NCBI GenBank assembly: GCA_947644695.1
Contig: CANSAJ010000003.1
Location: 8,424-72,423, forward strand
DNA: 64,000 nt
Reading direction: 5' to 3'
DNA from: an uncultured Bacillota bacterium
Lineage (GTDB): Bacteria; Bacillota_I; Bacilli_A; RF39; UBA660
In this document: in pieces, positions 1 to 64,000 of the stretch
How the letters are laid out: the number at the start of each line of letters is the position of its first letter
Numbering within the stretch: position 1 is the stretch's first letter
Notes under the pieces: generated by a model
Databases searched by the model: none
The model's input: the letters and a program-made list of their open reading frames with translations, nothing else
Told to the model about the DNA's origin: nothing
Position numbers and translations under genes: made by a program

Positions 1-373
1 ATTTTGAGGCTTCAAATGGTTTTTCTTTAGAGTATTCTAAAATAAAATAGTCATTTCTAATATTTAAAAATTTGTCATCTTCTTTTACTTTTATTAATGG
101 TTCTTTTTCAAATCGTCTATTTAATGCAAATAGAGTTGGATAATCATTAAATGTTCCTGTTTCACTATATTCAAGGCGAATTAAAACATCAGATAGTATT
201 GTTATCCTATATTTTTTTCCTTGAAAAACATACTTTGAATTAGCCTTTCCTAGGTTTATATCTATTTTAAAATGTTCACCTAAATCACTCATATGACTAC
301 TCCTCTTTATTCTATGAATATCTTATCACAAAAAGGAATACTTAACAATATGTAAAGGTTTTTAAATTATTTT

Positions 374-1504
374 TTATTTACTTTGTGTATAACCATATTT
401 ACCATCATCAAATTTTATAAATGCATTAAATATAATTCCTACAATACTTATTATAATTATTATTTTTAAGTCTAATTTTAAAATGTAAAATATTAATAAT
501 ATTAGTGTTCTTGATATATTATTAAGTAGTTCGATAAATCCTATGTATGATGGGGCATCATAATTTTTTCCATATGCATAAGTATTTCTTAAAACAATAG
601 TGTCTAAAGCTGATTTTGCTAACCCTTCTATAAATATAATTGCTAAAAATATGCTTGGATTTATAATATTTATTTTTAATGTGTATACTACTCCTAGTAG
701 AATTGATGATGCTTTTAGGTAATCTTTTTTGTTTTTATCCATTTTTTTACTTAGTATATAAATATATATTACGCTTCCTATTCCACTTATAATGTTAATA
801 AGTCCTAGAAAGTTAAATTCTTTTTTAACATAAATGTAAACAAATAATGGAAATATAGATATACTTATGTATCTTAATTGTTCGATTATAATAAATAAAT
901 AGTTTCTTTTAGGAAATGTGTGTATAACTTTTTTTAAATTTAGTTTTTCTTTTGTTTTTATGTTTATATCTTTTATTTTTATAAGTGGTATTATGCTTAT
1001 AAACATCAGTATAAATACTATTATAGTTAAGGTTACAAAGCCAAATGTATTTAGTATTTTGGCTCCTATGTATGTTGCTGGTATACCACCAATTATACTA
1101 AACATAGCATAAAGGCTTACATTATCTGTGGTTTTTTTGTCTTCAATAATAGTTAATGCATATATGTGTCTTCCTAGCCAATAAAATATCAAGTAAGTTG
1201 AAAATATTAATGCTAGAAAAACGAGTGAGAAAACATGTTTTGTTAATATATTTAAATAAATATATGTAAATGTGAATAATATACTACTTATTAACATTAA
1301 TTTTGTGTATGAGTATTTATTTCCTAATTTCAATGTGAATGGAATTATTAAAATACAAAAAGCATATTTAAATATTAGGAATAGTATTATTCTTTCTATA
1401 GTAAATCCTTTATCAAAAAGAAGTAGAGGAATGAATATCTCTACTAAAAGTTTAGCGAAACTTGTAATAAGTATAAATAAATTGTATTTTTTTAAGTTTG
1501 ACAT
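374..1504 (-). CDS. Polytopic integral membrane protein (about 12 predicted TM helices; MFS/O-antigen-type transporter-like)
   Basis: 376-aa ORF, highly hydrophobic with repeated TM-length segments; no specific family motif recognised. Confidence 0.45.
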   Translation of the reverse strand: MSNLKKYNLFILITSFAKLLVEIFIPLLLFDKGFTIERIILFLIFKYAFCILIIPFTLKLGNKYSYTKLMLISSILFTFTYIYLNILTKHVFSLVFLALIFSTYLIFYWLGRHIYALTIIEDKKTTDNVSLYAMFSIIGGIPATYIGAKILNTFGFVTLTIIVFILMFISIIPLIKIKDINIKTKEKLNLKKVIHTFPKRNYLFIIIEQLRYISISIFPLFVYIYVKKEFNFLGLINIISGIGSVIYIYILSKKMDKNKKDYLKASSILLGVVYTLKINIINPSIFLAIIFIEGLAKSALDTIVLRNTYAYGKNYDAPSYIGFIELLNNISRTLILLIFYILKLDLKIIIIISIVGIIFNAFIKFDDGKYGYTQSK

Positions 1505-1532
1505 ATTTTTATTATGCTCTTAAGAATCATAT

Positions 1533-1961
1533 TTATTCTGTATCTATTCTACTTTTTATTGTGTCTAATTCTTTTTTTGTACATCTTATATCCATTCTTA
1601 TAACTTTAACTCCATTCATTTGATAGTTAGTTGCAAGTTCGTATTTTCCTAAAGATTTCAGATCTTTTGTTACTTTTTCTTCAAGATGTCTTTCCACATT
1701 ATCAATCATTCCAGTATTAAATTTATAGGCTTTGGTAAATATTTTGGTTTGTACTTCTATTTCTATAACTGTTCCATTAATACCTTCAAATAATTCATTT
1801 ATGTTTTTTGAATTTAAATTAGGAAATTTAATACTGTAATAATCTTCTTTGTATTCGTATGTATTGCTCTCTTTAGATTCAGCTTTTATGTTTGTTAAAA
1901 ATAAAAATAAAACCATTGTTAATATGGAAATTGTTACTAATACTTTTTTCATGATAACCAC
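1533..1961 (-). CDS. Small secreted/exported hypothetical protein
   Basis: N-terminal signal-peptide-like segment MKKVLVTISILTMVLFLFLTNIKA followed by a charged soluble domain. Confidence 0.45.
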   Translation of the reverse strand: MVIMKKVLVTISILTMVLFLFLTNIKAESKESNTYEYKEDYYSIKFPNLNSKNINELFEGINGTVIEIEVQTKIFTKAYKFNTGMIDNVERHLEEKVTKDLKSLGKYELATNYQMNGVKVIRMDIRCTKKELDTIKSRIDTE

Positions 1962-2018
1962 CTGTTATTAGTATTAATTTATTATTATTTTTTAAACTTC
2001 CAAATATTGTTAATAGTT

Positions 2019-2666
2019 TTATTTTATTACTAGACCTTTAAAGAATCTGGCAAATAAATCCATAAATAATTCTATGACTTTATAGCTTTTGTAAATTATG
2101 TTTTGTTTTTCTAAATATTTGTCTTCTTCCCAAGAGTGATTTTTCACATTAAATATTCCTTCATAAATTTTGTAATCACTTAAATAATTTGACAATTCTT
2201 TTATAGAACAGTAACCATTTTTTCCTAAATTCGGCATTTTACAAAAGTCTTTTAAAATATGAACTGTAAATTCGCAGCAAGTGTAAGCTTTTTTTATTTT
2301 TACTTTTTTATGAAATGGATAAGCTACTGCAGATAGATAATTATATATGTATTCACTTTTATGGTTATTTAAATGATGTAAATATTTTTTAATCTTTTTA
2401 TATACTTTAGGTTTTAGTGGAATTTTAAATATTTGAACTTTAGTTTCTTTATTATCTATTGTGTATCTAAGGCTAGATTCTTTTACTAATCCTGCATAGA
2501 ATGTTGCATTTTTATATTTTCTTGAAAAAGAATATAAAGTTTTAAAGTTTGAATCAAAGGAGATTGAACAGTGATTATATTCAAATTTTGTCATTTTTCT
2601 TATAAATTTACCTGTTCTTAATGGAGTTTTAGTTAATAATACATATAAGTAATATCTTTTTTCCAT
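2019..2666 (-). CDS. Hypothetical protein (215 aa)
   Basis: Uninterrupted ORF with typical codon usage; no recognisable motif. Confidence 0.4.
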   Translation of the reverse strand: MEKRYYLYVLLTKTPLRTGKFIRKMTKFEYNHCSISFDSNFKTLYSFSRKYKNATFYAGLVKESSLRYTIDNKETKVQIFKIPLKPKVYKKIKKYLHHLNNHKSEYIYNYLSAVAYPFHKKVKIKKAYTCCEFTVHILKDFCKMPNLGKNGYCSIKELSNYLSDYKIYEGIFNVKNHSWEEDKYLEKQNIIYKSYKVIELFMDLFARFFKGLVIK

Positions 2667-2732
2667 ATTGTTTCTCCTCTCTTATAATTATTATATAATG
2701 TGATTATTAAAATTTCTATTATTTATATTTAA

Positions 2733-3752
2733 TTATATATCTTTTTTGTTTTTTAATTTATTAATTTTTATATATTTTTTAATTTTAGTTAATATTACTC
2801 CAGATGTTAATGTCATTAATGATACTAAGATATAATTTATAATAGAATTTTGTGTTATTATTTTTAGGTTTAGAATATTACTTAAAAAATGTATTATAAC
2901 AATAAAGAATGGGTGGATTATATAAATTAATAAGGATAAATATCTCAAGTCTTTGTTAGTTTTGTTATTTGTATTAATTAATCTAAATAAATAGAACATT
3001 AGTGGTATTAACATTATATACATGCTAGTATGTTTCATTAGATTAAAATGGTATACAATAAATCCTTCTATTAGCATTAGTACTAAGAATAAAATTGTAA
3101 ATAGTAAGTCTTTTTTCCTATTTTGTTTTGTATTATGTATCTTTAAATAATATCCCATATATAAAAATATAGGCATGTAGAATATTCCATTTCTCGTATA
3201 GTCAAATATTTTAAATATTATTTCATAGAATTTGTTTATTATAAAAATATTATTTATTAAATAGTAATAACTGTCACCAAATAACCCAATTATATAAAGT
3301 AATATAATTAATGGAATTAATAGTTTTTTATTTATTTTTTTTATTAAAAAATAAGTTAACCATAATCCTAAAATTAAACCTGGAAAATACCATAGATGAT
3401 ACATTGTACCTTCTATAAAAATTAATTTTAAAATTCCGAATAATCCTAAGTTATTAAAGTGATGTGCATATATGTTAATTGGTAAATAAAATAACATACT
3501 TATCAAATATATTAATAAGATTTTTTTTGTATATTTGATTAGCGTTTCTTTATTTTCTATAGATTTAGTTAATATAAAATATCCAGTTATTATTAGAAAA
3601 AATGGTACTCCTATTCTACAAAAGACTTGAGTAAATAAAAAATCTAGTGGTTCGCTAATCGATGATAAAGGAAAGACATGTATACCTATTATAAGGAAAG
3701 CTATTATAAATCTATATGTGTCTAAATTTAAATTATTTATTATTTTTTTCAT
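2733..3752 (-). CDS. Acyltransferase family 3 (OatA-like) membrane protein
   Basis: About 10 TM segments; N-terminal RIGVPFFLIITGYF motif characteristic of the acyltransferase-3 family. Confidence 0.65.
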   Translation of the reverse strand: MKKIINNLNLDTYRFIIAFLIIGIHVFPLSSISEPLDFLFTQVFCRIGVPFFLIITGYFILTKSIENKETLIKYTKKILLIYLISMLFYLPINIYAHHFNNLGLFGILKLIFIEGTMYHLWYFPGLILGLWLTYFLIKKINKKLLIPLIILLYIIGLFGDSYYYLINNIFIINKFYEIIFKIFDYTRNGIFYMPIFLYMGYYLKIHNTKQNRKKDLLFTILFLVLMLIEGFIVYHFNLMKHTSMYIMLIPLMFYLFRLINTNNKTNKDLRYLSLLIYIIHPFFIVIIHFLSNILNLKIITQNSIINYILVSLMTLTSGVILTKIKKYIKINKLKNKKDI

Positions 3753-3989
3753 ATATTTATTTTATCAAATATTATATAAAAAATCTTTACTTTAATATTA
3801 AATAGCTAATTTTTTCCAATCAATTAATGTATAACTTATAATTTATTACATATAATATTAGTGCAATGATGTTTATTTTATTTATTTGAAATATTTTATC
3901 ATTGTGTAGTTTGCGGTTTATCCGTGATGTTTGTTAGTACGTAAAGGCTAACTGTTTGAAAGATCACTTAGGTGATTTTTCTTTTTAAA

Positions 3990-5874
3990 TCTAACTTTAA
4001 GAGCTTCTACAATTTATAATAATCGAGTAGAGAAAACTTTTCATTTAAAGTATAATGAATACTTTTCCCCCTCACACCACCAAGCATATCGTTCGGTACT
4101 TGGCGGTTTAATTTGTAATAATATGTACTTTTAAATAGTGGTCTAGTAAATTTACTAGACCTCTTTTATTTAATCTTTCTTTAGATATTGCTTCTTTTAG
4201 TACCCATGTATTTCCAATAAAATATAAACCTCTTCTACAATTTGCTGTCATAAAAGCATTGTAATGGTCTATTCCTAGTTTTCTTAAAGATGTATATCTT
4301 TTCTTGATTTTCTTCCATTGTTTCCATATGACTACTCGTATCTTTCTTCTAATTCTTGCATCTAATTTATCAAGAAGTACTTTCATATCTGCAATTCTAA
4401 AATAGTTAACCCATCCATATATTAAATATTTTAATTCTTCTAATCTTTGGTTTAATGATATTCCTCTTTTCCTAAGAAGAATTTGATTTAATTTATAGAT
4501 TAATTTCTTTACTGATTTAATATGTGGCTTAGGTCTCCATATATTTTGATTAATCTTTTTGTAAAATCCAAAGCCTAAATATTTAATATCTTTTGGTCTT
4601 GCCACTTTACTCTTTTCTACATTTATTCTTAGTCCTAATTTCTTAGTTATAAATGTACTTACACTTTCCATCACTCTATTCGCTGCTTTCTCACTTTTTA
4701 CCATGATTAAACAATCATCTGCATACCTTACAAAATTTAAACCTCTTGCTTCCAATTCTTTATCTAATTCATTTAACATAATATTAGATAACAATGGACT
4801 TAAGTTTCCTCCTTGTGGTGTTCCTTTATGTGTTTTCTGTACAACTCCATCTTCCATTACTCCACTTTGCAAAAACTTTCTTATTAATGATATTACATCA
4901 TTATCTTTGATTGTTCTATGTATAATTGCCATTAATTTATCTTGGTTTACCTCATCAAAGAAAGATTGCAAATCTATGTCTACTATCCAGTCGTACCCAT
5001 CGTTAAAACATTCAAGCGCTTTTATAACTGCCTGTTCACAACTTCTTCCTAGTCTAAATCCATAAGAATTATTTGAAAATTGTTCCTCATAAATAGGTGT
5101 TAATACTTCTACTATTGCTTGTTGTATTACTCTATCTATTACACATGGTATTCCTAGTTTTCTCATTTTTCCATCTTCTTTTGGTATATAGACTCTTCTT
5201 ACAGGAAGTGGCTTATATTTTCTATTTCTTATTAATGTAAATATTTCTTCTTTATGTTCTTTGATATATGAAAATATTTCTTCAGTAGTTACTCCATCTA
5301 TACCACTTGCTCCTTTATTTTTGTAAACTTGCTTATATGCTTTGTTTAAATTATCTTTGGAAAGTATTTTCTCTAAAAGTTCCATATCTGTTCCTCTCTT
5401 TCTATTATCGTACATAGATTAACGTCTTTTATAGGATTTATTCTGACTTTTAATCTATTCCAGTATTAGTAATTAGAACTACAAATTATTCAGTCCTTCC
5501 TAATTTCTTAGTACTACGACCTCTGCTGACTTCTCATAGTTAACCTTTTTCGAACACAGATTTTCTCGTACTCCTCGTCGTTTCCCTTTCTATGTCTATG
5601 AGACCTCCCGCGGTAAGACATATATCTTTCCTCAATTAGCCACTTATTTTACTGCATAAAGTTACGAGTATCTATTTGGACTTTAGTTTGTATTGCAACC
5701 TTATCCGTTTACACAGCCTTATAATAAGTTTCTGTTCGTTAGCCCTCGATTTTGTTTCGCACTTCCTTTAGCCCCAAGCCTCACGACTGATGCTTTGCGT
5801 TTCCCTAACACTTCGCTGATACCTACGCGTGTAGTGGACTTTCACCACCTAGATATATGCCATGCACGGCACAC
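3990..5874 (-). mobile_element. Group II intron (3' boundary approximate)
   Basis: Minus-strand sense begins GTGTGCCGTGCATGG... at 5874 (GUGYG 5' consensus), followed by domain-I-like sequence (GTGCGAAACAAAATCGAGGGCTAACGAACAG). RT/maturase ORF lies in domain IV. Directly after the ORF stop there is a domain-V-like hairpin CCGCCAAGTACCGAACGATATGCTTGGTGG (about 4075-4107) and a G-rich domain-VI-like tail. Confidence 0.85.
4108..5415 (-). CDS. Group II intron reverse transcriptase/maturase (intron-encoded protein)
   Basis: 435 aa; RT domains 0-7 including a YADD active-site motif (RYADDCLIM), a maturase X domain and a C-terminal basic region; N-terminus LLEKILSKDNLNKAYKQVYKNKGASGIDGVT is typical of LtrA-like IEPs. 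Confidence 0.95.
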   Translation of the reverse strand: MYDNRKRGTDMELLEKILSKDNLNKAYKQVYKNKGASGIDGVTTEEIFSYIKEHKEEIFTLIRNRKYKPLPVRRVYIPKEDGKMRKLGIPCVIDRVIQQAIVEVLTPIYEEQFSNNSYGFRLGRSCEQAVIKALECFNDGYDWIVDIDLQSFFDEVNQDKLMAIIHRTIKDNDVISLIRKFLQSGVMEDGVVQKTHKGTPQGGNLSPLLSNIMLNELDKELEARGLNFVRYADDCLIMVKSEKAANRVMESVSTFITKKLGLRINVEKSKVARPKDIKYLGFGFYKKINQNIWRPKPHIKSVKKLIYKLNQILLRKRGISLNQRLEELKYLIYGWVNYFRIADMKVLLDKLDARIRRKIRVVIWKQWKKIKKRYTSLRKLGIDHYNAFMTANCRRGLYFIGNTWVLKEAISKERLNKRGLVNLLDHYLKVHIITN

Positions 5875-5969
5875 AATAAAAAGATATTGATTTTTAGTCA
5901 CGGCTCATGCAAAACTAATATATCATAAATCCCCATAAATTCAAGGTTTTTTCACTATTAAAATTTTAT

Positions 5970-5992
5970 TTTGTTAGCAACGTGTTAGCAAC
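5970..5992. repeat. Putative attL core (23-bp direct repeat copy 1)
   Basis: Identical to 45759-45781; contains the internal duplication GTTAGCAAC x2. Confidence 0.55.
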
Positions 5993-6010
5993 AAACAAGC
6001 TTTAAAATTT

Positions 6011-6496
6011 ATGATTTGTAAATACTATAAAGTTAAAAAGAAAAATAATAAAAAAGAAAAGCGAATTTATTACTACTGTAATAAACAAAGAATAGAAATA
6101 AACTATAGCGAATGTAAAAATTGTTGCTATAAAGAATATAAAGAACAAAAGACTATCAGAAAACGCACTTACAAACTAGCTAAAAAAGAAAAAGAAAGAT
6201 TTAGTATAATTTATTCTAAATTAGATAAATGTTGCTTACATCCATTAAAAGAAGCACAAAAAAACGAAGTGTATGATGGGGCATATAGACAATTATCTAT
6301 TAAACATGGTATGGTGATTCCATTTTGTGATTTATGCCATAAAAGGTTTCATAAAGACAGATTCTTTGCTCTATATTATAAATCATTATTTCAAAAAGAA
6401 TTTGAAAACATCCATAGCCAAACTGAATTTCTAAGAATTTTCAAAAAGAATTATATATATTTATATGAAAAAGAAAAGAAAATGAAGGGAGGTTAA
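6011..6496 (+). CDS. Cys/Lys-rich hypothetical protein, possible zinc-ribbon (prophage moron)
   Basis: 161 aa with C-x11-C-x2-CC and C-x2-C-H-x3-H spacing; plus strand, opposite to the rest of the prophage; no obvious SD, so the start is uncertain. Confidence 0.4.
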   Translation: MICKYYKVKKKNNKKEKRIYYYCNKQRIEINYSECKNCCYKEYKEQKTIRKRTYKLAKKEKERFSIIYSKLDKCCLHPLKEAQKNEVYDGAYRQLSIKHGMVIPFCDLCHKRFHKDRFFALYYKSLFQKEFENIHSQTEFLRIFKKNYIYLYEKEKKMKGG

Positions 6497-6500
6497 TGAG

Positions 6501-6758
6501 ATGAAAAAAATACTATATGATAGTCTAAGTCAAGATATAGATGAATTATACGATATATGCAAAGATTTAAATTATAAAGCATACATTAATAATACAGGTG
6601 TTATTATTAAAACGCCACACAATGTATATATTATTGATTCAATAAATATTAATTATTGGAATATATCATATAAAACAAGTGGATTTAAAGTTAAAAATAC
6701 GCCACTAAAAGAAGTACCAGACGTAATACGAGCTTTTGAAAATGACAGGTACAAATAG
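6501..6758 (+). CDS. Hypothetical protein (85 aa), prophage moron
   Basis: Strong RBS GGGAGG 8 nt upstream of ATG; followed by the hairpin terminator AGAAAGATttgATCTTTCT at 6791-6809. Confidence 0.55.
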   Translation: MKKILYDSLSQDIDELYDICKDLNYKAYINNTGVIIKTPHNVYIIDSININYWNISYKTSGFKVKNTPLKEVPDVIRAFENDRYK

Positions 6759-6790
6759 ACTACTAAGCTAATTTAAAAGTGTGTTATAAT

Positions 6791-6812
6791 AAATACCAGA
6801 AGAAAGATTTGA
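6791..6812 (+). terminator. Rho-independent terminator after the moron operon
   Basis: 8-bp stem AGAAAGAT/ATCTTTCT with a 3-nt loop, followed by an A/T-rich tail. Confidence 0.45.
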
Positions 6813-6982
6813 TCTTTCTAATAATATTATATTTTACATATAATATTAAAGGACCAAAAAGAGATACACCCACTTTTTAGTTAGGTGTACTCAGTCCAAA
6901 TTTAATTTAGTGTTGGCACCTAATCGCAATGGTAGGTGTCTTTTTTTAGTTGTTAAACAACCAATTCCCCGAATTAGTAGGA

Positions 6983-7045
6983 TTAGTCGTCTAAAAACTT
7001 TATTAATAAAGTTAAGATGACTATTAGAGCAATTAAATACTCCAT
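6983..7045 (-). CDS. Candidate small hydrophobic peptide (20 aa, MEYLIALIVILTLLIKFLDD), type I toxin-like
   Basis: AAGGAG SD 7 nt upstream of ATG; a single TM-length hydrophobic core with an acidic C-terminus; embedded in a region flanked by inverted repeats (6869-6883 / 7105-7119). Confidence 0.3.
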   Translation of the reverse strand: MEYLIALIVILTLLIKFLDD

Positions 7046-7260
7046 CCCTATACTCCTTCATAGGACTTCACCTCCTCCATATTTCTATATAGACCGAAGT
7101 GTAACACCTAACTAAAAATGTATCTCTAATAGATTATATAATACATAATAATAAATTAACAATAAAAATTAATCTATTGACAATATAATAACTATAGTTT
7201 ATTATATCAATTACAAATTTAGAAATGAATTTGTTGTATCACAAATGTGCTTTTTTGCAC

Positions 7261-7301
7261 AAAAAATAAGGTAGATATGTTTGATTACATACCTACCTTT
7301 T
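7261..7301 (-). terminator. Bidirectional rho-independent terminator at the end of the lysis cassette
   Basis: Stem GGTAGATATGT/ACATACCTACC with loop TTGATT, flanked by an A-run on one side and a T-run on the other; directly after the endolysin stop codon. Confidence 0.65.
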
Positions 7302-8012
7302 TTATATTTTTTTAATTTGACCAATAGATACCCAACCTCTAGGTTTAGTATCTTTTATTTCTCTACCATTTAAAGGTTCATTACTTAAATGGTATGCTCT
7401 AGGACTATCTGTTTGAATTTTAGTTATATATTTAATGTTACTTGAATCATTGATATCACCATTATAATATGCAGTTCTAGAACCACCTCCAAAAGAATCA
7501 GCTGTTGCATAACCTGTCAAAACTAATACTTTATCGCCTACTTTATAAGTATCATCTGTTTTTGGCTGTTCTTCATTTTTTTCCTCATAAATTGGTTTAG
7601 TCAAATATTCTGTTGGATCTATTCTATCGTTATCTCTATATACTTCAAAATGTAAGTGTCTTCCATTTACTGATCCACTCTCTCCTATTACAGCTAGGAT
7701 TGTATTTTCATCTACTTCTTGTCCTACATTTACTTTGATTGTTCCCTTTCTTAAATGTGCATATCTACTTTTCATTCCGTTTGGATGCTCTATAAGCACA
7801 TAGTTTCCCCAACTTTTATCAGCTAGTGGTAAGGTCCCTAATCCATCTTTTATATCTATTACTTTTCCTTTACAATTAGCATAGATGTTATTCTGTACTT
7901 CATCTACTCTCCAACCTAAATCCACTCCATTGTGTCCCTTATATCCTTGCCATCCACAAGTTATTCTATTTTCACTATCGTTTATTACTCTACTCATCTT
8001 TCTTTTCCTCAC
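7302..8012 (-). CDS. Endolysin: M23 (LytM) peptidase domain + C-terminal SH3b-like cell-wall binding domain
   Basis: HNGVDL ... GNYVLIEHPNGMKSRYAHL ... GRHLHFEV are the M23 zinc-binding motifs; C-terminal YKVGDKVLVL... is SH3-like; adjacent to the holin. Confidence 0.8.
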   Translation of the reverse strand: MRKRKMSRVINDSENRITCGWQGYKGHNGVDLGWRVDEVQNNIYANCKGKVIDIKDGLGTLPLADKSWGNYVLIEHPNGMKSRYAHLRKGTIKVNVGQEVDENTILAVIGESGSVNGRHLHFEVYRDNDRIDPTEYLTKPIYEEKNEEQPKTDDTYKVGDKVLVLTGYATADSFGGGSRTAYYNGDINDSSNIKYITKIQTDSPRAYHLSNEPLNGREIKDTKPRGWVSIGQIKKI

Positions 8013-8175
8013 TTTCTTTTTTAGTAAAATAAAAAGTTAATATCATTGTAATCAACGGTATTAACTCGTTAGCACTTATTTTATTTTGGAAGAAACCTAT
8101 TATTAAAGCTACTACCATTAAAATTGTTATAATTGATTTTAAATCTATCAATTTAGCAAATCTGTTTTTTATCAT
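7990..8175 (-). CDS. Holin (61 aa, two TM segments, charged C-terminus)
   Basis: Small size, two hydrophobic helices, KKESEEKKDE tail; overlaps the endolysin start. Confidence 0.6.
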   Translation of the reverse strand: MIKNRFAKLIDLKSIITILMVVALIIGFFQNKISANELIPLITMILTFYFTKKESEEKKDE

Positions 8176-8507
8176 AATTTTCCTTCTTTCTTTAATTTTT
8201 CAACCTTATGATCGATATAAGAATTACCACCTAATTCATGATATCTCCTGTTTGTTTCGTAAAATCTTTCTTCTTCTACTTCATCTATAACATTGTTTTG
8301 TTCAACATCACTTAAAAATCTTACTAAAAAGTTCTTGTCAGATGTCAATTCCAAGTCGTTTATTCTCTCTTTTAGTGGCTCAATTTCATCTTTTAAAGCA
8401 TGCTTAAGCCACCTTTTAATTCGTATACATAAGTACTCTATTGAACCAATTAAAGCCACTAAAAAAGCAAGTATACCTGCTACTTGTGTAATTGTCATTT
8501 TTTCCAT
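8172..8507 (-). CDS. Lysis-cassette-associated membrane protein (N-terminal TM + coiled coil)
   Basis: 111 aa; N-terminal TM QVAGILAFLVALIGSIEYL; translationally coupled to the holin. Confidence 0.35.
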   Translation of the reverse strand: MEKMTITQVAGILAFLVALIGSIEYLCIRIKRWLKHALKDEIEPLKERINDLELTSDKNFLVRFLSDVEQNNVIDEVEEERFYETNRRYHELGGNSYIDHKVEKLKKEGKL

Positions 8508-8517
8508 TTTTACCTCC

Positions 8518-8958
8518 TTAAATTTTATATCCTATTACAGCATAAATATATAAATCTTTCGTTGTGTCTATTGTCGGTTTAGTTTCATGAGTATAATAAA
8601 AATATCGCAATGATCTTGCAAATGTCATTTTATTTCCTGAAAATTTATACCATAAAGAAAAAATTCCCATAGCATTATTTTGGTCATGCCAAACACGAAA
8701 AATAGGGTGTTCCCCTGTTCCAATATAATTCACATAAAAAGTATTCGTTGTAATCATATCTGATTTCCCAGAAATAACATCAATTCTTTTATAATTACTT
8801 ATACTATCAGATAATGTGATACTCACATTAGTTCCACTGGAATTTTCATATAGAATTATTCCTCCTAAAGAATTTTTTAAAATCATATCATTATGTATTA
8901 TTACATTACTATCTAAATATTTATTATTTATTCCATCATTTCCGTAAATATTTGTCAT
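8518..8958 (-). CDS. Phage tail-fibre-associated hypothetical protein
   Basis: 146 aa, lies between the tail fibre genes and the lysis cassette. Confidence 0.35.
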   Translation of the reverse strand: MTNIYGNDGINNKYLDSNVIIHNDMILKNSLGGIILYENSSGTNVSITLSDSISNYKRIDVISGKSDMITTNTFYVNYIGTGEHPIFRVWHDQNNAMGIFSLWYKFSGNKMTFARSLRYFYYTHETKPTIDTTKDLYIYAVIGYKI

Positions 8959-8974
8959 AATTTTAAATTATTAT

Positions 8975-9394
8975 TTAAGCTATTCGTACATACCTATATG
9001 CTGTGATATATGGCTGTAAATTATTGTGAGATTTATCAGTAACAACTCCATTACCTCTGCTATTTTCATAATTTGCCCATCCATTTAATGGTCCTGACCA
9101 ATTAGTATTACCATAACCATTAGTTCTATTTGCCCTCACCGTTATTGATCCTGGTAATTCTTCAGTTATTAATTTATGAGTTTTCTCTCCTCCAGTCTTT
9201 TTAACTAAATTAAATTCTGTTTGGGATGCATCTACTCCCACTATTACTCTACCTACACCATATTCTTCCCATGTTCCACCATAAATTTCACTCGGATTAA
9301 TTTGTACAGCACTTTCCAATATATAACCCACATGAAATGAAGGTCTAGGATAGTATTTTACTCCTTTTGAGTCTATCAAATAACCTTCATTCAT
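8975..9394 (-). CDS. Phage tail/baseplate accessory protein (hypothetical)
   Basis: Best start is ATG 9392-9394, preceded by AAGGTG SD; the ORF track's GTG at 9403 is a less likely start; Gly/Asn/Trp-rich. Confidence 0.4.
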   Translation of the reverse strand: MNEGYLIDSKGVKYYPRPSFHVGYILESAVQINPSEIYGGTWEEYGVGRVIVGVDASQTEFNLVKKTGGEKTHKLITEELPGSITVRANRTNGYGNTNWSGPLNGWANYENSRGNGVVTDKSHNNLQPYITAYRYVRIA

Positions 9395-9458
9395 AAATTT
9401 CACCTTCTTGGAGATAACACTTAAATAATAAGCTTACCTCCTTTCGACATAAAGTACC

Positions 9459-9510
9459 TTTGTTTGTTTGTTTGTTTGTTTGTTTGTTTGTTTGTTTGTT
9501 TGTTTGTTTG
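9459..9510. repeat. Perfect tetranucleotide repeat (TTTG)13 (minus sense (CAAA)13)
   Basis: 13 uninterrupted TTTG units counted directly, 52 nt, intergenic between the tail-fibre gene stop (9579) and the next tail gene start (9394). Confidence 0.95.
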
Positions 9511-9514
9511 TAAC

Positions 9515-9542
9515 ATTATATCAAATATAGGTACTCCGTCAA
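9515..9542 (-). promoter_or_regulatory. Near-consensus sigma-A promoter (TTGACG-16nt-TGATATAAT) firing into the (CAAA)13 repeat
   Basis: Minus sense TTGACGgagtacctatatttgaTATAAT, with the -10 at 9515-9520 and the -35 at 9537-9542; extended -10 TG present. Confidence 0.5.
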
Positions 9543-9578
9543 TATTATTATTATTATTTTTCATTTTTGATTCCTCCA

Positions 9579-11018
9579 CTAAATAGTTTTTATTTTTTTG
9601 AATGCTAAAAACTCATTTGCATCTTTATCATAAACTGGAGTATGGTGCTGAAAATGCTCTTCTCCCCAGTCATGATTTGGTATACCAGTTGTTACTGTTT
9701 GTTCTTTCGTATCTTCCGATAATTTATCTATTACTGATAATTTAAATCTATAATTTTTTTTATAATTATACAATTCTCCACAATCAATTGTAGTTTCTAC
9801 TATATTATTTTCATTAAAGGTTGGTGTGATATTTCCACCTAATACCCATTCGCTATTGTAAACATCCTCTTTATAAAACCATTTTGCATTTAATACATTT
9901 GATATATTACCAAACGATTGATTAAAAAACTTACCAAAATAAGTAAGTTTTACATTTGAACTAGTTTGCGAAACTCTATATGCATTTAAATTTATTTGTG
10001 GATCAAAATATTCTATTAAATTACCTGTTGTGCTGATTATATTAGTATTAGTAAATCCTCTACTGTTAGTAACTGTGATTGTTACACTTTTTGACTGTGT
10101 ATTAAATATTATTGGGTTATTCCCTACAAACGATATACCATTAATAACTCTAGATGTTATTGTACTATGATCTTCACTTGTTGATGATGAAGTTAACGTT
10201 AATGTAGCTTGTATATTGCTATACCCTTTAATAACTTTATTTTCTGATCCTGTTAATGAAACTGTTGTTATGTTAATATCTTTTAAAGTTCCGCTTATCG
10301 AAGGCTTACATCTACTCTCTAAACAATTTGCTGTAAATACTCCTGTTTTAGTTCCAATTAAACTAGTTCCACTATACGTTTTTAAAGTAAATGTTCCTGT
10401 TTTATATTTTCCAGTAAATTCATTATAAAATGCACTTGGTAATGTAAATAAAATATTAGAATTGTTAAACTTATATTCTGTGGTCTGAAGTGTTCCATTA
10501 GAATTTATATATTTATCAATACTACCAAACGTCACTTTTAACGAATGCTTAAAACTACTAGATGCTGGATTTAATGAAATATTGTAGCTATCTTCAATAT
10601 AACCACTCAGGTTTGGACAAGTAGTTGCTCTTGGAATAGTTGATAGTGCCATACTACTTGATATATGACAATCACCAGGTGTGTAATAATTACCTGTAAT
10701 TTCTGTAAAATCACAATTTAATTCTACAGTTTTTCTACCATCAGCATTATGATATACTTCTTTTCTCCCACTAGCCCAAAGATTTTCACCAGTGCTCATT
10801 GCACCTCTCAATTGTTCTGTATCATATACAGTTTCTCCATTTATTTTTGCCACTAATCTAGACATATAATCATCAAAATACCAGTTTTGAGTAACTTCCA
10901 TTTTGATTACCCAATCAACATAAGTTCTATTTGTAGTTATATAGTCGCTTGGTACATATTCAGTTGCTTCAAATATCAAGTAATGATGCCCTTTTGCACA
11001 TAATTGTCTTAATTTCAT
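9579..11018 (-). CDS. Phage tail fibre / receptor-binding protein
   Basis: 479 aa, Ser/Thr/Asn-rich beta-type composition; last large gene of the tail module. Confidence 0.55.
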   Translation of the reverse strand: MKLRQLCAKGHHYLIFEATEYVPSDYITTNRTYVDWVIKMEVTQNWYFDDYMSRLVAKINGETVYDTEQLRGAMSTGENLWASGRKEVYHNADGRKTVELNCDFTEITGNYYTPGDCHISSSMALSTIPRATTCPNLSGYIEDSYNISLNPASSSFKHSLKVTFGSIDKYINSNGTLQTTEYKFNNSNILFTLPSAFYNEFTGKYKTGTFTLKTYSGTSLIGTKTGVFTANCLESRCKPSISGTLKDINITTVSLTGSENKVIKGYSNIQATLTLTSSSTSEDHSTITSRVINGISFVGNNPIIFNTQSKSVTITVTNSRGFTNTNIISTTGNLIEYFDPQINLNAYRVSQTSSNVKLTYFGKFFNQSFGNISNVLNAKWFYKEDVYNSEWVLGGNITPTFNENNIVETTIDCGELYNYKKNYRFKLSVIDKLSEDTKEQTVTTGIPNHDWGEEHFQHHTPVYDKDANEFLAFKKIKTI

Positions 11019-11030
11019 TAATTAATCCTC

Positions 11031-12572
11031 CTAATTATCAATATAAAAAGAACCTGTTGCTTTTCCAAATATTTGATTTTCATATGCTTCAAATCTTGTT
11101 CTTGGTACAACTAGATATTTTTCTACAGTCATATTTTTTGATTTCACTATCGTCTCTTGTGTATCTACATCATATCCTGCAAATAATAAACTTGAATTAC
11201 TTCCTTTTTCAATTACTGATATTCCATCAGAATCAACCGTTGTTGATGTTTTTGCATTAGTTTTATCAATATGCATTCCTTCGATATCTACAGTAACTCC
11301 TGTTTCAGTAACAACTTTATCTACCCCGTTTACTTGTAAATCTTGTACTATTTTTATTGTAGCTTGCGTTGATGTTTGAATTTGCTCCACTTTTTCAGTT
11401 AGTGTAATTATATCGTCATTAGAAGGAATATTATCCAATTTACTTATTAATTCTTGATATGTATTATTATTTGTTATATTTGAATTATCTACTGTGTGTT
11501 TTATATTTTCTATTTTTTCTACTGTATCACTTATTTCTCCACTATTTTTATCCGCTTTTCTTTCTACCCTTACTAGCTCATTTTTTATAGAAGTTGCATA
11601 CTTAAAATTGGTTGAGGTCTCATTCAGCTCTTCAGCTGATAATTCAATATAATAATTATTCGAATCAGTTACATCTCCCGCTAAATAAATTATTCTTTTT
11701 TTCATTATAGGGGCTATTATTTCATTACCCCAGATATCTTTATATTTAATTTTATCTCCAAGTTTAATTGATAATTTATTATTAATATGATGAGACTTTA
11801 AATTAAATATTAAATATTGCATTCCTACAATTCTATTATAAATAGGTATAATATTTTGATATCTATTATCTTCTGAAGAAATTGTATCTTGTGAATCCAA
11901 TATGTAATTATTATCAATTCTAAATTCCACAGGATTTGTCGGTTTTTCTAGTGGATAAAAAACATTATCTTCAATACTTCCTCTACCTAGTACTACGGTA
12001 TTAATTGGACTTGTCAACTCTTTTTCAGTTGTAAGTTCTATCCAATCTTTTACTTCATGTATTATATCGGTAAACCATTTGAAATAAAAAATATCTTCTT
12101 TATCTGTTTCTATCCAACTAGCACCTGCTTGCGCTATTGTTTGAATTACATTTCTATTACTAGCATTTTCTTCAACATAAGGTTGTTCATTTAGTTGTAA
12201 ACTACTATTTGGAAAGTCCGAATTATCATACTCAACATCACAATCATCAAATATTGAATTTCTCCATTCTTTTAATGTACATGGAAAAATATGTTTTGTT
12301 TTATCGTATTTTTTATCTAATTTGTATTTGATATCATAACATTCTAATTTAATATTAACTTTTTCTTGTACTGGTTTAACATCATAAATATAAAAAGAAC
12401 CATGAATAGTTTTTATCCATAATCCTTTTAACGAACTATAATTGTTACTTTCATTTATTAATTGTATTGTGGCCGTCCCTAATTCACAAGTACCAACTAT
12501 GTTATTAGCGCCGACTGCTGTCGTTTCATATTCAAATGTTTGTAAAAATTTATCATCATAACCTTCTATCAT
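11031..12572 (-). CDS. Phage tail protein (distal tail/tail-associated)
   Basis: 513 aa, directly downstream of the tape measure and the small tail component. Confidence 0.5.
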   Translation of the reverse strand: MIEGYDDKFLQTFEYETTAVGANNIVGTCELGTATIQLINESNNYSSLKGLWIKTIHGSFYIYDVKPVQEKVNIKLECYDIKYKLDKKYDKTKHIFPCTLKEWRNSIFDDCDVEYDNSDFPNSSLQLNEQPYVEENASNRNVIQTIAQAGASWIETDKEDIFYFKWFTDIIHEVKDWIELTTEKELTSPINTVVLGRGSIEDNVFYPLEKPTNPVEFRIDNNYILDSQDTISSEDNRYQNIIPIYNRIVGMQYLIFNLKSHHINNKLSIKLGDKIKYKDIWGNEIIAPIMKKRIIYLAGDVTDSNNYYIELSAEELNETSTNFKYATSIKNELVRVERKADKNSGEISDTVEKIENIKHTVDNSNITNNNTYQELISKLDNIPSNDDIITLTEKVEQIQTSTQATIKIVQDLQVNGVDKVVTETGVTVDIEGMHIDKTNAKTSTTVDSDGISVIEKGSNSSLLFAGYDVDTQETIVKSKNMTVEKYLVVPRTRFEAYENQIFGKATGSFYIDN

Positions 12573-12988
12573 TCGTTCACATCTCCATATCCTGCAAACT
12601 CAATAGTAAATGGTTCATATATAATATTATCAGTATTATTGTCTTCTGGATACCGATAGATGGCTGGATTAGGTTTTTGCGCATAAAATTCACGTGTTAT
12701 AAATTGATTAAGGTATTTTTCAAAATAATAGATATTAATTTTCACTAATTTTAGTAAGCTAAATAAAGGATATAATTCTTCTTGAGAGTGTCTATCCATA
12801 ATCTCAAGAGAAGCGGCTGGTATTTCTCCAGCACGTACTCTAACCAAATAAGCAGTTGTACTGCCACGTTCTGCTGTTTTTTCTACATCATTAAGTGTAG
12901 GTCCTTGAACTCCTTCTGGTAACCATTCATATGGTATTTCAAAAGCAGGAATAATTCCCGATGGGTCACTTATTTTTATTCTATCCAT
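12569..12988 (-). CDS. Phage tail component (hypothetical)
   Basis: 139 aa; overlapping start/stop with neighbours in the tail operon. Confidence 0.4.
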   Translation of the reverse strand: MDRIKISDPSGIIPAFEIPYEWLPEGVQGPTLNDVEKTAERGSTTAYLVRVRAGEIPAASLEIMDRHSQEELYPLFSLLKLVKINIYYFEKYLNQFITREFYAQKPNPAIYRYPEDNNTDNIIYEPFTIEFAGYGDVNE

Positions 12989-12997
12989 GTTTTCCTC

Positions 12998-15793
12998 CTA
13001 ATTAACAAATAATGGTTTACCCATTTCTTGCTCAGTAAGTCTTATTGCTTCATAACAAACTTGTTTAAAACTTCTATCGCCAAATTGTGCTACTATAGTA
13101 AAGTTTTTGAATACTATTTCTCTAACTTGTGCAGTTAATGCATCTAATTTATCGAGGTACTCGTTTAAAACTTCTCTATTTGCTTGCTTTATTGTTTCAA
13201 GGGGTGCCTCTATATTTGTTCCATGTCTTTGATCTCCAAGAATTGCTGCAAATTTTTGCCTGGGTGGAATCACTGCTCCTTTAGCAAGTTCAGGAATTTG
13301 CGGAACTGATGCACGCCAAGATAAAAAGCTAAAAGGACTTATTCCTAAAAAGCTTACATTTTGAATTTTATCTAAAGCTTTATTTAAACCATTAAAAGGA
13401 ATAGAAACCACTTTGTTTATTCCTCTTATTATCGCATTAACTACAGCTTTAAACGCATTTACTATTCCATCTTTTATTCCATCAAAAATTTTTCCGCCTG
13501 TTGAAAATACTTCTTTTACTTTTTGCCATGCATTACTAAATGTATTCTTAAAAAATGATGCAACTGTTGAAAATACATTTTTTATTCCTGACCATGCTTG
13601 AGAGGCACCATTTTTTATATTAGACCACATATTAGAAAAAAAGTTTTTTATAGGAGTAATTACATTTTCATTAAACCAATTTCCAATTGATGAGAATATT
13701 TCACAAATTCCATTGTAAATATTTTGAAAAAGGCTTATGACAAAATCAAATAAATTTTTTATACCATTTATTAATCCTTCCATAATATAAATTCCAACAT
13801 TTTCAAATACTGTAGACGGGCTATGGATTCCAAAAAATTCTAATATTTTATTAAATAATTCACGAAATGCACCTATTACAAATTCAATTGCACCTACAAT
13901 ACCATTTGCTAAACCTATTAATATATCAGTAGCTAATTGTTCCCAGTTAATATTGGTTATAAAATTCCATATAGCATCTACAATTTTTTTACCTAATTCA
14001 CTCCAATTTATCTCTAAGAATAATTCTTGAATTGTATTAAACATACTATGTAAAGATTCAGATAGTTTAGTTGCTACAGCCGCCCAATCTATGCTTAAGA
14101 GTAAATTCCCTATACCTTTAAATGAGTTCCATATTGTTGTAATAATTGAACTACCAATTCCACCCCAATCAATACTAGTAATTGTATCAGATATTTTTTT
14201 ACCTAATTCATTCCACTTTATTTGAATAAGATAATCACTAACTTTGAATATTGCATCACGTAATCCTATACTAAAATTTGATAATACTTTAGGCCAATCT
14301 ATGTTTAAAAACATCTCTTGAAAACCTAAGACTGCTTCTCCAAATACTGATACAAGCCCTACCAACATTCCTGACCAATCAATATTAACTAAAAATTCAC
14401 TTATATTTGATCCGATTTTTGACCAATCTATGCCTTTAATTTTCTTTATAAGCCAATTTAGACCATCTATAAATCCTTGACTTATATATTTAGCAAGGCC
14501 TCCCCAATCTCCATTTGAAATTAACTCTTTCAATCTATTTAATATATTTAACAAAGTTGAATTAACATTATTAAGCCCACTATAGTCAATATTATTAACA
14601 TTTCCTGAGCCACTTCCTGTTGCATCTTTTCCTATTACATCTAATTTATCTATCTTACTTAATGAACCACTAGCATTATCTCCACTTTTTGCAGTGTCAT
14701 TTAAAGCTCCAGATAATTTCTTGGCATCAGATGTAGCATTTTTTAGGCTTGTTCCAAATATAGATGCAATAAAATTTGCGAATGTTGCTGTTAATTGATT
14801 TAATGCTTGCATCAATGTATTAATCATTGGAAGTATTGTATTATAAATTGGAGCAAATGCTGTAATTAGATTTCCTTTAATCTGCGCTAAATTTGAATTA
14901 AAGATGTTATTAGTTTTTAACATAGAAAGAAGACTATCTCTTAGTTTTGTTAAACTATTTCTTATTAAACTAAAAATCATTGCTGTTCCAATTAATCTAG
15001 TCATTTTAGTTTTAAATTTATCTAATCTATTTCCTATATCTTTAATCTGTTTTGAAACTCCATTTAAAGTTCCTTTACTTACTGTTTTAGTAAAATCTTT
15101 GGCTAATTTCCCTGTATTTTTTAGAGCATTTCCTGTTTTAGATAAACCTGTTCTTATTGGCTCTGTTTTATCTTTGTATACTGCTTTTTCTATTGATTCT
15201 TTTAAATTATTTGCTGTATTTTTAGATTCAGACATCTTATCATTTAAAATTTGAAATTTAGTTTTGGCTTCATTTATATCATTTTGTAATTTTGGATCAA
15301 CTTTATTTAACTCTTCATATTGATTTTTTAATTCACTTAGTTTTTCTTTTGTTTCAACAATTTCTGAATTTAAATTAGATCTTTCCTTTAAAACAATACT
15401 TCTTGATTTTTCATCTTCTGGACTGAACTTCTTATATTGTATTGAATTTCCATAAATATCATTTCCCTCTGTTAATATACCTTTTGAATCAATGTCAAAG
15501 AATATCTTTTCTGTTTTTTCTAGTTGACTATTTAAAGTTTTTAATTTATTTTCTGCCTCTTCTATATTTTTACTTATTTGGCTTAAAAAAGGACTTTGAC
15601 TTTTATCTTGTAACTCGATTAATTTATTTTTAACTTTATCAAGTGCAATTTCTTGACTTTTAATACTATCAACAGTTTTGTTATATTGCGTTATTAGTTT
15701 TTTAGTATCATCTGTAATACTTTTAAAATCTTTTTCTATTTTTTTATAATTTAATCTAGTATCAACTACTACAGCACCTTTCTTCTCCAGCAT
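12998..15793 (-). CDS. Tail tape measure protein
   Basis: 931 aa; N-terminal coiled-coil region, central hydrophobic segment, and many W-containing periodic repeats (IDWxx, INWxx). Confidence 0.85.
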   Translation of the reverse strand: MLEKKGAVVVDTRLNYKKIEKDFKSITDDTKKLITQYNKTVDSIKSQEIALDKVKNKLIELQDKSQSPFLSQISKNIEEAENKLKTLNSQLEKTEKIFFDIDSKGILTEGNDIYGNSIQYKKFSPEDEKSRSIVLKERSNLNSEIVETKEKLSELKNQYEELNKVDPKLQNDINEAKTKFQILNDKMSESKNTANNLKESIEKAVYKDKTEPIRTGLSKTGNALKNTGKLAKDFTKTVSKGTLNGVSKQIKDIGNRLDKFKTKMTRLIGTAMIFSLIRNSLTKLRDSLLSMLKTNNIFNSNLAQIKGNLITAFAPIYNTILPMINTLMQALNQLTATFANFIASIFGTSLKNATSDAKKLSGALNDTAKSGDNASGSLSKIDKLDVIGKDATGSGSGNVNNIDYSGLNNVNSTLLNILNRLKELISNGDWGGLAKYISQGFIDGLNWLIKKIKGIDWSKIGSNISEFLVNIDWSGMLVGLVSVFGEAVLGFQEMFLNIDWPKVLSNFSIGLRDAIFKVSDYLIQIKWNELGKKISDTITSIDWGGIGSSIITTIWNSFKGIGNLLLSIDWAAVATKLSESLHSMFNTIQELFLEINWSELGKKIVDAIWNFITNINWEQLATDILIGLANGIVGAIEFVIGAFRELFNKILEFFGIHSPSTVFENVGIYIMEGLINGIKNLFDFVISLFQNIYNGICEIFSSIGNWFNENVITPIKNFFSNMWSNIKNGASQAWSGIKNVFSTVASFFKNTFSNAWQKVKEVFSTGGKIFDGIKDGIVNAFKAVVNAIIRGINKVVSIPFNGLNKALDKIQNVSFLGISPFSFLSWRASVPQIPELAKGAVIPPRQKFAAILGDQRHGTNIEAPLETIKQANREVLNEYLDKLDALTAQVREIVFKNFTIVAQFGDRSFKQVCYEAIRLTEQEMGKPLFVN

Positions 15794-15801
15794 TCACCTC
15801 C

Positions 15802-16380
15802 TTATTTTTTAGTTTTATGAAACTGTTCAAAGAATTGTTTTTTCAATTTAGATTCTACTTTTTTAGTAGGTTCTAACTCTACTATATCTTTGATTTTTTT
15901 ATAATTCTGTTTTTCTTCGTCAGTAAGCTTTCCTTCTTGTTTTCTTGTACGATAATACATTAACTCTCCAAACATACAATCAGGACTCATATCCATAAAT
16001 AAGGATATAAACTTCCACCAATGAAGATTTTCTTTTTCTTCTATATCAATGTGATGTGTTTGATTTATACCACTAAAAATAAAGTTACCATCTTTACTAA
16101 AAGAATAAGTTCTAGGCTTTTTAACATTATTTTCTTCTTTAGGTTCTGCTCCACAATCAATAAACTTAATACCTTTTATTATAGCTTCTTCTAAATCACA
16201 TTCTGGTATTTCCTTTTTATAAAGAGCATGAACTAAAACATAAACTTGTTCTTCATAAAGTAAATCATTATCTTCAAATGCTAGAATAATATTTAAAACA
16301 GTTTTATAATCATAATTAATATCATAAATATTTTCATTTATTTTAATTTTAGTTGGTAGTTTTTGTGTAAGAATATTCAT
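15802..16380 (-). CDS. Tail assembly chaperone (G/GT-like, putative)
   Basis: Position between the major tail protein and the tape measure; overlapping partner ORF at 16380..16841. Confidence 0.4.
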   Translation of the reverse strand: MNILTQKLPTKIKINENIYDINYDYKTVLNIILAFEDNDLLYEEQVYVLVHALYKKEIPECDLEEAIIKGIKFIDCGAEPKEENNVKKPRTYSFSKDGNFIFSGINQTHHIDIEEKENLHWWKFISLFMDMSPDCMFGELMYYRTRKQEGKLTDEEKQNYKKIKDIVELEPTKKVESKLKKQFFEQFHKTKK

Positions 16381-16841
16381 TATCCCATCACATCATCATT
16401 TTTACTTGGAATATAGCTATTAACTCTTTCAGATTTATATACTTTTATATATGGTAATATAAATTCAATTAAAGGCATAAGACTTTCTAGATCATTTGTT
16501 CCTTGCGTAAAACAATTTATTACTTTTTCACCAAAGATTTCAGTTAACTCATTTATAACTTTTTCAATTATTTCATTTTCTATATTTGTAGCTTCTAACC
16601 ACTTATTACATATTTCTGAAAACTTTGTAAAATCTTCAATATTCTCTATTTTTCCCTCTGGAATATCATCAATTTTAATATTATTTACTTTATTAGCTGC
16701 TTCTGTTATTTCTTTTAAAATAATAGATAGTTTACTCATTATTCTAGAATCTTTAGGATTAAATATAATTTCTCCTAATTTATTTCCATTTTCATCTATA
16801 ATATCTTCCTTTACAAAATTTGTTTTAACTGTTAAAGCCAT
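16380..16841 (-). CDS. Tail assembly chaperone (putative)
   Basis: Acidic 153-aa protein directly upstream of the tape measure region. Confidence 0.4.
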   Translation of the reverse strand: MALTVKTNFVKEDIIDENGNKLGEIIFNPKDSRIMSKLSIILKEITEAANKVNNIKIDDIPEGKIENIEDFTKFSEICNKWLEATNIENEIIEKVINELTEIFGEKVINCFTQGTNDLESLMPLIEFILPYIKVYKSERVNSYIPSKNDDVMG

Positions 16842-16895
16842 TAAATCATCTCCTTCATAAAATTAAAAAATAAAGAGGGGTTAATCCCCTCAAAC

Positions 16896-17447
16896 TTATG
16901 CTTCAGTTGTTTTAGTAAATGCTTTTGTTGTTGGATTAAATGTTCCGTGTTCTTTGTTACCTTTCCAATTTAATGTAATAGGACTTTGTAAATTTGAAGT
17001 ATCTCCACCCCAAGACTTAAGATCTACTACAGCACTTTCTGTAAATGCTCCATAGTTTCCATCGGTTTCTTTATCAGCTAAGGTTACTTCCATACACTGT
17101 AGTGTTGCTTTATCGCCTGTCAAATCATATTTAAACATGTTATAAAGTATAGTAGATAATACATCATTACCTCTTACTACTACAGGATCTATTTCAGTTG
17201 TTTGAGCACCTTTAGAATGTTTAATACTAGTTTTACCTAGAACATTTTTCTTAGACTCTACCTCATTGTTTAATTCACGTGTTAATTCATCATTATCTTC
17301 TCCGAATGGCACCCAGTCTGGTGTAGTTCCATAAACAATACCATTTTCATCACATGAAGTAATATTAGCATTGAAAAATGTAATATGTTCCTCTCTTTCA
17401 AATTCTTTATTTCCATCTAATTTTTTTAATGTGTTTGTATCTGCCAT
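16896..17447 (-). CDS. Major tail protein (putative)
   Basis: 183 aa; positioned after the head-tail joining genes; strong upstream terminator/RBS. Confidence 0.5.
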   Translation of the reverse strand: MADTNTLKKLDGNKEFEREEHITFFNANITSCDENGIVYGTTPDWVPFGEDNDELTRELNNEVESKKNVLGKTSIKHSKGAQTTEIDPVVVRGNDVLSTILYNMFKYDLTGDKATLQCMEVTLADKETDGNYGAFTESAVVDLKSWGGDTSNLQSPITLNWKGNKEHGTFNPTTKAFTKTTEA

Positions 17448-19122
17448 ATGCTTTCCTCCTTCTTATCGTATAGTAATGTACATCTCATTTCATATCTTGC
17501 TAGTGTGTTATTGTTATTTGTGCCATATAAAAAGCCACCAGTATCAACTTTTAAACTAGTAGCGATTTCGTTGTCATTCAACTTTGGTAAAATACCTTTT
17601 CTTGTGTTTTGATATATCCACTCAGCAAGATTTTCAAACAAATGTAAATTTTCTATATTTTTAATATCTTTTAATGGATTAAATAATGTTTTAGTTGCTA
17701 TCACAAATTGACATTGTCTATGTGATTTAGTTCCTAAGACATTCTTACCTAATATTAATGACGATTCTAATTGTTCTAGCGACCAACATTCGTTATCATT
17801 AGAATCATAATTCAAATAATCCACATTTATTTTAGCTAGCTCTCCTAAATATGGACAATCTTTCAAATATTCTTTAATACAATCAATTATTGCCTTATTT
17901 TCTTTATTTTCCATTTATTATATTTCCAACTCCTTTGATCAACTCATCCATTTCAGATGTAATCATTCTATCAAACCATTTAGAACCTCTTAAACCACCT
18001 TGATGATATACTAAGTCCCGTCCTTTAGGATCTATAATTTTTTGTATATTTGGTCTACTCCAAAATCCAAAATTAGGACTAAAAAACGCTCCCTTAAGTG
18101 TAATAGGATCTACCATAAGTTTCCCTTCATATAAGTAATTAGCATCTGGTGTATCCCATATTACTACTCCACTACCTATTTTATTAGCATGTGGTGTATG
18201 AATATGTTTTCCAGGTAAATATGGTTCAGAATGATATAATATAAAACTATCTATATATTTTTGCACTTTACCGTCTTCGTTAAGTCCTATTGATTTCATC
18301 ATTTCTTTTACTGGGAGTAAATCTAAATGTGCTTTAATATTCAATCTGTTACCTCTATGTTTTGCAAATCATCACTACCGTAATTATTGATTGATATAGT
18401 CTTAATTAGAAAATAATCAGCATTTGTTTTTTGAATATCTGATAAGTCATTGATGTTTTTAAATTCACCAATAACAACTATATCATTATTTTTTAAAGTG
18501 TAGTTATTACTTTTATCTTCTAACCTTTTATAACTATCAATATCAAGATAATCTTTCATCGCAATATTAGAAATGATAACATCATGAACTGGCATATATT
18601 TTTCTCCCTCACCTTCAGGAGATATTATCTTTTTAGTAATAACAAAAACGTCTTTCACAACTTTTCTATAAAACGTATCATTTACTAGATTAAAGATGGT
18701 TATTGTATGTGGGAACATATTCTTTTCCCCCTAAACATTAAACCAGTATGAACTAAATATTCATAACATATTTTATAGCATTCTCTATCTAGTTCTGATT
18801 CACTTAATATATGCTGTGATTGTAAATTAGATTTATTCACATAACTTTTTGAATGTGGTCCTACTGTTTCACTTGCCACTTCTTTAGATGAATTATCTAG
18901 GATATTTGTTTTTAATAAATCTTGTTTATAAATTAATTCTGCAATTTCACATACAGTATTTCTAATATTATCACTTAGAATCAATTCGTTAATTCTATTA
19001 GATGTGTAATAATTTACTTTACTGCTTGCTTTTAAAGAATATTTTTTAAATGAAGACTCAGGTATGCTAGAGTCTTCATAAGTTTTACTATAGTATTCAT
19101 AGTCTACTAACTCGGTTAGCAT
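17426..19122 (-). CDS. Four head-tail joining / head completion proteins (ORFs 17426..17914, 17904..18344, 18341..18718, 18700..19122)
   Basis: Four overlapping small ORFs (125-162 aa) between the major capsid and major tail genes, the canonical connector/adaptor block. Confidence 0.45.
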
Positions 19123-19135
19123 ACCTTATCATCTC

Positions 19136-20134
19136 CTATTCAGTTTTGGCTATTTTAGCAACATTTTTAGTTGTTGTACTAGCAACTTTGATATTTCTAA
19201 ATACACCAGCCTTTTTAGTCTTCTTTAAAACTACTGCTGCAACCATCTCAACATCGCCTTCTTTAATTGTTCCTGGTTCTTTTAAATTTGGCAATGCCGT
19301 ATTAACTATTTTATTTCCTGTTGGCGAAACAGCATGGAATCCATCTTTGGCTATATTAATAGCATAAAGTGAAGTCATACCATTAGCATCTACTGGTACA
19401 CATGGCTTAGTTTCAGTTCCATCAAAATACTCTTCTAAGTCTACTAGAGGAATATTATCCCACATATCTATACTTCTACCAAACGCATCTTCTGATTTAG
19501 TATAATATCCAGCACGTCTAGCTATACCTTTCATTTTTGTAATAATTTTGCTATTACCTAAAAACATTGTAGGTTTACCATCCATTTGAGAAACAAAATC
19601 ATCCATCATGTCTAAAAACGCTTGATAGTTTTCATCCATTTTAGCACTATCACTTAAATCGATTTCGCTATCAACATTATATTCAGTACTTGAACCTGTT
19701 ACTAAAACATCTAATCCATCAAACTCTAATTCATTTTTGGATTTATCTCCATTTATAGCAGTATAATGAAATAAATTAATTGCTCCTTTAATTTTTTCTT
19801 GCATTTGGAAGTCAAGCTCATCTACTGCTCCACTTGTGTTGATTATTACACGGTCAAGTTTAAAATTACCTCCAAATATTTTTAGATCAGCTGTCGCCTT
19901 ATCTCTTTTTGCCTCGTTATTTGTGTATTCACTATTTATAGCACGAAATCCTGCTGTTGATGGTGTTGTTAATTTTACATAACCATAAGTTAATGTACTA
20001 CCACCAGTACCTGGCGATACTGCATTGTCAAATAATAATTTATCTAACAATAAAGACCCTCTTCTAAATTCGTCAATGACTGCTTGGTCTACTTTATCAG
20101 CCATTCCTACTTTACTTTCTGCTAAAGTAATCAT
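19136..20134 (-). CDS. Major capsid protein
   Basis: 332 aa, immediately downstream of the scaffold gene; a very strong RBS is expected. Confidence 0.65.
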   Translation of the reverse strand: MITLAESKVGMADKVDQAVIDEFRRGSLLLDKLLFDNAVSPGTGGSTLTYGYVKLTTPSTAGFRAINSEYTNNEAKRDKATADLKIFGGNFKLDRVIINTSGAVDELDFQMQEKIKGAINLFHYTAINGDKSKNELEFDGLDVLVTGSSTEYNVDSEIDLSDSAKMDENYQAFLDMMDDFVSQMDGKPTMFLGNSKIITKMKGIARRAGYYTKSEDAFGRSIDMWDNIPLVDLEEYFDGTETKPCVPVDANGMTSLYAINIAKDGFHAVSPTGNKIVNTALPNLKEPGTIKEGDVEMVAAVVLKKTKKAGVFRNIKVASTTTKNVAKIAKTE

Positions 20135-20147
20135 TAATAATCATCTC

Positions 20148-20744
20148 CTATTTTTCATCATATTTTTCTTTTAAAGCTGAGGTTAAATCATATTCTTTTA
20201 ACTCTTCTTTACTTGGCAAACTGCCTTGTGCTTGCCCATTACTTTGTGGAATTTCTTCAAACAAGTATTTATGAGTGTCACTAATAATTTTTATTTGGTC
20301 ATTAAAACCAATTATTGTATCGTTTTTTTCATCATAAGATAGTTTACTCATATCTAAATGTGCTTTTAACCCTACGCTATCGATAGTCTTAGAATTTGCT
20401 ATTGCCAAATCCAATTTAGAATTAAATTTAACTTGCTCTAACTCTTTTTTATGAGTATCTTCTAATTTCTTTTGTTCCTTTTGTAAATTTTCAATAGTTT
20501 CATTTAATTTTGTTGGATCAACTTTCTTTAACTCTTCAACACTTTTGTTTAACGTATCCACTTGACTTTTATAGTCATCACGTTCTTTCTTAAGGCTTTC
20601 ATTTTCATTTTTGACTCCATTGATTAATTCACCATGTTTGGCCATAATCTTATCTTGGATTTCTTTTTCCAATTCTAAACCTTTTAAAAATTCATTCACA
20701 ATAATCTCCTCCTTAACTTTTTTATAGGTGGTCTGTTCCACCAT
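20148..20744 (-). CDS. Head scaffolding protein
   Basis: 198 aa, E/K-rich coiled coil, located between the Mu-F-like gene and the capsid gene. Confidence 0.6.
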   Translation of the reverse strand: MVEQTTYKKVKEEIIVNEFLKGLELEKEIQDKIMAKHGELINGVKNENESLKKERDDYKSQVDTLNKSVEELKKVDPTKLNETIENLQKEQKKLEDTHKKELEQVKFNSKLDLAIANSKTIDSVGLKAHLDMSKLSYDEKNDTIIGFNDQIKIISDTHKYLFEEIPQSNGQAQGSLPSKEELKEYDLTSALKEKYDEK

Positions 20745-20983
20745 GTGAATTTAATTATTTACTAGTCCTTAGGTTGCTATGTCACACCAAAAAACCAGTA
20801 GAAATACTGGCTAGTACTATTTTTAAGCACTAAAATAAGAGTAATTTCTTACTCTCTATTTACTACTTACAAATGTATTTAATTTGGTATATTCCTTGAC
20901 TTTTTGCATAAAATATACTATAATGTAAAAGTAATTACATTTGAAGTTGTACATGAACCCTTTGGTTTGTGCCACAACTTCTT

Positions 20984-22561
20984 TTATTTTGTAAATTCTT
21001 TTATTAAAACATCATTATTTTTTAAAATTACTCTTTTTACCCATTCATATCTTTTGTTAGATAATATTTTTTCTATATCTTCTATTGCATTTTCTGAAGT
21101 CATATCTGTTTTATGTAAATCAATAATAAAATGTTGTGCTTTTTCTTTTTGTCCTTTAAATTGATTCACCATAGTAGTTCCTAGTGTATTTCCTTCTGGT
21201 TCTTTTATTTCCCATATTACTTTTGATGTTTCTTCTATAAAATCTCCGGTTTTTATAGAAGGTGGATTTAATACTCTAGGCAGCATTTTTACATTTACCT
21301 TATTATTTTCGGCATACCATGTTGCTATATTAATTTCGTTTTCGGTATGGTCTAAAATTATGTTTTTATTATCAACAATATATTTTTTTCCATCAGAACC
21401 AATAACAAAGTCTTGATTAGTACAACTAACAGTCTTATCTTTTAAATTACTAACATATTCTCTATTATAATCTCTAGTTAACTTATTATCTTTTAACCAT
21501 TTATCAAATTCAGCGTTAACTTTCTTTAATTTATGACTTACTTTATCATATTCTTCTGAATCTATATCTTTAGATGCAACTTTTTCTCTTTTTAGTTTAC
21601 GTATTTTTCTTTCAAATGCTCTTTGTTTTTGATGTAATTTATATACTTCTGCATTTTTAATTTCATCAAGTATAGGATCTACTTTTTCCCATTCCCAAGT
21701 TGGTCTAAAATCATGTCCACAATTTATTCCCTTAAGCCCTAACATTTCACCATAACCTGTTGCTTCATAAAAATTGGGATATTCTTCACTTGAACCCTCC
21801 AGCATATATTTCTTACCTTGCCACTCAGCATGCGCTTCATAATCATGTTTCATGTATTTAGTTCTAACTCTAGCACCCAAATGTTGGTCAACATAGACTA
21901 AATTAGTTTCTAAATCTTTAGCATGTTCTAATTCAGAATCTCCAATTAATTTATTCATTCTAGTTATTACATCACGTCTAACTACTGCCTCTATTGAAAT
22001 TGTTTTACCACTTTCATAAGTAGCGCCTTTTATACCTTCTCTAGCAAATTCTTTTATACCTTCTCTTATTGACTCAGTATACGTTTTTATTCCACTAGCA
22101 GTTTCTATATAAGCTTTATTAAGTATTTTCATATAAGCTTCTTTAGTACTTTCTATTGCTTTAGTATCAATTAATCTCATTATGTTTTCAGTATCTTTAA
22201 GTGCTTCATCAATCAAATTATTTATTGATACACTTTTAAATAAATCTTTGGGATTGACATTTATTAACCCTTTATCAAAGTAACCTTGTAATATTTCTAA
22301 ATCTTCAATGTGTGTTCCGGATTTAGCTGCTATTTCTTTTAACACTTTTTCTATTTTTTTCTTATTGTTCTTGATTATTTTTAAGTTATCTCTATCTAAA
22401 GTACCTAAATCAGCGATTTTTTCTAAATACCATTCTAATGAGCCTTGAATACTTTTATAAGTTGTAAGCCTTTCTATAACTTTTCTAATAAGGTCTAATT
22501 CTATCTCATCATAAATATCAATAAGTGGCTTAAGTAGTTTATCAAATTGTATCTTATTCAT
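20984..22561 (-). CDS. Phage head morphogenesis protein (Mu F / SPP1 gp7-like minor capsid)
   Basis: 525 aa; conserved INCGHDFRP-type motif (HPNCRC-like) in the central domain; follows the portal gene. Confidence 0.7.
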   Translation of the reverse strand: MNKIQFDKLLKPLIDIYDEIELDLIRKVIERLTTYKSIQGSLEWYLEKIADLGTLDRDNLKIIKNNKKKIEKVLKEIAAKSGTHIEDLEILQGYFDKGLINVNPKDLFKSVSINNLIDEALKDTENIMRLIDTKAIESTKEAYMKILNKAYIETASGIKTYTESIREGIKEFAREGIKGATYESGKTISIEAVVRRDVITRMNKLIGDSELEHAKDLETNLVYVDQHLGARVRTKYMKHDYEAHAEWQGKKYMLEGSSEEYPNFYEATGYGEMLGLKGINCGHDFRPTWEWEKVDPILDEIKNAEVYKLHQKQRAFERKIRKLKREKVASKDIDSEEYDKVSHKLKKVNAEFDKWLKDNKLTRDYNREYVSNLKDKTVSCTNQDFVIGSDGKKYIVDNKNIILDHTENEINIATWYAENNKVNVKMLPRVLNPPSIKTGDFIEETSKVIWEIKEPEGNTLGTTMVNQFKGQKEKAQHFIIDLHKTDMTSENAIEDIEKILSNKRYEWVKRVILKNNDVLIKEFTK

Positions 22562-23934
22562 TATTCCTCATCAGGTGGTGTTACTTCAGTTTCTTCTTCA
22601 GGTTGCCTTTTCTTGATTTCTTTATCAAACTCAATCGCTTGTTCTTTACTCATTTTATAAACGTCTTGATAATATTGAACACTGTCAATTAAATCAACAT
22701 TAAATTCGCTCATTGCTTGTGCTCTTATCTCTTTTTTATCTTCTACTATTGAGTCATCGAAATCAACTGTGGTTTCTCCTGTATATAATCTCCCTGTTTC
22801 AAGATAATAGATTGCTTTTACCATTCCTCGAATTGCTTTTAATAAATTCTTTTCGTGTTTTTTTACCGTTTTATATAACTTAGATTGTGTAGATATTACT
22901 TGTGTAGTATTTGTATATACTTTTCCATCTTTGAATGTAAAATAGTCACTTCCAAACCCACAAGCATCACCAAACAAATTAAGCGCTGTTTGAAGTCCAT
23001 CTATATAAGAAGTAGTTCTTAATTCAACATTGCTTATTTCAATAGGTTTACCTTGCTCAGCATCTTCTGGCAAAGGATAAAATTCAGTCTGTCTTTTATC
23101 CCAGTATGGTACCATTTTTCCATCAGGTCCTAATTTCATTTGAGTTACACTTGTTTTAACGAATACTCTATTCTTTCCCGTTTCAAATTCGTTTCTAAAT
23201 CCATCATAAATTATATCCACGGTCTTATTTTCCGATATAGCATTACCAAAAATACTTATTCCAAACGGACTAAACAAATCAATATTGTTTTTTATTTTAG
23301 GCTTTATTATTTGGAATAGTTTTTCTTCGCTATATTCAATTTCTTTGATTCCTTTTGGTACTTTCTTATCTTTTATTTTTTTATCTTTTGAGATACTAAA
23401 GTATTTGTTTTGTATTTTGTATCTTTTATCATTTTGCAATTCGTGAATATTTACATAATAATTATTTTCTCCTATCTTGCTAGCAAAGGCACAATCTATT
23501 ATATTTCCACGTTTTACCTTTAAAGGAAAAATCATAGGTCCTATAACATAGTCAATTTTTGTTCGATTGCTTTCTTTAAACTCAACAAGAGCACCTGTCC
23601 CAAGTGCTCCATACATTTCGATTAATTCATTCATATTATCTACAAAGTCATTTTCTTCATCTTCTAACACTGGCTTTATTATTTCATCAGCATCAGTTGT
23701 TATGAAAACATTATCATTCATAAGCAGATCAGCCATACACTCACAAGCTTTTTTTGGCATTCCTAATGTATAACGTTCCATATCTATATATTCGTTACCT
23801 GTATAATATTGATAATTATGAAAATCTTTTACATTTCCTGAATACCATTCAAGCCAAGCATTCATATGACTATACATTTCTTGTCCTATTACTTTGTATC
23901 CTAAATTATTTAAAAATTGTAATATTGCATCCAT
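22561..23934 (-). CDS. Portal protein
   Basis: 457 aa, acidic C-terminus; position between TerL and the Mu-F-like gene. Confidence 0.75.
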   Translation of the reverse strand: MDAILQFLNNLGYKVIGQEMYSHMNAWLEWYSGNVKDFHNYQYYTGNEYIDMERYTLGMPKKACECMADLLMNDNVFITTDADEIIKPVLEDEENDFVDNMNELIEMYGALGTGALVEFKESNRTKIDYVIGPMIFPLKVKRGNIIDCAFASKIGENNYYVNIHELQNDKRYKIQNKYFSISKDKKIKDKKVPKGIKEIEYSEEKLFQIIKPKIKNNIDLFSPFGISIFGNAISENKTVDIIYDGFRNEFETGKNRVFVKTSVTQMKLGPDGKMVPYWDKRQTEFYPLPEDAEQGKPIEISNVELRTTSYIDGLQTALNLFGDACGFGSDYFTFKDGKVYTNTTQVISTQSKLYKTVKKHEKNLLKAIRGMVKAIYYLETGRLYTGETTVDFDDSIVEDKKEIRAQAMSEFNVDLIDSVQYYQDVYKMSKEQAIEFDKEIKKRQPEEETEVTPPDEE

Positions 23935-23938
23935 TTTA

Positions 23939-25294
23939 TCACATCCTTACATCAATCATAATCTTTTGATATTTTTCACTTGAATATTCTTGTGCATCCA
24001 AGTTATCAATATTTGATGTTCCATCGTCTAATCTTACATCATCATCCGATTCTTCATCCCACACAGCATTTTCGTATGCTTCTATTGTTTCCGTGCAGCA
24101 ATCTATTATGAAATATCTTAATTGTTCCATCATTGACAAGTAAAATCTAATCCGATCTATTATTTCTCCTTTAACTGCATTTTCTATACTCAAAGGTATT
24201 CTATTTTCTCTAAGTACCGCTTTCAATCCTCTTATCAATACTTGTTCTGCACTATCACAATAAACTGTAGTTAACATGGGATATTCTTTTAAACATTCCA
24301 ACACAAACACCAAAAATTCTTTTTCAAGTTCTTTTGGTGTTAATTCTCTCTTTATACGTCGTTCTTTAAGTGTTATTAGCTCTCTATATCCCTGTGTATA
24401 ACCTGTTAAATTGAAAGCAGTACTTGATTTATTTCCGCCAAAGTCAACACCCATGGTTACATGAATGAGTTTCTTTCTTAATGAATGATCATATTTACCG
24501 ATTTCGTCTTTATGATACCAATCTTCTTGAGTGATAATATTCTTATCGGTAAATGTAGTATATATTTTACCTTCTGCTGTCACCCATAATCCTAATATAT
24601 TTCTTTGATAGAATACTCCAGAGAACATTCTTTTAAATCTTTCTTTTACTTTTTCCGACAATGTTAAATTATCGTCCATTGTAAAATGTAAATATAATAG
24701 ATTTTTTTCTTTTCTTAAATCAACGTATTCTTTTTTAAACCAATGAGTCGGATTTTTTGGATTACAATTATACCAATACTTAGCACCTTCAATGCTGCAT
24801 CTAGCTTCTGCTTGAGTTACAAATGATTGTGGCATTAATGCTACTTCATCAAAAAAGACACCTGCTAGTGTCATACCTTGTATTAAGTCTTGTGAACTTT
24901 CATCTTTACCACCAAACATATAATAATTGTTTGTAATAGAACCTTTAGTAACTATAAGTAAATTATCTGTTCTTCTTTCATCAACTTTATATCCTAAACT
25001 TAAAGACTGTGACTTTAATGTGTTTATCACATTACGTCTTAATGACCCAATTGTCTTACCACATATTGCAAAATCTTGACCATCAAACTTCTCCATTGAC
25101 CAGTTTAGGAATGCTGGAGCCATTGAAATAGTTTTGCCACTTCTTACTGCTCCATCTGCTATTATTCCGTCATAATCTTTTACTGGACTATTATCACACC
25201 ACCAAGTTAGTATTTTAAGTTGTTTCTTTGAAAATCGTTGCCATTTAAAGTGTTTCTTCATCATCTTCACTCCAAATCTCGCTAGATTTATCAT
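23939..25294 (-). CDS. Terminase large subunit
   Basis: 451 aa; Walker A-like DGAVRSGKT; C-terminal nuclease-like acidic motifs; overlaps TerS. Confidence 0.85.
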   Translation of the reverse strand: MINLARFGVKMMKKHFKWQRFSKKQLKILTWWCDNSPVKDYDGIIADGAVRSGKTISMAPAFLNWSMEKFDGQDFAICGKTIGSLRRNVINTLKSQSLSLGYKVDERRTDNLLIVTKGSITNNYYMFGGKDESSQDLIQGMTLAGVFFDEVALMPQSFVTQAEARCSIEGAKYWYNCNPKNPTHWFKKEYVDLRKEKNLLYLHFTMDDNLTLSEKVKERFKRMFSGVFYQRNILGLWVTAEGKIYTTFTDKNIITQEDWYHKDEIGKYDHSLRKKLIHVTMGVDFGGNKSSTAFNLTGYTQGYRELITLKERRIKRELTPKELEKEFLVFVLECLKEYPMLTTVYCDSAEQVLIRGLKAVLRENRIPLSIENAVKGEIIDRIRFYLSMMEQLRYFIIDCCTETIEAYENAVWDEESDDDVRLDDGTSNIDNLDAQEYSSEKYQKIMIDVRM

Positions 25295-25763
25295 TTAATG
25301 CGTTTATAAATGAATTTATATCATTCTCATTATTAGGATTAATCTCATTAGGTTTATCTCTCCATTTATCAGGCTTTCTATTTTTAAGCCAAAATATTTG
25401 CGCTGTTGTATCAGCTGGAATATGAATTTCATCATATACTTCAATAACTTCTTCATATTCATTAGTTTTAAAACCTTTTTCATTATATTCTACTCGCTTT
25501 ACTTTAACATTCTTCAATACTTTAGCATTATAACCTTTAGTTTTTTTAAACAAAGCATTCTCTACTTCATAATCAACTATCTCTTTATTCTTTTTTATGG
25601 TGTTAAGAATGTCGGGATATTTCTTTTCCCAGTCATATAAAGTTTGTCGCTTGATTTTACAATTATTTGCTATTTGTTCATCAGTTAATCCATCACGCGC
25701 CCAACCAGCTAGCAAAGTTAAGCCTTCAGGAGTTAACCACTTCTCAACCTTGCTTTTAGCCAT
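25245..25763 (-). CDS. Terminase small subunit
   Basis: 172 aa; N-terminal HTH TDEQIANNCKIKRQTLYDWEKK typical of TerS. Confidence 0.7.
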   Translation of the reverse strand: MAKSKVEKWLTPEGLTLLAGWARDGLTDEQIANNCKIKRQTLYDWEKKYPDILNTIKKNKEIVDYEVENALFKKTKGYNAKVLKNVKVKRVEYNEKGFKTNEYEEVIEVYDEIHIPADTTAQIFWLKNRKPDKWRDKPNEINPNNENDINSFINALNDKSSEIWSEDDEETL

Positions 25764-25784
25764 TTATACTACTCTCCTTTAGTT

Positions 25785-25964
25785 TCTTCTTTTTTAGGTT
25801 CTATATATTTTTTTACTATTCCTTGTTTAGATAATTTCTCGTATCTTTCTTTAGTTATTTTATAAACATATCCAGGTTGTAATAATCCCAAGTGTTTATT
25901 CTCCTTATCCTTAAAATTTGATATCATTACTTCTACTTCTATCATTTATCATCTCTCCTATCTT
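25785..25964 (-). CDS. Small hypothetical protein (59 aa; MIEVEVMISNFKDKENKHLG...)
   Basis: Not in the ORF track (below its size cutoff) but has AGGAGAG 7 nt upstream of ATG. Confidence 0.35.
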
Positions 25965-25972
25965 ATATTTAA

Positions 25973-26046
25973 TGGTTACGGGTGAAAGATTTGAACTTTC
26001 ATTAATTGCTGCTGAGACAATTGTGTTTCAATTACACTAACCCGTG
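25973..26046 (-). tRNA. tRNA-like gene (74 nt incl. CCA), anticodon loop CUCAGCA giving anticodon CAG; non-canonical
   Basis: Minus sense CACGGGT-TA-GTGT-AATTGAA-ACAC-A-ATTGT-CTCAGCA-GCAAT-TAAT-GAAAG-TTCAAAT-CTTTC-ACCCGTA-A-CCA. Conserved U8, A14, A21, U33 and a TTCAAAT T-loop are all present. There is a C1.A72 mismatch, a pyrimidine at position 37, and a class-I (short variable arm) structure despite a Leu-type anticodon. Confidence 0.5.
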
Positions 26047-26353
26047 ATATAAAAAAAGAACATATCTCTACGTCCTTAATCCTAAGATAAATAAAAATTT
26101 AAACTTCTAGTATCATTATAGATACTGTACCAACAATATAAGGTTAGACTTTTTCGGATCTATCTCTAACCGCACTGTCATTTATATTGCCAATACACTA
26201 CCTATGAAGATAGCGTGCCATAACTTATGCTTTTGCATTTTCTATGGTCTTTAATAGTATAGGGGCGGCTAGTGTGAACTAGCATGAAATAATCTTATAA
26301 TTATTCCATGATACCATTTTACAACATATACCGTGCCATCGGAGTGCCATCTT

Positions 26354-26803
26354 TCATGAATTTAAGAAATCAGCAAATATTCGCTTTGCTTGTCTAACAC
26401 TAAAACCAGTAAGTTCGCTTATCAATTCCCAAGTTCTAGGTTTGCCATTATGATCACTCGCATACTTCTCATCTTCTCTTAAAATAATTACTTTAGCTTC
26501 ATCTTTATTTGCTAGTGCAATACTTCTTATTCTTTTTATAATTAAAGCCTCATAACTATTTATAGATTGCAGTAATGCTATTATCTTCGTATCTAGTTCC
26601 TCATTTTTAATAACATAATGAGAAAACTTATCAAAAGAAGCATGAGAAGAATCAACTATAATATCTTTTAATTTAACAGATTGTGGTTGAGTCTTATAAA
26701 GAGTTATTTTTTTATTAGTTAATTCTAAATCTAATTCATCATTTAAATCTCTTAATATTTTCTTAGCTTCTCTAATAGTTAAATGTTTTTGGACCATTAT
26801 CAT
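26354..26803 (-). CDS. ArpU-family / sigma-70-like phage late transcriptional regulator
   Basis: 149 aa; C-terminal region-4-like HTH ELISELTGFSVRQAKRIFADFLNS; sits at the early/late boundary next to the packaging genes. Confidence 0.65.
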   Translation of the reverse strand: MIMVQKHLTIREAKKILRDLNDELDLELTNKKITLYKTQPQSVKLKDIIVDSSHASFDKFSHYVIKNEELDTKIIALLQSINSYEALIIKRIRSIALANKDEAKVIILREDEKYASDHNGKPRTWELISELTGFSVRQAKRIFADFLNS

Positions 26804-26807
26804 AGTA

Positions 26808-27530
26808 TCACACTCCTAAAATTTCTCTAATCTTTTGTTTTCCTTTTTCATTGTATCTAAACGTTGAAACTTGCTTATTGCTATATCGCGACTTGTCTAG
26901 CACTTCTATTCCATATTCTTCCGTTTTAAGATTATTCTTATTTGATATTTTACCTATAGCATTTGCAGATATTCCAATTTCATTAGCAATTTCAGTGGCA
27001 GTATAGTATTTTTCTTCTAGTTTAGGTCTAGGCAATGTATTTTCTCCAAGTACAACTTCTAAAGCATTAACTACCAATAAATCTTTTGATATATTTGATA
27101 AGTTATACTTTTCAATAGTGTTTAAAATAAAATTTGCCTCTCTTACTTTTGCATTTTTTAGTCTTGCATCTGCATTTTTGCTTCGAATTTCTATATTTCC
27201 CTTATGATTAATTCTAATATATTCTTCCATTTTGTTAAATGCCTCTATGTACTTTAACTTCCATTCATCTGCTTTTGCTCCTGTAAATCCCATTACTAGA
27301 AAACTAAATCCATCTCTTGTTAGTAAGTATTCTTTTCTCAATTCTCCTTTAGAATCCTTATATTCATTAGGTATAAAGTAACGAAGCCAATTTTGGCTTG
27401 GTTGCCTATTTTGATAATTTTCAATACTTCTTAACACCTTACTATGTTCTTTTTTAAAATTCTCTGCTACTTCTCTACTACTTACAACCATTACCCCATT
27501 TTTATCTTCAACATTTATTTTTTCTATCAT
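26808..27530 (-). CDS. Phage regulatory protein Rha (N-terminal) + KilA-C-like antirepressor domain
   Basis: VVSSREVAENFKKEHSKVLRSIENY is the Rha signature; C-terminal YYTATEIANEIGISANAIGK is KilAC-like. Confidence 0.7.
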   Translation of the reverse strand: MIEKINVEDKNGVMVVSSREVAENFKKEHSKVLRSIENYQNRQPSQNWLRYFIPNEYKDSKGELRKEYLLTRDGFSFLVMGFTGAKADEWKLKYIEAFNKMEEYIRINHKGNIEIRSKNADARLKNAKVREANFILNTIEKYNLSNISKDLLVVNALEVVLGENTLPRPKLEEKYYTATEIANEIGISANAIGKISNKNNLKTEEYGIEVLDKSRYSNKQVSTFRYNEKGKQKIREILGV

Positions 27531-27666
27531 TTTTATTTCCTCTTTCTTTCTATTATTTTTATTTCAACCTTAACCCTCTATCTTTGTAATGTAATTAAAT
27601 ATGCTAAGAATGCTACTATCCCATAAAATACAATAATATCTTCTATCGTAGAAGTATCTAATTATC

Positions 27667-27936
27667 TTATTTTTCATAATTCGGGAACTCCTTTACTTTT
27701 GTTATTCTAAAATTTGACTTTTGTCTTTGATCTTTTTCAACAAACTTTCTTGCCACTCTCATTAATAGCCCTATTCTTCTCATATCTTTCTTTGGATTTA
27801 CTATCATAAGATAGCCACCTAATTGTTCCATATAATCTAATATTGGCTTACCTTTCCAACATCTTGCAAATACTAAATGTATTGTTGTTTCATTTTCTTT
27901 TAAATTATAATTTTTCATAATAATAAAAATCTCCAT
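27667..27936 (-). CDS. Hypothetical protein, paralog of 33862..34110
   Basis: 89 aa; about 70% identical to the second copy, both located upstream of Rha-type genes. Confidence 0.5.
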   Translation of the reverse strand: MEIFIIMKNYNLKENETTIHLVFARCWKGKPILDYMEQLGGYLMIVNPKKDMRRIGLLMRVARKFVEKDQRQKSNFRITKVKEFPNYEK

Positions 27937-28144
27937 TTCTCAAATAAATTTTTGGCTAACTCACTTGAAAAATAAAGACTTATTTGGTACAATATAAAAG
28001 GATTTACTTTAAGTGAGTTCAAAGTATGAGATAAGTTGATTCTGCCAAGAATTATGCAACTTATCTTTTATTATACTTACTTTTCGTATCATCACCTCTT
28101 CAATAATACGAGTATATTATATTATCTAGATAATGTCAATTATT

Positions 28145-30162
28145 TTATTTTTCTAATTTGTCAAGAAAATCATTAATACAATTAATAATGAATTTCTTTT
28201 TTGTTTGATTAGTAAACTTTAATGCTAATTCAAATTCTTTCATTAATTCTTTAGGTATATCTACATTTAATTGTTTATAATGTTTTTTTCTATAATCATT
28301 TATATAAGATGTTTCATCATAAATTATTCCTCGTGCTCTATTATAGTAATATTCGCAAATTTGTCTTGCTTCTTCTTTATACTTATCATCCTTTAAATAA
28401 TTTATTGACAACAAATCTTCTATACATTTTCTATATAAGCCTGGCTCTTTTTGATAATCCAAAGATATGGTATCAATAAACCACTTAAACTGTTGTATAT
28501 TATTTTTTTTGCTCTCACTTTCTAAAGTATCTAATAAATTTTCTAATTGAAACTCTATTAAACGTTTTTTTTCGGTTTCTTCCATATTGTACTCTCCTTG
28601 TATAAGATAAGTATAACATAAATCTTGGTTTTTATTATAAAATTTTCAAAGAACATTTATTTTAAAGTCTTTATTGACTACTCCCACTCATTATTATCTT
28701 TTCTTTTAGCTTTAAATAAAATCTCTCTCACTATTACACCTCTTAAATTCCACTAACTTGATATATTCTCACTTCTTCTTTGTGTATTTTTTTAACTTCA
28801 TTACTTAAATATATCTTATTACCATCTACTTCTATAAAATCTTTAGAGCCTTCACGATAAACTATATATTCTTTTCCGTCTTTTAGTCTTATTGTAAAAT
28901 ATCCTGTTTTTAAATCTATATTAGTTAACACATAATCTTCTAAAGTAATTTCACGCATTATTTATTCTCCTTTTTTGGGTAAACTTTTACTTCACCATAT
29001 TTGTTTAACATCTCTATAAGTTTAACTATTTCACCAAGACTCAATTTCATCACTACTTCCTAAAACTTTATCAATGTCATTTTCACAATAAGTAATTAAA
29101 TTATCTATTATTTCTTTAAGAATATCTTCACTTATAGTTATTTTCTTACTAAATATTTCCCATTCATTCCATATAAAAGAATAACTTTTTCTAATTATTT
29201 TAATTTTATAATAATCATCATCAAAACTAATAAAATGTTTTATGTCCTTTAATTCTTCAAGTTTATCTAACTTGTTTTTTAATTGCGTCCTATTCATTAT
29301 TTCTCATCTCCTAAAACTTTATCTATTATTTGTAAAATATCTTGATATTTTGGTACTTGTCCATAAGTGCATTCCTGAATATCTTTTGCTATATATTTTC
29401 TTATTTTATTTAGTACTTGTTTTAAATTAGTATTTTCTTCTTGAATTTCAACTATTTTTTTAACAAAGTCTATTCTTCCATATTCTTTTGTAGATTTATA
29501 CATATCATCAATTTGCTTTCGTTTAATATAATATTTTAAACTATCTACACTATCTTCTTTGTTCATTTGTTGTCTCCTTGTATTTTTTGAAAATTCCTAA
29601 TAATTCATTCAAATCATTTCTTCCTTCAAATTCTCTATGTTTATAATCAGGTGCTTGCATTCTACTTTTGTTATAGATAAATTCTTCTAACTCATCAATA
29701 AATCCATCTCTTTGTTTGAGTTGGTTTTCTAATTGCCTTATTTTATCTTTTGATCTTTCATCACAATACATAAACATTAAAGTTAAATCTTCTGGATTTT
29801 CATATTGTTTTATTTGTTCTTTTAGTTGTTGATTTTCTTGTTCTAATAAGTCTATATAATTAGTAACTTCTATGTATTGAAAAGCATTTGGCAAACTATT
29901 TAATTGTGCTAATACATATCTTTTTCTTTCTTCTTTAGTCATACTTACCACTCTTTACTTTTTCTAGTAAATCAATAACTCGTGTTTTAATACATCTATC
30001 TATATCATCTTTTCCAGTTAATAAATTTTCTAAATATTTTATTAAGTTTTCTTCATTTTTAACGATTCTTTCAATTCCATTTTTAACATTGCATCCTGTT
30101 GATTGACACATTTCAAAATTAATACATCTTTTGCAATTATCTTCTATTAATTCTTTAGTCAT
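28145..30162 (-). CDS. Run of six small early-region hypothetical genes (28145..28585, 28743..28958, 29031..29297, 29297..29566, 29550..29951, 29935..30162)
   Basis: Tightly packed, mostly overlapping minus-strand ORFs of 71-146 aa. The last is Cys-rich (CKRCINFEMCQSTGC); no family recognised. Confidence 0.4.
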
Positions 30163-30760
30163 TGTTTATGCACCTACTATTTATAAATCTTATTACATCT
30201 TTTAAGTTTGCATTTTCATCTAAAGTTTCTTCACAATCGAGCGCACTTGTGATGCTAGTAGTTTTATCAGATGACATCGCATTAGATTTCAGAGAAACTA
30301 CTGGACGTACTCCGCGCGCAAGGTTGACGTTAGTGTAACTCAAGTAGCCAGGGTTGCTAGAACCGTGCACGTAGAACACGAACGCATAAAAATCATCTTC
30401 ATCTGTATTTGATGTCATTGTCCAATACCAGTCGCTAACATTATGTAAATCATCATCTAATCCTTCTACTTCTTTTTTTGTTAATAATCTAACCTCTCCA
30501 TCTATTTCTATATCACTTAAATATTTTTCTTTAAATTTGTTATTTAATATTCTTCTAATAACACTATTTTCCCATGAGTCATCTGTTACATCGTTGTTGT
30601 ATCTAACTCTATTTTCAATCGATAACCTTTTGCCATCTATAATATTTTGTATTACCTCTTCACTTAACACATCTGTAGTTGTTAAATAGTCTTTTCCGTT
30701 TTCTTGTTTATAACATCGCCACTCTATTCCGTTAATATTTTTTGTTTCTTTAATTTCCAT
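30155..30760 (-). CDS. DUF6273-like domain protein (paralog 2 of 3)
   Basis: IEWRCYK ... SWENSVIRRILN ... VRLLTKKEVEGLDD ... WYWTMTS ... GVRPVVSLKS matches, from memory, the YW..S...GVRP[AV]..L domain common in Firmicutes and phage proteins. Confidence 0.5.
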   Translation of the reverse strand: MEIKETKNINGIEWRCYKQENGKDYLTTTDVLSEEVIQNIIDGKRLSIENRVRYNNDVTDDSWENSVIRRILNNKFKEKYLSDIEIDGEVRLLTKKEVEGLDDDLHNVSDWYWTMTSNTDEDDFYAFVFYVHGSSNPGYLSYTNVNLARGVRPVVSLKSNAMSSDKTTSITSALDCEETLDENANLKDVIRFINSRCINND

Positions 30761-31064
30761 TTTCTATCCTTTCTATTTGTCTATCTATTTTATAATTCAT
30801 TACTTCTTGTATCTCTTCATCTGTTATTCCAAAATATAATTGTATTTGTTTCAACATAAATAAATTGTCTGCTAATTCTTCTTTCACATGATTTCTATAA
30901 TAATCTAAATTAGCATTCATTTTTTGCCAACTATCATATTTACCAACTCTATAACCTTCTGCGTTTATAACCGCTTCATTAAGTTCAAATTGTTCAGTAC
31001 TCATATATTTTAATTGATTTAATATTCCATAATGATTTACTACTTTTAATATTTTATCTTTCAT
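30750..31064 (-). CDS. MazG-like nucleotide pyrophosphohydrolase
   Basis: 104 aa; EQFELNEAV ... EELADNLFMLKQIQLYFGITDEEI pattern of all-alpha MazG/NTP-PPase proteins. Confidence 0.6.
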   Translation of the reverse strand: MKDKILKVVNHYGILNQLKYMSTEQFELNEAVINAEGYRVGKYDSWQKMNANLDYYRNHVKEELADNLFMLKQIQLYFGITDEEIQEVMNYKIDRQIERIENGN

Positions 31065-31384
31065 TATACATTTACCTTCTTTAGTTTTAATTTACATAGT
31101 AAATTCTTTCTTCGTTCTTTTTTCTTACCTTCTTTCAAATCTCTATATTTCTTTTTTAAATTATTGTATTTTTCATTTAGTTCTACTATCTCGCTCATTT
31201 GCATATGTTTTACTAAGTATAAGTGTCTTATAGTATCTTCCTTTGTTTTTAACTGCAATGCTCTATTATCTTTCTCAAATTTCTTTAATAATTCTATATT
31301 CTCTCTTTTTAAATGCGTATTTTCTTCTTTCAATTTTGGTAAACTTTTTATATCTTTAACAAAGTCAATTATTTTCCATAACAT
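31064..31384 (-). CDS. Basic coiled-coil hypothetical protein
   Basis: 106 aa, K/E-rich. Confidence 0.35.
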   Translation of the reverse strand: MLWKIIDFVKDIKSLPKLKEENTHLKRENIELLKKFEKDNRALQLKTKEDTIRHLYLVKHMQMSEIVELNEKYNNLKKKYRDLKEGKKKERRKNLLCKLKLKKVNV

Positions 31385-31424
31385 AATTCTTATTTCCTTT
31401 CTTATTTACCAAAACCCCTGAGAT

Positions 31425-31969
31425 TTAAACTAACTTCCATTTATAATTTTCATTTTCAAATTTATTACTTTTTATTTTTGAAGATAAATAGCCAATATTT
31501 TTACCTATTAATTTACTTCCTTCTGCTAAACTTGATGGATATATAATTGTTCCAGTTATTTTATCTTCTATTTTAACTTTTATTTGATTTTGCAATCCTG
31601 TTCTAAAAGCATGTTGTATATTTTCTTTAAGACTTATTAATTCTAAATTATCTAAATTATTATTTAATCTATTTCCATCTTTATGATTAACTGTTAAATT
31701 GTGATTTTCTATATTTTCATTTAAAAATGTAAATGCTACTAATCTTGCAACTAACATAGTATTTGGTTTGCCATCTTTCCACAAATCAACTCTATAACCA
31801 GTTTTATAAACATTTTATTATTTTTTCCTTTGGGAATTAATATTCTATTTTTCCAATGTCTAATATTATGCTTATTAGTAAAAGTTATTTTGTTATAAGT
31901 CCGTACTCTACCACAATTACTTACTTGATAGCCATCAAAGTTAGGAATATCTTTCCATATTTCTTTCAT
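31425..31969 (-). pseudogene. HNH homing endonuclease (NUMOD4 + HNH_3), split by a frameshift at an A-run near 31795
   Basis: N-terminal ORF MKEIWKDIPNFDGYQVSNCGRVRTY is a NUMOD4 signature. The second ORF has the VNHKDGNRLNNNLDNLE HNH_3 core. The reading frame ...NVYKTGYRVDLWKDGK is restored by adding one A in AATAAAATG. Confidence 0.65.
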
Positions 31970-31980
31970 CGTTTTACCTC

Positions 31981-32409
31981 TTAGAAAGGAAGTTGACTAT
32001 CATCTAGCGCTACTTCTTGTCCAAAATCTTTGTAAGGGTCTACATCTTCTTGTTACCCACTTTGTTGTTCAATTTCGAAATTGTTTTCTCTTTTCTTTTC
32101 CATAAATTCAACATTCTCTACTACTATTGTAGAATAGTATTTATTTGTACCATCAGGTTGTGTTACTTTATTATTTTGTATTCTTCCCTCAATACCTATC
32201 TTATCTCCCTTTTTACAGTATTCGTTTATTAACTCTGCAGTTTTATTAAATGCTGTTATATTTATGAAATCGGCAACTCTTTCACCATCTTTATTTTTAA
32301 ATTCTCTATTTATTGCTATAGTCATGTTCACATATTTATTATTACTATTCTCTATGATTTTTAACTCTGGTTCACGTACTAATCTGCCTAAACCTATAAA
32401 TCTATTCAT
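31981..32409 (-). CDS. ssb: Single-stranded DNA-binding protein, interrupted by an in-frame TAA (32053-32055) that cuts off the conserved acidic tail
   Basis: OB-fold SSB sequence through ...NNFEIEQQSG*; reading straight through the TAA gives QEDVDPYKDFGQEVALDDSQLPF*, the canonical SSB C-terminal D-D-x-L-P-F tip. Confidence 0.75.
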
Positions 32410-33100
32410 TTGTGCTCAACTCTCTTTTCATTATTTTATTTCTATCTCTAATTAATTCATTTAATTTATCTGCAAGTTCCTTATTTGTAGCATTTCTTTT
32501 TACTTCTTCAATTTCTTCACAACCAAGTGTGTTTGTGATGCTAGTAGTTTTATCAGATGACATCGCATTAGATTTCAGAGAAACTACTGGACGCACTCCG
32601 TACGCATAGTAGACGTAAGTGCCATACAAGTAGCCAGGACCACTAGAACCGTGCACGTAGAACACGCGCGAGTAACCACTAGAATTACCGCTATACGGAC
32701 TCATTGTCCAATATCCATATTCTCTTTTTGTTTTTAAAATTTCTATGTTTAATAACTCTACTTCTTCTTTAGTTAATAATCTCACATAATCTCTTGTAGT
32801 TATTTTTTTACCGTCTAATTCTACATCTATTTCCATTATGTTTAAATCATTTATATTTAAATCTTCAGTAAATTTAGTGTTTAATACTTGCCTTATATAA
32901 CTATCTCGCCACCAAGGATTTGAATAATCTTTATTAAATCTTACGTCGTAATCACTATCTATATATTCTTTGTTAGTAAAATATTTTTTTATTTGATCAT
33001 TTGTAAAACTATCTTTTAATAACAATAATTTTTCTTTTTCATTTTCTTTTATTACATACCACTCTAAATCTTTATACTCAACTATTCTCATTTTTCTCAT
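32402..33100 (-). CDS. DUF6273-like domain protein (paralog 3 of 3)
   Basis: LEWYVIKENEKEKLLLLKD ... WWRDSYIRQVLN ... VRLLTKEEVELL ... GYWTMSP ... GVRPVVSLKSNAMSSDKTTSIT; shares a ~65-nt identical stretch with paralog 2. Confidence 0.5.
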   Translation of the reverse strand: MRKMRIVEYKDLEWYVIKENEKEKLLLLKDSFTNDQIKKYFTNKEYIDSDYDVRFNKDYSNPWWRDSYIRQVLNTKFTEDLNINDLNIMEIDVELDGKKITTRDYVRLLTKEEVELLNIEILKTKREYGYWTMSPYSGNSSGYSRVFYVHGSSGPGYLYGTYVYYAYGVRPVVSLKSNAMSSDKTTSITNTLGCEEIEEVKRNATNKELADKLNELIRDRNKIMKRELSTNE

Positions 33101-33248
33101 CTCTTTTCTTAATAATAAATTTTTTTATATCTTTTCCTATCATAATTGCTAAGTCTAAATTATTCTTTTCACAGTAATTTTTTAAATAATCTAATATGTT
33201 ATCTATGTTTTCTCTATCTTTCATATAAAATCACTCATTTCCATTTAT

Positions 33249-33741
33249 TTAACTCTTCTTATTTTGTTTCAATCTTTCTAAATGTCTCTTTTTAGAACAT
33301 TCAGTACAATATACCTGTAAATCACAAAACGTTTCAAGATCTTCGTCTTTTTCTTCTACTTCAACTAATAACTGTTGTAATGCTTCCTTAAAAGTAGTTG
33401 GCAATACTTTAGGATTACTTTTAATATATTCTTCCATTTTGTTAAATGCCTCTATATATTTTAATTTCCACTTTAATGCTTTAGTTCCTGTAAATCCCAT
33501 TACCAATAAACTAAACCCATCTCTTGTGAGTAAATATTCTTTATTAGATTTTCCACTATCATCTTTATAATTGTTTAAAATAAAGTACTGAACGGAATTT
33601 TCCGTTGAGTTCATTTCTTTGATTAGACTTTCAATTTTTTCAAGAACATCACTATGTCTTTTTTTCAAAATTAAGTGCTACCTCTCTACTACTTACAACC
33701 ATTACCCCATTTTTATCTTCTATATTTATTTTTTCTATCAT
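33249..33741 (-). pseudogene. Second Rha-family gene copy, N-terminus frameshifted by one extra A in a poly-A run (~33665)
   Basis: 33669-33741 is near-identical to 27470-27540 and encodes MIEKINIEDKNGVMVVSSREVALNFEKK then a stop; the downstream ORF MKKRHSDVLEKIES... continues the Rha sequence in another frame. Confidence 0.6.
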
Positions 33742-33861
33742 TTTTCTTTTCCTCTTTCTATTATTTTTTATCTAACTAATGTAGTTATATAGCTAAGTAT
33801 CGCTACTAAGCCATAAAATGCTATTATGCACCACTTACTATCAAAAAACTTGTCTATCCAT

Positions 33862-34110
33862 TTATTTTTCATATGCTGGAAACTCCTTTACTTTGCTAAT
33901 TCTAAAATTTGATTTTTGATTTTCCTCTTTTTCAACATACTTTCGTGCTACTTTCATTAGCTTTCCTATTCTTCTCATATCTTTCTTTGGATTAACTACC
34001 ATTAAGTAGCCTAATGGCTCTACACAGTCTATGAATGGCTTACCATCCCAACATCTTGCAAATACTAAATGTATTGTTGTTTCATTTTCTTTTAAATTAT
34101 AATTTTTCAT
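33862..34110 (-). CDS. Hypothetical protein, paralog of 27667..27936
   Basis: 82 aa; NYNLKENETTIHLVFARCW.GKP ... VNPKKDMRRIG ... KSNFRI.KVKEFP.YEK shared with the first copy. Confidence 0.5.
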   Translation of the reverse strand: MKNYNLKENETTIHLVFARCWDGKPFIDCVEPLGYLMVVNPKKDMRRIGKLMKVARKYVEKEENQKSNFRISKVKEFPAYEK

Positions 34111-34265
34111 AATAAAACCCTTTCTAGCTTTTACTCACTAAAAAAGGTTTATCTTTTTACTAATTTCTAGTATAATTAAAGACGAGCTCCATTAGTGAGT
34201 TCAAACCGTAGATAGATAATGTGTATTACGTTCGTCAAAACAAGCACATTTCTATCTTTTTTCTT

Positions 34266-34442
34266 TTACTTTTTAATTTCTTCTTTTTTTACTAAATATC
34301 TTATAAATTCTGCTATATTCATGTTGTAACTTTTTGCTTTATTTGTTAATTCTTGATGTTCTTCTTTATCAAGTCTAATTGTTAGACGAATATCTTTTGG
34401 TAATCCTGTTTGATAATGAGGACCCCTTTTATTTTTATCCAT
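34266..34442 (-). CDS. Ribbon-helix-helix (CopG/MobC-like) DNA-binding protein, 58 aa
   Basis: Below the ORF-track cutoff; MDKNKRGPHYQTGLPKDIRLTIRLDKEEHQELTNKAKSYNMNIAEFIRYLVKKEEIKK has the beta-strand + two-helix RHH pattern. Confidence 0.5.
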   Translation of the reverse strand: MDKNKRGPHYQTGLPKDIRLTIRLDKEEHQELTNKAKSYNMNIAEFIRYLVKKEEIKK

Positions 34443-34657
34443 CACAACTCCTTTCCATTACGTTCGTCTGTATTAACGATAACACCGACGCACATAATTG
34501 TAAAGATAGAAATTAAATTTGTGCATCTATTTGACAACTACACCATCTTGTGTGGTTTTTATTATTAAATTTTCAAAGAACAGTTATTTTATAGACTTTA
34601 TTGACTTTTTTTATTTTGCATATTCTTTTAATTCTTCTAGTATTTTATTTATATCTA

Positions 34658-34999
34658 TCATATTAAGAAATCCCTCATTTCCATTTGTTTAAGCTCTGAT
34701 ATCAGCTTAAATACACTTACTGATTTACCCGTGTATTCACATATTTTCTTTTCATTTAAAGCTTCTACCCTACCTATTTTCATTAATTCACATAAACGAG
34801 GACTTGAGAAGTTTCGCTCATCTGTAGGGGGATATCCCAGCTTTTTCATTTGTACAGATATTTCCTTAGCTGTTAACCCTTCTGGAAATCGAGACAATAT
34901 GTATTCTATCTGTTTATACCTTTTTTCTTTATCAACACTATCTATAGATTCTCTTCTAGTCTCGTATGTAACTATTTGTCCAGGTAGTACTTTTGTCAT
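34658..34999 (-). CDS. Hypothetical protein (113 aa), possible winged-helix
   Basis: ORF with the early-region codon pattern; GLTAKEISVQMKKLGY resembles an HTH. Confidence 0.35.
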   Translation of the reverse strand: MTKVLPGQIVTYETRRESIDSVDKEKRYKQIEYILSRFPEGLTAKEISVQMKKLGYPPTDERNFSSPRLCELMKIGRVEALNEKKICEYTGKSVSVFKLISELKQMEMRDFLI

Positions 35000-35176
35000 A
35001 ATTACCTTCTTTCATTTTTTATTTTTAAATTTCTTAGTTTAGTATCTTATACTATTTTAACTATTTCACCTATTGTCATTATTAAAAAGAATATTATTAT
35101 TGATAAAATTGCTATATTTCCTAAAAGCGACATCTTAGTTACTGTTTCATATTTTGTTATTTCTGCCATTATCATT

Positions 35177-35650
35177 TTATCTACTCCATTCCTCTATCAT
35201 TTTTTCTATTTCTTTATCTTTTAAAGTCATAATCCCTACATTGTGACAATCCTGTGTTAATTGGTCTATAAGTCTACTCATTTGTTTTGTATCATATGTA
35301 GAACTTCCATAATAAGCTAATACTGTTGTACAACCTTCTATTTTGCTTATATCCGCTTCACACACCCAGCCAATGCCTTTATTACTCCACTTTTCTAAAA
35401 ACTCTTTTAATGCTTTGTTTTGAATACATAATGGTGTATAAGCTCCTACTTCTTTGATATGTTTTCGGTAGATTTCTTCTTTAGGTAATCCTAACTTTTC
35501 AGCTAGTTCCTGGAGAGTTTTCCAATAATAAGAATTTGCATTAAGACTTCTTTTCTTTTTATTTTCTATATATGTGAATTTATATTCTTTTGTTTGATCT
35601 AATTTAAATAACTCTCTTACAAAGTCTTGTGGTTTACTTATGTAATCCAT
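35177..35650 (-). CDS. NinB (lambda Orf)-like recombination mediator
   Basis: RSLNANSYYWKTLQ matches the lambda NinB RSLDQNRKLWA core; located beside the annealase and nuclease genes. Confidence 0.6.
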   Translation of the reverse strand: MDYISKPQDFVRELFKLDQTKEYKFTYIENKKKRSLNANSYYWKTLQELAEKLGLPKEEIYRKHIKEVGAYTPLCIQNKALKEFLEKWSNKGIGWVCEADISKIEGCTTVLAYYGSSTYDTKQMSRLIDQLTQDCHNVGIMTLKDKEIEKMIEEWSR

Positions 35651-36234
35651 AATCCACTCTCCATTTCCTCTATGCTTGGAAATTTACCTTTTTCAATGCA
35701 ATATTCTAAATATCTTAATTTAGGTAAAAATTCATTATTTATAAATTCTTTGTTGTATTCAATCTCATATTTATTTAATCGTTTTAAATCAATTTGATTA
35801 AAATAATTTTTATAATCTTTTTCTAATAATCCATAAGCATCTATTTCAGCCTCATGGATACCACTAGCATACATCTGAACTTGGACTTGATTTATATAAT
35901 CTTTATGCTTATCTAAATTAAAGCCTTTTTCATACTGATATGTTTTTATTTCATGTATTTTTCTACTTGTATTAGCATCTAGATTTACTCTTAATCTACC
36001 TATAATTATTTGTTTATCTTTTTCAAGATTTGGTATATTAAGTGCATCTATTATTTTATGTTCGTAATTTGTTCCAGCTAATGTAAATTTGTTGTCAAAA
36101 TGTCTACTTATTACTCCTAACTTTATCAACCACCACTTTTGAAATGTTTTAGTATTCCAGTTACCTATAACATATTTAACGTCACTAGCTCCAATATAAC
36201 CACTTCTATCCTTATTTTTTATCAATTTTATCAA
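35638..36234 (-). CDS. Putative PD-(D/E)XK-type nuclease (YqaJ/lambda-exo-like recombination exonuclease)
   Basis: 198 aa; SGIHEAEIDAYGLLEKDYK resembles the D..E.K nuclease core; positioned between the SSAP and NinB genes. Confidence 0.35.
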   Translation of the reverse strand: MIKLIKNKDRSGYIGASDVKYVIGNWNTKTFQKWWLIKLGVISRHFDNKFTLAGTNYEHKIIDALNIPNLEKDKQIIIGRLRVNLDANTSRKIHEIKTYQYEKGFNLDKHKDYINQVQVQMYASGIHEAEIDAYGLLEKDYKNYFNQIDLKRLNKYEIEYNKEFINNEFLPKLRYLEYCIEKGKFPSIEEMESGLWIT

Positions 36235-36892
36235 TCGCTTTCTCTAATTTATTTAAAATATTGTAATAACATAGATAAGCTTTTAGTCCATCACTGTCAA
36301 TGTTCAATTGTTCTGCAATTTCCTCAAAAGTTAATCCCTGTTGCATTTTAGAAGTTATTTTTTCTTGCACTCTTTCAGCTATTTTCATAATATTGTGTTT
36401 AGTTAAGTCCAATTCCCAATCATCTTTTTCATTTTGTTCTTCTTCTTTTAGCCATAAATTAAAGCCTAAGCCCGTTCTTATAGCTACACCTTTAACAAAT
36501 AATCTAGTTTGACAATTCCATAATCTTTGTTGACTCATTGAATTATCTTTAACTGGATTTGCTCCATTAGTAACTGGTCCTCTTTGAATAAACTCTAAAT
36601 CGTCTATTACTACTTTTACTGCAGTTTCATATACTCTGTTAGTATTTCCTTTACTATCTTCAAAAACTTGTTCTGTCATAAATAAACTGCTTCCTGTCTT
36701 TTTATTTACTACTGGTTCAAAATATACTTTTTCAGCACCATTTTCATAAAGTAAATCTACCAATTTAGCCCAGTTTAAATAATCTGCTCCATCTCTTTTT
36801 TCTGTCCATTTACTTACATCTAATTCTCTTAATTCTTTATAACTCTTTAACATATTTTTCCTCCATTTACTCTTGAGAGAAGTTTCTCTCAA
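36212..36892 (-). CDS. Single-strand annealing protein (Rad52/Sak-like)
   Basis: 226 aa; N-terminal DYLNWAKLVDLLYE segment typical of Sak/Rad52-family phage annealases; partnered with nuclease and NinB. Confidence 0.45.
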   Translation of the reverse strand: MRETSLKSKWRKNMLKSYKELRELDVSKWTEKRDGADYLNWAKLVDLLYENGAEKVYFEPVVNKKTGSSLFMTEQVFEDSKGNTNRVYETAVKVVIDDLEFIQRGPVTNGANPVKDNSMSQQRLWNCQTRLFVKGVAIRTGLGFNLWLKEEEQNEKDDWELDLTKHNIMKIAERVQEKITSKMQQGLTFEEIAEQLNIDSDGLKAYLCYYNILNKLEKAIDKIDKK

Positions 36893-36903
36893 GTATTTTA
36901 TAT

Positions 36904-37329
36904 TTAACCTATAATTTCATAAGGATTTGCTTCTGTACCTTCACCTAATATTTGTATATCAGATTTTAGAGAAATCACTGGACGTACTCCAGACTTATTA
37001 CTGACGTAATAGTAAGGCAAGTAATCAGGATTGTCAGAATCACCCACGAAGAACACGGTTGCGTAGGAACCATCTTCATCAATATTTGATGTCATAGTCC
37101 AATACCACTTTGATATTTCATGAAATTCATCATCTAATCCTTCTACTTCTTCTTTTGTTAATAGTCTTACAAAATAAGTTTTCATTTTGTTTAAGTTTTT
37201 TTCTTCACTATAACACTTGTATAAAATGTTATTTATTTTAATATAATCTCCTTTTTTTATAGTTTTCTTTCCTTCTAATTTTTCTAATCTGTTAAATATA
37301 TCTTTTATTTGAGCTTCTATCTTTCCCAT
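36904..37329 (-). CDS. DUF6273-like C-terminal domain protein (paralog 1, short form)
   Basis: VRLLTKEEVEGLDDEFHEISKWYWTMTSNIDEDGSYATVFFVGDSDNPDYLPYYYVSNKSGVRPVISLKS. Confidence 0.5.
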   Translation of the reverse strand: MGKIEAQIKDIFNRLEKLEGKKTIKKGDYIKINNILYKCYSEEKNLNKMKTYFVRLLTKEEVEGLDDEFHEISKWYWTMTSNIDEDGSYATVFFVGDSDNPDYLPYYYVSNKSGVRPVISLKSDIQILGEGTEANPYEIIG

Positions 37330-37331
37330 AA

Positions 37332-37749
37332 TTATCTTCCCTTTCTTAAAACTCTAGTTAATATCTCTAATCCTGTTAACCATTCACAATTTTCTTCTAG
37401 CATCTGATTCTCCCAATTTTCTACACTATCTTTTGGACCTGTATAATCTTCTGTGTGTAAATTTTCTATGTAGTCATATTCATCTTCATATATTTCATAA
37501 TCTGTTGTTATTAAATATATCTTCTTTAAATCTAGTTGATAAAGCGATAAAATTTTATTCAGCATTTAAAATCTTCCTCGCTTTCATGATTTCGTCAAAG
37601 AAATTATATTGTTTCCACAATCTTTCTCTTTCTTGGTAAAGTTTATTAAATGTCTCAAAGTTTTCGTAATCTGTTAAGATATTATCTATCGATTTATTTA
37701 CATCTTCTATTTTTTTATAAATCTCACTTTTCTTTTCTACAATATTCAT
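37332..37749 (-). CDS. Two small hypothetical proteins (37332..37565, 37555..37749)
   Basis: Overlapping ORFs of 77 and 64 aa downstream of the helicase gene. Confidence 0.35.
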
Positions 37750-37859
37750 AATTCACACTCCTAACTTTTTGATTATTTTATCTAGTTCCTTTTCATATTC
37801 TTTTCTAGATAAATCTTTAATTTTTTTCTTCTCTTCTTCATATTTGGACCATTTATTCA

Positions 37860-39077
37860 TTAGAGATTCACCTCTTTAAATACCTGCTTTGTTTTAAAAT
37901 ATTTCATTTTTGTAATTCCTGTAGAACCATTATCGTTTTTTGCTATATCTACTTTCATAATAGGTTCTAAATTTTCTCTATCAGTTTTATTTTCATAGGA
38001 TAATAGTATTATCTTTCTACTAGAATTTTCTAACTCTCCACTATCTTTAAGCATATTTAATGTTATTTCCTCAGCTTGATATGCACCTCTATTTAGTTGA
38101 CTTGCAGCTATAACTGTGCAGTTATACTCTAAACATATTTTTCTAAGTTCTTTTATTACTTCCGTTATTTCTTCATAAATACTTCTTTTATTTTGATACT
38201 TTACAAGTCCTATATGATCTATAAAAATTACTGTATGCCTATTAGAATTTTTAAGCTTACTTATATATTTTTTTATTTCTGTTACATTATTAACTGAATT
38301 AATTATTGATATTTTTGATGTTTCAATATTGCTAATAGCTTTATTCATTTTTTGCTGTTGATATTCTGTAGGATTATCTATACCATATACTGCAAAATCT
38401 CCATTGATTGCTACTAAACGTCTATAAATATTAGATTTACTCATTTCTAAGTTGAAATAAATACATTGATATCTAGTCATTAAATCATTCATCAAGTTTA
38501 ATAAAAAGCCACTTTTTCCTACCCCAGTAGTAGCTCCTATTACAAGCAGATCATTTTGTAATAATCTCAATTCACTTGATAACTTAGGAAAATTTTTAAA
38601 TTCTATTCCTACCTTTGATGTTTTTAAGTTTTCTTCTATTTCTTTTCGATTTATTACCTCATTTTTTAAAAGTGCTGTTTGATTATCTAATTCTACTATC
38701 TGCTTTATGTAAGTTTCATAGTTAATATTTTTTCCATCTAATTTTTTGTTAAGCTCAATTATTTTATCTTCTTTATAAAACTTTTCTATAGACTTTTCAC
38801 TTTCTTCAAGTTGTTTGATTGAATTTAAGTTATCAAACCACTCATCTAATAGTTCCATGTAATAATCAAGCATTTTGGCGCTAGTTATTCCTTCTAGTGA
38901 TATATGTCCATAATCTCTGTAATAATTCGTTATGTAACTAAATAATTCTCTATGCATTTGCGTACTTAACTCAATAGGCTTTATTTGTACTAAGTCGATA
39001 AAATTTTCTTTGTTAATCAACAATGCCAAGTACTCTCTTTCTATTTGTTCTCTATTTTCTCTACATACTATTTGCAT
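37860..39077 (-). CDS. Replicative DNA helicase (DnaB-like)
   Basis: Walker A GATTGVGKSGFLLNLMND, Walker B VIFIDHIG, RecA-like C-terminal domain. Confidence 0.8.
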   Translation of the reverse strand: MQIVCRENREQIEREYLALLINKENFIDLVQIKPIELSTQMHRELFSYITNYYRDYGHISLEGITSAKMLDYYMELLDEWFDNLNSIKQLEESEKSIEKFYKEDKIIELNKKLDGKNINYETYIKQIVELDNQTALLKNEVINRKEIEENLKTSKVGIEFKNFPKLSSELRLLQNDLLVIGATTGVGKSGFLLNLMNDLMTRYQCIYFNLEMSKSNIYRRLVAINGDFAVYGIDNPTEYQQQKMNKAISNIETSKISIINSVNNVTEIKKYISKLKNSNRHTVIFIDHIGLVKYQNKRSIYEEITEVIKELRKICLEYNCTVIAASQLNRGAYQAEEITLNMLKDSGELENSSRKIILLSYENKTDRENLEPIMKVDIAKNDNGSTGITKMKYFKTKQVFKEVNL

Positions 39078-39748
39078 TAAAATGTTCTCCTAGGTATTTT
39101 TTCTTCTTTAGGAGATTTTTTGTCTTTAAGTTTAATTTCTTCTAACGTTCTATATCTTAAAGAAATCCAACTATCTACTATTCCATAAAAATAACTTAAA
39201 GTAGTAATTCCATTAGCAACACATAGATCAATTGCATAACATAAAACGTCGTCGTCGTAGCATTTTAAGTATTCTTTTATTTTCTCAAAATTAGTTCCAT
39301 TTACTGTTACTAAAAAATTATCTTCTATATAACTAAATATATTTTTACTACTACTACTATTTTTTATTTCTTTAGTATTTATTATATTAGTATTTATATA
39401 TGAGTCATTTACTGACGCGTCGCTAGATGACACGTCATTTACTGACACGTCGCTAGATGACACACCCTTTTCTTTTAAAATATAAATATAGTCCACATTT
39501 TTTGTATTATTGTTTTTTATTATATCTAAATATCCAGCTTCTTTTATTCGTCCTATTTTTGCACTAATATTTCTACGATTACATCCTAATTTCAAACCTA
39601 AATATCCTTGATTAATTTTCCACCCATTAGGTAAAGAATATAAGTAAATAAGTAGCCTAAAATCTCCATCACTAAGTTTGTTTTCTTGAATAATAGAATT
39701 AGGGATATTAGTGAATTTATTTCTTATTTGGCTTTTTAATATCGCCAT
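39077..39748 (-). CDS. Phage replisome organizer / DnaD-like replication initiator containing the putative origin
   Basis: N-terminal HTH FRLLIYLYSLPNGWKINQGYLGLKLG; C-terminal DnaD-like YAIDLCVANGITTLSYFYGIVDSW; internal iterons at 39406-39465. Confidence 0.6.
   Translation of the reverse strand: MAILKSQIRNKFTNIPNSIIQENKLSDGDFRLLIYLYSLPNGWKINQGYLGLKLGCNRRNISAKIGRIKEAGYLDIIKNNNTKNVDYIYILKEKGVSSSDVSVNDVSSSDASVNDSYINTNIINTKEIKNSSSSKNIFSYIEDNFLVTVNGTNFEKIKEYLKCYDDDVLCYAIDLCVANGITTLSYFYGIVDSWISLRYRTLEEIKLKDKKSPKEEKIPRRTF
39406..39465. repeat. 2 x 30-bp tandem direct repeat (iterons) inside the replication initiator gene: putative ori
   Basis: CATTTACTGACGCGTCGCTAGATGACACGT / CATTTACTGACACGTCGCTAGATGACACAC; GC-rich island containing the 8-bp palindrome GACGCGTC, next to an AT-rich stretch. 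Confidence 0.55.
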
Positions 39749-39784
39749 AATTTTTCTCCTCTTATTTTAAATTCAACCAAAACC

Positions 39785-39934
39785 TCCATTTAATTACAAA
39801 ACTATAAATCTTATAATTGTATTAATAACTGTAACCCCCATTGCTGTCATTACTAATAATTCAGCATATTCGTACTCTTTATGTTGTTCTTCACTATCAT
39901 AAAAGTACCCTATTATTCTTTTTTTCATTCTATT
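39785..39934 (-). CDS. Small membrane protein (49 aa), hypothetical
   Basis: MKKRIIGYFYDSEEQHKEYEYAELLVMTAMGVTVINTIIRFIVL with a C-terminal TM; below the track cutoff. Confidence 0.3.
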
Positions 39935-40184
39935 TTGCTCCTTCTAATTCAAACAACTCATTTACAACCCCTGTAAGAGACTTTTCTATGTCTTTAAGCT
40001 TATTGCTTATCACATAGTTTAAAGTCGTGTATTCGTTCAATAAATAGCTTATAGACCAATTATCCATATAAATATTCTCTCTATATCTATCTGCCTGAAA
40101 ATGTTGATCTAATATCATCGTTAAATCTTTTACTACACTTACTTCTAGTTGTAAATTTTCTACTTTTCTTGTTATTTCTTTCAT
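39930..40184 (-). CDS. Hypothetical protein (84 aa)
   Basis: ORF in the early operon. Confidence 0.4.
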   Translation of the reverse strand: MKEITRKVENLQLEVSVVKDLTMILDQHFQADRYRENIYMDNWSISYLLNEYTTLNYVISNKLKDIEKSLTGVVNELFELEGAK

Positions 40185-40342
40185 AATAAAAACCTCCTAT
40201 CAATAGTCAGCTCAAACTATCAAAAAGAGGTTCCCTTTTTTATTATAATTTAGTATAATTAAAGAGGCCTATTTTCGAATAGTCCGAAACTGTATTGGTA
40301 ATGTGTCGTGTCGGTCAAAACAAAGCACATTATCAATCTTTT

Positions 40343-40576
40343 TTATTTTATCCAAGATTGTTCAATAAGGTATCTAATAGCCTCAGATTTACTATTAAAT
40401 CCTTTTTCTTTTACTAGTTTATCTAGTATTTTTAAATGCTTATCATCAAGTCTTACAGTATATTTTTCCATACTTTTTTCGTATAGTCTTCTACCCGACC
40501 CTTTATCGCCTTTCGTACTCGCCTCACTTTCTATGTCGGTCAATGTTATTTTATCATTGTCAGTCATAGAAATCAA
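40343..40576 (-). CDS. Ribbon-helix-helix (CopG/ParD-like) DNA-binding protein
   Basis: YTVRLDDKHLKILDKLVKEKGFNSKSEAIRYLIEQ is a classic RHH. Confidence 0.6.
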   Translation of the reverse strand: MISMTDNDKITLTDIESEASTKGDKGSGRRLYEKSMEKYTVRLDDKHLKILDKLVKEKGFNSKSEAIRYLIEQSWIK

Positions 40577-40592
40577 CCTCCTTTCGTTTATT

Positions 40593-40778
40593 TTACATTT
40601 TTAATTCATTCATTGCTTCTGATGCTGCTAATGAACTTGTATCTTCTAAATAAGGGTCAAATTCTACAATTAATTTACCATTTAATGTCCAGTATTGAAT
40701 TACCGTTCTTACTGGACTTTCTTTTCCATTTCCTTTTATTATTTCAGTTCTAATTACTTTAATTACTTTTGCTTTCAA
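40593..40778 (-). CDS. Hypothetical protein (61 aa)
   Basis: Small ORF with an SD upstream. Confidence 0.35.
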   Translation of the reverse strand: MKAKVIKVIRTEIIKGNGKESPVRTVIQYWTLNGKLIVEFDPYLEDTSSLAASEAMNELKM

Positions 40779-40905
40779 TTAAACCTCCATATTAAAGATT
40801 GAAATGTTTGTTTTGACATTACACATTGTTTTCATTAAATTTAAATTTTCAAAGATCATTTGTTTTAACGTGTTTATTCACGATTGTTTTTTTCATCAAT
40901 TAGTG

Positions 40906-41202
40906 TTATAATTCTTGCAAAGGAACTGTGTTAGTTTCTTTTTCTTTTGTATCACCTCTTTCTAATATTTTGTCTAACATTTCTTTTAATTCTTTGTACT
41001 TACTATTTGTCCCTTCTATATAATCCAATAGAAGTCCAGGGCTAATGTGATAAGTATATTTTTTATTTGATATTTGAATTGCACTTCCTATTGGCAAAGT
41101 CTTTTGTTGAAGTCCAGCGTATATAAATGGTTTACTAACGTTTAGTAACTTTGCTGCGACTTCTACTGGGACATTTGTATAATCTTTTAAAAGTTCTTTC
41201 AT
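40906..41202 (-). CDS. Excisionase-like HTH DNA-binding protein
   Basis: VEVAAKLLNVSKPFIYAGLQQKTLP is an HTH_17/Xis-like motif; AGGAGAA SD present. Confidence 0.45.
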   Translation of the reverse strand: MKELLKDYTNVPVEVAAKLLNVSKPFIYAGLQQKTLPIGSAIQISNKKYTYHISPGLLLDYIEGTNSKYKELKEMLDKILERGDTKEKETNTVPLQEL

Positions 41203-41631
41203 AAATTCTCCTATTCGTGATTTTTAAGTGTTGCTGCACTTATATAACAGTATCGGTTACTGTTTATTGCTTAAAAATGTTTGTTTTTCTAACTATTTAT
41301 TGATATAATCTACCTACCCAGTAGTGGGTGAAAGGAGTTGATGCTTTATCAAGCGTTTAATAACTTTCTCCCTGGCTAGTTGCTGAAATGCTTCACATCC
41401 TATGGGGAACTATTTCTCTTAGAGAAGTAGCAGAGAAAGAAAACTCCTATATTGTGAACAGTTACAGTTTGGTGCTTTCAACACCAGATGCTGAGTGAAT
41501 CTCATTTATTGATTTAACTACAAACGCGTTATAAATGATGATACAAAATGCGGTAATTGAATTAGTATAAAACTCGCTGCATTCAGTTTTGAAAGGATTG
41601 TTTGCAGTTGTTAGAAAGAATTAGATGATGG

Positions 41632-41853
41632 TTAAAGATTATCTAGTTCTTTTAATTTGTTTAAATCTATTTCAAATACTATACCCATAAGGATTAATTC
41701 CTCAGCAGTAAATTTTCTATTACCATTTAATGACTGAGTTATTTTAGTTCTACTTACGCCTGTTTTCTCTTCTATCTCTTTATGAGTTATTTTTCTTTCT
41801 TTAAAGTATTGTTTTAAATAGTTAGATAACATATTACCCTCCTTCTTCTTCAT
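41632..41853 (-). CDS. XRE-family HTH transcriptional regulator
   Basis: KITHKEIEEKTGVSRTKITQSLNG is an HTH_3 motif. Confidence 0.6.
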   Translation of the reverse strand: MKKKEGNMLSNYLKQYFKERKITHKEIEEKTGVSRTKITQSLNGNRKFTAEELILMGIVFEIDLNKLKELDNL

Positions 41854-41881
41854 TTATATCATCATAGATTTTCACTCAACC

Positions 41882-42103
41882 TTATTGAGTTTTTGACTTA
41901 AAAAAATAAGAAGAAATGTCTTTTATATCTATATCTAGTATATTACAAGCTCTCGTGATTTCACTTTGTCTAAAATCAATTTTATTATTAAGCTTTAAAC
42001 TAATAGTTCTTTCTGAAAGTCCCATTTTACTTGAAAATACTGAGTTGCTATCTAATTTTTCTTTTATTCTTCCAAGTAATTTTGAATAATCATACTCTTT
42101 CAT
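41882..42103 (-). CDS. Cro-like XRE-family HTH regulator (divergent from the repressor)
   Basis: SKMGLSERTISLKLNNK HTH; divergently transcribed from the cI-like gene across the operator region. Confidence 0.6.
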   Translation of the reverse strand: MKEYDYSKLLGRIKEKLDSNSVFSSKMGLSERTISLKLNNKIDFRQSEITRACNILDIDIKDISSYFFKSKTQ

Positions 42104-42122
42104 TTTTTCCTCCTTTCAGCTT

Positions 42123-42236
42123 AAACTCAATCTGCTTGAGTAATTAAAGTATAGCATATCAAAAAATACCTGTCAACAAGAAAACTCAATTATTTTGAAT
42201 TTTCTTGTTGAACTTTTGTTTACGACCTGTTATAAT
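42123..42236. promoter_or_regulatory. Lysogeny switch region: operator palindromes + PRM-like promoter
   Basis: Palindrome ACTCAAtctgcTTGAGT (42124-42140). A 12-bp inverted repeat TCAACAAGAAAA ... TTTTCTTGTTGA (42173-42211) overlaps the -35 TTGAAC (42208-42213), which is spaced 17 nt from TATAAT (42231-42236). Half-site ACTCAA recurs. Confidence 0.55.
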
Positions 42237-42260
42237 GTACACAAAGAAAGGGGTGAACTA

Positions 42261-42662
42261 ATGAAAACATCAAATACTTCCCAAAGACTGAAAGAAATTA
42301 TGAACATAAAAGGTTTAAAACAAATTGATATTTTAAATAAAATTGAACCAATTTGTAAAAAGTATGAAGTAAAAATGGGAAGTAATGATTTGAGTCAATA
42401 TGTAACTGGAAAAGTGGAACCTTCTCAAAAAAAATTGAGTGTTCTTGCTGAAGCCTTAGAAACTAATGAAGTATGGCTTATGGGTTATGATGTTACAATG
42501 GAACCAAATCTCAGCGAAAATAAAGAAAATACATTTGACGAATTAGAATTGTTATTTAATAAAGCAAAACCACACTTATCAGAAGATGACAAAGAGACAA
42601 TGAAGTTTCTAATGCAAAAGACTATTAATAATTACGAAAAGAGTAAAAATCAGGATAAATAA
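42261..42662 (+). CDS. cI-like XRE-family repressor (ImmR-type)
   Basis: Start taken at ATG 42261 (SD AAAGGGGTGA), not the track's 42195, which overlaps the promoter; HTH QRLKEIMNIKGLKQIDILNK; C-terminal dimerisation region. Confidence 0.7.
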   Translation: MKTSNTSQRLKEIMNIKGLKQIDILNKIEPICKKYEVKMGSNDLSQYVTGKVEPSQKKLSVLAEALETNEVWLMGYDVTMEPNLSENKENTFDELELLFNKAKPHLSEDDKETMKFLMQKTINNYEKSKNQDK

Positions 42663-42753
42663 TAATTGAAATTTTAAGTAAAGGAGTATAAAGTACTTTC
42701 ATTCGGGTATTGACTTTAATACATTTATATTATAGAATGTATATGTATTGAGC

Positions 42754-42778
42754 TTCGGTATCCCGTGTGGACCGAAGA
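42754..42778 (+). terminator. Rho-independent terminator after the repressor gene; left arm of the Abi-flanking inverted repeat
   Basis: CTTCGGTatcccgtgtggACCGAAG followed by ACTTTTTATATT. Confidence 0.55.
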
Positions 42779-42789
42779 CTTTTTATATT

Positions 42790-43749
42790 ATGAAAGATTT
42801 TAAAACAATAGATAATCAAATTGAACTTTTAAAAAATAGAGGATTAACTTTTAAAGATGAAGAAAAATCAAAAGATATTCTTATTAAAAATAATTATTAT
42901 AACATTATAAATGGGTACAAAGAACCATTTATAACCGATGGAACTAAGGATAATTTTATAACTAATACAACTTTTGAAGAAATATATGCACTATATATTT
43001 TTGATAAAAGAATAAAGGATGTTTTCTTAGAATATATTTTAAAAATTGAAAATAATTTAAGATCATTAATTGCTTACTATTTTTCTATGTTTCATGGTAA
43101 TGATAATTATTTAAAATTAGATAACTTTGATAATTTGGATAATATTTCAAATACACTTACAGAAACTAAAAGTAAAAAAATAAAATCAATTCAAGAATTA
43201 ATAGGAACTATACATAAAGAAATAGCTAAAACTATGACTTCTAAAGACTATATAAAACATTATATAATTGATTATGGTTTTGTACCACCATGGGTTTTAG
43301 TTAATATTCTTACATTTGGACAGTTAAGCAAATTTTTAGAATCAATGAAACAAAATGAAAGAATAAAAGTATCACAACACTTTAATATACTAGAAAATGA
43401 ATTAGTTCAATATACTAAATTACTGTCATATTTTAGAAACTTGTGTGCTCACGATGATAGAATTTTTAATGTCAAATTACCAAAATACTTATATATTCCT
43501 GATAATGAATTGCATATTCAATTAAATATTTCTAAAAAACAAGATATGTATTCTTCTGGTAAAAATGATTTATTTGCTTTGTTAATTACTTTAAAAATCA
43601 TGCTAAGTGAAGATGAATTTAATACTTTATATAACAAAATTTATGGAAGAATAAAAAGTTTAGAGCATAATTTATCTAGTATAAATATTAATAAAATACT
43701 AGAAAGAATGAATTTTCCTAGTAATTGGAGAGATATAAAAAAGTTCTAG
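42790..43749 (+). CDS. Abi_2 family (AbiD/AbiF-like) abortive-infection protein
   Basis: Start at M15 of the track ORF; the N-terminus MKDFKTIDNQIELLKNRGLTFKDEEKSKDILIKNNYYNIINGYKEPF matches the Abi_2 signature (...QIELLK.RGL.I.DE......L....YY.L.GY); about 320 aa as expected. Confidence 0.65.
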   Translation: MKDFKTIDNQIELLKNRGLTFKDEEKSKDILIKNNYYNIINGYKEPFITDGTKDNFITNTTFEEIYALYIFDKRIKDVFLEYILKIENNLRSLIAYYFSMFHGNDNYLKLDNFDNLDNISNTLTETKSKKIKSIQELIGTIHKEIAKTMTSKDYIKHYIIDYGFVPPWVLVNILTFGQLSKFLESMKQNERIKVSQHFNILENELVQYTKLLSYFRNLCAHDDRIFNVKLPKYLYIPDNELHIQLNISKKQDMYSSGKNDLFALLITLKIMLSEDEFNTLYNKIYGRIKSLEHNLSSININKILERMNFPSNWRDIKKF

Positions 43750-43768
43750 GTCCACACGGGATACCTAG
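43746..43768 (+). repeat. Right-arm hairpin of the Abi-flanking inverted repeat (GGTCCACACGGGATACC)
   Basis: CTAGGTccacacgggatACCTAG; its loop is the exact reverse complement of the loop of the 42754-42778 hairpin; the Abi stop codon TAG sits in its stem. Confidence 0.6.
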
Positions 43769-43857
43769 ACACTATCATTAATATTATGTAAAAATTTAGA
43801 AAAATAATACAAGAATAAGTACAGAAGTATCGTACTTTACTATGGTGAGGTGAAGAT

Positions 43858-44187
43858 ATGAATATTAAAAACTTATTATTGGAGGTTATTACTGATAAAG
43901 AACTATTAAATTATTATAACGCTACTGTTATATATGAAGATACTCCTACATCTGTTAGAGGCTGTGTATTCAATCATGATGGTGTGTATTTTATAATAAT
44001 TAACAAGAACTTATCATATTATAAAAGAAAAAAGACACTACTCCATGAATTATCTCATATTGAGTTAAGTCAGTTGTGTCAAAAAGAAAAAGATCTTTTT
44101 GCTTTTCACATAGACAAATATGAAGATGAAGCTAATAAATATTTAAAAGATTTAGAAAAAGAAATATATAATTTAGAAAAGAGGTAA
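43858..44187 (+). CDS. ImmA/IrrE-family metallopeptidase (repressor-cleaving antirepressor protease)
   Basis: 109 aa with HEXXH LLHELSHIEL; typical partner of an XRE repressor in prophage immunity regions. Confidence 0.65.
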   Translation: MNIKNLLLEVITDKELLNYYNATVIYEDTPTSVRGCVFNHDGVYFIIINKNLSYYKRKKTLLHELSHIELSQLCQKEKDLFAFHIDKYEDEANKYLKDLEKEIYNLEKR

Positions 44188-44191
44188 AACT

Positions 44192-44596
44192 TTGAGAATA
44201 ACTATAGGATATGATTTTGATAAAATGGAACCTATTAAAAATATAAAAAATATTACTATTAATGATCAAGAAAACGATATTTTAAAAAATATTATATCGA
44301 TTTTAAGTAATAATTATAATGAAAAAGATTTTAACGTTATTGCTGAAACTCGCAATTATACAACACTTAAATATAAAAATAATGATATTGCAAGAATAAA
44401 ATATACAGATAAAGCTAAATGGTTAAGTGTACTCATATTAGATAATAATTTAATAAGAAAATATGAAAATGATCCACTATTTAGTAAACAAAAAAATAAA
44501 AAGCAATTTCAATGGAAATCTGATTTTAATGAGAATAATATTAATAGTTATATTGAAATTTTAAACAAAGCATGCGAACAAATTGAAATACAATAA
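44192..44596 (+). CDS. Hypothetical protein (134 aa, TTG start)
   Basis: ORF between ImmA and int, followed by a GC-rich hairpin. Confidence 0.4.
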   Translation: MRITIGYDFDKMEPIKNIKNITINDQENDILKNIISILSNNYNEKDFNVIAETRNYTTLKYKNNDIARIKYTDKAKWLSVLILDNNLIRKYENDPLFSKQKNKKQFQWKSDFNENNINSYIEILNKACEQIEIQ

Positions 44597-44600
44597 AAAA

Positions 44601-44636
44601 AACTCCCCTACTATGCAGCAACATAGTAAGGGGCGG
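44601..44636. terminator. GC-rich hairpin (CTCCCCTACTATG...CATAGTAAGGGGCGGAG), bidirectional terminator-like
   Basis: About 11-bp stem in AT-rich surroundings, preceded by A7 (a T-run on the opposite strand). Confidence 0.45.
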
Positions 44637-44750
44637 AGTATATAATACTCCTTAAGAAAAATATCACTACACGAATAGGAAATTTTTCTATGTTTTAATT
44701 TTAGCATAGAATCAATTTCTTTTCAATAAAAGAAAGGAATGTGATTTACA

Positions 44751-45758
44751 ATGAAACGAGCAAATGGTATGGGCAGTGTATATAAACTTTCAGGAAAAAG
44801 AAGAAAACCCTACGCTGCCTCAGTTACAATAAATGGAAAGAGAGTTGTACTAGCTACCTTTCCAAAACCTAAACTAGCAATTGAATATTTAAGTAATTAC
44901 ATATGTAATCCATACGATATAGATTATTCAAAATATACAACACTTCAATTATTTGAAGAATGGTTTCCAACTTATAATAAATCCGATAGTTCAAAGAATA
45001 ATTATAAAAATGCTTTCTATCAACATTCTAAACCAGTACATAATAAAGCATTTATTGAATTGAGAAAAAAAGATATACAATATTTAGTTGATAATAGCAA
45101 TCTCAAATACACCGGAAGATCATACATAAAAATAGTCTTTTCAGCACTTTTTGAATACGCAAAGGAAAAAGAATTAGGAGTCAAAGAAAATTACGCTAGA
45201 GGCGTCAAATTAGGCGATAAGAACATATCTGTTATGCACAAATCTCTTACAGACAAAGATTTTGAAACTGTTTGTAATAATTCCGACAAAGAATTTGTTG
45301 ACATAATTATGGTTTACTTATATACCGGAGCACGGCCAAGTGAACTTTTAAAAATTACTAAAAAAAATGTTTTTTTAGAAGAAGATTATATGGTTGGCGG
45401 AATTAAAACAAAAGCAAGTAAAGACAGAATAATGCCTATTCATCCAAAAATTAAGAAAATAATTGAAAAACATTATCATAAAAATTCAATATACCTTTTT
45501 GAAAATATAAAAGGAGAACAAATAACATATAAAACTTTTGTTAAGAAATTTAAAGAAGCATTAAATACTTTAAATTTAGAAGAAGAATATAAACCACATG
45601 ATACAAGACATACATTCTCTACTAGAGCAAAATTATCTGGAATGGATGATTTATGTAGAAAATTAATTATGGGGCACGCTATTAATGATTTAACCGACAA
45701 TATTTATACTCATATACCTAAAGAAAAATTAATTGAGGAGGTGAAAAAATTAAAGTAA
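44751..45758 (+). CDS. int: Tyrosine site-specific recombinase (phage integrase)
   Basis: 335 aa; C-terminal catalytic region HDTRHTFSTRAKLSG ... LIMGHAINDLTDNIYTHIP (R, H-x-x-R, Y); the stop abuts the 23-bp att repeat. Confidence 0.85.
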   Translation: MKRANGMGSVYKLSGKRRKPYAASVTINGKRVVLATFPKPKLAIEYLSNYICNPYDIDYSKYTTLQLFEEWFPTYNKSDSSKNNYKNAFYQHSKPVHNKAFIELRKKDIQYLVDNSNLKYTGRSYIKIVFSALFEYAKEKELGVKENYARGVKLGDKNISVMHKSLTDKDFETVCNNSDKEFVDIIMVYLYTGARPSELLKITKKNVFLEEDYMVGGIKTKASKDRIMPIHPKIKKIIEKHYHKNSIYLFENIKGEQITYKTFVKKFKEALNTLNLEEEYKPHDTRHTFSTRAKLSGMDDLCRKLIMGHAINDLTDNIYTHIPKEKLIEEVKKLK

Positions 45759-45781
45759 TTTGTTAGCAACGTGTTAGCAAC
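45759..45781. repeat. Putative attR core (23-bp direct repeat copy 2)
   Basis: Identical to 5970-5992. Confidence 0.55.
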
Positions 45782-45894
45782 GTCTAAAATTTTACACGAT
45801 TTTACACGATTTTCGATATAAATGTTCGTGTATATAAATTTGACAGCAAAATAAAACAAGCCCTGTATTTATAAGGCTTGTACAAGTTTTAACT

Positions 45895-45940
45895 TGGTGG
45901 ACCGTTAGGGATTCGAACCCTAGACCCATCGATTTTTAGT
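45895..45940 (-). pseudogene. Orphan tRNA 3' fragment (T-arm + acceptor 3' strand + CCA; no 5' half)
   Basis: Minus sense ...TAGGGTTCGAATCCCTAACGGTCCACCA: a T-stem-loop GGTTCGAATCC and the acceptor 3' strand plus CCA are present, but no matching 5' acceptor strand (GGACCGT) exists nearby. This pattern is typical of a duplicated att core of a tRNA-integrating element. Confidence 0.5.
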
Positions 45941-46088
45941 CAATATCCTTTTTTAATTATCTTAATATCAAAAATTAATATTTATTTTTTATCTCCTTTG
46001 CTTTTAAAAATTGCTAGTAATATAAATAGAATTATTAATAATATAAATGGAATAATTACTTTTAGAATGAGATTGATATTTAGCATAT

Positions 46089-48146
46089 TTAATCTTTAAT
46101 TATATTTTTACTGCAAAGGTAAGTTATTAAGAAGTAGCCACCATATATAAATATTAAAACTGCGGCAGTCATTATAATTGAAATAAGCAATTTTTCATTT
46201 CCAAATGTTTCTAATATATAATTACAGAAAATAATACCAAATATAGAGTGAATTATGGCAATTAATAGTGGAAATGTGAAGAATATTCCAATTTGTTTAA
46301 ATAGTGCTTTTTTTATTAGTTTTTCATCTGCACCTATTTTTCTTAGCATTTTATATCTTTCTTTATTATCACTACTTTCTGTTAATTCTTTTAGTGCTAA
46401 TATTGCAGCACTTGATATTAAGAAAATTATTCCTAAGTATAGCCCAATAAATGTTGCCATTGCGCCTAGACCTGTGCTTGCTTCATATATAGAGATTTTT
46501 GTTATAACATCAAGCGTAGTATATTCTAAATATGGATGGTTGTTTAGTTTTAGTAAAAAGTTTTCGATTTCTTTTTTCTCTTCTTTTGTATCACCATTAT
46601 AGTCTGCGATTAATATACTTTTGTAAGCTAATAAATTTTCTAATGCTTCATCTGGTAGTACAAATATACCTTCATTAGTATGATTTGATGATATGTGTAT
46701 GAATCCATCTTTATGAACATTATATTTAGGTTTATATTCTTTACCATTTAATTTAATAGTAGTATTAAGTTTTAAAGCTTCATCTCTTATTAAAGACCAT
46801 GAGTCAAAATTAGATACCAATACATATTCGTCTTTTTTTAATGTTAATTCTTCGAATCCATATCTTTTCGCTAAGGTATTATAGTCACTTAATTTAATTA
46901 ATGTTTCTCCTGTTTTGTAAGCTAGATATGGATAGCCTTCTAACGCCTTTAAATAATAGTCTCCTAATGTCTTTTCTACTGTTATTTCTTCTGTTCTATA
47001 TATATCATATTCAAATATATCTTTTAAGTTTTTATCTATATTATAGTCTAGTTTTTCTAGTGATTCTTTTATTCCTATTTGAGTATCTTCATATTCTTCA
47101 ATTGAATGTCCAGAATTTAAATAATCTTCTTTGTTGTAAACTCTTTCTTTTTTTATTTCAATGTCTACTGGTACCAATGTTGTAAGGTTTGCGGTAATTG
47201 AGTTTTTAAGTGATATAGCACTTGATAATACACATATAGTTACAAATAACATTATTGATATAATACTCATACTTATTACAGTAGTGTTAATTTTGCTGCT
47301 TATTTGTTTTATTATAAAACTATTAAGTCCTTTATAGTAAATATTTTTTAATTTAGTGAAAACTCTTATTAATAATCCTGAGATACTAAAAAATAATAGT
47401 AGAGTACCAATTATTCCCATTAATATTGGTATAAATATATAGCTAGCTTCTGATAAAAGCTGTATTCCTGCTGTTACTAAATAATATGCTATTCCTAAAA
47501 TTATGACTGATATAATAAAAATAATAGTGCAGAATAAGGGATTTTTTAGTTTTATAGTCTCATTCTTTTTAAATCCATGTATAAGATCTATTAGTTTGCA
47601 TTTTGATATATTTATAGTATTAAAAATCATTACAATTATAAATATAATACTAAAATATATTAATGTTTTTATTGCAGCACTTTTTGAAAATATAAATGCA
47701 AATTCTGTAAGGTCTGCTTCAAACATATTTGCTACTAGAAGGCTCATGAATTGTGATAAAAATGTTCCAAGAGTAAGTCCTATTAAAAGAGAGATTAATC
47801 CTATAAAAAGTGTTTCTAACAGTAGAATTTTAGATATTTTTTGTTTACTCATTCCAAGTGTTAGATAGATTCCAAATTCTTTTTTTCTTCTTTTTATTAA
47901 AAATCTACTCGCATATATTATTAAAAATCCTAATATAAAAGATACGAAGACACTTACTCCAGATAGTATGTTATTCATTAATTTTATTATATCTTGTGTA
48001 TTTGATGATACTTGCATCATTACAGTTTGACTTTCTAAAGCATTGAATATATAGAATATTGATACTCCTAAGATAAGAGTGAAAAAATATATGGCATAAT
48101 CTTTAATACTCTTTTTTATGTTTTTTAGTGATAATTTATAGAGCAT
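46089..48146 (-). CDS. BceB-type ABC transporter permease (FtsX-like, peptide-antibiotic resistance)
   Basis: 685 aa, 10 TM segments with a large extracellular loop between TM7 and TM8; N-terminus MLYKLSLKNIKKSIKDYAIYF typical of BceB/VraG. Confidence 0.75.
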   Translation of the reverse strand: MLYKLSLKNIKKSIKDYAIYFFTLILGVSIFYIFNALESQTVMMQVSSNTQDIIKLMNNILSGVSVFVSFILGFLIIYASRFLIKRRKKEFGIYLTLGMSKQKISKILLLETLFIGLISLLIGLTLGTFLSQFMSLLVANMFEADLTEFAFIFSKSAAIKTLIYFSIIFIIVMIFNTINISKCKLIDLIHGFKKNETIKLKNPLFCTIIFIISVIILGIAYYLVTAGIQLLSEASYIFIPILMGIIGTLLLFFSISGLLIRVFTKLKNIYYKGLNSFIIKQISSKINTTVISMSIISIMLFVTICVLSSAISLKNSITANLTTLVPVDIEIKKERVYNKEDYLNSGHSIEEYEDTQIGIKESLEKLDYNIDKNLKDIFEYDIYRTEEITVEKTLGDYYLKALEGYPYLAYKTGETLIKLSDYNTLAKRYGFEELTLKKDEYVLVSNFDSWSLIRDEALKLNTTIKLNGKEYKPKYNVHKDGFIHISSNHTNEGIFVLPDEALENLLAYKSILIADYNGDTKEEKKEIENFLLKLNNHPYLEYTTLDVITKISIYEASTGLGAMATFIGLYLGIIFLISSAAILALKELTESSDNKERYKMLRKIGADEKLIKKALFKQIGIFFTFPLLIAIIHSIFGIIFCNYILETFGNEKLLISIIMTAAVLIFIYGGYFLITYLCSKNIIKD

Positions 48147-48903
48147 CGTTTAAGTCTCCTCCAAGTAATGTAACCACATCGATAATTTTGTCAAAGAATT
48201 CTTTTCTAGATTTTTCTCCTTTGTTTAATTCAGAAAATATACGTCCATCTTTTATAAAAATTACACGAGTAGCATATGAGGCTGTAAATGCATCATGTGT
48301 TACCATTAGTATAGTAGCATCTAATTCCTGATTTAAGTAATTAAATCTTTCTAAAAGCATTTTTGCTGATTTAGAGTCTAATGCTCCTGTAGGTTCATCT
48401 GCTAATACTAGTTGTGGATTAGTTATAATTGCTCGTGATGCAGCTACCCTTTGTTTTTGTCCTCCACTCATTTGATATGGATATTTTTTTAATATTTCTT
48501 TTATGTTTAGATCATTAGCTACTTTTTTAATTCTTGTTTCTATTTCACTTGCATTAATATTTTGTATTGATAGTGCTAGTGCGATGTTTTCATAAGCTGT
48601 TAGTGTATCTAATAAATTAAAGTCTTGGAATATAAAACCTAGTTCCTCTCTTCTAAATTTGTTAAGAGCGTTTCCTTTCAATTTAGTTATGTCTTCATTA
48701 CCTACATAAATATGGCCACTTGTGACTTTATCTATTGTTGATATTACATTTAAAAGCGTTGTTTTACCACTTCCACTTGCTCCCATTATTGCGACGAATT
48801 CTTTTTTTGTTACTTCTAGAGATATATCATCTATTGCTTTTGTTAGACTAGATTTATTTCCATAATATTTTTCTACATGATCTAGTTTTAATATTGTTTC
48901 CAT
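48136..48903 (-). CDS. ABC transporter ATP-binding protein (BceA-like)
   Basis: Walker A GASGSGKTT, signature LSGGQKQRVA, Walker B LVLADEPT. Confidence 0.85.
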   Translation of the reverse strand: METILKLDHVEKYYGNKSSLTKAIDDISLEVTKKEFVAIMGASGSGKTTLLNVISTIDKVTSGHIYVGNEDITKLKGNALNKFRREELGFIFQDFNLLDTLTAYENIALALSIQNINASEIETRIKKVANDLNIKEILKKYPYQMSGGQKQRVAASRAIITNPQLVLADEPTGALDSKSAKMLLERFNYLNQELDATILMVTHDAFTASYATRVIFIKDGRIFSELNKGEKSRKEFFDKIIDVVTLLGGDLNDAL

Positions 48904-48990
48904 ACAATTTCTCCTTTCGTTACATATTCTAATATATAAATGAATTTATGTCGCATTTTTAATATTATTTTAACTTACAGTTTTGTAATG

Positions 48991-50010
48991 TTATTTTACA
49001 ACTTCATAGTATTTATTTTTAGATACAGTTATATAAACTTTTGTATATTGATTTTTTTCACTATCGATTTTAATTGAATGGCCTAATTTATCACATAAAT
49101 TCTTTACTATGAATAGGCCCATACCTGTGGATGAACCATTTATTCTTCCATTTTCTCCCGTGAAAGATTTTTCAAATACTCTTCTAATGTCACTTTTACT
49201 TATACCTATTCCATTATCTTCTATAACAATACTTACAGTTTCTTTATTTTCTATTGTATATATTTTTATAAATGATTCTTTATTGTTGTCTTTATATTTA
49301 ATGCTATTACTTATAATTTGATTTATAATAAATTCTAACCATTTTGAATCTGTATATATTTCTTGTTGTATATTTTCTACTATTAAATTAATATTACTTT
49401 CTAAGATGAAGTCTTTATTTTTTAATGCTACTGCTGTTATAGATTTTTTAAGATTTACTTTATTAATTAAGTAATCTTTATTGGCATTTTCGCTTCTAAC
49501 ATAATAAAGTATTTGTTCTAGATAGTCATCTATTTTCTTTATTTGTCTTTGAGAGTTTTTACTAAATTTATCTTTATGATTGTGTACTAATAAAGTTAAG
49601 CTTGATAAAGGTATTTTAACTTCATGTATCCACATTTCTATATAATTTTTGAATGTATATACCTGTTCTTCATAATTTTTAATATTTTCATTCATGGATT
49701 TATTTATTTCGTACATAGCATCATATATTAACTTATCTTCATAAGAACTTGGCTTTTTAAGTGTTTCTAAAACTAAATATGCTTTGTCTAAATTACTAAT
49801 GTTATTTAGTAATGTATTTATAAATTGTTGTTTTTTATAAAAGTTTTTTGTTGTTATAAATATAAATGGAATAAAGTAAATTATTGTTAAACTTATTATT
49901 AATTCGATTTTTGATTTAAATGCAAGTAACAATAGTAAGATTAAAAAATATATAAATATAGAAAATGTTATTTCAATTATTTTGTCTTTTAGATATTTTG
50001 TAAATTTCAT
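48991..50010 (-). CDS. Sensor histidine kinase (BceS-like, intramembrane-sensing)
   Basis: Two N-terminal TM segments with a short loop, an H-box, and HATPase_c motifs (IEDNGIGI, GMGLFIV). Confidence 0.8.
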   Translation of the reverse strand: MKFTKYLKDKIIEITFSIFIYFLILLLLLAFKSKIELIISLTIIYFIPFIFITTKNFYKKQQFINTLLNNISNLDKAYLVLETLKKPSSYEDKLIYDAMYEINKSMNENIKNYEEQVYTFKNYIEMWIHEVKIPLSSLTLLVHNHKDKFSKNSQRQIKKIDDYLEQILYYVRSENANKDYLINKVNLKKSITAVALKNKDFILESNINLIVENIQQEIYTDSKWLEFIINQIISNSIKYKDNNKESFIKIYTIENKETVSIVIEDNGIGISKSDIRRVFEKSFTGENGRINGSSTGMGLFIVKNLCDKLGHSIKIDSEKNQYTKVYITVSKNKYYEVVK

Positions 50011-50666
50011 ATTAATATATAGCCTTGACCTTTCCTTGTTTGTATATTATCTTCTAAGCCTAAGCTTTTAAGTTTGGTTCTTAATCTGCTAATATTTACA
50101 GTTAGAGCCCCATCGTTAATGTATTCATTATTATCCCATAAGTCCGTCATTAATTCGTCTCTAGTTACTATTGTGTTTTTATGATTTAAAAGATAAGTGA
50201 ATATTATCATTTCATTTTTAGTTAGTATTATTTCTATTTTGCCATTTGTTATTGTTCCCTTTTTTATGTTTATTTTGCAATTTTCATAATTAGTAATACT
50301 CATATTATTTTCTATTCTTTTTATTATAGCATTTATTCTTAATAAAAGTATTGTAGGGTTATATGGCTTGTTTATATAATCGTCTGCACCATAGCTCATG
50401 GATAGTACTTCATCTGTTTCAGTATTTCTGCTTGTTAACATTATTATTGGAGTGTTTATAACTTTTCTTAATTCTTGAAGTAATACTTCTCCATTTGTAT
50501 ATGGAATATTTATATCAAGTAAGATTAAATCTGGAGATAATTTTATTATTTCTTCTTTTGCATTTTTAAAATCTTTTAAAACAATAGGAGTATAGCCAGC
50601 ATTTTGTAATAAATTACTTAGTTCTTCGCACATTAATTTATCATCTTCAATTATTAGTATTTTCAT
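50007..50666 (-). CDS. OmpR-family response regulator (BceR-like)
   Basis: Receiver domain (DLILLDINIP) + winged-helix C-terminus; 4-nt overlap with the kinase gene. Confidence 0.85.
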   Translation of the reverse strand: MKILIIEDDKLMCEELSNLLQNAGYTPIVLKDFKNAKEEIIKLSPDLILLDINIPYTNGEVLLQELRKVINTPIIMLTSRNTETDEVLSMSYGADDYINKPYNPTILLLRINAIIKRIENNMSITNYENCKINIKKGTITNGKIEIILTKNEMIIFTYLLNHKNTIVTRDELMTDLWDNNEYINDGALTVNISRLRTKLKSLGLEDNIQTRKGQGYILI

Positions 50667-50758
50667 GATAATTACCGCCTTTTTGTTTATATTATAACAC
50701 TTTATATTTATTTTAACCTTACAATGTTGTAAGAAAAAAACATCTATAATGATGCATT

Positions 50759-51766
50759 TTATTTATTTTGGTCTAACCATTCTATTGTGTCTTTTAGTGT
50801 TTCTCTTATGTTTCTTGGATTATAGTCTAAATATTGTTTTGCTTTGTCATGTGAGAAGTTTGAATTTGAGTTTAGAGTATATAATGAATATTTTGTAAAT
50901 AAGGGAGTTTTACGTTTTAAATTATAATACATTTCATAAAATGGAGTTATTAGTTTTACTAGCCAAAGTGGTATTATAAGTTTTATTTTTTTTATGTTTT
51001 TTAATTCACATATAATATCTGCTAGTTCTTTTATTTCATATTTTTTATTTGATAATATAAAGCATTCTCCTGATATATTTCTATTAATACATTTTAATAT
51101 TCCAGATGTTACGTCTCTTACATCAACAAAATCATATCCACCTTTTACTAAAGTTTTTAGATTACCATTTTTTATTTCTTTTATTAGTTCTGTTAAATGA
51201 CTATTGCCATAGTCAAATGGGCCGATTATTCCAGATGGATGTACTATGCAAGCATTTAGATTATTATATTTAACCATGTTTAATACATAATTAGCTGCTT
51301 CTGCTTTTGTTTTAGCATATAAACCGATTACTTTATTTTTATCAAAGTTAGTTATTTCAGTCATTATTTTGTTATTAGGTTTTTCAGGTATAGCATGAAC
51401 ACTACTGACGTAGATTAATTTTGCATTTTTTTCTAGTACTTTTTTGACTATGTTTTTTGTTCCATTAACATTTACTTCATAAACATCTTGATTATGTTTT
51501 GATTTTATATATACTATTGCAGCACAGTGTATAACTACTAATTCTTGGTTTTCATTAATGTTAAATATCTCTGTTAAAGTATCATATTCTCTTACATCTC
51601 CATAATATATTTTACAGTTAAAATCTTTTAAAATATCAGTATTTTGGTTTGGTAATATTAAAGCTCTTATTTCAAATTCTTTATTCAATGAAAGTTCTCT
51701 TATTATATTATTTCCTAAAAATCCATTAGCGCCTGTTATTATAAATATTTTTTTTATTCTTTTCAC
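50759..51766 (-). CDS. NAD(P)-dependent epimerase/dehydratase-family oxidoreductase
   Basis: N-terminal Rossmann motif ITGANGFLGNNI; 335 aa. Confidence 0.7.
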   Translation of the reverse strand: MKRIKKIFIITGANGFLGNNIIRELSLNKEFEIRALILPNQNTDILKDFNCKIYYGDVREYDTLTEIFNINENQELVVIHCAAIVYIKSKHNQDVYEVNVNGTKNIVKKVLEKNAKLIYVSSVHAIPEKPNNKIMTEITNFDKNKVIGLYAKTKAEAANYVLNMVKYNNLNACIVHPSGIIGPFDYGNSHLTELIKEIKNGNLKTLVKGGYDFVDVRDVTSGILKCINRNISGECFILSNKKYEIKELADIICELKNIKKIKLIIPLWLVKLITPFYEMYYNLKRKTPLFTKYSLYTLNSNSNFSHDKAKQYLDYNPRNIRETLKDTIEWLDQNK

Positions 51767-51903
51767 CTTCTTAAAGTTTTATTATACTTAATATTATAGC
51801 ATATATTAATAAATTAAATTCAAAGAAATTGGTGGTAATAGAAAAAGATTAACAATTTATTTTTTAATAATCTTTAGTTTCCTTTTAATTATCATTTTAC
51901 TGC

Positions 51904-53868
51904 TTATCTATTTTTTTCAATAAATTCTTTTATATAATCTGCTGTTTGTTCAACTCCAAGTTTATCAACATTTATCATAAGATCATAGTTTTCTAAATTA
52001 TACCATTCTCTATTAGTATAATATTTATAATGTTTTTCTCTGGATTTATTAATACTTTTTATTTCTTTTAGTGCATTAGCTTTTTCTAGTCCGTAATATT
52101 TTACAGCTCGGTTGATTTTTGATTTATCATCACTATATAAAAATATTTTTAATGTATATTTATTATCTTTTAAAATATAATCAGCACATCTACCTACTAT
52201 TACAAATGATTCTTTTTGTGCTAATTTTTTTATTACATTACTTTCAGCGATGAATAAGCGGTCATCATTTTCACTTTTTCTTTTTGTTTCATCTCTTTCA
52301 GTTATATATTTCTGTGATAATCCAGATTCTTTAGCTGATAATGATATTATTTCTTTGTCATAAAAGTTAATTCCTAAGGAATCTGCTAATAGTTTGCCTA
52401 CATATCTTCCTCCTGATGCATATTCACGTGAAATAGTTATTATTATATGTTTTCCATTATATTTATTTTTACATGTTGGTTCTTCTATTAAGTTTAGGTC
52501 TTTATTTTTACCTAAGTTTTTGTATTCTGAACCTACTAGGAAGATAGCTATTATAAAGCATAAAATATCTGAAATACATCCTGCATATAAAACTCCATAT
52601 ATTCCTTTTTTCAAAACAATACATAGAAATAATGATATAGGTATTAATAATATTATTTGTCTTATAAATGATAAAGCTGTTGCTTTTTTTACTTTTCCTA
52701 AAGATTGTATAAGTATGCTTCCAGTCATTTCAAATGCATTTAAAGCAGTTAGTAAAAGAAATGAGTGACACATTAATTCTGCAAATTCCATGAATAATTC
52801 GTAATTAGGGTCTGTACTAGATATAAATATTCCTGCTAGGTTTTTAGGAAATAAGACGAATATTAAATTAAATATAATTCCTACTGTTAAATTTATTATT
52901 AAGACTTTTTTTATAGTTTCTTTAACTCTTATTTCATTTCCTGAGCCATAGTTAAAACCTACAATTGGTTGTGCGCCTATTGATATACCCAGAACAGTAG
53001 ATATAAATAGACTATTTATTTTAGATATAACTCCATAAACAGATAATGGTATATCTTCTCCAAATTTAGATAAAGCTCCATATTTTGTCATCATATTATT
53101 CATAAATACAAATAGTACTAATACTGTTCCTTGTGTTATGAAAGAAGATAATCCTAAAGATAATATTTTAAAGATATTTTTATCTAGTTTAAAAGATTTT
53201 TTATTTAATGTAATAGATTTGAATTTTTTTAAATATAATAATGCTATTATAAATGATACTATTTGTCCTATGATAGTTGCTAATGCTCCACCTTTTACTC
53301 CTAATTTAAATATAAAAATGAATATAGGGTCTAAAATTATGTTTATAATTGCGCCTATTATTAACATTATCATTGAGTATTTTGGAGAACCGTCAGCGCG
53401 TATAATGTTAGAAAGTGAAGAATATATAATCATAAATGGAGCACCTATAATAATAATTCTTCCATAATCTAAGGCATATTTATAAACATTGTCAGTGCAT
53501 CCAAATAGGTATACTAATTTTGGTAAAAATATGTACGATGTTACACTAAGTAATATTGATATTATGAACGTAATAATTAATGATTGGCCTATACTTTTTG
53601 AAGCTTCGTCTTTTTTACCTTCTCCTAATTTTAAAGACATATTTGATGCTGCACCTGTTCCAACTAAACTTGCGAAAGCATTAAATATTATTATTAGTGG
53701 AAATATAACATTTGTTGAACCATTTCCTAAAGTTCCTACACCTTTTCCTATGAATATTTGATCAACTATATTATATATTGAATTTATTAACATACTAATT
53801 ACACATGGTATAGAAAATGATATTAATAATTTATTAATGTTTTCTTTTCCTAAATCTAATTTTTTCAT
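51904..53868 (-). CDS. MATE efflux transporter fused to a C-terminal cytidylate-kinase-like domain
   Basis: First ~450 aa is a 12-TM MATE; the C-terminal ~200 aa (IIITISREYASGGRYVGKLLADSLGINFYDKEII...) is a cytidylate-kinase-like P-loop domain in the same frame. Confidence 0.65.
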   Translation of the reverse strand: MKKLDLGKENINKLLISFSIPCVISMLINSIYNIVDQIFIGKGVGTLGNGSTNVIFPLIIIFNAFASLVGTGAASNMSLKLGEGKKDEASKSIGQSLIITFIISILLSVTSYIFLPKLVYLFGCTDNVYKYALDYGRIIIIGAPFMIIYSSLSNIIRADGSPKYSMIMLIIGAIINIILDPIFIFIFKLGVKGGALATIIGQIVSFIIALLYLKKFKSITLNKKSFKLDKNIFKILSLGLSSFITQGTVLVLFVFMNNMMTKYGALSKFGEDIPLSVYGVISKINSLFISTVLGISIGAQPIVGFNYGSGNEIRVKETIKKVLIINLTVGIIFNLIFVLFPKNLAGIFISSTDPNYELFMEFAELMCHSFLLLTALNAFEMTGSILIQSLGKVKKATALSFIRQIILLIPISLFLCIVLKKGIYGVLYAGCISDILCFIIAIFLVGSEYKNLGKNKDLNLIEEPTCKNKYNGKHIIITISREYASGGRYVGKLLADSLGINFYDKEIISLSAKESGLSQKYITERDETKRKSENDDRLFIAESNVIKKLAQKESFVIVGRCADYILKDNKYTLKIFLYSDDKSKINRAVKYYGLEKANALKEIKSINKSREKHYKYYTNREWYNLENYDLMINVDKLGVEQTADYIKEFIEKNR

Positions 53869-53959
53869 CTTTTCCTCCTTTTTGACTAAAATAGTTTATC
53901 ACAAAAAAAAATTTAGTGTAAGAAAAAATTTATTTATTCACTAAATTTTTTATTTTCTA

Positions 53960-54371
53960 TTAGCTATTGGTTTTTGTAATTATTGGTTTTCCATCTTTAT
54001 CTATTATTGGTGTTATAGCAAGTCCGTATCCACTTTTTATTAATAGATAATTAACTCCTGTTTCCATGTCTACTAATATTTGTTTTACACCGTCTTCTTT
54101 TAAAGAACTTCCTTCTTTTGAAACTGATATAAATCGGTTATATTTATTACTCATCTTCCTTCTCCTTTTCATTAGTTAATAATTCTAATGCTTTTTTATA
54201 TAAAGGGTCTAATTCACAGCCACAGTTTCCACATTCAGCATCTGCTTCTTTTATCGCAGATATTAATTCATCTGTATTTTCTTTTCCATCTAACCATGCT
54301 TGTGATGGTGTAGCGATTAAATCCCAACCTGAAGATACAAATTTCTCCATGATTTCTTTTAATTCATTCAT
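53960..54371 (-). CDS. Two small hypothetical proteins (53960..54172 and 54147..54371)
   Basis: 70 and 74 aa, overlapping; the second has a CGNCGC motif. Confidence 0.35.
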
Positions 54372-54463
54372 TTAATTTAAGTTCCTTTCTAAATAAATAT
54401 ATTTATATTATATCACATACTAACTTTCTTATATTTATTTATTACAAAAAATGTAAACTTTTA

Positions 54464-55129
54464 TTAGAATTCATTTTCTAATATATTATTTAGAAATTCA
54501 GTAATATCAACCTCTTTATCTTTAAAAATAACTTTGTTAGGACTCTCATTATTTATTAATAAAATTCCTTTAAGTATATCGTATTCTATATAACAGCAAT
54601 CATTTATTTTTAAAGTTTTATCTTTTAATTTTATTTTAGGTATATCAAAAATCATTGCGAGTTCGCTTCCTATATTTTTTTCTTTTACTCTAAATAAGCG
54701 ACCACAATATAAGCATAAATGAGTACTATGCGGAGTATAAGCGAATTTTCCATTGTCAGAATGATAACGTTTACAATGGTTACACTTTACTAATTCTAAA
54801 GGTAAATCATTTAATTTTGATAGTAATATTCCACCTAAATCTTTATAAGTTAAAATACAATCATCATATTCTAGAGTTCCATTAAATATAGAGTCATTTA
54901 TTATTATTTTAGGTATAACATTTTCTATTATATTTTCATATATAATTTTTATACTTTTTATATTATTTTCTTTAATATTTAATTTATTATCGTATATTTC
55001 TTTATCTTTACAAAGACATTTATTTAGTTTATTTCCTAGTTTGTCATAAGCAAAAGACTTATGAACTGTACAATAATATTTGGTTATTCCTTGTCTTGAT
55101 TTTCCAATATATTCTATATTACATTTCAT
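54464..55129 (-). CDS. Cys-rich hypothetical protein (221 aa)
   Basis: C-x2-C / CNHCKRYH / CLYCG motifs suggest a zinc-binding fold. Confidence 0.4.
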   Translation of the reverse strand: MKCNIEYIGKSRQGITKYYCTVHKSFAYDKLGNKLNKCLCKDKEIYDNKLNIKENNIKSIKIIYENIIENVIPKIIINDSIFNGTLEYDDCILTYKDLGGILLSKLNDLPLELVKCNHCKRYHSDNGKFAYTPHSTHLCLYCGRLFRVKEKNIGSELAMIFDIPKIKLKDKTLKINDCCYIEYDILKGILLINNESPNKVIFKDKEVDITEFLNNILENEF

Positions 55130-55176
55130 TATTTTACCTCCATTTTATAAAACATATTACTTAGAATATAATTAAA

Positions 55177-55476
55177 CTAATACTTTTTAATTAATTTAGA
55201 TATTAATGCTTTACATGTGTTCATTTGAATGCAAGCATAAAAATTATTGGTTACTTCTTTTCCTTTTCCTATAGTTGTTGCGTTATTTGCATCTTCTTCT
55301 GTTTCCCATAATACAAAATCAGTCCAAGTGTCTCCGTCTTTATAGTGTTCCCAGGAAATAAATCCTGCAGCTTTAGAAATAATTTCATCATGTAATTTTT
55401 GAGTTAATTCTATAAATTGTTCTTCGTTTATATCTTTCTTAAGTTTATAGGAAAATATCCATGCTGTTTTATTCAT
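55177..55476 (-). CDS. Small hypothetical protein (99 aa; possibly a stress-responsive alpha/beta-barrel/ABM-like fold)
   Basis: Size and composition only. Confidence 0.3.
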   Translation of the reverse strand: MNKTAWIFSYKLKKDINEEQFIELTQKLHDEIISKAAGFISWEHYKDGDTWTDFVLWETEEDANNATTIGKGKEVTNNFYACIQMNTCKALISKLIKKY

Positions 55477-55478
55477 TA

Positions 55479-56486
55479 TTAATCCTCCTTTTTATTTATG
55501 TAATATTTATCAAATATTTTTGTTATTTTATCTAAATCAAAACCTTGTTTTATCATTTTTTCTTTTCTTTTATTATACATTTGTATAAATATTTTTTCTT
55601 TTTCTTCTTTAACAGCATAGTGTACTTTTCTATGACATAGTGGACACACAGCTATAATATTAAATAGACTATCAAGTTTTGTATGTATAAAATCTTTTTG
55701 TGCATTTAAAGGAATGATGTGGTGACATTCTAAATATTGGTGTTCTCCTGATGCACATGTAAATGTTTTATGGCTACAATCAATTTCACAATTATAATGA
55801 GCTAATTCCATTCTAGTTGCTTTTAATTTAGGGTCTGTTTTTACTCTTCCCTTTTTACTACTTTTGTTAGGTTTATTTTCATAAGTAAAGACTTGTTTTT
55901 CTATTTCTTCTATTTCTTTTTTGCTGTATCCTTTTATTAAACCACGACTTATTTCTTCAAATTGTTCTTGTTCCTCTTCAATTACTTCTAATTCTTCTAT
56001 TTTATTTGATGTTTCATTTCTGTGTACTTTAACAATTTCATTAATTTTTTTATCGTTAATTTTTTTTAAGAAAAAATCAGCTATATGTTCTTCCATTGGA
56101 TATAAATATCCCATTTTAGCTAATCCAGCTTTTGTGAAAGGATTTTTATCAAGATCTATTTTTGACATATATTTGCTTTTATAATCAATGTAATGAAATG
56201 ATTCTGATAATTCGTGATATTCTATATCTACTTTAAAGCCTATTTGGTTCCATTTTCCTTCTAAAGAAGCAGGTATAACAGATTCATAACCATTACTTTT
56301 TGCTATTCCTATTGCCTTAATAAATCCTTTTTTATTACAAAATATTATGTCGCCTTTTTTTACATTTTCAACATTAGACCAGTGATCACAAGATGATCCT
56401 TTTGCATTATATTTAGGTGCGTATATAAAATTACCTTCTAACTCTTCTTTAAAAGACTTACCCTGATTAACAAACCAAAAATTCAT
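55479..56486 (-). CDS. PUA/EVE-like N-terminal domain + C-terminal HNH nuclease (candidate modification-dependent type IV-like restriction endonuclease)
   Basis: C-terminus HYNCEIDCSHK ... EHQYLECHHIIPL ... NIIAVCPLCHRKVH is a full HNH motif; N-terminus FWFVNQGKSF ... VKKGDIIFCNKKGFIKAIGIAKS resembles EVE/PUA-like modified-base reader domains. Confidence 0.5.
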   Translation of the reverse strand: MNFWFVNQGKSFKEELEGNFIYAPKYNAKGSSCDHWSNVENVKKGDIIFCNKKGFIKAIGIAKSNGYESVIPASLEGKWNQIGFKVDIEYHELSESFHYIDYKSKYMSKIDLDKNPFTKAGLAKMGYLYPMEEHIADFFLKKINDKKINEIVKVHRNETSNKIEELEVIEEEQEQFEEISRGLIKGYSKKEIEEIEKQVFTYENKPNKSSKKGRVKTDPKLKATRMELAHYNCEIDCSHKTFTCASGEHQYLECHHIIPLNAQKDFIHTKLDSLFNIIAVCPLCHRKVHYAVKEEKEKIFIQMYNKRKEKMIKQGFDLDKITKIFDKYYINKKED

Positions 56487-56890
56487 AATTTCATCTCCTT
56501 AATGTATTTAGCTAAAGGAATATCAGCTGGAGCTAAGTCATAATTTAATAGTTCATTTAAATCTATATATTTATACTCTGAATGATCATGCAAATTAAAT
56601 TCACCTGAAATATATTTACATTTATATAATTTTAAATCTACTATTTTTGTAGAATATTCACATATACTATTTGTTATAAATTTTTCTGCTTTAATTTTTA
56701 ATTCAAATTCTTCTTTTATTTCTCTTTCGATGGCATTAGTTTCAGATTCTCCAAGTTCTACTTTACCTCCTGGAAATTCCCATTTACCTAATACTTCTTC
56801 ATCTCCTGTTTTGCGTTTTGCTAGTAAGACTTTTTCTTCTTTAATTATTAAAGCTGCGACTACAATTACTCTTTTCTTCATGCGTTCCAC
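56483..56890 (-). CDS. NUDIX hydrolase
   Basis: Nudix box GKWEFPGGKVELGESETNAIEREIKEEF; ATGA overlap with the downstream EVE-HNH gene. Confidence 0.8.
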   Translation of the reverse strand: MERMKKRVIVVAALIIKEEKVLLAKRKTGDEEVLGKWEFPGGKVELGESETNAIEREIKEEFELKIKAEKFITNSICEYSTKIVDLKLYKCKYISGEFNLHDHSEYKYIDLNELLNYDLAPADIPLAKYIKEMKL

Positions 56891-56993
56891 CTAAATAAAT
56901 TGTATCAAACTTTTAGTTAAAAGTCTGCGGTTTTAAATTAAAGTTATTATATTTTAATTATTCCTAGAATTAATTAAAAATTTTTAAAATTAT

Positions 56994-57536
56994 CTATATC
57001 CCAAATTCTTTTGCGTATTCAACTATACCTTCTATTTCTAACTCATTTAATTTTATAGCCATAAAATTTTCTGGTGATACTTTAAAGGGTGCTTTTATGT
57101 TATATGTTATAGATGGAAGATAATTAAACTTTGAATAATATTTTTGATCTCCTAAAACAATGGAGTAATGATAATTTAAATTTCTTGCTATTTCATGACC
57201 TCTTTCAATTAAATTTTTTCCTATTCCTTTTCTTTGGTATTCGGGTAATACCGCGAGTGGAGCTAAACAAATTTCTTCATATTTTCCTATCTTTATTTTT
57301 GTAAATAAAATATATCCCACTATTTTATTATCTAAAACTGCGACTAATGATAAATCTGGAATAAAATTTTCACTTTTTCTTAATGCTACGACTAAATCTT
57401 GTTCGTTTCCATCGCTATGTTCGGCTGTTTCAAAAGCGACTTTTACGACATTATATACTTCGTTAAAATCTTTCTTTGTTTCTTTTCTTATTTCTAGCAC
57501 TGTATTATCCTCCAACTCTTTAATATTTATTTTCAT
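56994..57536 (-). CDS. GNAT family N-acetyltransferase
   Basis: QRKGIGKNLIERGHEIARNLNY acetyl-CoA binding motif. Confidence 0.7.
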   Translation of the reverse strand: MKINIKELEDNTVLEIRKETKKDFNEVYNVVKVAFETAEHSDGNEQDLVVALRKSENFIPDLSLVAVLDNKIVGYILFTKIKIGKYEEICLAPLAVLPEYQRKGIGKNLIERGHEIARNLNYHYSIVLGDQKYYSKFNYLPSITYNIKAPFKVSPENFMAIKLNELEIEGIVEYAKEFGI

Positions 57537-57592
57537 GTAGTCTCTACTAATAAAAATTTAAAAATAATCTTGCGTATATATTTTAATTTAAA

Positions 57593-58012
57593 TTAGATTA
57601 TATCAAAGCTTTCTGTTTTTAAGTCACAATAATATCTACCACTAGCAGCAGTAAATTTTAAAACACAATAGTCTGGGTCGGTTACACCTTTTTTATAAAA
57701 TATTGTATCTCCTTTTTTCCAAATCATATTTTTGGTTTCTTGATCTGTTAATACTTCCATTTTACCTTTTAACATAACACCAATATATTTTATTAATCCT
57801 TTGTGATAAAAATAAATACTAGCATTACTATTATTTTTATATTGACTAACTCTCATAGATGAAGTATTAGTAGAAAAATAAAATTCTTTTAGTCCAATTC
57901 TTTTTCTTGGTTTTAGCATTGCTTTTACATTAGGATAATTTTCATCATCTATAGAACATATAAAACTGACTTTTTGTTTATCAATAAATTTTTCTATTTT
58001 CTTTAAGTCCAT
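57593..58012 (-). CDS. Pyridoxamine 5'-phosphate oxidase-like FMN-binding split-barrel protein
   Basis: 139 aa with the small split-barrel family pattern. Confidence 0.5.
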   Translation of the reverse strand: MDLKKIEKFIDKQKVSFICSIDDENYPNVKAMLKPRKRIGLKEFYFSTNTSSMRVSQYKNNSNASIYFYHKGLIKYIGVMLKGKMEVLTDQETKNMIWKKGDTIFYKKGVTDPDYCVLKFTAASGRYYCDLKTESFDII

Positions 58013-58050
58013 AATATCATCTCACTTTAAGATTATATCACATTAATTTA

Positions 58051-58775
58051 TTAATTACTTTTATAATCAATATTAGCTAGTCTTGCTTTTTTGCACAAAT
58101 TTTTTGTCTCTATTTTATATTGTTTTCCATCTTTTATTGTATATGTTCCACATTGTCTAAACTCAAAATTAACATTTTTTCTCATACACTGCTTTCTAAT
58201 ATCTAATACCCAATCATAGTTAAATACTCTAGCCTTTATATCAGATTCTCCACCTACTACAACTAGTTCAATATCATCAAGATATTTTTCTATATCTATT
58301 CTTTCTAATAACGGCTGTGCAGTTATACATTTGTGTTTTACTGGTAAGTCTTTAAATATTGATAATTTAGAGTCTGCATTTTTTGATTTTCAATGGTACA
58401 ACATACAACTACATTATCATATCCATTATTCCAATCATCTGGAATACATTTTAAAAATCTATCAATTCTTTTTGTTAGAAATATAAAAGTACAGTCTTGT
58501 CTTTCTTTTATCATTTTCCAACATTCATTTCTCCATTCATCCGCCTCTTCAATAAAAAAATCAGATGAAAAGCATAAATAGACAATTCCTGATTTCATTT
58601 TATAATTGCCTTTTTTTGTTTTCATTATTGGTTTTTCAAAATCTTTTGTTTTTATAATTTCATTTGTATTTATATTTCTTTTTGTGTCACCTTTATGAAT
58701 ATAGCAATGTAAACAACCATCACTACATTTTTTACAACCTCTCCATGGATTCCACATTGCCATAATTTTCACCAC
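58051..58775 (-). pseudogene. DUF5131 (phage Gp37/Gp68 family) gene, frameshifted at an A6 run near 58385
   Basis: N-terminus MWNPWRGCKKCSDGCLHCY is the family signature. After the track ORF stops (...ENQKMQTLNYQYLKTYQ*) the -1 frame continues as ENQKNADSKLSIFKDLPVKHKCITAQP ... VVVGGESD ... FEFRQCGTY to 58051. Confidence 0.6.
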
Positions 58776-58777
58776 TT

Positions 58778-59230
58778 CTAAAATCTTGATTTTTCATAAT
58801 TATATGGAATACTTGTTCCAACTACTACATCTTCTATTTTTTCAATGATTAACCAATCGTCCATGTTTCCTTGATGATCAAAATCTAGAGGTGTTATTTC
58901 TTCTACATCTTTAAATTCAACTAAACATAAACATTTCTTGTGCCATCTTTCTTTTTGTTTGTTAGTTAGTTGTAATTTACTATTATTGTCTTCGATTGTT
59001 TTTGTTATTTCTTCATCACTTAATTTAACATAGTTTTGAACATCTGTTACTACAGCTTTTGCTGTTATTTTTTTACTTCCTTTTTCCATAAAATAAAGTT
59101 TTTCATCTTTAAATACTCGACTATGTGGTATTTTTCTTCCCGAGGCACATCTTATAATCATTGTTTTATTACCTTCTAAAATTTTATTTAATACTTTTTC
59201 TTTATTGTCACAATATACTAAATGAACCAT
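58778..59230 (-). CDS. ASCH (PUA-like) domain protein
   Basis: 150 aa; KTMIIRCASGRKIPHSRVFKDEKLYF ASCH-like beta-barrel pattern; 4-nt overlap with the DUF5131 gene start. Confidence 0.5.
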   Translation of the reverse strand: MVHLVYCDNKEKVLNKILEGNKTMIIRCASGRKIPHSRVFKDEKLYFMEKGSKKITAKAVVTDVQNYVKLSDEEITKTIEDNNSKLQLTNKQKERWHKKCLCLVEFKDVEEITPLDFDHQGNMDDWLIIEKIEDVVVGTSIPYNYEKSRF

Positions 59231-59243
59231 AATTTCACCTTTC

Positions 59244-59999
59244 TTACTTATTATTGCATTTAATTAGTTTTTCAAATGAATTAGCATTTAAAATTGTATT
59301 TGAAATAAATTCTCCTTTATAGAAATTTGCCCAGTTATTAAATATGCAGGGAACATTTTTTGCTTTTTCTAGTGAATCTATTTTTATAAAATTTATTTTA
59401 ATGTTATTCTTTTTTGAATATTCAGTTAATTCTTTTACTTCATATTCTACATAAGGGCATTCATTGCTATAATAAATTGTAAATTCTTGATTATCAATTT
59501 TCATAAGTTTAGCGTTATCATTAAATTTAGGAGTCTCATCATCATTAAATTTTAATGCTAATAATTCATAATCTCCAATAGTGTCTACTACTTTAAAGCC
59601 AAAATGCTGAAAGAATTTCTTTTCTCCAATAAATGGTTTTTTCTTTTTAGAAGTTAGAGTACATATTCCACTCATTCCTTTTTGTTTAGAATCATTAATT
59701 GCATATTCTAGCAATTCTTTAGCAATACCATTTCCTTTGAAACTTCCAGCGATCCATAAACAGTAAATATATTCATAATTTTTACCACTTATTGGAACCC
59801 AAGCGGTTTCTATTGGCTCGTATTCAATGAATATTTTTCCTCTAGCGTTTAGTTTTCTAAATACATGTCCATCTCGAAGTTTATTTTTAATCCATTCTTT
59901 TTTACTATCAACGCCATCTTGATGTTTTGGATCACCAATAGCACAACATATATGCTCTTCATCTATATTTTCTGGTGTTAAATTTATATATTCATTCAT
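59244..59999 (-). CDS. GNAT acetyltransferase with YoaP-like C-terminal domain
   Basis: GNGIAKELLEYAINDSKQKG motif A; a C-terminal ~100-aa extra domain. Confidence 0.55.
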   Translation of the reverse strand: MNEYINLTPENIDEEHICCAIGDPKHQDGVDSKKEWIKNKLRDGHVFRKLNARGKIFIEYEPIETAWVPISGKNYEYIYCLWIAGSFKGNGIAKELLEYAINDSKQKGMSGICTLTSKKKKPFIGEKKFFQHFGFKVVDTIGDYELLALKFNDDETPKFNDNAKLMKIDNQEFTIYYSNECPYVEYEVKELTEYSKKNNIKINFIKIDSLEKAKNVPCIFNNWANFYKGEFISNTILNANSFEKLIKCNNK

Positions 60000-60002
60000 T
60001 TT

Positions 60003-60575
60003 TTATTTTACTCCTTCTAATGCTTTTATTCCATTTATAATTATTTCTAGTGATAAATCAAAACTTTCTTTAATTGATATTGGATTCCCAAACGCATTAT
60101 TGTTTACTAATAAAGAAAAACCTTCTAAGAAACTTCTTAAAGTTCTTACAATGTGATTTATATTATCTTCACTAATATCTAGGGAGCTCATTACTTTGAA
60201 TATCATATTAAATAGTCTCTTAGTAGCATTATCTTTTTTATCATTTTCATATTTGTTGTACCAAAGCATTGCAGTAAAGATTCCTTTATTATTTGTAGAA
60301 TAATCATAGAAGGCATAACACATATTTTTTAAAGCATCATATCCTGAAACTCCAACAGCAGAATCAATTATTTTCTCTTCCATTTGTTTCCAACCATAAA
60401 TCATTAATCTTTGTTTGATTTCATCAAGACTTTTTATATGATTATATAAAGATGGTGATTTGATATTTAATTCTTCGGCTATTAGTTTTAAAGAAAGATT
60501 ATCTAATCCAACTTTATTAGATAACTTTGCAGAAGTTTCAATTATAAGTTCATCACTAATAATATTTTTTGACAT
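60003..60575 (-). CDS. TetR-family transcriptional regulator
   Basis: N-terminal HTH LSLKLIAEELNIKSPSLYNHIKS. Confidence 0.8.
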   Translation of the reverse strand: MSKNIISDELIIETSAKLSNKVGLDNLSLKLIAEELNIKSPSLYNHIKSLDEIKQRLMIYGWKQMEEKIIDSAVGVSGYDALKNMCYAFYDYSTNNKGIFTAMLWYNKYENDKKDNATKRLFNMIFKVMSSLDISEDNINHIVRTLRSFLEGFSLLVNNNAFGNPISIKESFDLSLEIIINGIKALEGVK

Positions 60576-60672
60576 TGTTTTCTCCTAACTAATCTAATTA
60601 AGATTATAACTAATTTAATTAGTCAGGTCAATAAGTGAAAATTATATCAATTAAAAAATAGAGTTATAAACT

Positions 60673-61137
60673 CTATAGTAAATTCATTAATATGTATGTT
60701 ATAAATGGACTAGCATACATTATTATATATACTAATGTTATCCATGGCTGATACTCAATATAGAACCTTTTAAAGGTTAATGATAATGGATGTTTTATAA
60801 GTACCCATCCTACTAAATCAATTACTATGGCAGATGTTCCCCATAATATTGACGTTTCAATTACATTTGCTAAAGTTATTGTATCTAAGCTTTTGAAATA
60901 CATATAAGCAAATATTGGCAAAATTATTAGATTATATATAGGATGCCATGGTTTTGTTTTGTTATAAGCTTCTCCTAAGCCTTTGCCTTTTCCTCCACTT
61001 TCTTTCATAGATTTCATGTGTAAAACTTTAATATTAAATACTGTGTGAAGAAAACCAATCCATGTTATTATTATATATCCTATAAAAAAATATAATAATG
61101 AAGAAAATATTTTTCCCATTTTCCATCCTCCAATCAT
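60673..61137 (-). CDS. Integral membrane protein (4 TM), hypothetical
   Basis: Hydrophobic 154-aa ORF adjacent to the TetR gene. Confidence 0.45.
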   Translation of the reverse strand: MIGGWKMGKIFSSLLYFFIGYIIITWIGFLHTVFNIKVLHMKSMKESGGKGKGLGEAYNKTKPWHPIYNLIILPIFAYMYFKSLDTITLANVIETSILWGTSAIVIDLVGWVLIKHPLSLTFKRFYIEYQPWITLVYIIMYASPFITYILMNLL

Positions 61138-61190
61138 TTTGATAAATTTCTATTTATAAAAATTCATAAATATTTTTGCAGAAATTGTAT

Positions 61191-61571
61191 TTATTCGCTA
61201 GATAATTTTATTAACTGATTAAGTTGCCAATTTCTTTCTTCTTTTATTTTTTCAGCATCATCGTTATATAAAATGTTTATAACTTTAATTGCATAATCAC
61301 TTGTTACCATAGAATGCTCTTTCATGTGTCCACTTGCTACAGCTTGTCCTATTACACGAACTATATTTTTATCTTGCCATAGTTCATTTATATTAAAGCC
61401 TTCTTCTATTTCAGGATATTTACTAATATCATAATTTGTTATTTCTATTATATGTCTAGCAATTTTTAAAGACCATTTTTCCAATATTGTTTGTTCTTGA
61501 TTTTCATACAATTGATCTATTTCTTTTCTAATTTTATTATTATCAATATTTTTTATTTTTCTAACTGTCAT
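61191..61571 (-). CDS. Hypothetical protein (126 aa)
   Basis: ORF with an RBS. Confidence 0.4.
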   Translation of the reverse strand: MTVRKIKNIDNNKIRKEIDQLYENQEQTILEKWSLKIARHIIEITNYDISKYPEIEEGFNINELWQDKNIVRVIGQAVASGHMKEHSMVTSDYAIKVINILYNDDAEKIKEERNWQLNQLIKLSSE

Positions 61572-61768
61572 TTACCTCTCCTATTATTGCTTGATTTCAT
61601 TAAGTGAATAAGTCATAAACTGATTACTAAAAATACTTATTTTATGTGAGACTTGATTTTTTATTTAAAAATAAATTTATTAATTAGGTTTGTTAATTCC
61701 TTTTTATTTTCTTGAAATTGTTTTTTTCGATGACCATTAGCTCCAGATGGATGTGGAAAGCCTAATAA

Positions 61769-62395
61769 TCATTGTTCTCTTTTTAATAAATTTTCTTTTA
61801 TCATTTGAATTAATATTTCTTCAACAGCTTTTCCTAATGGAATAATTAGTGCATTTGACAAAACTTTTGCTTCTTCATAAAAATATTTTTTAACATAATT
61901 ATACAAGACTTCACTTTCCATTATTTTAGGAGATGAGCCAGTATAGTTTTTATCGTTTATAAATACAGGATACGGAATAAGTGAGGTCGTGTGTAATAAA
62001 TAATCCATATTTGCAAACAACTCTGTGCAAGAATCTAAATGGAGTTGTTTATTTAAGTGTAACTCATCTAACATTTCAATAAGATTTTTCTTCATACTTC
62101 CTGCAAACCTAGAATTCTTTTTATATTGTAGCTTTATTTGATTAGATTCCAAACCTGCTAGTAACCCAGTTTGTGCTGTTTTGTACGCGATACTTGTTTA
62201 TGTCCATCCAGGAGTTATTCCAACTATGAATACTTTAGCTTTATTATTTATTATTTATTATTTCATTATGGGGAGCATAGTATATTTTCATATTGCCTTT
62301 ATTATAGAGTTCAAATTTTTTAATCAAAATATCTTCCTTATTAAAACTTGTCAATATTCTAATTTGATCGAAATAATTCTCAAACATTTTATCAC
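61769..62395 (-). pseudogene. Hypothetical gene (possibly UDG-superfamily-like), frameshifted near 62200
   Basis: Upstream frame MFENYFDQIRILTSFNKEDILIKKFELYNKGNMKIYYAPHNEIINNKAKVFIVGITPGWT* ends where the track ORF (TTG start, ...TAQTGLLAGLESNQIKL...) begins in another frame. Confidence 0.35.
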
Positions 62396-62452
62396 CTTAT
62401 TATAAATAACCAATTGTATGTTATTTCATATCAGACATTATATTATACATGG

Positions 62453-63319
62453 TTAGTTTTTACAATCTCCATCTGTATATTCCATAGAATAATCACCAAT
62501 AAATATATTTCTATCATTATTAATGGTATTACATATTATCATTGTGATATCTTTGTCTTCTGATTTGTAAATCTTTGTTCCACCATCTTTTAAAGTATCT
62601 TTTAACTCTAATTTGTCAGAAATATGTTTAATGCTTTCATCAAATGTTTGAAGTGTAGTTGTTATGTAAGTTTTTAGAGTAATATCTTTGTCTTGTTCTT
62701 TAATATAGAACTCTTCAAGATTACCAGCTAAATAAATTGTACGATTATCAAAAGTATAATAATTATTAAATCTAATATCATTATGTATTTGTGGTTTAGT
62801 TATGTAAAAATCAAAATTATTTTTATTGCTATTTGAATCACTTTGGTTTTTTCCGATAGTAAATTCAACTGCTATGTTAAACGATTCGTATTTACCTTCT
62901 TCATATTCATAGTTTATACTTTTTATAATTCTATAACTTCCAGCTGAAAGTTTACCATATTCATAATCCCAATTAAGTTCAATTTCTTTGATTTCTTTTG
63001 AGTTAAGATGAAAAGCAGGTAATGTAAAATATAATTTAACCTTTATTTTATGCCATTCTCCATCTTTTTTAATCTCTATTTCATAAGGATTTCCATATTG
63101 AAAGTTTTTATCACTATTATTGGTTAAAACTAGAGTAGCACCTGTATTGGTTAGTGTTCCGTCTTTAATAGACAAAATAACATCATTATTTTGTGAAATT
63201 TTAATATTAGACTTATTTCCTATATCAAACTCATTTTTTCTACTTTCGCAACCAACAACTCCTAAAACTAAAATACTACTTATTAATATTGAAAATAATA
63301 TTTTTCTCATTTGCACCAC
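62453..63319 (-). CDS. Lipoprotein (signal peptide + lipobox LGVVGC), hypothetical
   Basis: MRKILFSILISSILVLGVVGCESRK. Confidence 0.5.
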   Translation of the reverse strand: MVQMRKILFSILISSILVLGVVGCESRKNEFDIGNKSNIKISQNNDVILSIKDGTLTNTGATLVLTNNSDKNFQYGNPYEIEIKKDGEWHKIKVKLYFTLPAFHLNSKEIKEIELNWDYEYGKLSAGSYRIIKSINYEYEEGKYESFNIAVEFTIGKNQSDSNSNKNNFDFYITKPQIHNDIRFNNYYTFDNRTIYLAGNLEEFYIKEQDKDITLKTYITTTLQTFDESIKHISDKLELKDTLKDGGTKIYKSEDKDITMIICNTINNDRNIFIGDYSMEYTDGDCKN

Positions 63320-63468
63320 TCCATTTCAAAAACTACTTTTGATATAAAACATTATATCATTAAAAAAGTAATATCAAAACTCTTCAATAAAATTTATCTA
63401 TTCTAACAGATACATCACAATAATAATATTTAAAATAGTTAGTGCTTTATACTTAATTATTTTTCTAT

Positions 63469-64000
63469 TTACTCTATCTTATTTGATAAATTATTAAGTG
63501 GTATTTTTTTAATTATATTTTTAATACCTATAAAAATTGTTGCAGAAACTAGAATGCCTAGTGAATTTAAAATAATATCATTAACATCAAATGCTCTTCC
63601 AAAAATAGGTTGCATTATTTCTATAATTAAAACAAACATGATTCCTTTTAAAAGTATATTTTTCCATGTTGGTTCTTTCTGTGATAAAGGATATAAAATA
63701 CCAAAAGGCAAAAACATTAAAAAGTTCCCTATAGTTTCTTCACCAATGTTATTTATAAAGTTTAATGTAAAATTAAAATCTCCATTAAATAAACCTAATG
63801 AATGTCCTGGATCTCTATGATATATTAATCTATACCAAATTACATTCATTAAATCTAATCCAACAACCAAACAGATTAATCCTATTATATAACATATAAA
63901 AATATAAAAAAATATTTTTTTGCTAGTATGTGTTGTTTTGTCATTTCTAAATTTTATAAAAGCATAAATTATACTTAGTAATAATGATATAGGTAATGCT
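63469..64000 (-). CDS. VanZ-family membrane protein (5' end beyond the window; ORF open to the edge)
   Basis: GRAFDVNDIILNSLGILVSATIFIG is a VanZ motif; the reading frame continues without a stop upstream of M63870 to position 64000. Confidence 0.55.
   Translation of the reverse strand, partial: ALPISLLLSIIYAFIKFRNDKTTHTSKKIFFYIFICYIIGLICLVVGLDLMNVIWYRLIYHRDPGHSLGLFNGDFNFTLNFINNIGEETIGNFLMFLPFGILYPLSQKEPTWKNILLKGIMFVLIIEIMQPIFGRAFDVNDIILNSLGILVSATIFIGIKNIIKKIPLNNLSNKIE

Follow-up and report, generated by a model that had tools for sequence, protein, structure and literature searches.

Modification-dependent nucleases are usually described as single proteins for which no protective partner is needed, and the question raised by this locus is what a NUDIX hydrolase might do for a predicted nuclease of this kind. 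The window (the whole stretch of DNA that was analysed, 64,000 nucleotides from an uncultured Bacillota bacterium, contig CANSAJ010000003.1) contains both open reading frames where the initial annotation had placed them on the minus strand, the NUDIX frame at 56483-56890 and a 335-aa frame at 55479-56486. The ATGA overlap that it had described is also present at 56483-56486, with the NUDIX stop TGA at 56485-56483 and the nuclease start ATG at 56486-56484. The features of the locus, all on the minus strand, are:

56887..56892, minus strand: putative Shine-Dalgarno-like AGGTGG, 5 nt 5' of the NUDIX ATG, by reading of the sequence
56483..56881, minus strand: NUDIX hydrolase gene, 132 aa, NudG/MutT2-like and of the PADLOC PDC-S07 family; the mechanically called frame runs to a GTG at 56890
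56495..56500, minus strand: AAGGAG ribosome-binding site of the nuclease gene, within the last NUDIX codons (K-E-M), 8 nt upstream of the ATG
56483..56486, minus strand: ATGA, overlap of NUDIX stop and nuclease start (potential translational coupling)
56052..56486, minus strand: EVE (PUA-superfamily) domain, predicted modified-base reader, residues 1-145 (phmmer, AlphaFold, Foldseek)
55842..56051, minus strand: inter-domain linker, residues 146-215, with a long helix at 146-180 (DSSP on the model)
55479..55841, minus strand: HNH nuclease domain, residues 216-335 and the stop codon (Pfam, PADLOC, phmmer)

As judged from the sequence, the NUDIX protein likely starts at the ATG at 56881, giving 132 aa, and not at the GTG at 56890, because AGGTGG lies 5 nt upstream of this ATG and the homologs start with MKK.I.VVAA. 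At homolog loci the NUDIX stop either overlaps the nuclease start (ATGA or TAATG) or is separated from it by a gap of at most 9 nt, and AAGGAG (or ATGGAG) within the last NUDIX codons is kept at the junction in most of them. Because both the overlap or short gap and the AAGGAG recur in this way, sequence comparison tells us that the tight junction is not due to chance. Scans of 54000-57700 for promoters and terminators gave matches no more numerous than in shuffled sequence of this 25% GC DNA, and no compositional shift was seen at the locus.

The nature of the nuclease was approached through its N-terminal domain, which the initial annotation had likened to modified-base readers on account of the peptide VKKGDIIF...IKAIGIAKS, found here at residues 42-64. 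A fold that does not bind nucleic acids was to count against that reading, and what we find instead is an EVE/PUA-superfamily fold. Residues 1-145 match VcaM4I (PDB ID 6yex, residues 1-148) with an E-value of 2e-18 in phmmer, the AlphaFold model of the 335-aa protein has a mean pLDDT of 89 (88-97 across residues 1-145), and the best Foldseek match of this model is again VcaM4I (E 2e-17), followed by EcoKMcrA, stand-alone EVE proteins, ScoMcrA, YTH domains and THYN1 bound to 5mC DNA. Similar to VcaM4I, TspA15I and CmeDI, the protein thus joins an N-terminal EVE reader through a long linker helix to a C-terminal HNH domain. Previous work on VcaM4I found that its EVE domain flips a single 5mC or 5hmC nucleotide into a pocket formed by P24, W82 and Y130, with the T11 hydroxyl and E15 making the Watson-Crick-edge contacts (PMC7897488). 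This stacking triad corresponds to P24, W79 and Y127 in our protein, which are kept in 46/46, 45/46 and 46/46 family members, respectively, and T11 and E15 align with S11 and E15. However, identity to VcaM4I is only 17-18% over the whole Foldseek alignment, the phmmer match is confined to residues 1-145, and the wedge residue Q128 of VcaM4I aligns with M125, in a column occupied by Gln (18), Met (17) or Leu (9) across the family; with Met or Leu in this position, intercalation could still be possible. The hosts differ too, those of the VcaM4I group being Proteobacteria and that of the window belonging to a low-GC Bacillota lineage.

The C-terminal HNH motif is complete, as had been proposed, with a Pfam HNH match above the curated cutoff (E 4e-5) and further matches to PADLOC mREase_IV (E 8e-9) and EcoKMcrA (PDB ID 6ghc, phmmer E 1e-6). 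Residues C233, E234, H255, H256, D272, N276, C281, C284, H285 and H289 are invariant across 46 sequences, in agreement with the catalytic His/Asn and zinc-binding Cys of a beta-beta-alpha-metal HNH nuclease. EcoKMcrA, ScoMcrA and TagI share this type of HNH domain (the 6ghc match, and fold matches to 5zmm) together with the reader-plus-HNH logic, although their readers differ from the EVE domain of our protein: EcoKMcrA uses a distinct N-terminal domain, and ScoMcrA and TagI use SRA or sulfur-binding domains. Pfam finds no NTPase domain in the EVE-HNH enzyme. In VcaM4I the linker helix contributes to autoinhibition (PMC7897488), and within the nuclease of our family the linker shows the lowest conservation (44% mean pairwise identity). 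The 5hmC phage T4gt is restricted by TspA15I, VcaM4I and CmeDI, and enzymes of this group, when produced in E. coli with no partner, were not notably toxic (PMC6765204). This speaks against a need for a protective partner, although E. coli has a NudG of its own. By its alignments and its model the 335-aa protein is clearly a VcaM4I relative, and is predicted to cut DNA with modified cytosine.

The partner matches Pfam NUDIX (E 8e-14) and, over its full length (residues 3-132 of 135), the PADLOC candidate PDC-S07 (E 6.6e-44), which the NUDIX members from S. aureus, Bacillus, Priestia and Latilactobacillus match at E 1e-46 to 1e-55. The best NCBIfam model is NudG (NF007834), with 104.1 bits against an equivalog cutoff of 156, so that by these profiles the protein is closest to NudG yet is not a member of that equivalog. 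Its best PDB matches are E. coli Orf135 (2rrk, E 1e-19) and then the SauUSI-linked NUDIX of S. aureus (5x1x, E 3e-19), with MutT2 (5zrc, E 2.5e-12) and the RNA pyrophosphohydrolase BdRppH (3ees, E 2e-11) among the other relatives, and its Foldseek matches include MutT2 solved with 5mdCTP. The Nudix box is catalytically intact (G-x5-E-x7-R-E-I-x-E-E), only the penultimate box glycine being replaced, by Glu here and by Lys in the S. aureus NUDIX. Invariant across the family are the Nudix-box glutamates, WEF(P/A)GGK and the AD of the C-terminal PAD motif; Orf135/NudG and MutT2 have the same glutamates, WEF(P/A)GGK and a PAD(I/V) motif, but are housekeeping enzymes with no described defence context. 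These two, from E. coli and mycobacteria, are the closest characterised relatives and prefer 5-methyl-dCTP, and MutT2 also digests dCTP.

Is the pairing more than a local accident? Absence of conserved adjacency was to speak against it, and we find the NUDIX gene directly upstream of EVE-HNH in 18/22 homolog loci, within at least nine different flanking contexts, and again beside EVE-HNH homologs of only 31-37% identity carried by plasmids of Bacillus and Priestia; these homologs add four further NUDIX-linked arrangements. At least 27 of the 60 EVE-bearing plasmids listed carry a NUDIX gene within 2.2 kb. In one locus (L005), and independently as P0181 (16 member sequences), the two are joined in frame as a single NUDIX-EVE-HNH protein, a fusion limited to this one cluster. 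Representatives of EVE-HNH of about 455 aa and EVE proteins of about 270 aa were considered as additional NUDIX fusions and set aside, being unmatched by our local NUDIX profile. At loci L094-L097 the NUDIX remains where the nuclease is deleted, and the other neighbours tested in the window (a 99-aa ORF, a 221-aa ORF and a GNAT gene at 56994-57536) are not conserved with the pair. The NUDIX is also the better conserved partner, with a mean identity of 66.9% versus 56.1% for the nuclease and the higher value in 128/136 pairs, and the EVE sensor (50% identity) evolves fastest together with the linker. Two classes of EVE pocket can be told apart (Q8/S-T11/E15/Y22 versus L8/Y-F11/Q15/W22); among 17 paired loci no NUDIX column co-varies with them, and so we see no sign there of matched enzyme and reader specificities.

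The papers on the VcaM4I group (PMC7897488, PMC6765204) make no mention of Nudix or MutT, in contrast to the translational coupling in the window. Nevertheless the pairing, which the initial annotation had regarded as no textbook arrangement, is not unprecedented, and is already known in kind from SauUSI. A MutT/NUDIX gene upstream of this type IV enzyme was reported in 2011 and its function left ‘to be examined’ (PMC3141236). That gene (SAUSA300_2432, PDB ID 5x1x) belongs to the same NUDIX family (PDC-S07 E 3e-55 versus 7e-44 here) and likewise lies upstream of a type IV enzyme that depends on 5mC/5hmC, 1 nt separating the two genes; the enzyme itself is unrelated, an ATP-dependent protein of ~950 aa made of a PLD nuclease, an SF2 helicase and DUF3427, whereas the EVE-HNH protein has 335 aa and would be NTP-independent. 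We found PDC-S07 NUDIX genes preceding SauUSI itself (S. aureus) as well as the PLD-helicase-DUF3427 enzymes of Lactobacillaceae that resemble it, and a recent preprint gives PDC-S07 as co-localised with RM type IV in 23/23 S. suis occurrences (10.1101/2025.08.29.672906). PDC-S07 is thus linked to a type IV enzyme there as here, and is catalogued as a single-gene candidate, whereas in our loci it forms half of a conserved pair; the passages on PDC-S07 covered by the analysis mention neither a mechanism nor a NUDIX. In our literature search neither the NUDIX/type IV pairing nor the PDC-S07 family came with a functional study, and a NUDIX in PMC11706625, considered as a relevant case, was dropped as an unrelated AICE gene. 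What is new is that a single NUDIX clade is found with nucleases of at least two unrelated architectures, both of them sensors of modified cytosine. A further type of fusion, NUDIX-X-HNH, has a region X that shows no EVE likeness by hhalign and no sequence match in PDB or in the Pfam copy searched; the Foldseek alignment of X-HNH to ScoMcrA extends over more than 300 columns, which suggests that X may be an SRA-like reader.

Considering what is seen of the reader fold and pocket, the HNH and Nudix catalytic motifs, both intact, and the conservation of the linkage, fusion included, our analysis upholds the proposal of a candidate modification-dependent two-gene defence module, with a VcaM4I-like EVE-HNH nuclease and a conserved NUDIX neighbour. 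That the NUDIX acts on 5-modified dCTP and protects the host can only be inferred, and we give about even chances to the following reading, in which a type IV enzyme of the VcaM4I/TspA15I kind is accompanied by a coupled NUDIX that clears 5-modified dCTP and so guards against self-restriction. The EVE domain would flip a 5-substituted cytosine (5mC or 5hmC) of foreign DNA into the hydrophobic P24/W79/Y127 pocket, S11 and E15 would read its Watson-Crick edge, and recognition would license cutting by the C-terminal HNH domain. The NUDIX, as a NudG/MutT2-like pyrophosphohydrolase, would convert 5-methyl-dCTP, and probably also 5-hydroxymethyl-dCTP, to the monophosphate. In this way, nucleotides that stem from restricted or salvaged DNA and carry the modification would be kept from re-incorporation into the host chromosome, which would otherwise come under attack by the nuclease of the host itself.

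The NUDIX-less loci also speak in favour of this reading. In both of those with enough flank (L016 and L026), a gene for a MazG-like pyrophosphatase lies 2-3 kb upstream; its closest named solved relatives are DCTPP1/RS21-C6, the mammalian 5-methyl-dCTP sanitisers. These enzymes have the function that we propose for the NUDIX, although their all-alpha MazG fold is unrelated and no such gene occurs in the window. A homologous MazG-like gene is found repeatedly next to genes for EVE-HNH and SauUSI-like enzymes; since a DUF2075/SLFN helicase accompanies it in every case, it may be part of the helicase module and not a partner of the EVE-HNH gene. With more hesitation, as a possible but doubtful generalisation, we speculate that type IV restriction in salvage-dependent Bacillota, in EVE-HNH, SauUSI and NUDIX-X-HNH alike, may be a two-component system with ‘metabolic immunity’, where a dedicated modified-dCTP sanitiser, NUDIX (NudG/MutT2-like) or DCTPP1-like MazG interchangeably, takes the place of the methyltransferase of classical restriction-modification. 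The sanitiser would keep 5mC and 5hmC nucleotides from restricted or scavenged DNA out of the chromosome, and the nuclease would never see ‘self’ as modified. The shared NUDIX clade, its 5-methyl-dCTP-preferring relatives and the DCTPP1-like enzyme at NUDIX-less loci together make for a cheaply testable hypothesis on how cells avoid self-restriction through nucleotide salvage, and on the NUDIX of SauUSI, a puzzle since 2011. If true, it would bring a principle of immunity into type IV restriction and explain the defence candidate PDC-S07, with relevance to reagents for 5mC/5hmC mapping and to transformation barriers in Gram-positive bacteria.

Several other roles for the NUDIX have to be set against protection of the host. 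It might itself be an anti-phage effector that destroys the modified precursor pool of the phage (e.g. hm-dCTP of hmC phages), leaving the phage starved or forced onto unmodified dCTP while the nuclease attacks whatever modified DNA remains. Such a role would fit the listing of the family in PADLOC as a stand-alone candidate, the retention of the NUDIX at the same site after nuclease loss, the hydrolysis of modified dCTP by its relatives, and the fusion of the same clade to other defence-type modules (HEPN_AbiU2, NOV_C and an SLFN helicase). We consider it unlikely nonetheless: a small constitutive enzyme would have to prevail over the nucleotide flux that the phage induces, dCTP is also digested by relatives such as MutT2 and high activity would therefore harm the host, and the linkage is specific to nucleases that sense modified cytosine and not to defence islands generally. 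Alternatively, free modified nucleotides might occupy the reader pocket and competitively blunt recognition of modified DNA, with the NUDIX acting to remove them. Crystals of the reader domain of CMoRE, a type IV enzyme, contain free 5hm-dCTP in the base pocket (PMC12923530), EVE of VcaM4I accommodates one flipped nucleotide, and both fusion and tight coupling would set the hydrolase beside the reader. However, this idea is entirely inferential, and 5hm-dCTP left cleavage of ordinary DNA by CMoRE unaltered (PMC12923530). A nudix deletion was moreover obtained in S. aureus and lacks the transformable phenotype of the sauUSI deletion (PMC3312211), and together these points make the idea improbable in our estimation. 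The viability of that deletion also argues against a strict antidote role of the NUDIX under laboratory conditions, which bears on protection of the host as well.

The initial annotation had suggested a nucleotide- or cap-processing partner, of which the profile scores favour the former and speak against the latter. Action on RNA 5' ends or caps, RppH-like and directed at phage or host transcripts, would be in keeping with BdRppH among the PDB relatives, a weak match to the YtkD model and weak RppH-model matches (E 2e-7 to 2e-4), but the RppH models reach only 21-31 bits against cutoffs of 116-259, the best of them 29-31, versus 104 for NudG. The closest relatives are moreover dNTP/CTP enzymes, and an RNA substrate would leave unexplained why the linkage is exclusively to DNA nucleases with a sensor for modified cytosine, so that we give this role a very small chance. 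Smaller still, and already disfavoured, is the chance that the NUDIX is a housekeeping MutT-like hitch-hiker functionally untied to the nuclease. The family is indeed far larger than that of EVE-HNH (more than 2,500 versus 60 matches), and the S. aureus nudix deletion shows no sauUSI-like restriction phenotype (PMC3312211); against this, the linkage holds across at least nine flanking contexts, six gene arrangements and an in-frame fusion, and spans two unrelated nuclease architectures in different Bacillota families. A variant suggested in 2011, in which the NUDIX removes pyrophosphate or nucleotide products of the SauUSI ATPase, cannot explain the EVE-HNH pair, because EVE-HNH has no NTPase domain.

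Lastly, the island setting described in the initial annotation holds in part. The integrase (44751-45758) and a genuine tRNA 3' fragment (45895-45940) are present, the latter unlike the only tRNA gene of the window (tRNA-Leu, 25973-26046), but the NUDIX/EVE-HNH module lies ~9.5 kb away and outside the integrated element. Between the two are ABC-transporter, two-component, epimerase and MatE genes.

The two genes of the module lie on the minus strand with an ATGA overlap, as the initial annotation had described them, and are given here with the two ORFs that follow:

56483-56890, minus: NUDIX ORF as called mechanically from GTG 56890
55479-56486, minus: nuclease ORF, 335 aa
56483-56486, minus: ATGA common to the NUDIX stop and the nuclease start
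56495-56500, minus: AAGGAG ribosome-binding site of the nuclease, within the final NUDIX codons
55177-55476, minus: 99-aa ABM-like ORF with its own AGGAGG, starting 2 nt past the nuclease stop
54464-55129, minus: 221-aa Cys-rich ORF after the 99-aa ORF

We prefer ATG 56881 as the NUDIX start, giving 132 aa, because AGGTGG stands 5 nt before it and homologs open with MKK.I.VVAA. Pfam recognized the NUDIX domain (E 8e-14) and, above cutoff, the HNH domain (E 4e-5), with no Pfam match in nuclease residues 1-215. The 99-aa and 221-aa ORFs are probably co-transcribed with the module in the window; none of the other homolog loci has either of them.

Sequence comparison and predicted structure together give good support to the nuclease being a reader-HNH type IV enzyme, since it matches VcaM4I in sequence and fold, keeps the reader pocket, has an invariant HNH and matches a PADLOC model. 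The N-terminal 145 residues align with residues 1-148 of PDB 6yex (E 2e-18), which is VcaM4I, an EVE-HNH modification-dependent restriction endonuclease characterized by biochemistry and structure (PMC7897488); residues 217-301 correspond to the 6ghc HNH domain (E 1e-6), and the C-terminus matches the PADLOC type IV REase model (E 8e-9). The AlphaFold model, computed from 46 homologs, reaches a mean pLDDT of 89 (88-97 in the N-terminal domain) and shows residues 146-180 as a long helix. Its top Foldseek match in the PDB was VcaM4I (E 2e-17) and then EcoKMcrA, followed by the stand-alone EVE proteins MJECL36, PH1033, Rpa0253, Atu2648 and the P. putida protein 2g2x, and after these by ScoMcrA, YTH domains and THYN1 bound to 5mC DNA, in that order. 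In VcaM4I the EVE domain takes up flipped 5mC or 5hmC in a P24/W82/Y130 pocket, with T11 and E15 reading the Watson-Crick edge and Q128 acting as intercalating wedge (PMC7897488). We found this stacking triad kept in the family alignment as P24 (46/46), W79 (45/46) and Y127 (46/46), and the window nuclease has S11 and E15 at the T11/E15 positions, whereas the wedge Q128 is replaced by M125. The proposed EVE/PUA-like reader is thus borne out by the 6yex and Foldseek matches, as is the complete C-terminal HNH by Pfam, 6ghc and its invariant Cys, His and Asn residues. With this nuclease an already known family gains a new member; for two VcaM4I relatives in it, TspA15I and CmeDI, restriction of the 5hmC phage T4gt is on record (PMC6765204). 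Within this family the EVE pocket has two classes, with positions 8, 11, 15 and 22 switching together (alignment A1; window 56421-56465, minus): Q8/S-T11/E15/Y22, which includes the window protein and shares Q8, E15 and the residue-11 hydroxyl with VcaM4I, and L8/Y-F11/Q15/W22. Judging from the alignment, E15-to-Q, at the acceptor of the cytosine N4 hydrogen bond, might signal another base specificity. Several EVE-HNH cluster representatives of ~455 aa (P0216, P0229, P0232, P0234, P0236, P0243, P0251; L054 5602-6975) carry a ~135-aa N-terminal extension, which is not a NUDIX.

A scan of genome and metagenome collections yielded 22 loci with a full-length nuclease homolog (43-67% identity); the identical nuclease occurs in metagenome contigs only, and the nearest named relatives come from MAGs of uncultured Bacillales and Bacilli. 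The suggested NUDIX-HNH adjacency proved to be conserved: a NUDIX ortholog (60-80% identity) was detected by tblastn directly upstream on the same strand in 17/22 loci, and for L017, where 52 nt of upstream sequence were available, these encode a NUDIX C-terminus (...LAKYVKELK*). At L006 the NUDIX is reduced to a 34-codon remnant, and in 3/22 (L016, L025, L026) tblastn found no NUDIX upstream. We conclude that NUDIX and nuclease move as a two-gene cassette, because their junctions are kept (ATGA or TAATG overlap, or a gap of at most 9 nt, with AAGGAG conserved) while the flanking genes vary in at least nine ways, and the window neighbors tested (the 99-aa ABM-like ORF, the 221-aa zinc-finger ORF and a GNAT) are not conserved beside it. 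At L005 the two are fused in frame (...LAEFVVNE-NRN-YWFVNLGK...), and the same 449-aa NUDIX-EVE-HNH fusion was found in another source as cluster P0181, with 16 member sequences. Across the 17 paired loci mean pairwise identity is 66.9% for the NUDIX versus 56.1% for the nuclease, the NUDIX being higher in 128/136 pairs; within the nuclease the HNH (70.6%) exceeds the EVE sensor (50%) and linker (44%), so that sensor and linker evolve faster. A gut Bacilli/Mollicutes lineage has the cassette at one fixed chromosomal site, ordered DUF2130-NUDIX-EVE-HNH-SWIM protein (the SWIM-finger protein being 345 aa; compare L090-L093), and L094-L097 (~5001-6443) have cleanly lost the nuclease and kept the NUDIX with its last few codons altered. 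Two adjoining ORFs with SPPY-motif methyltransferase signatures were also noted just upstream of the cassette at L020 (3828-5508, opposite strand).

The linkage extends to more distant enzymes. EVE-HNH homologs with 31-37% identity in the EVE domain occur on Bacillus cereus-group and Priestia plasmids, and in at least 27 of the 60 plasmid records listed a same-family NUDIX lies within 2.2 kb, which represents few independent events since these plasmids are closely related. Four more arrangements are nevertheless seen there: EVE-HNH then NUDIX (L098), NUDIX, zeta toxin, EVE-HNH (L099, L104), NUDIX, gap, EVE-HNH (L107) and divergent head-to-head (L102). The zeta-toxin family gene, just upstream of EVE-HNH on B. 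thuringiensis/B. mycoides plasmids (L099 3318-4064, L104 4850-5596, L106 2687-3433), has no PADLOC match at these loci. SauUSI follows 1 nt after a same-family NUDIX in S. aureus; over the residues compared, this NUDIX has the sequence of PDB 5x1x, which ranks second among the PDB matches of the window NUDIX. On Latilactobacillus and Lactiplantibacillus plasmids a NUDIX precedes ~960-aa PLDc_2 + ResIII + Helicase_C + DUF3427 proteins of SauUSI architecture. Here the NUDIX family is the same although the nuclease is unrelated to the window EVE-HNH; SauUSI and the VcaM4I group have the ligand 5mC/5hmC in common, not nuclease chemistry. All these NUDIX proteins match the PADLOC phage-defense candidate PDC-S07 (E 1e-44 to 1e-55).

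Contrary to the initial view of the pairing as non-textbook, a NUDIX beside a type IV enzyme has been on record since 2011, when Xu et al. linked a conserved MutT/NUDIX gene to at least 60 SauUSI-like enzymes and guessed that it degrades pyrophosphate from ATP hydrolysis, its function 'to be examined' (PMC3141236). For the window pair this idea is ruled out because the EVE-HNH enzyme is NTP-independent. A 2025 preprint found PDC-S07 co-localized with RM type IV in 23/23 cases in S. suis. Our literature search returned neither a functional study of a NUDIX/type IV pairing nor an account of NUDIX/EVE-HNH pairs; the word 'neighbor' is absent from the VcaM4I structure paper (PMC7897488), and Nudix and MutT are unmentioned there and in the screen paper (PMC6765204), where the neighborhood analysis dealt with methyltransferases. 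NUDIX-type IV linkage is already recorded and never explained; new are the conserved, coupled, once-fused NUDIX/EVE-HNH cassette and its generalization across nuclease architectures, which yields a testable hypothesis on the role of the NUDIX. The original observation is confirmed and its interpretation supported.

The window NUDIX has an intact Nudix box and shares with E. coli Orf135/NudG the WEF(P/A)GGK motif, one conserved histidine and a C-terminal PAD(I/V) motif; Orf135 E33 and D118, located in the first and last of these motifs, have been implicated in substrate recognition. NudG is also the best NCBIfam model of the window NUDIX, but the score of 104 bits stays below the cutoff of 156, so we regard the protein as a NudG relative, not an equivalog. 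In the PDB it is closest to Orf135, 5x1x, other MutT-like proteins, mycobacterial MutT2 and a Bacteroides 'CTP pyrophosphohydrolase', and Foldseek with a sister NUDIX domain ranked the MutT2 structures with CMP, dCTP and 5mdCTP first. Polymerase incorporates 5-methyl-dCTP and 5-hm-dCTP as well as it does dCTP, and the likely source of 5-methyl-dCTP in cells is degraded methylated DNA (PMC10742078). By analogy with these MutT2/NudG-like relatives, and given the common ligand of SauUSI and the VcaM4I group, we propose that the NUDIX would hydrolyze 5-modified dCTP, and favor a role in host protection from self-restriction. Modified dCMP would be set free by restriction and salvage; once re-phosphorylated, it could be built into the host chromosome and turn the chromosome into a substrate of its own nuclease; an upstream, translationally coupled sanitizer would prevent this.

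Convergent support comes from a 106-109-aa MazG-like NTP pyrophosphatase, to which DCTPP1/RS21-C6 are the nearest named proteins of solved structure (E 1e-18). The enzyme recurs by these nucleases; of the NUDIX-less loci, the two whose flanks are long enough, L016 and L026, have it 2-3 kb upstream. It is always paired with a DUF2075/SLFN helicase (SLFN-g3), sometimes with an N-terminal GIY-YIG domain, that has weak PADLOC matches only (PDC-S14, PifA, QatA), and the pair recurs beside EVE-HNH and SauUSI-like genes (L016 2815-4850; L026 3781-5990; L024 7042-8921; L019 1314-1532; L021 2426-2614; L099 7520-9459; L105 7316-8333; L106 5413-7570; L107 4912-7449). The MazG-like gene may belong to the helicase module rather than to the nuclease, and the two may form a second 'pyrophosphatase plus nuclease/helicase' module.

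A strict antidote role is argued against by the NUDIX deletion mutant of S. aureus Newman that Monk et al. obtained in 2012, which was without the transformable phenotype of a sauUSI deletion (PMC3312211). We found no co-variation of NUDIX and EVE pocket in the 17 paired loci, and E. coli, a host with a NudG of its own, tolerates VcaM4I-type enzymes without a partner (PMC6765204). With the same activity the NUDIX could instead be offensive, starving phages of modified precursors, which fits both the single-gene listing of PDC-S07 and the loci that keep only the NUDIX (L094-L097). It could also clear free modified nucleotides that might fill the reader pocket of the nuclease, in line with the binding of free 5hm-dCTP by the CMoRE reader (PMC12923530). 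The nucleotide-processing half of the partner role first suggested agrees with NudG as best NCBIfam model; the cap-processing half is the less likely one, a function in RNA 5'-end processing having weak RppH similarity as its sole support. That the NUDIX merely hitch-hikes with the nuclease is disfavored by the conserved linkage and the fusion.

The NUDIX clade has further fusions: NUDIX-X-HNH proteins of 418-430 aa (P0188-P0192, P0196; up to 141 member sequences), NUDIX-X alone of ~265 aa (P0201-P0210, one member named Candidatus Saccharibacteria), a NOV_C-containing form of ~460 aa (P0199, P0200, P0202, P0205, P0208), and HEPN_AbiU2-NUDIX and NUDIX-SLFN helicase (P0194 and P0198 among the fusion representatives). 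Region X is PF26348 in precomputed annotation, with the motif SLVL...YDD.W..DG.L.YTGMG..GDQ, and alignment of the X-HNH portion with ScoMcrA over >300 columns in Foldseek suggests that X may be an SRA-like reader.

GC is ~25%, with no shift at the module locus. Other features of the window are:

42748-43749: Abi_2 gene
44751-45758: tyrosine integrase
45895-45940, minus: 3' fragment of a tRNA, ending CCA
51904-53868, minus: 654-aa MatE efflux and cytidylate-kinase-like fusion (Cytidylate_kin2, E 5e-46)

The first three, spread over 42748-45940, mark the end of an integrated element. The tRNA fragment, taken initially as an island boundary next to the module, is genuine and unlike the only tRNA gene of the window (tRNA-Leu, 25973-26046), but the module does not adjoin the element, ~9.5 kb of ABC-transporter, two-component, epimerase and MatE genes lying between. 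At 58338-59230 (minus), the 145-aa DUF5131 ORF matches positions 9-150 of a 243-position profile and is probably truncated, and the adjoining 150-aa ORF has a weak ASCH match (E 0.036). The MatE/Cytidylate_kin2 fusion is an unusual combination.
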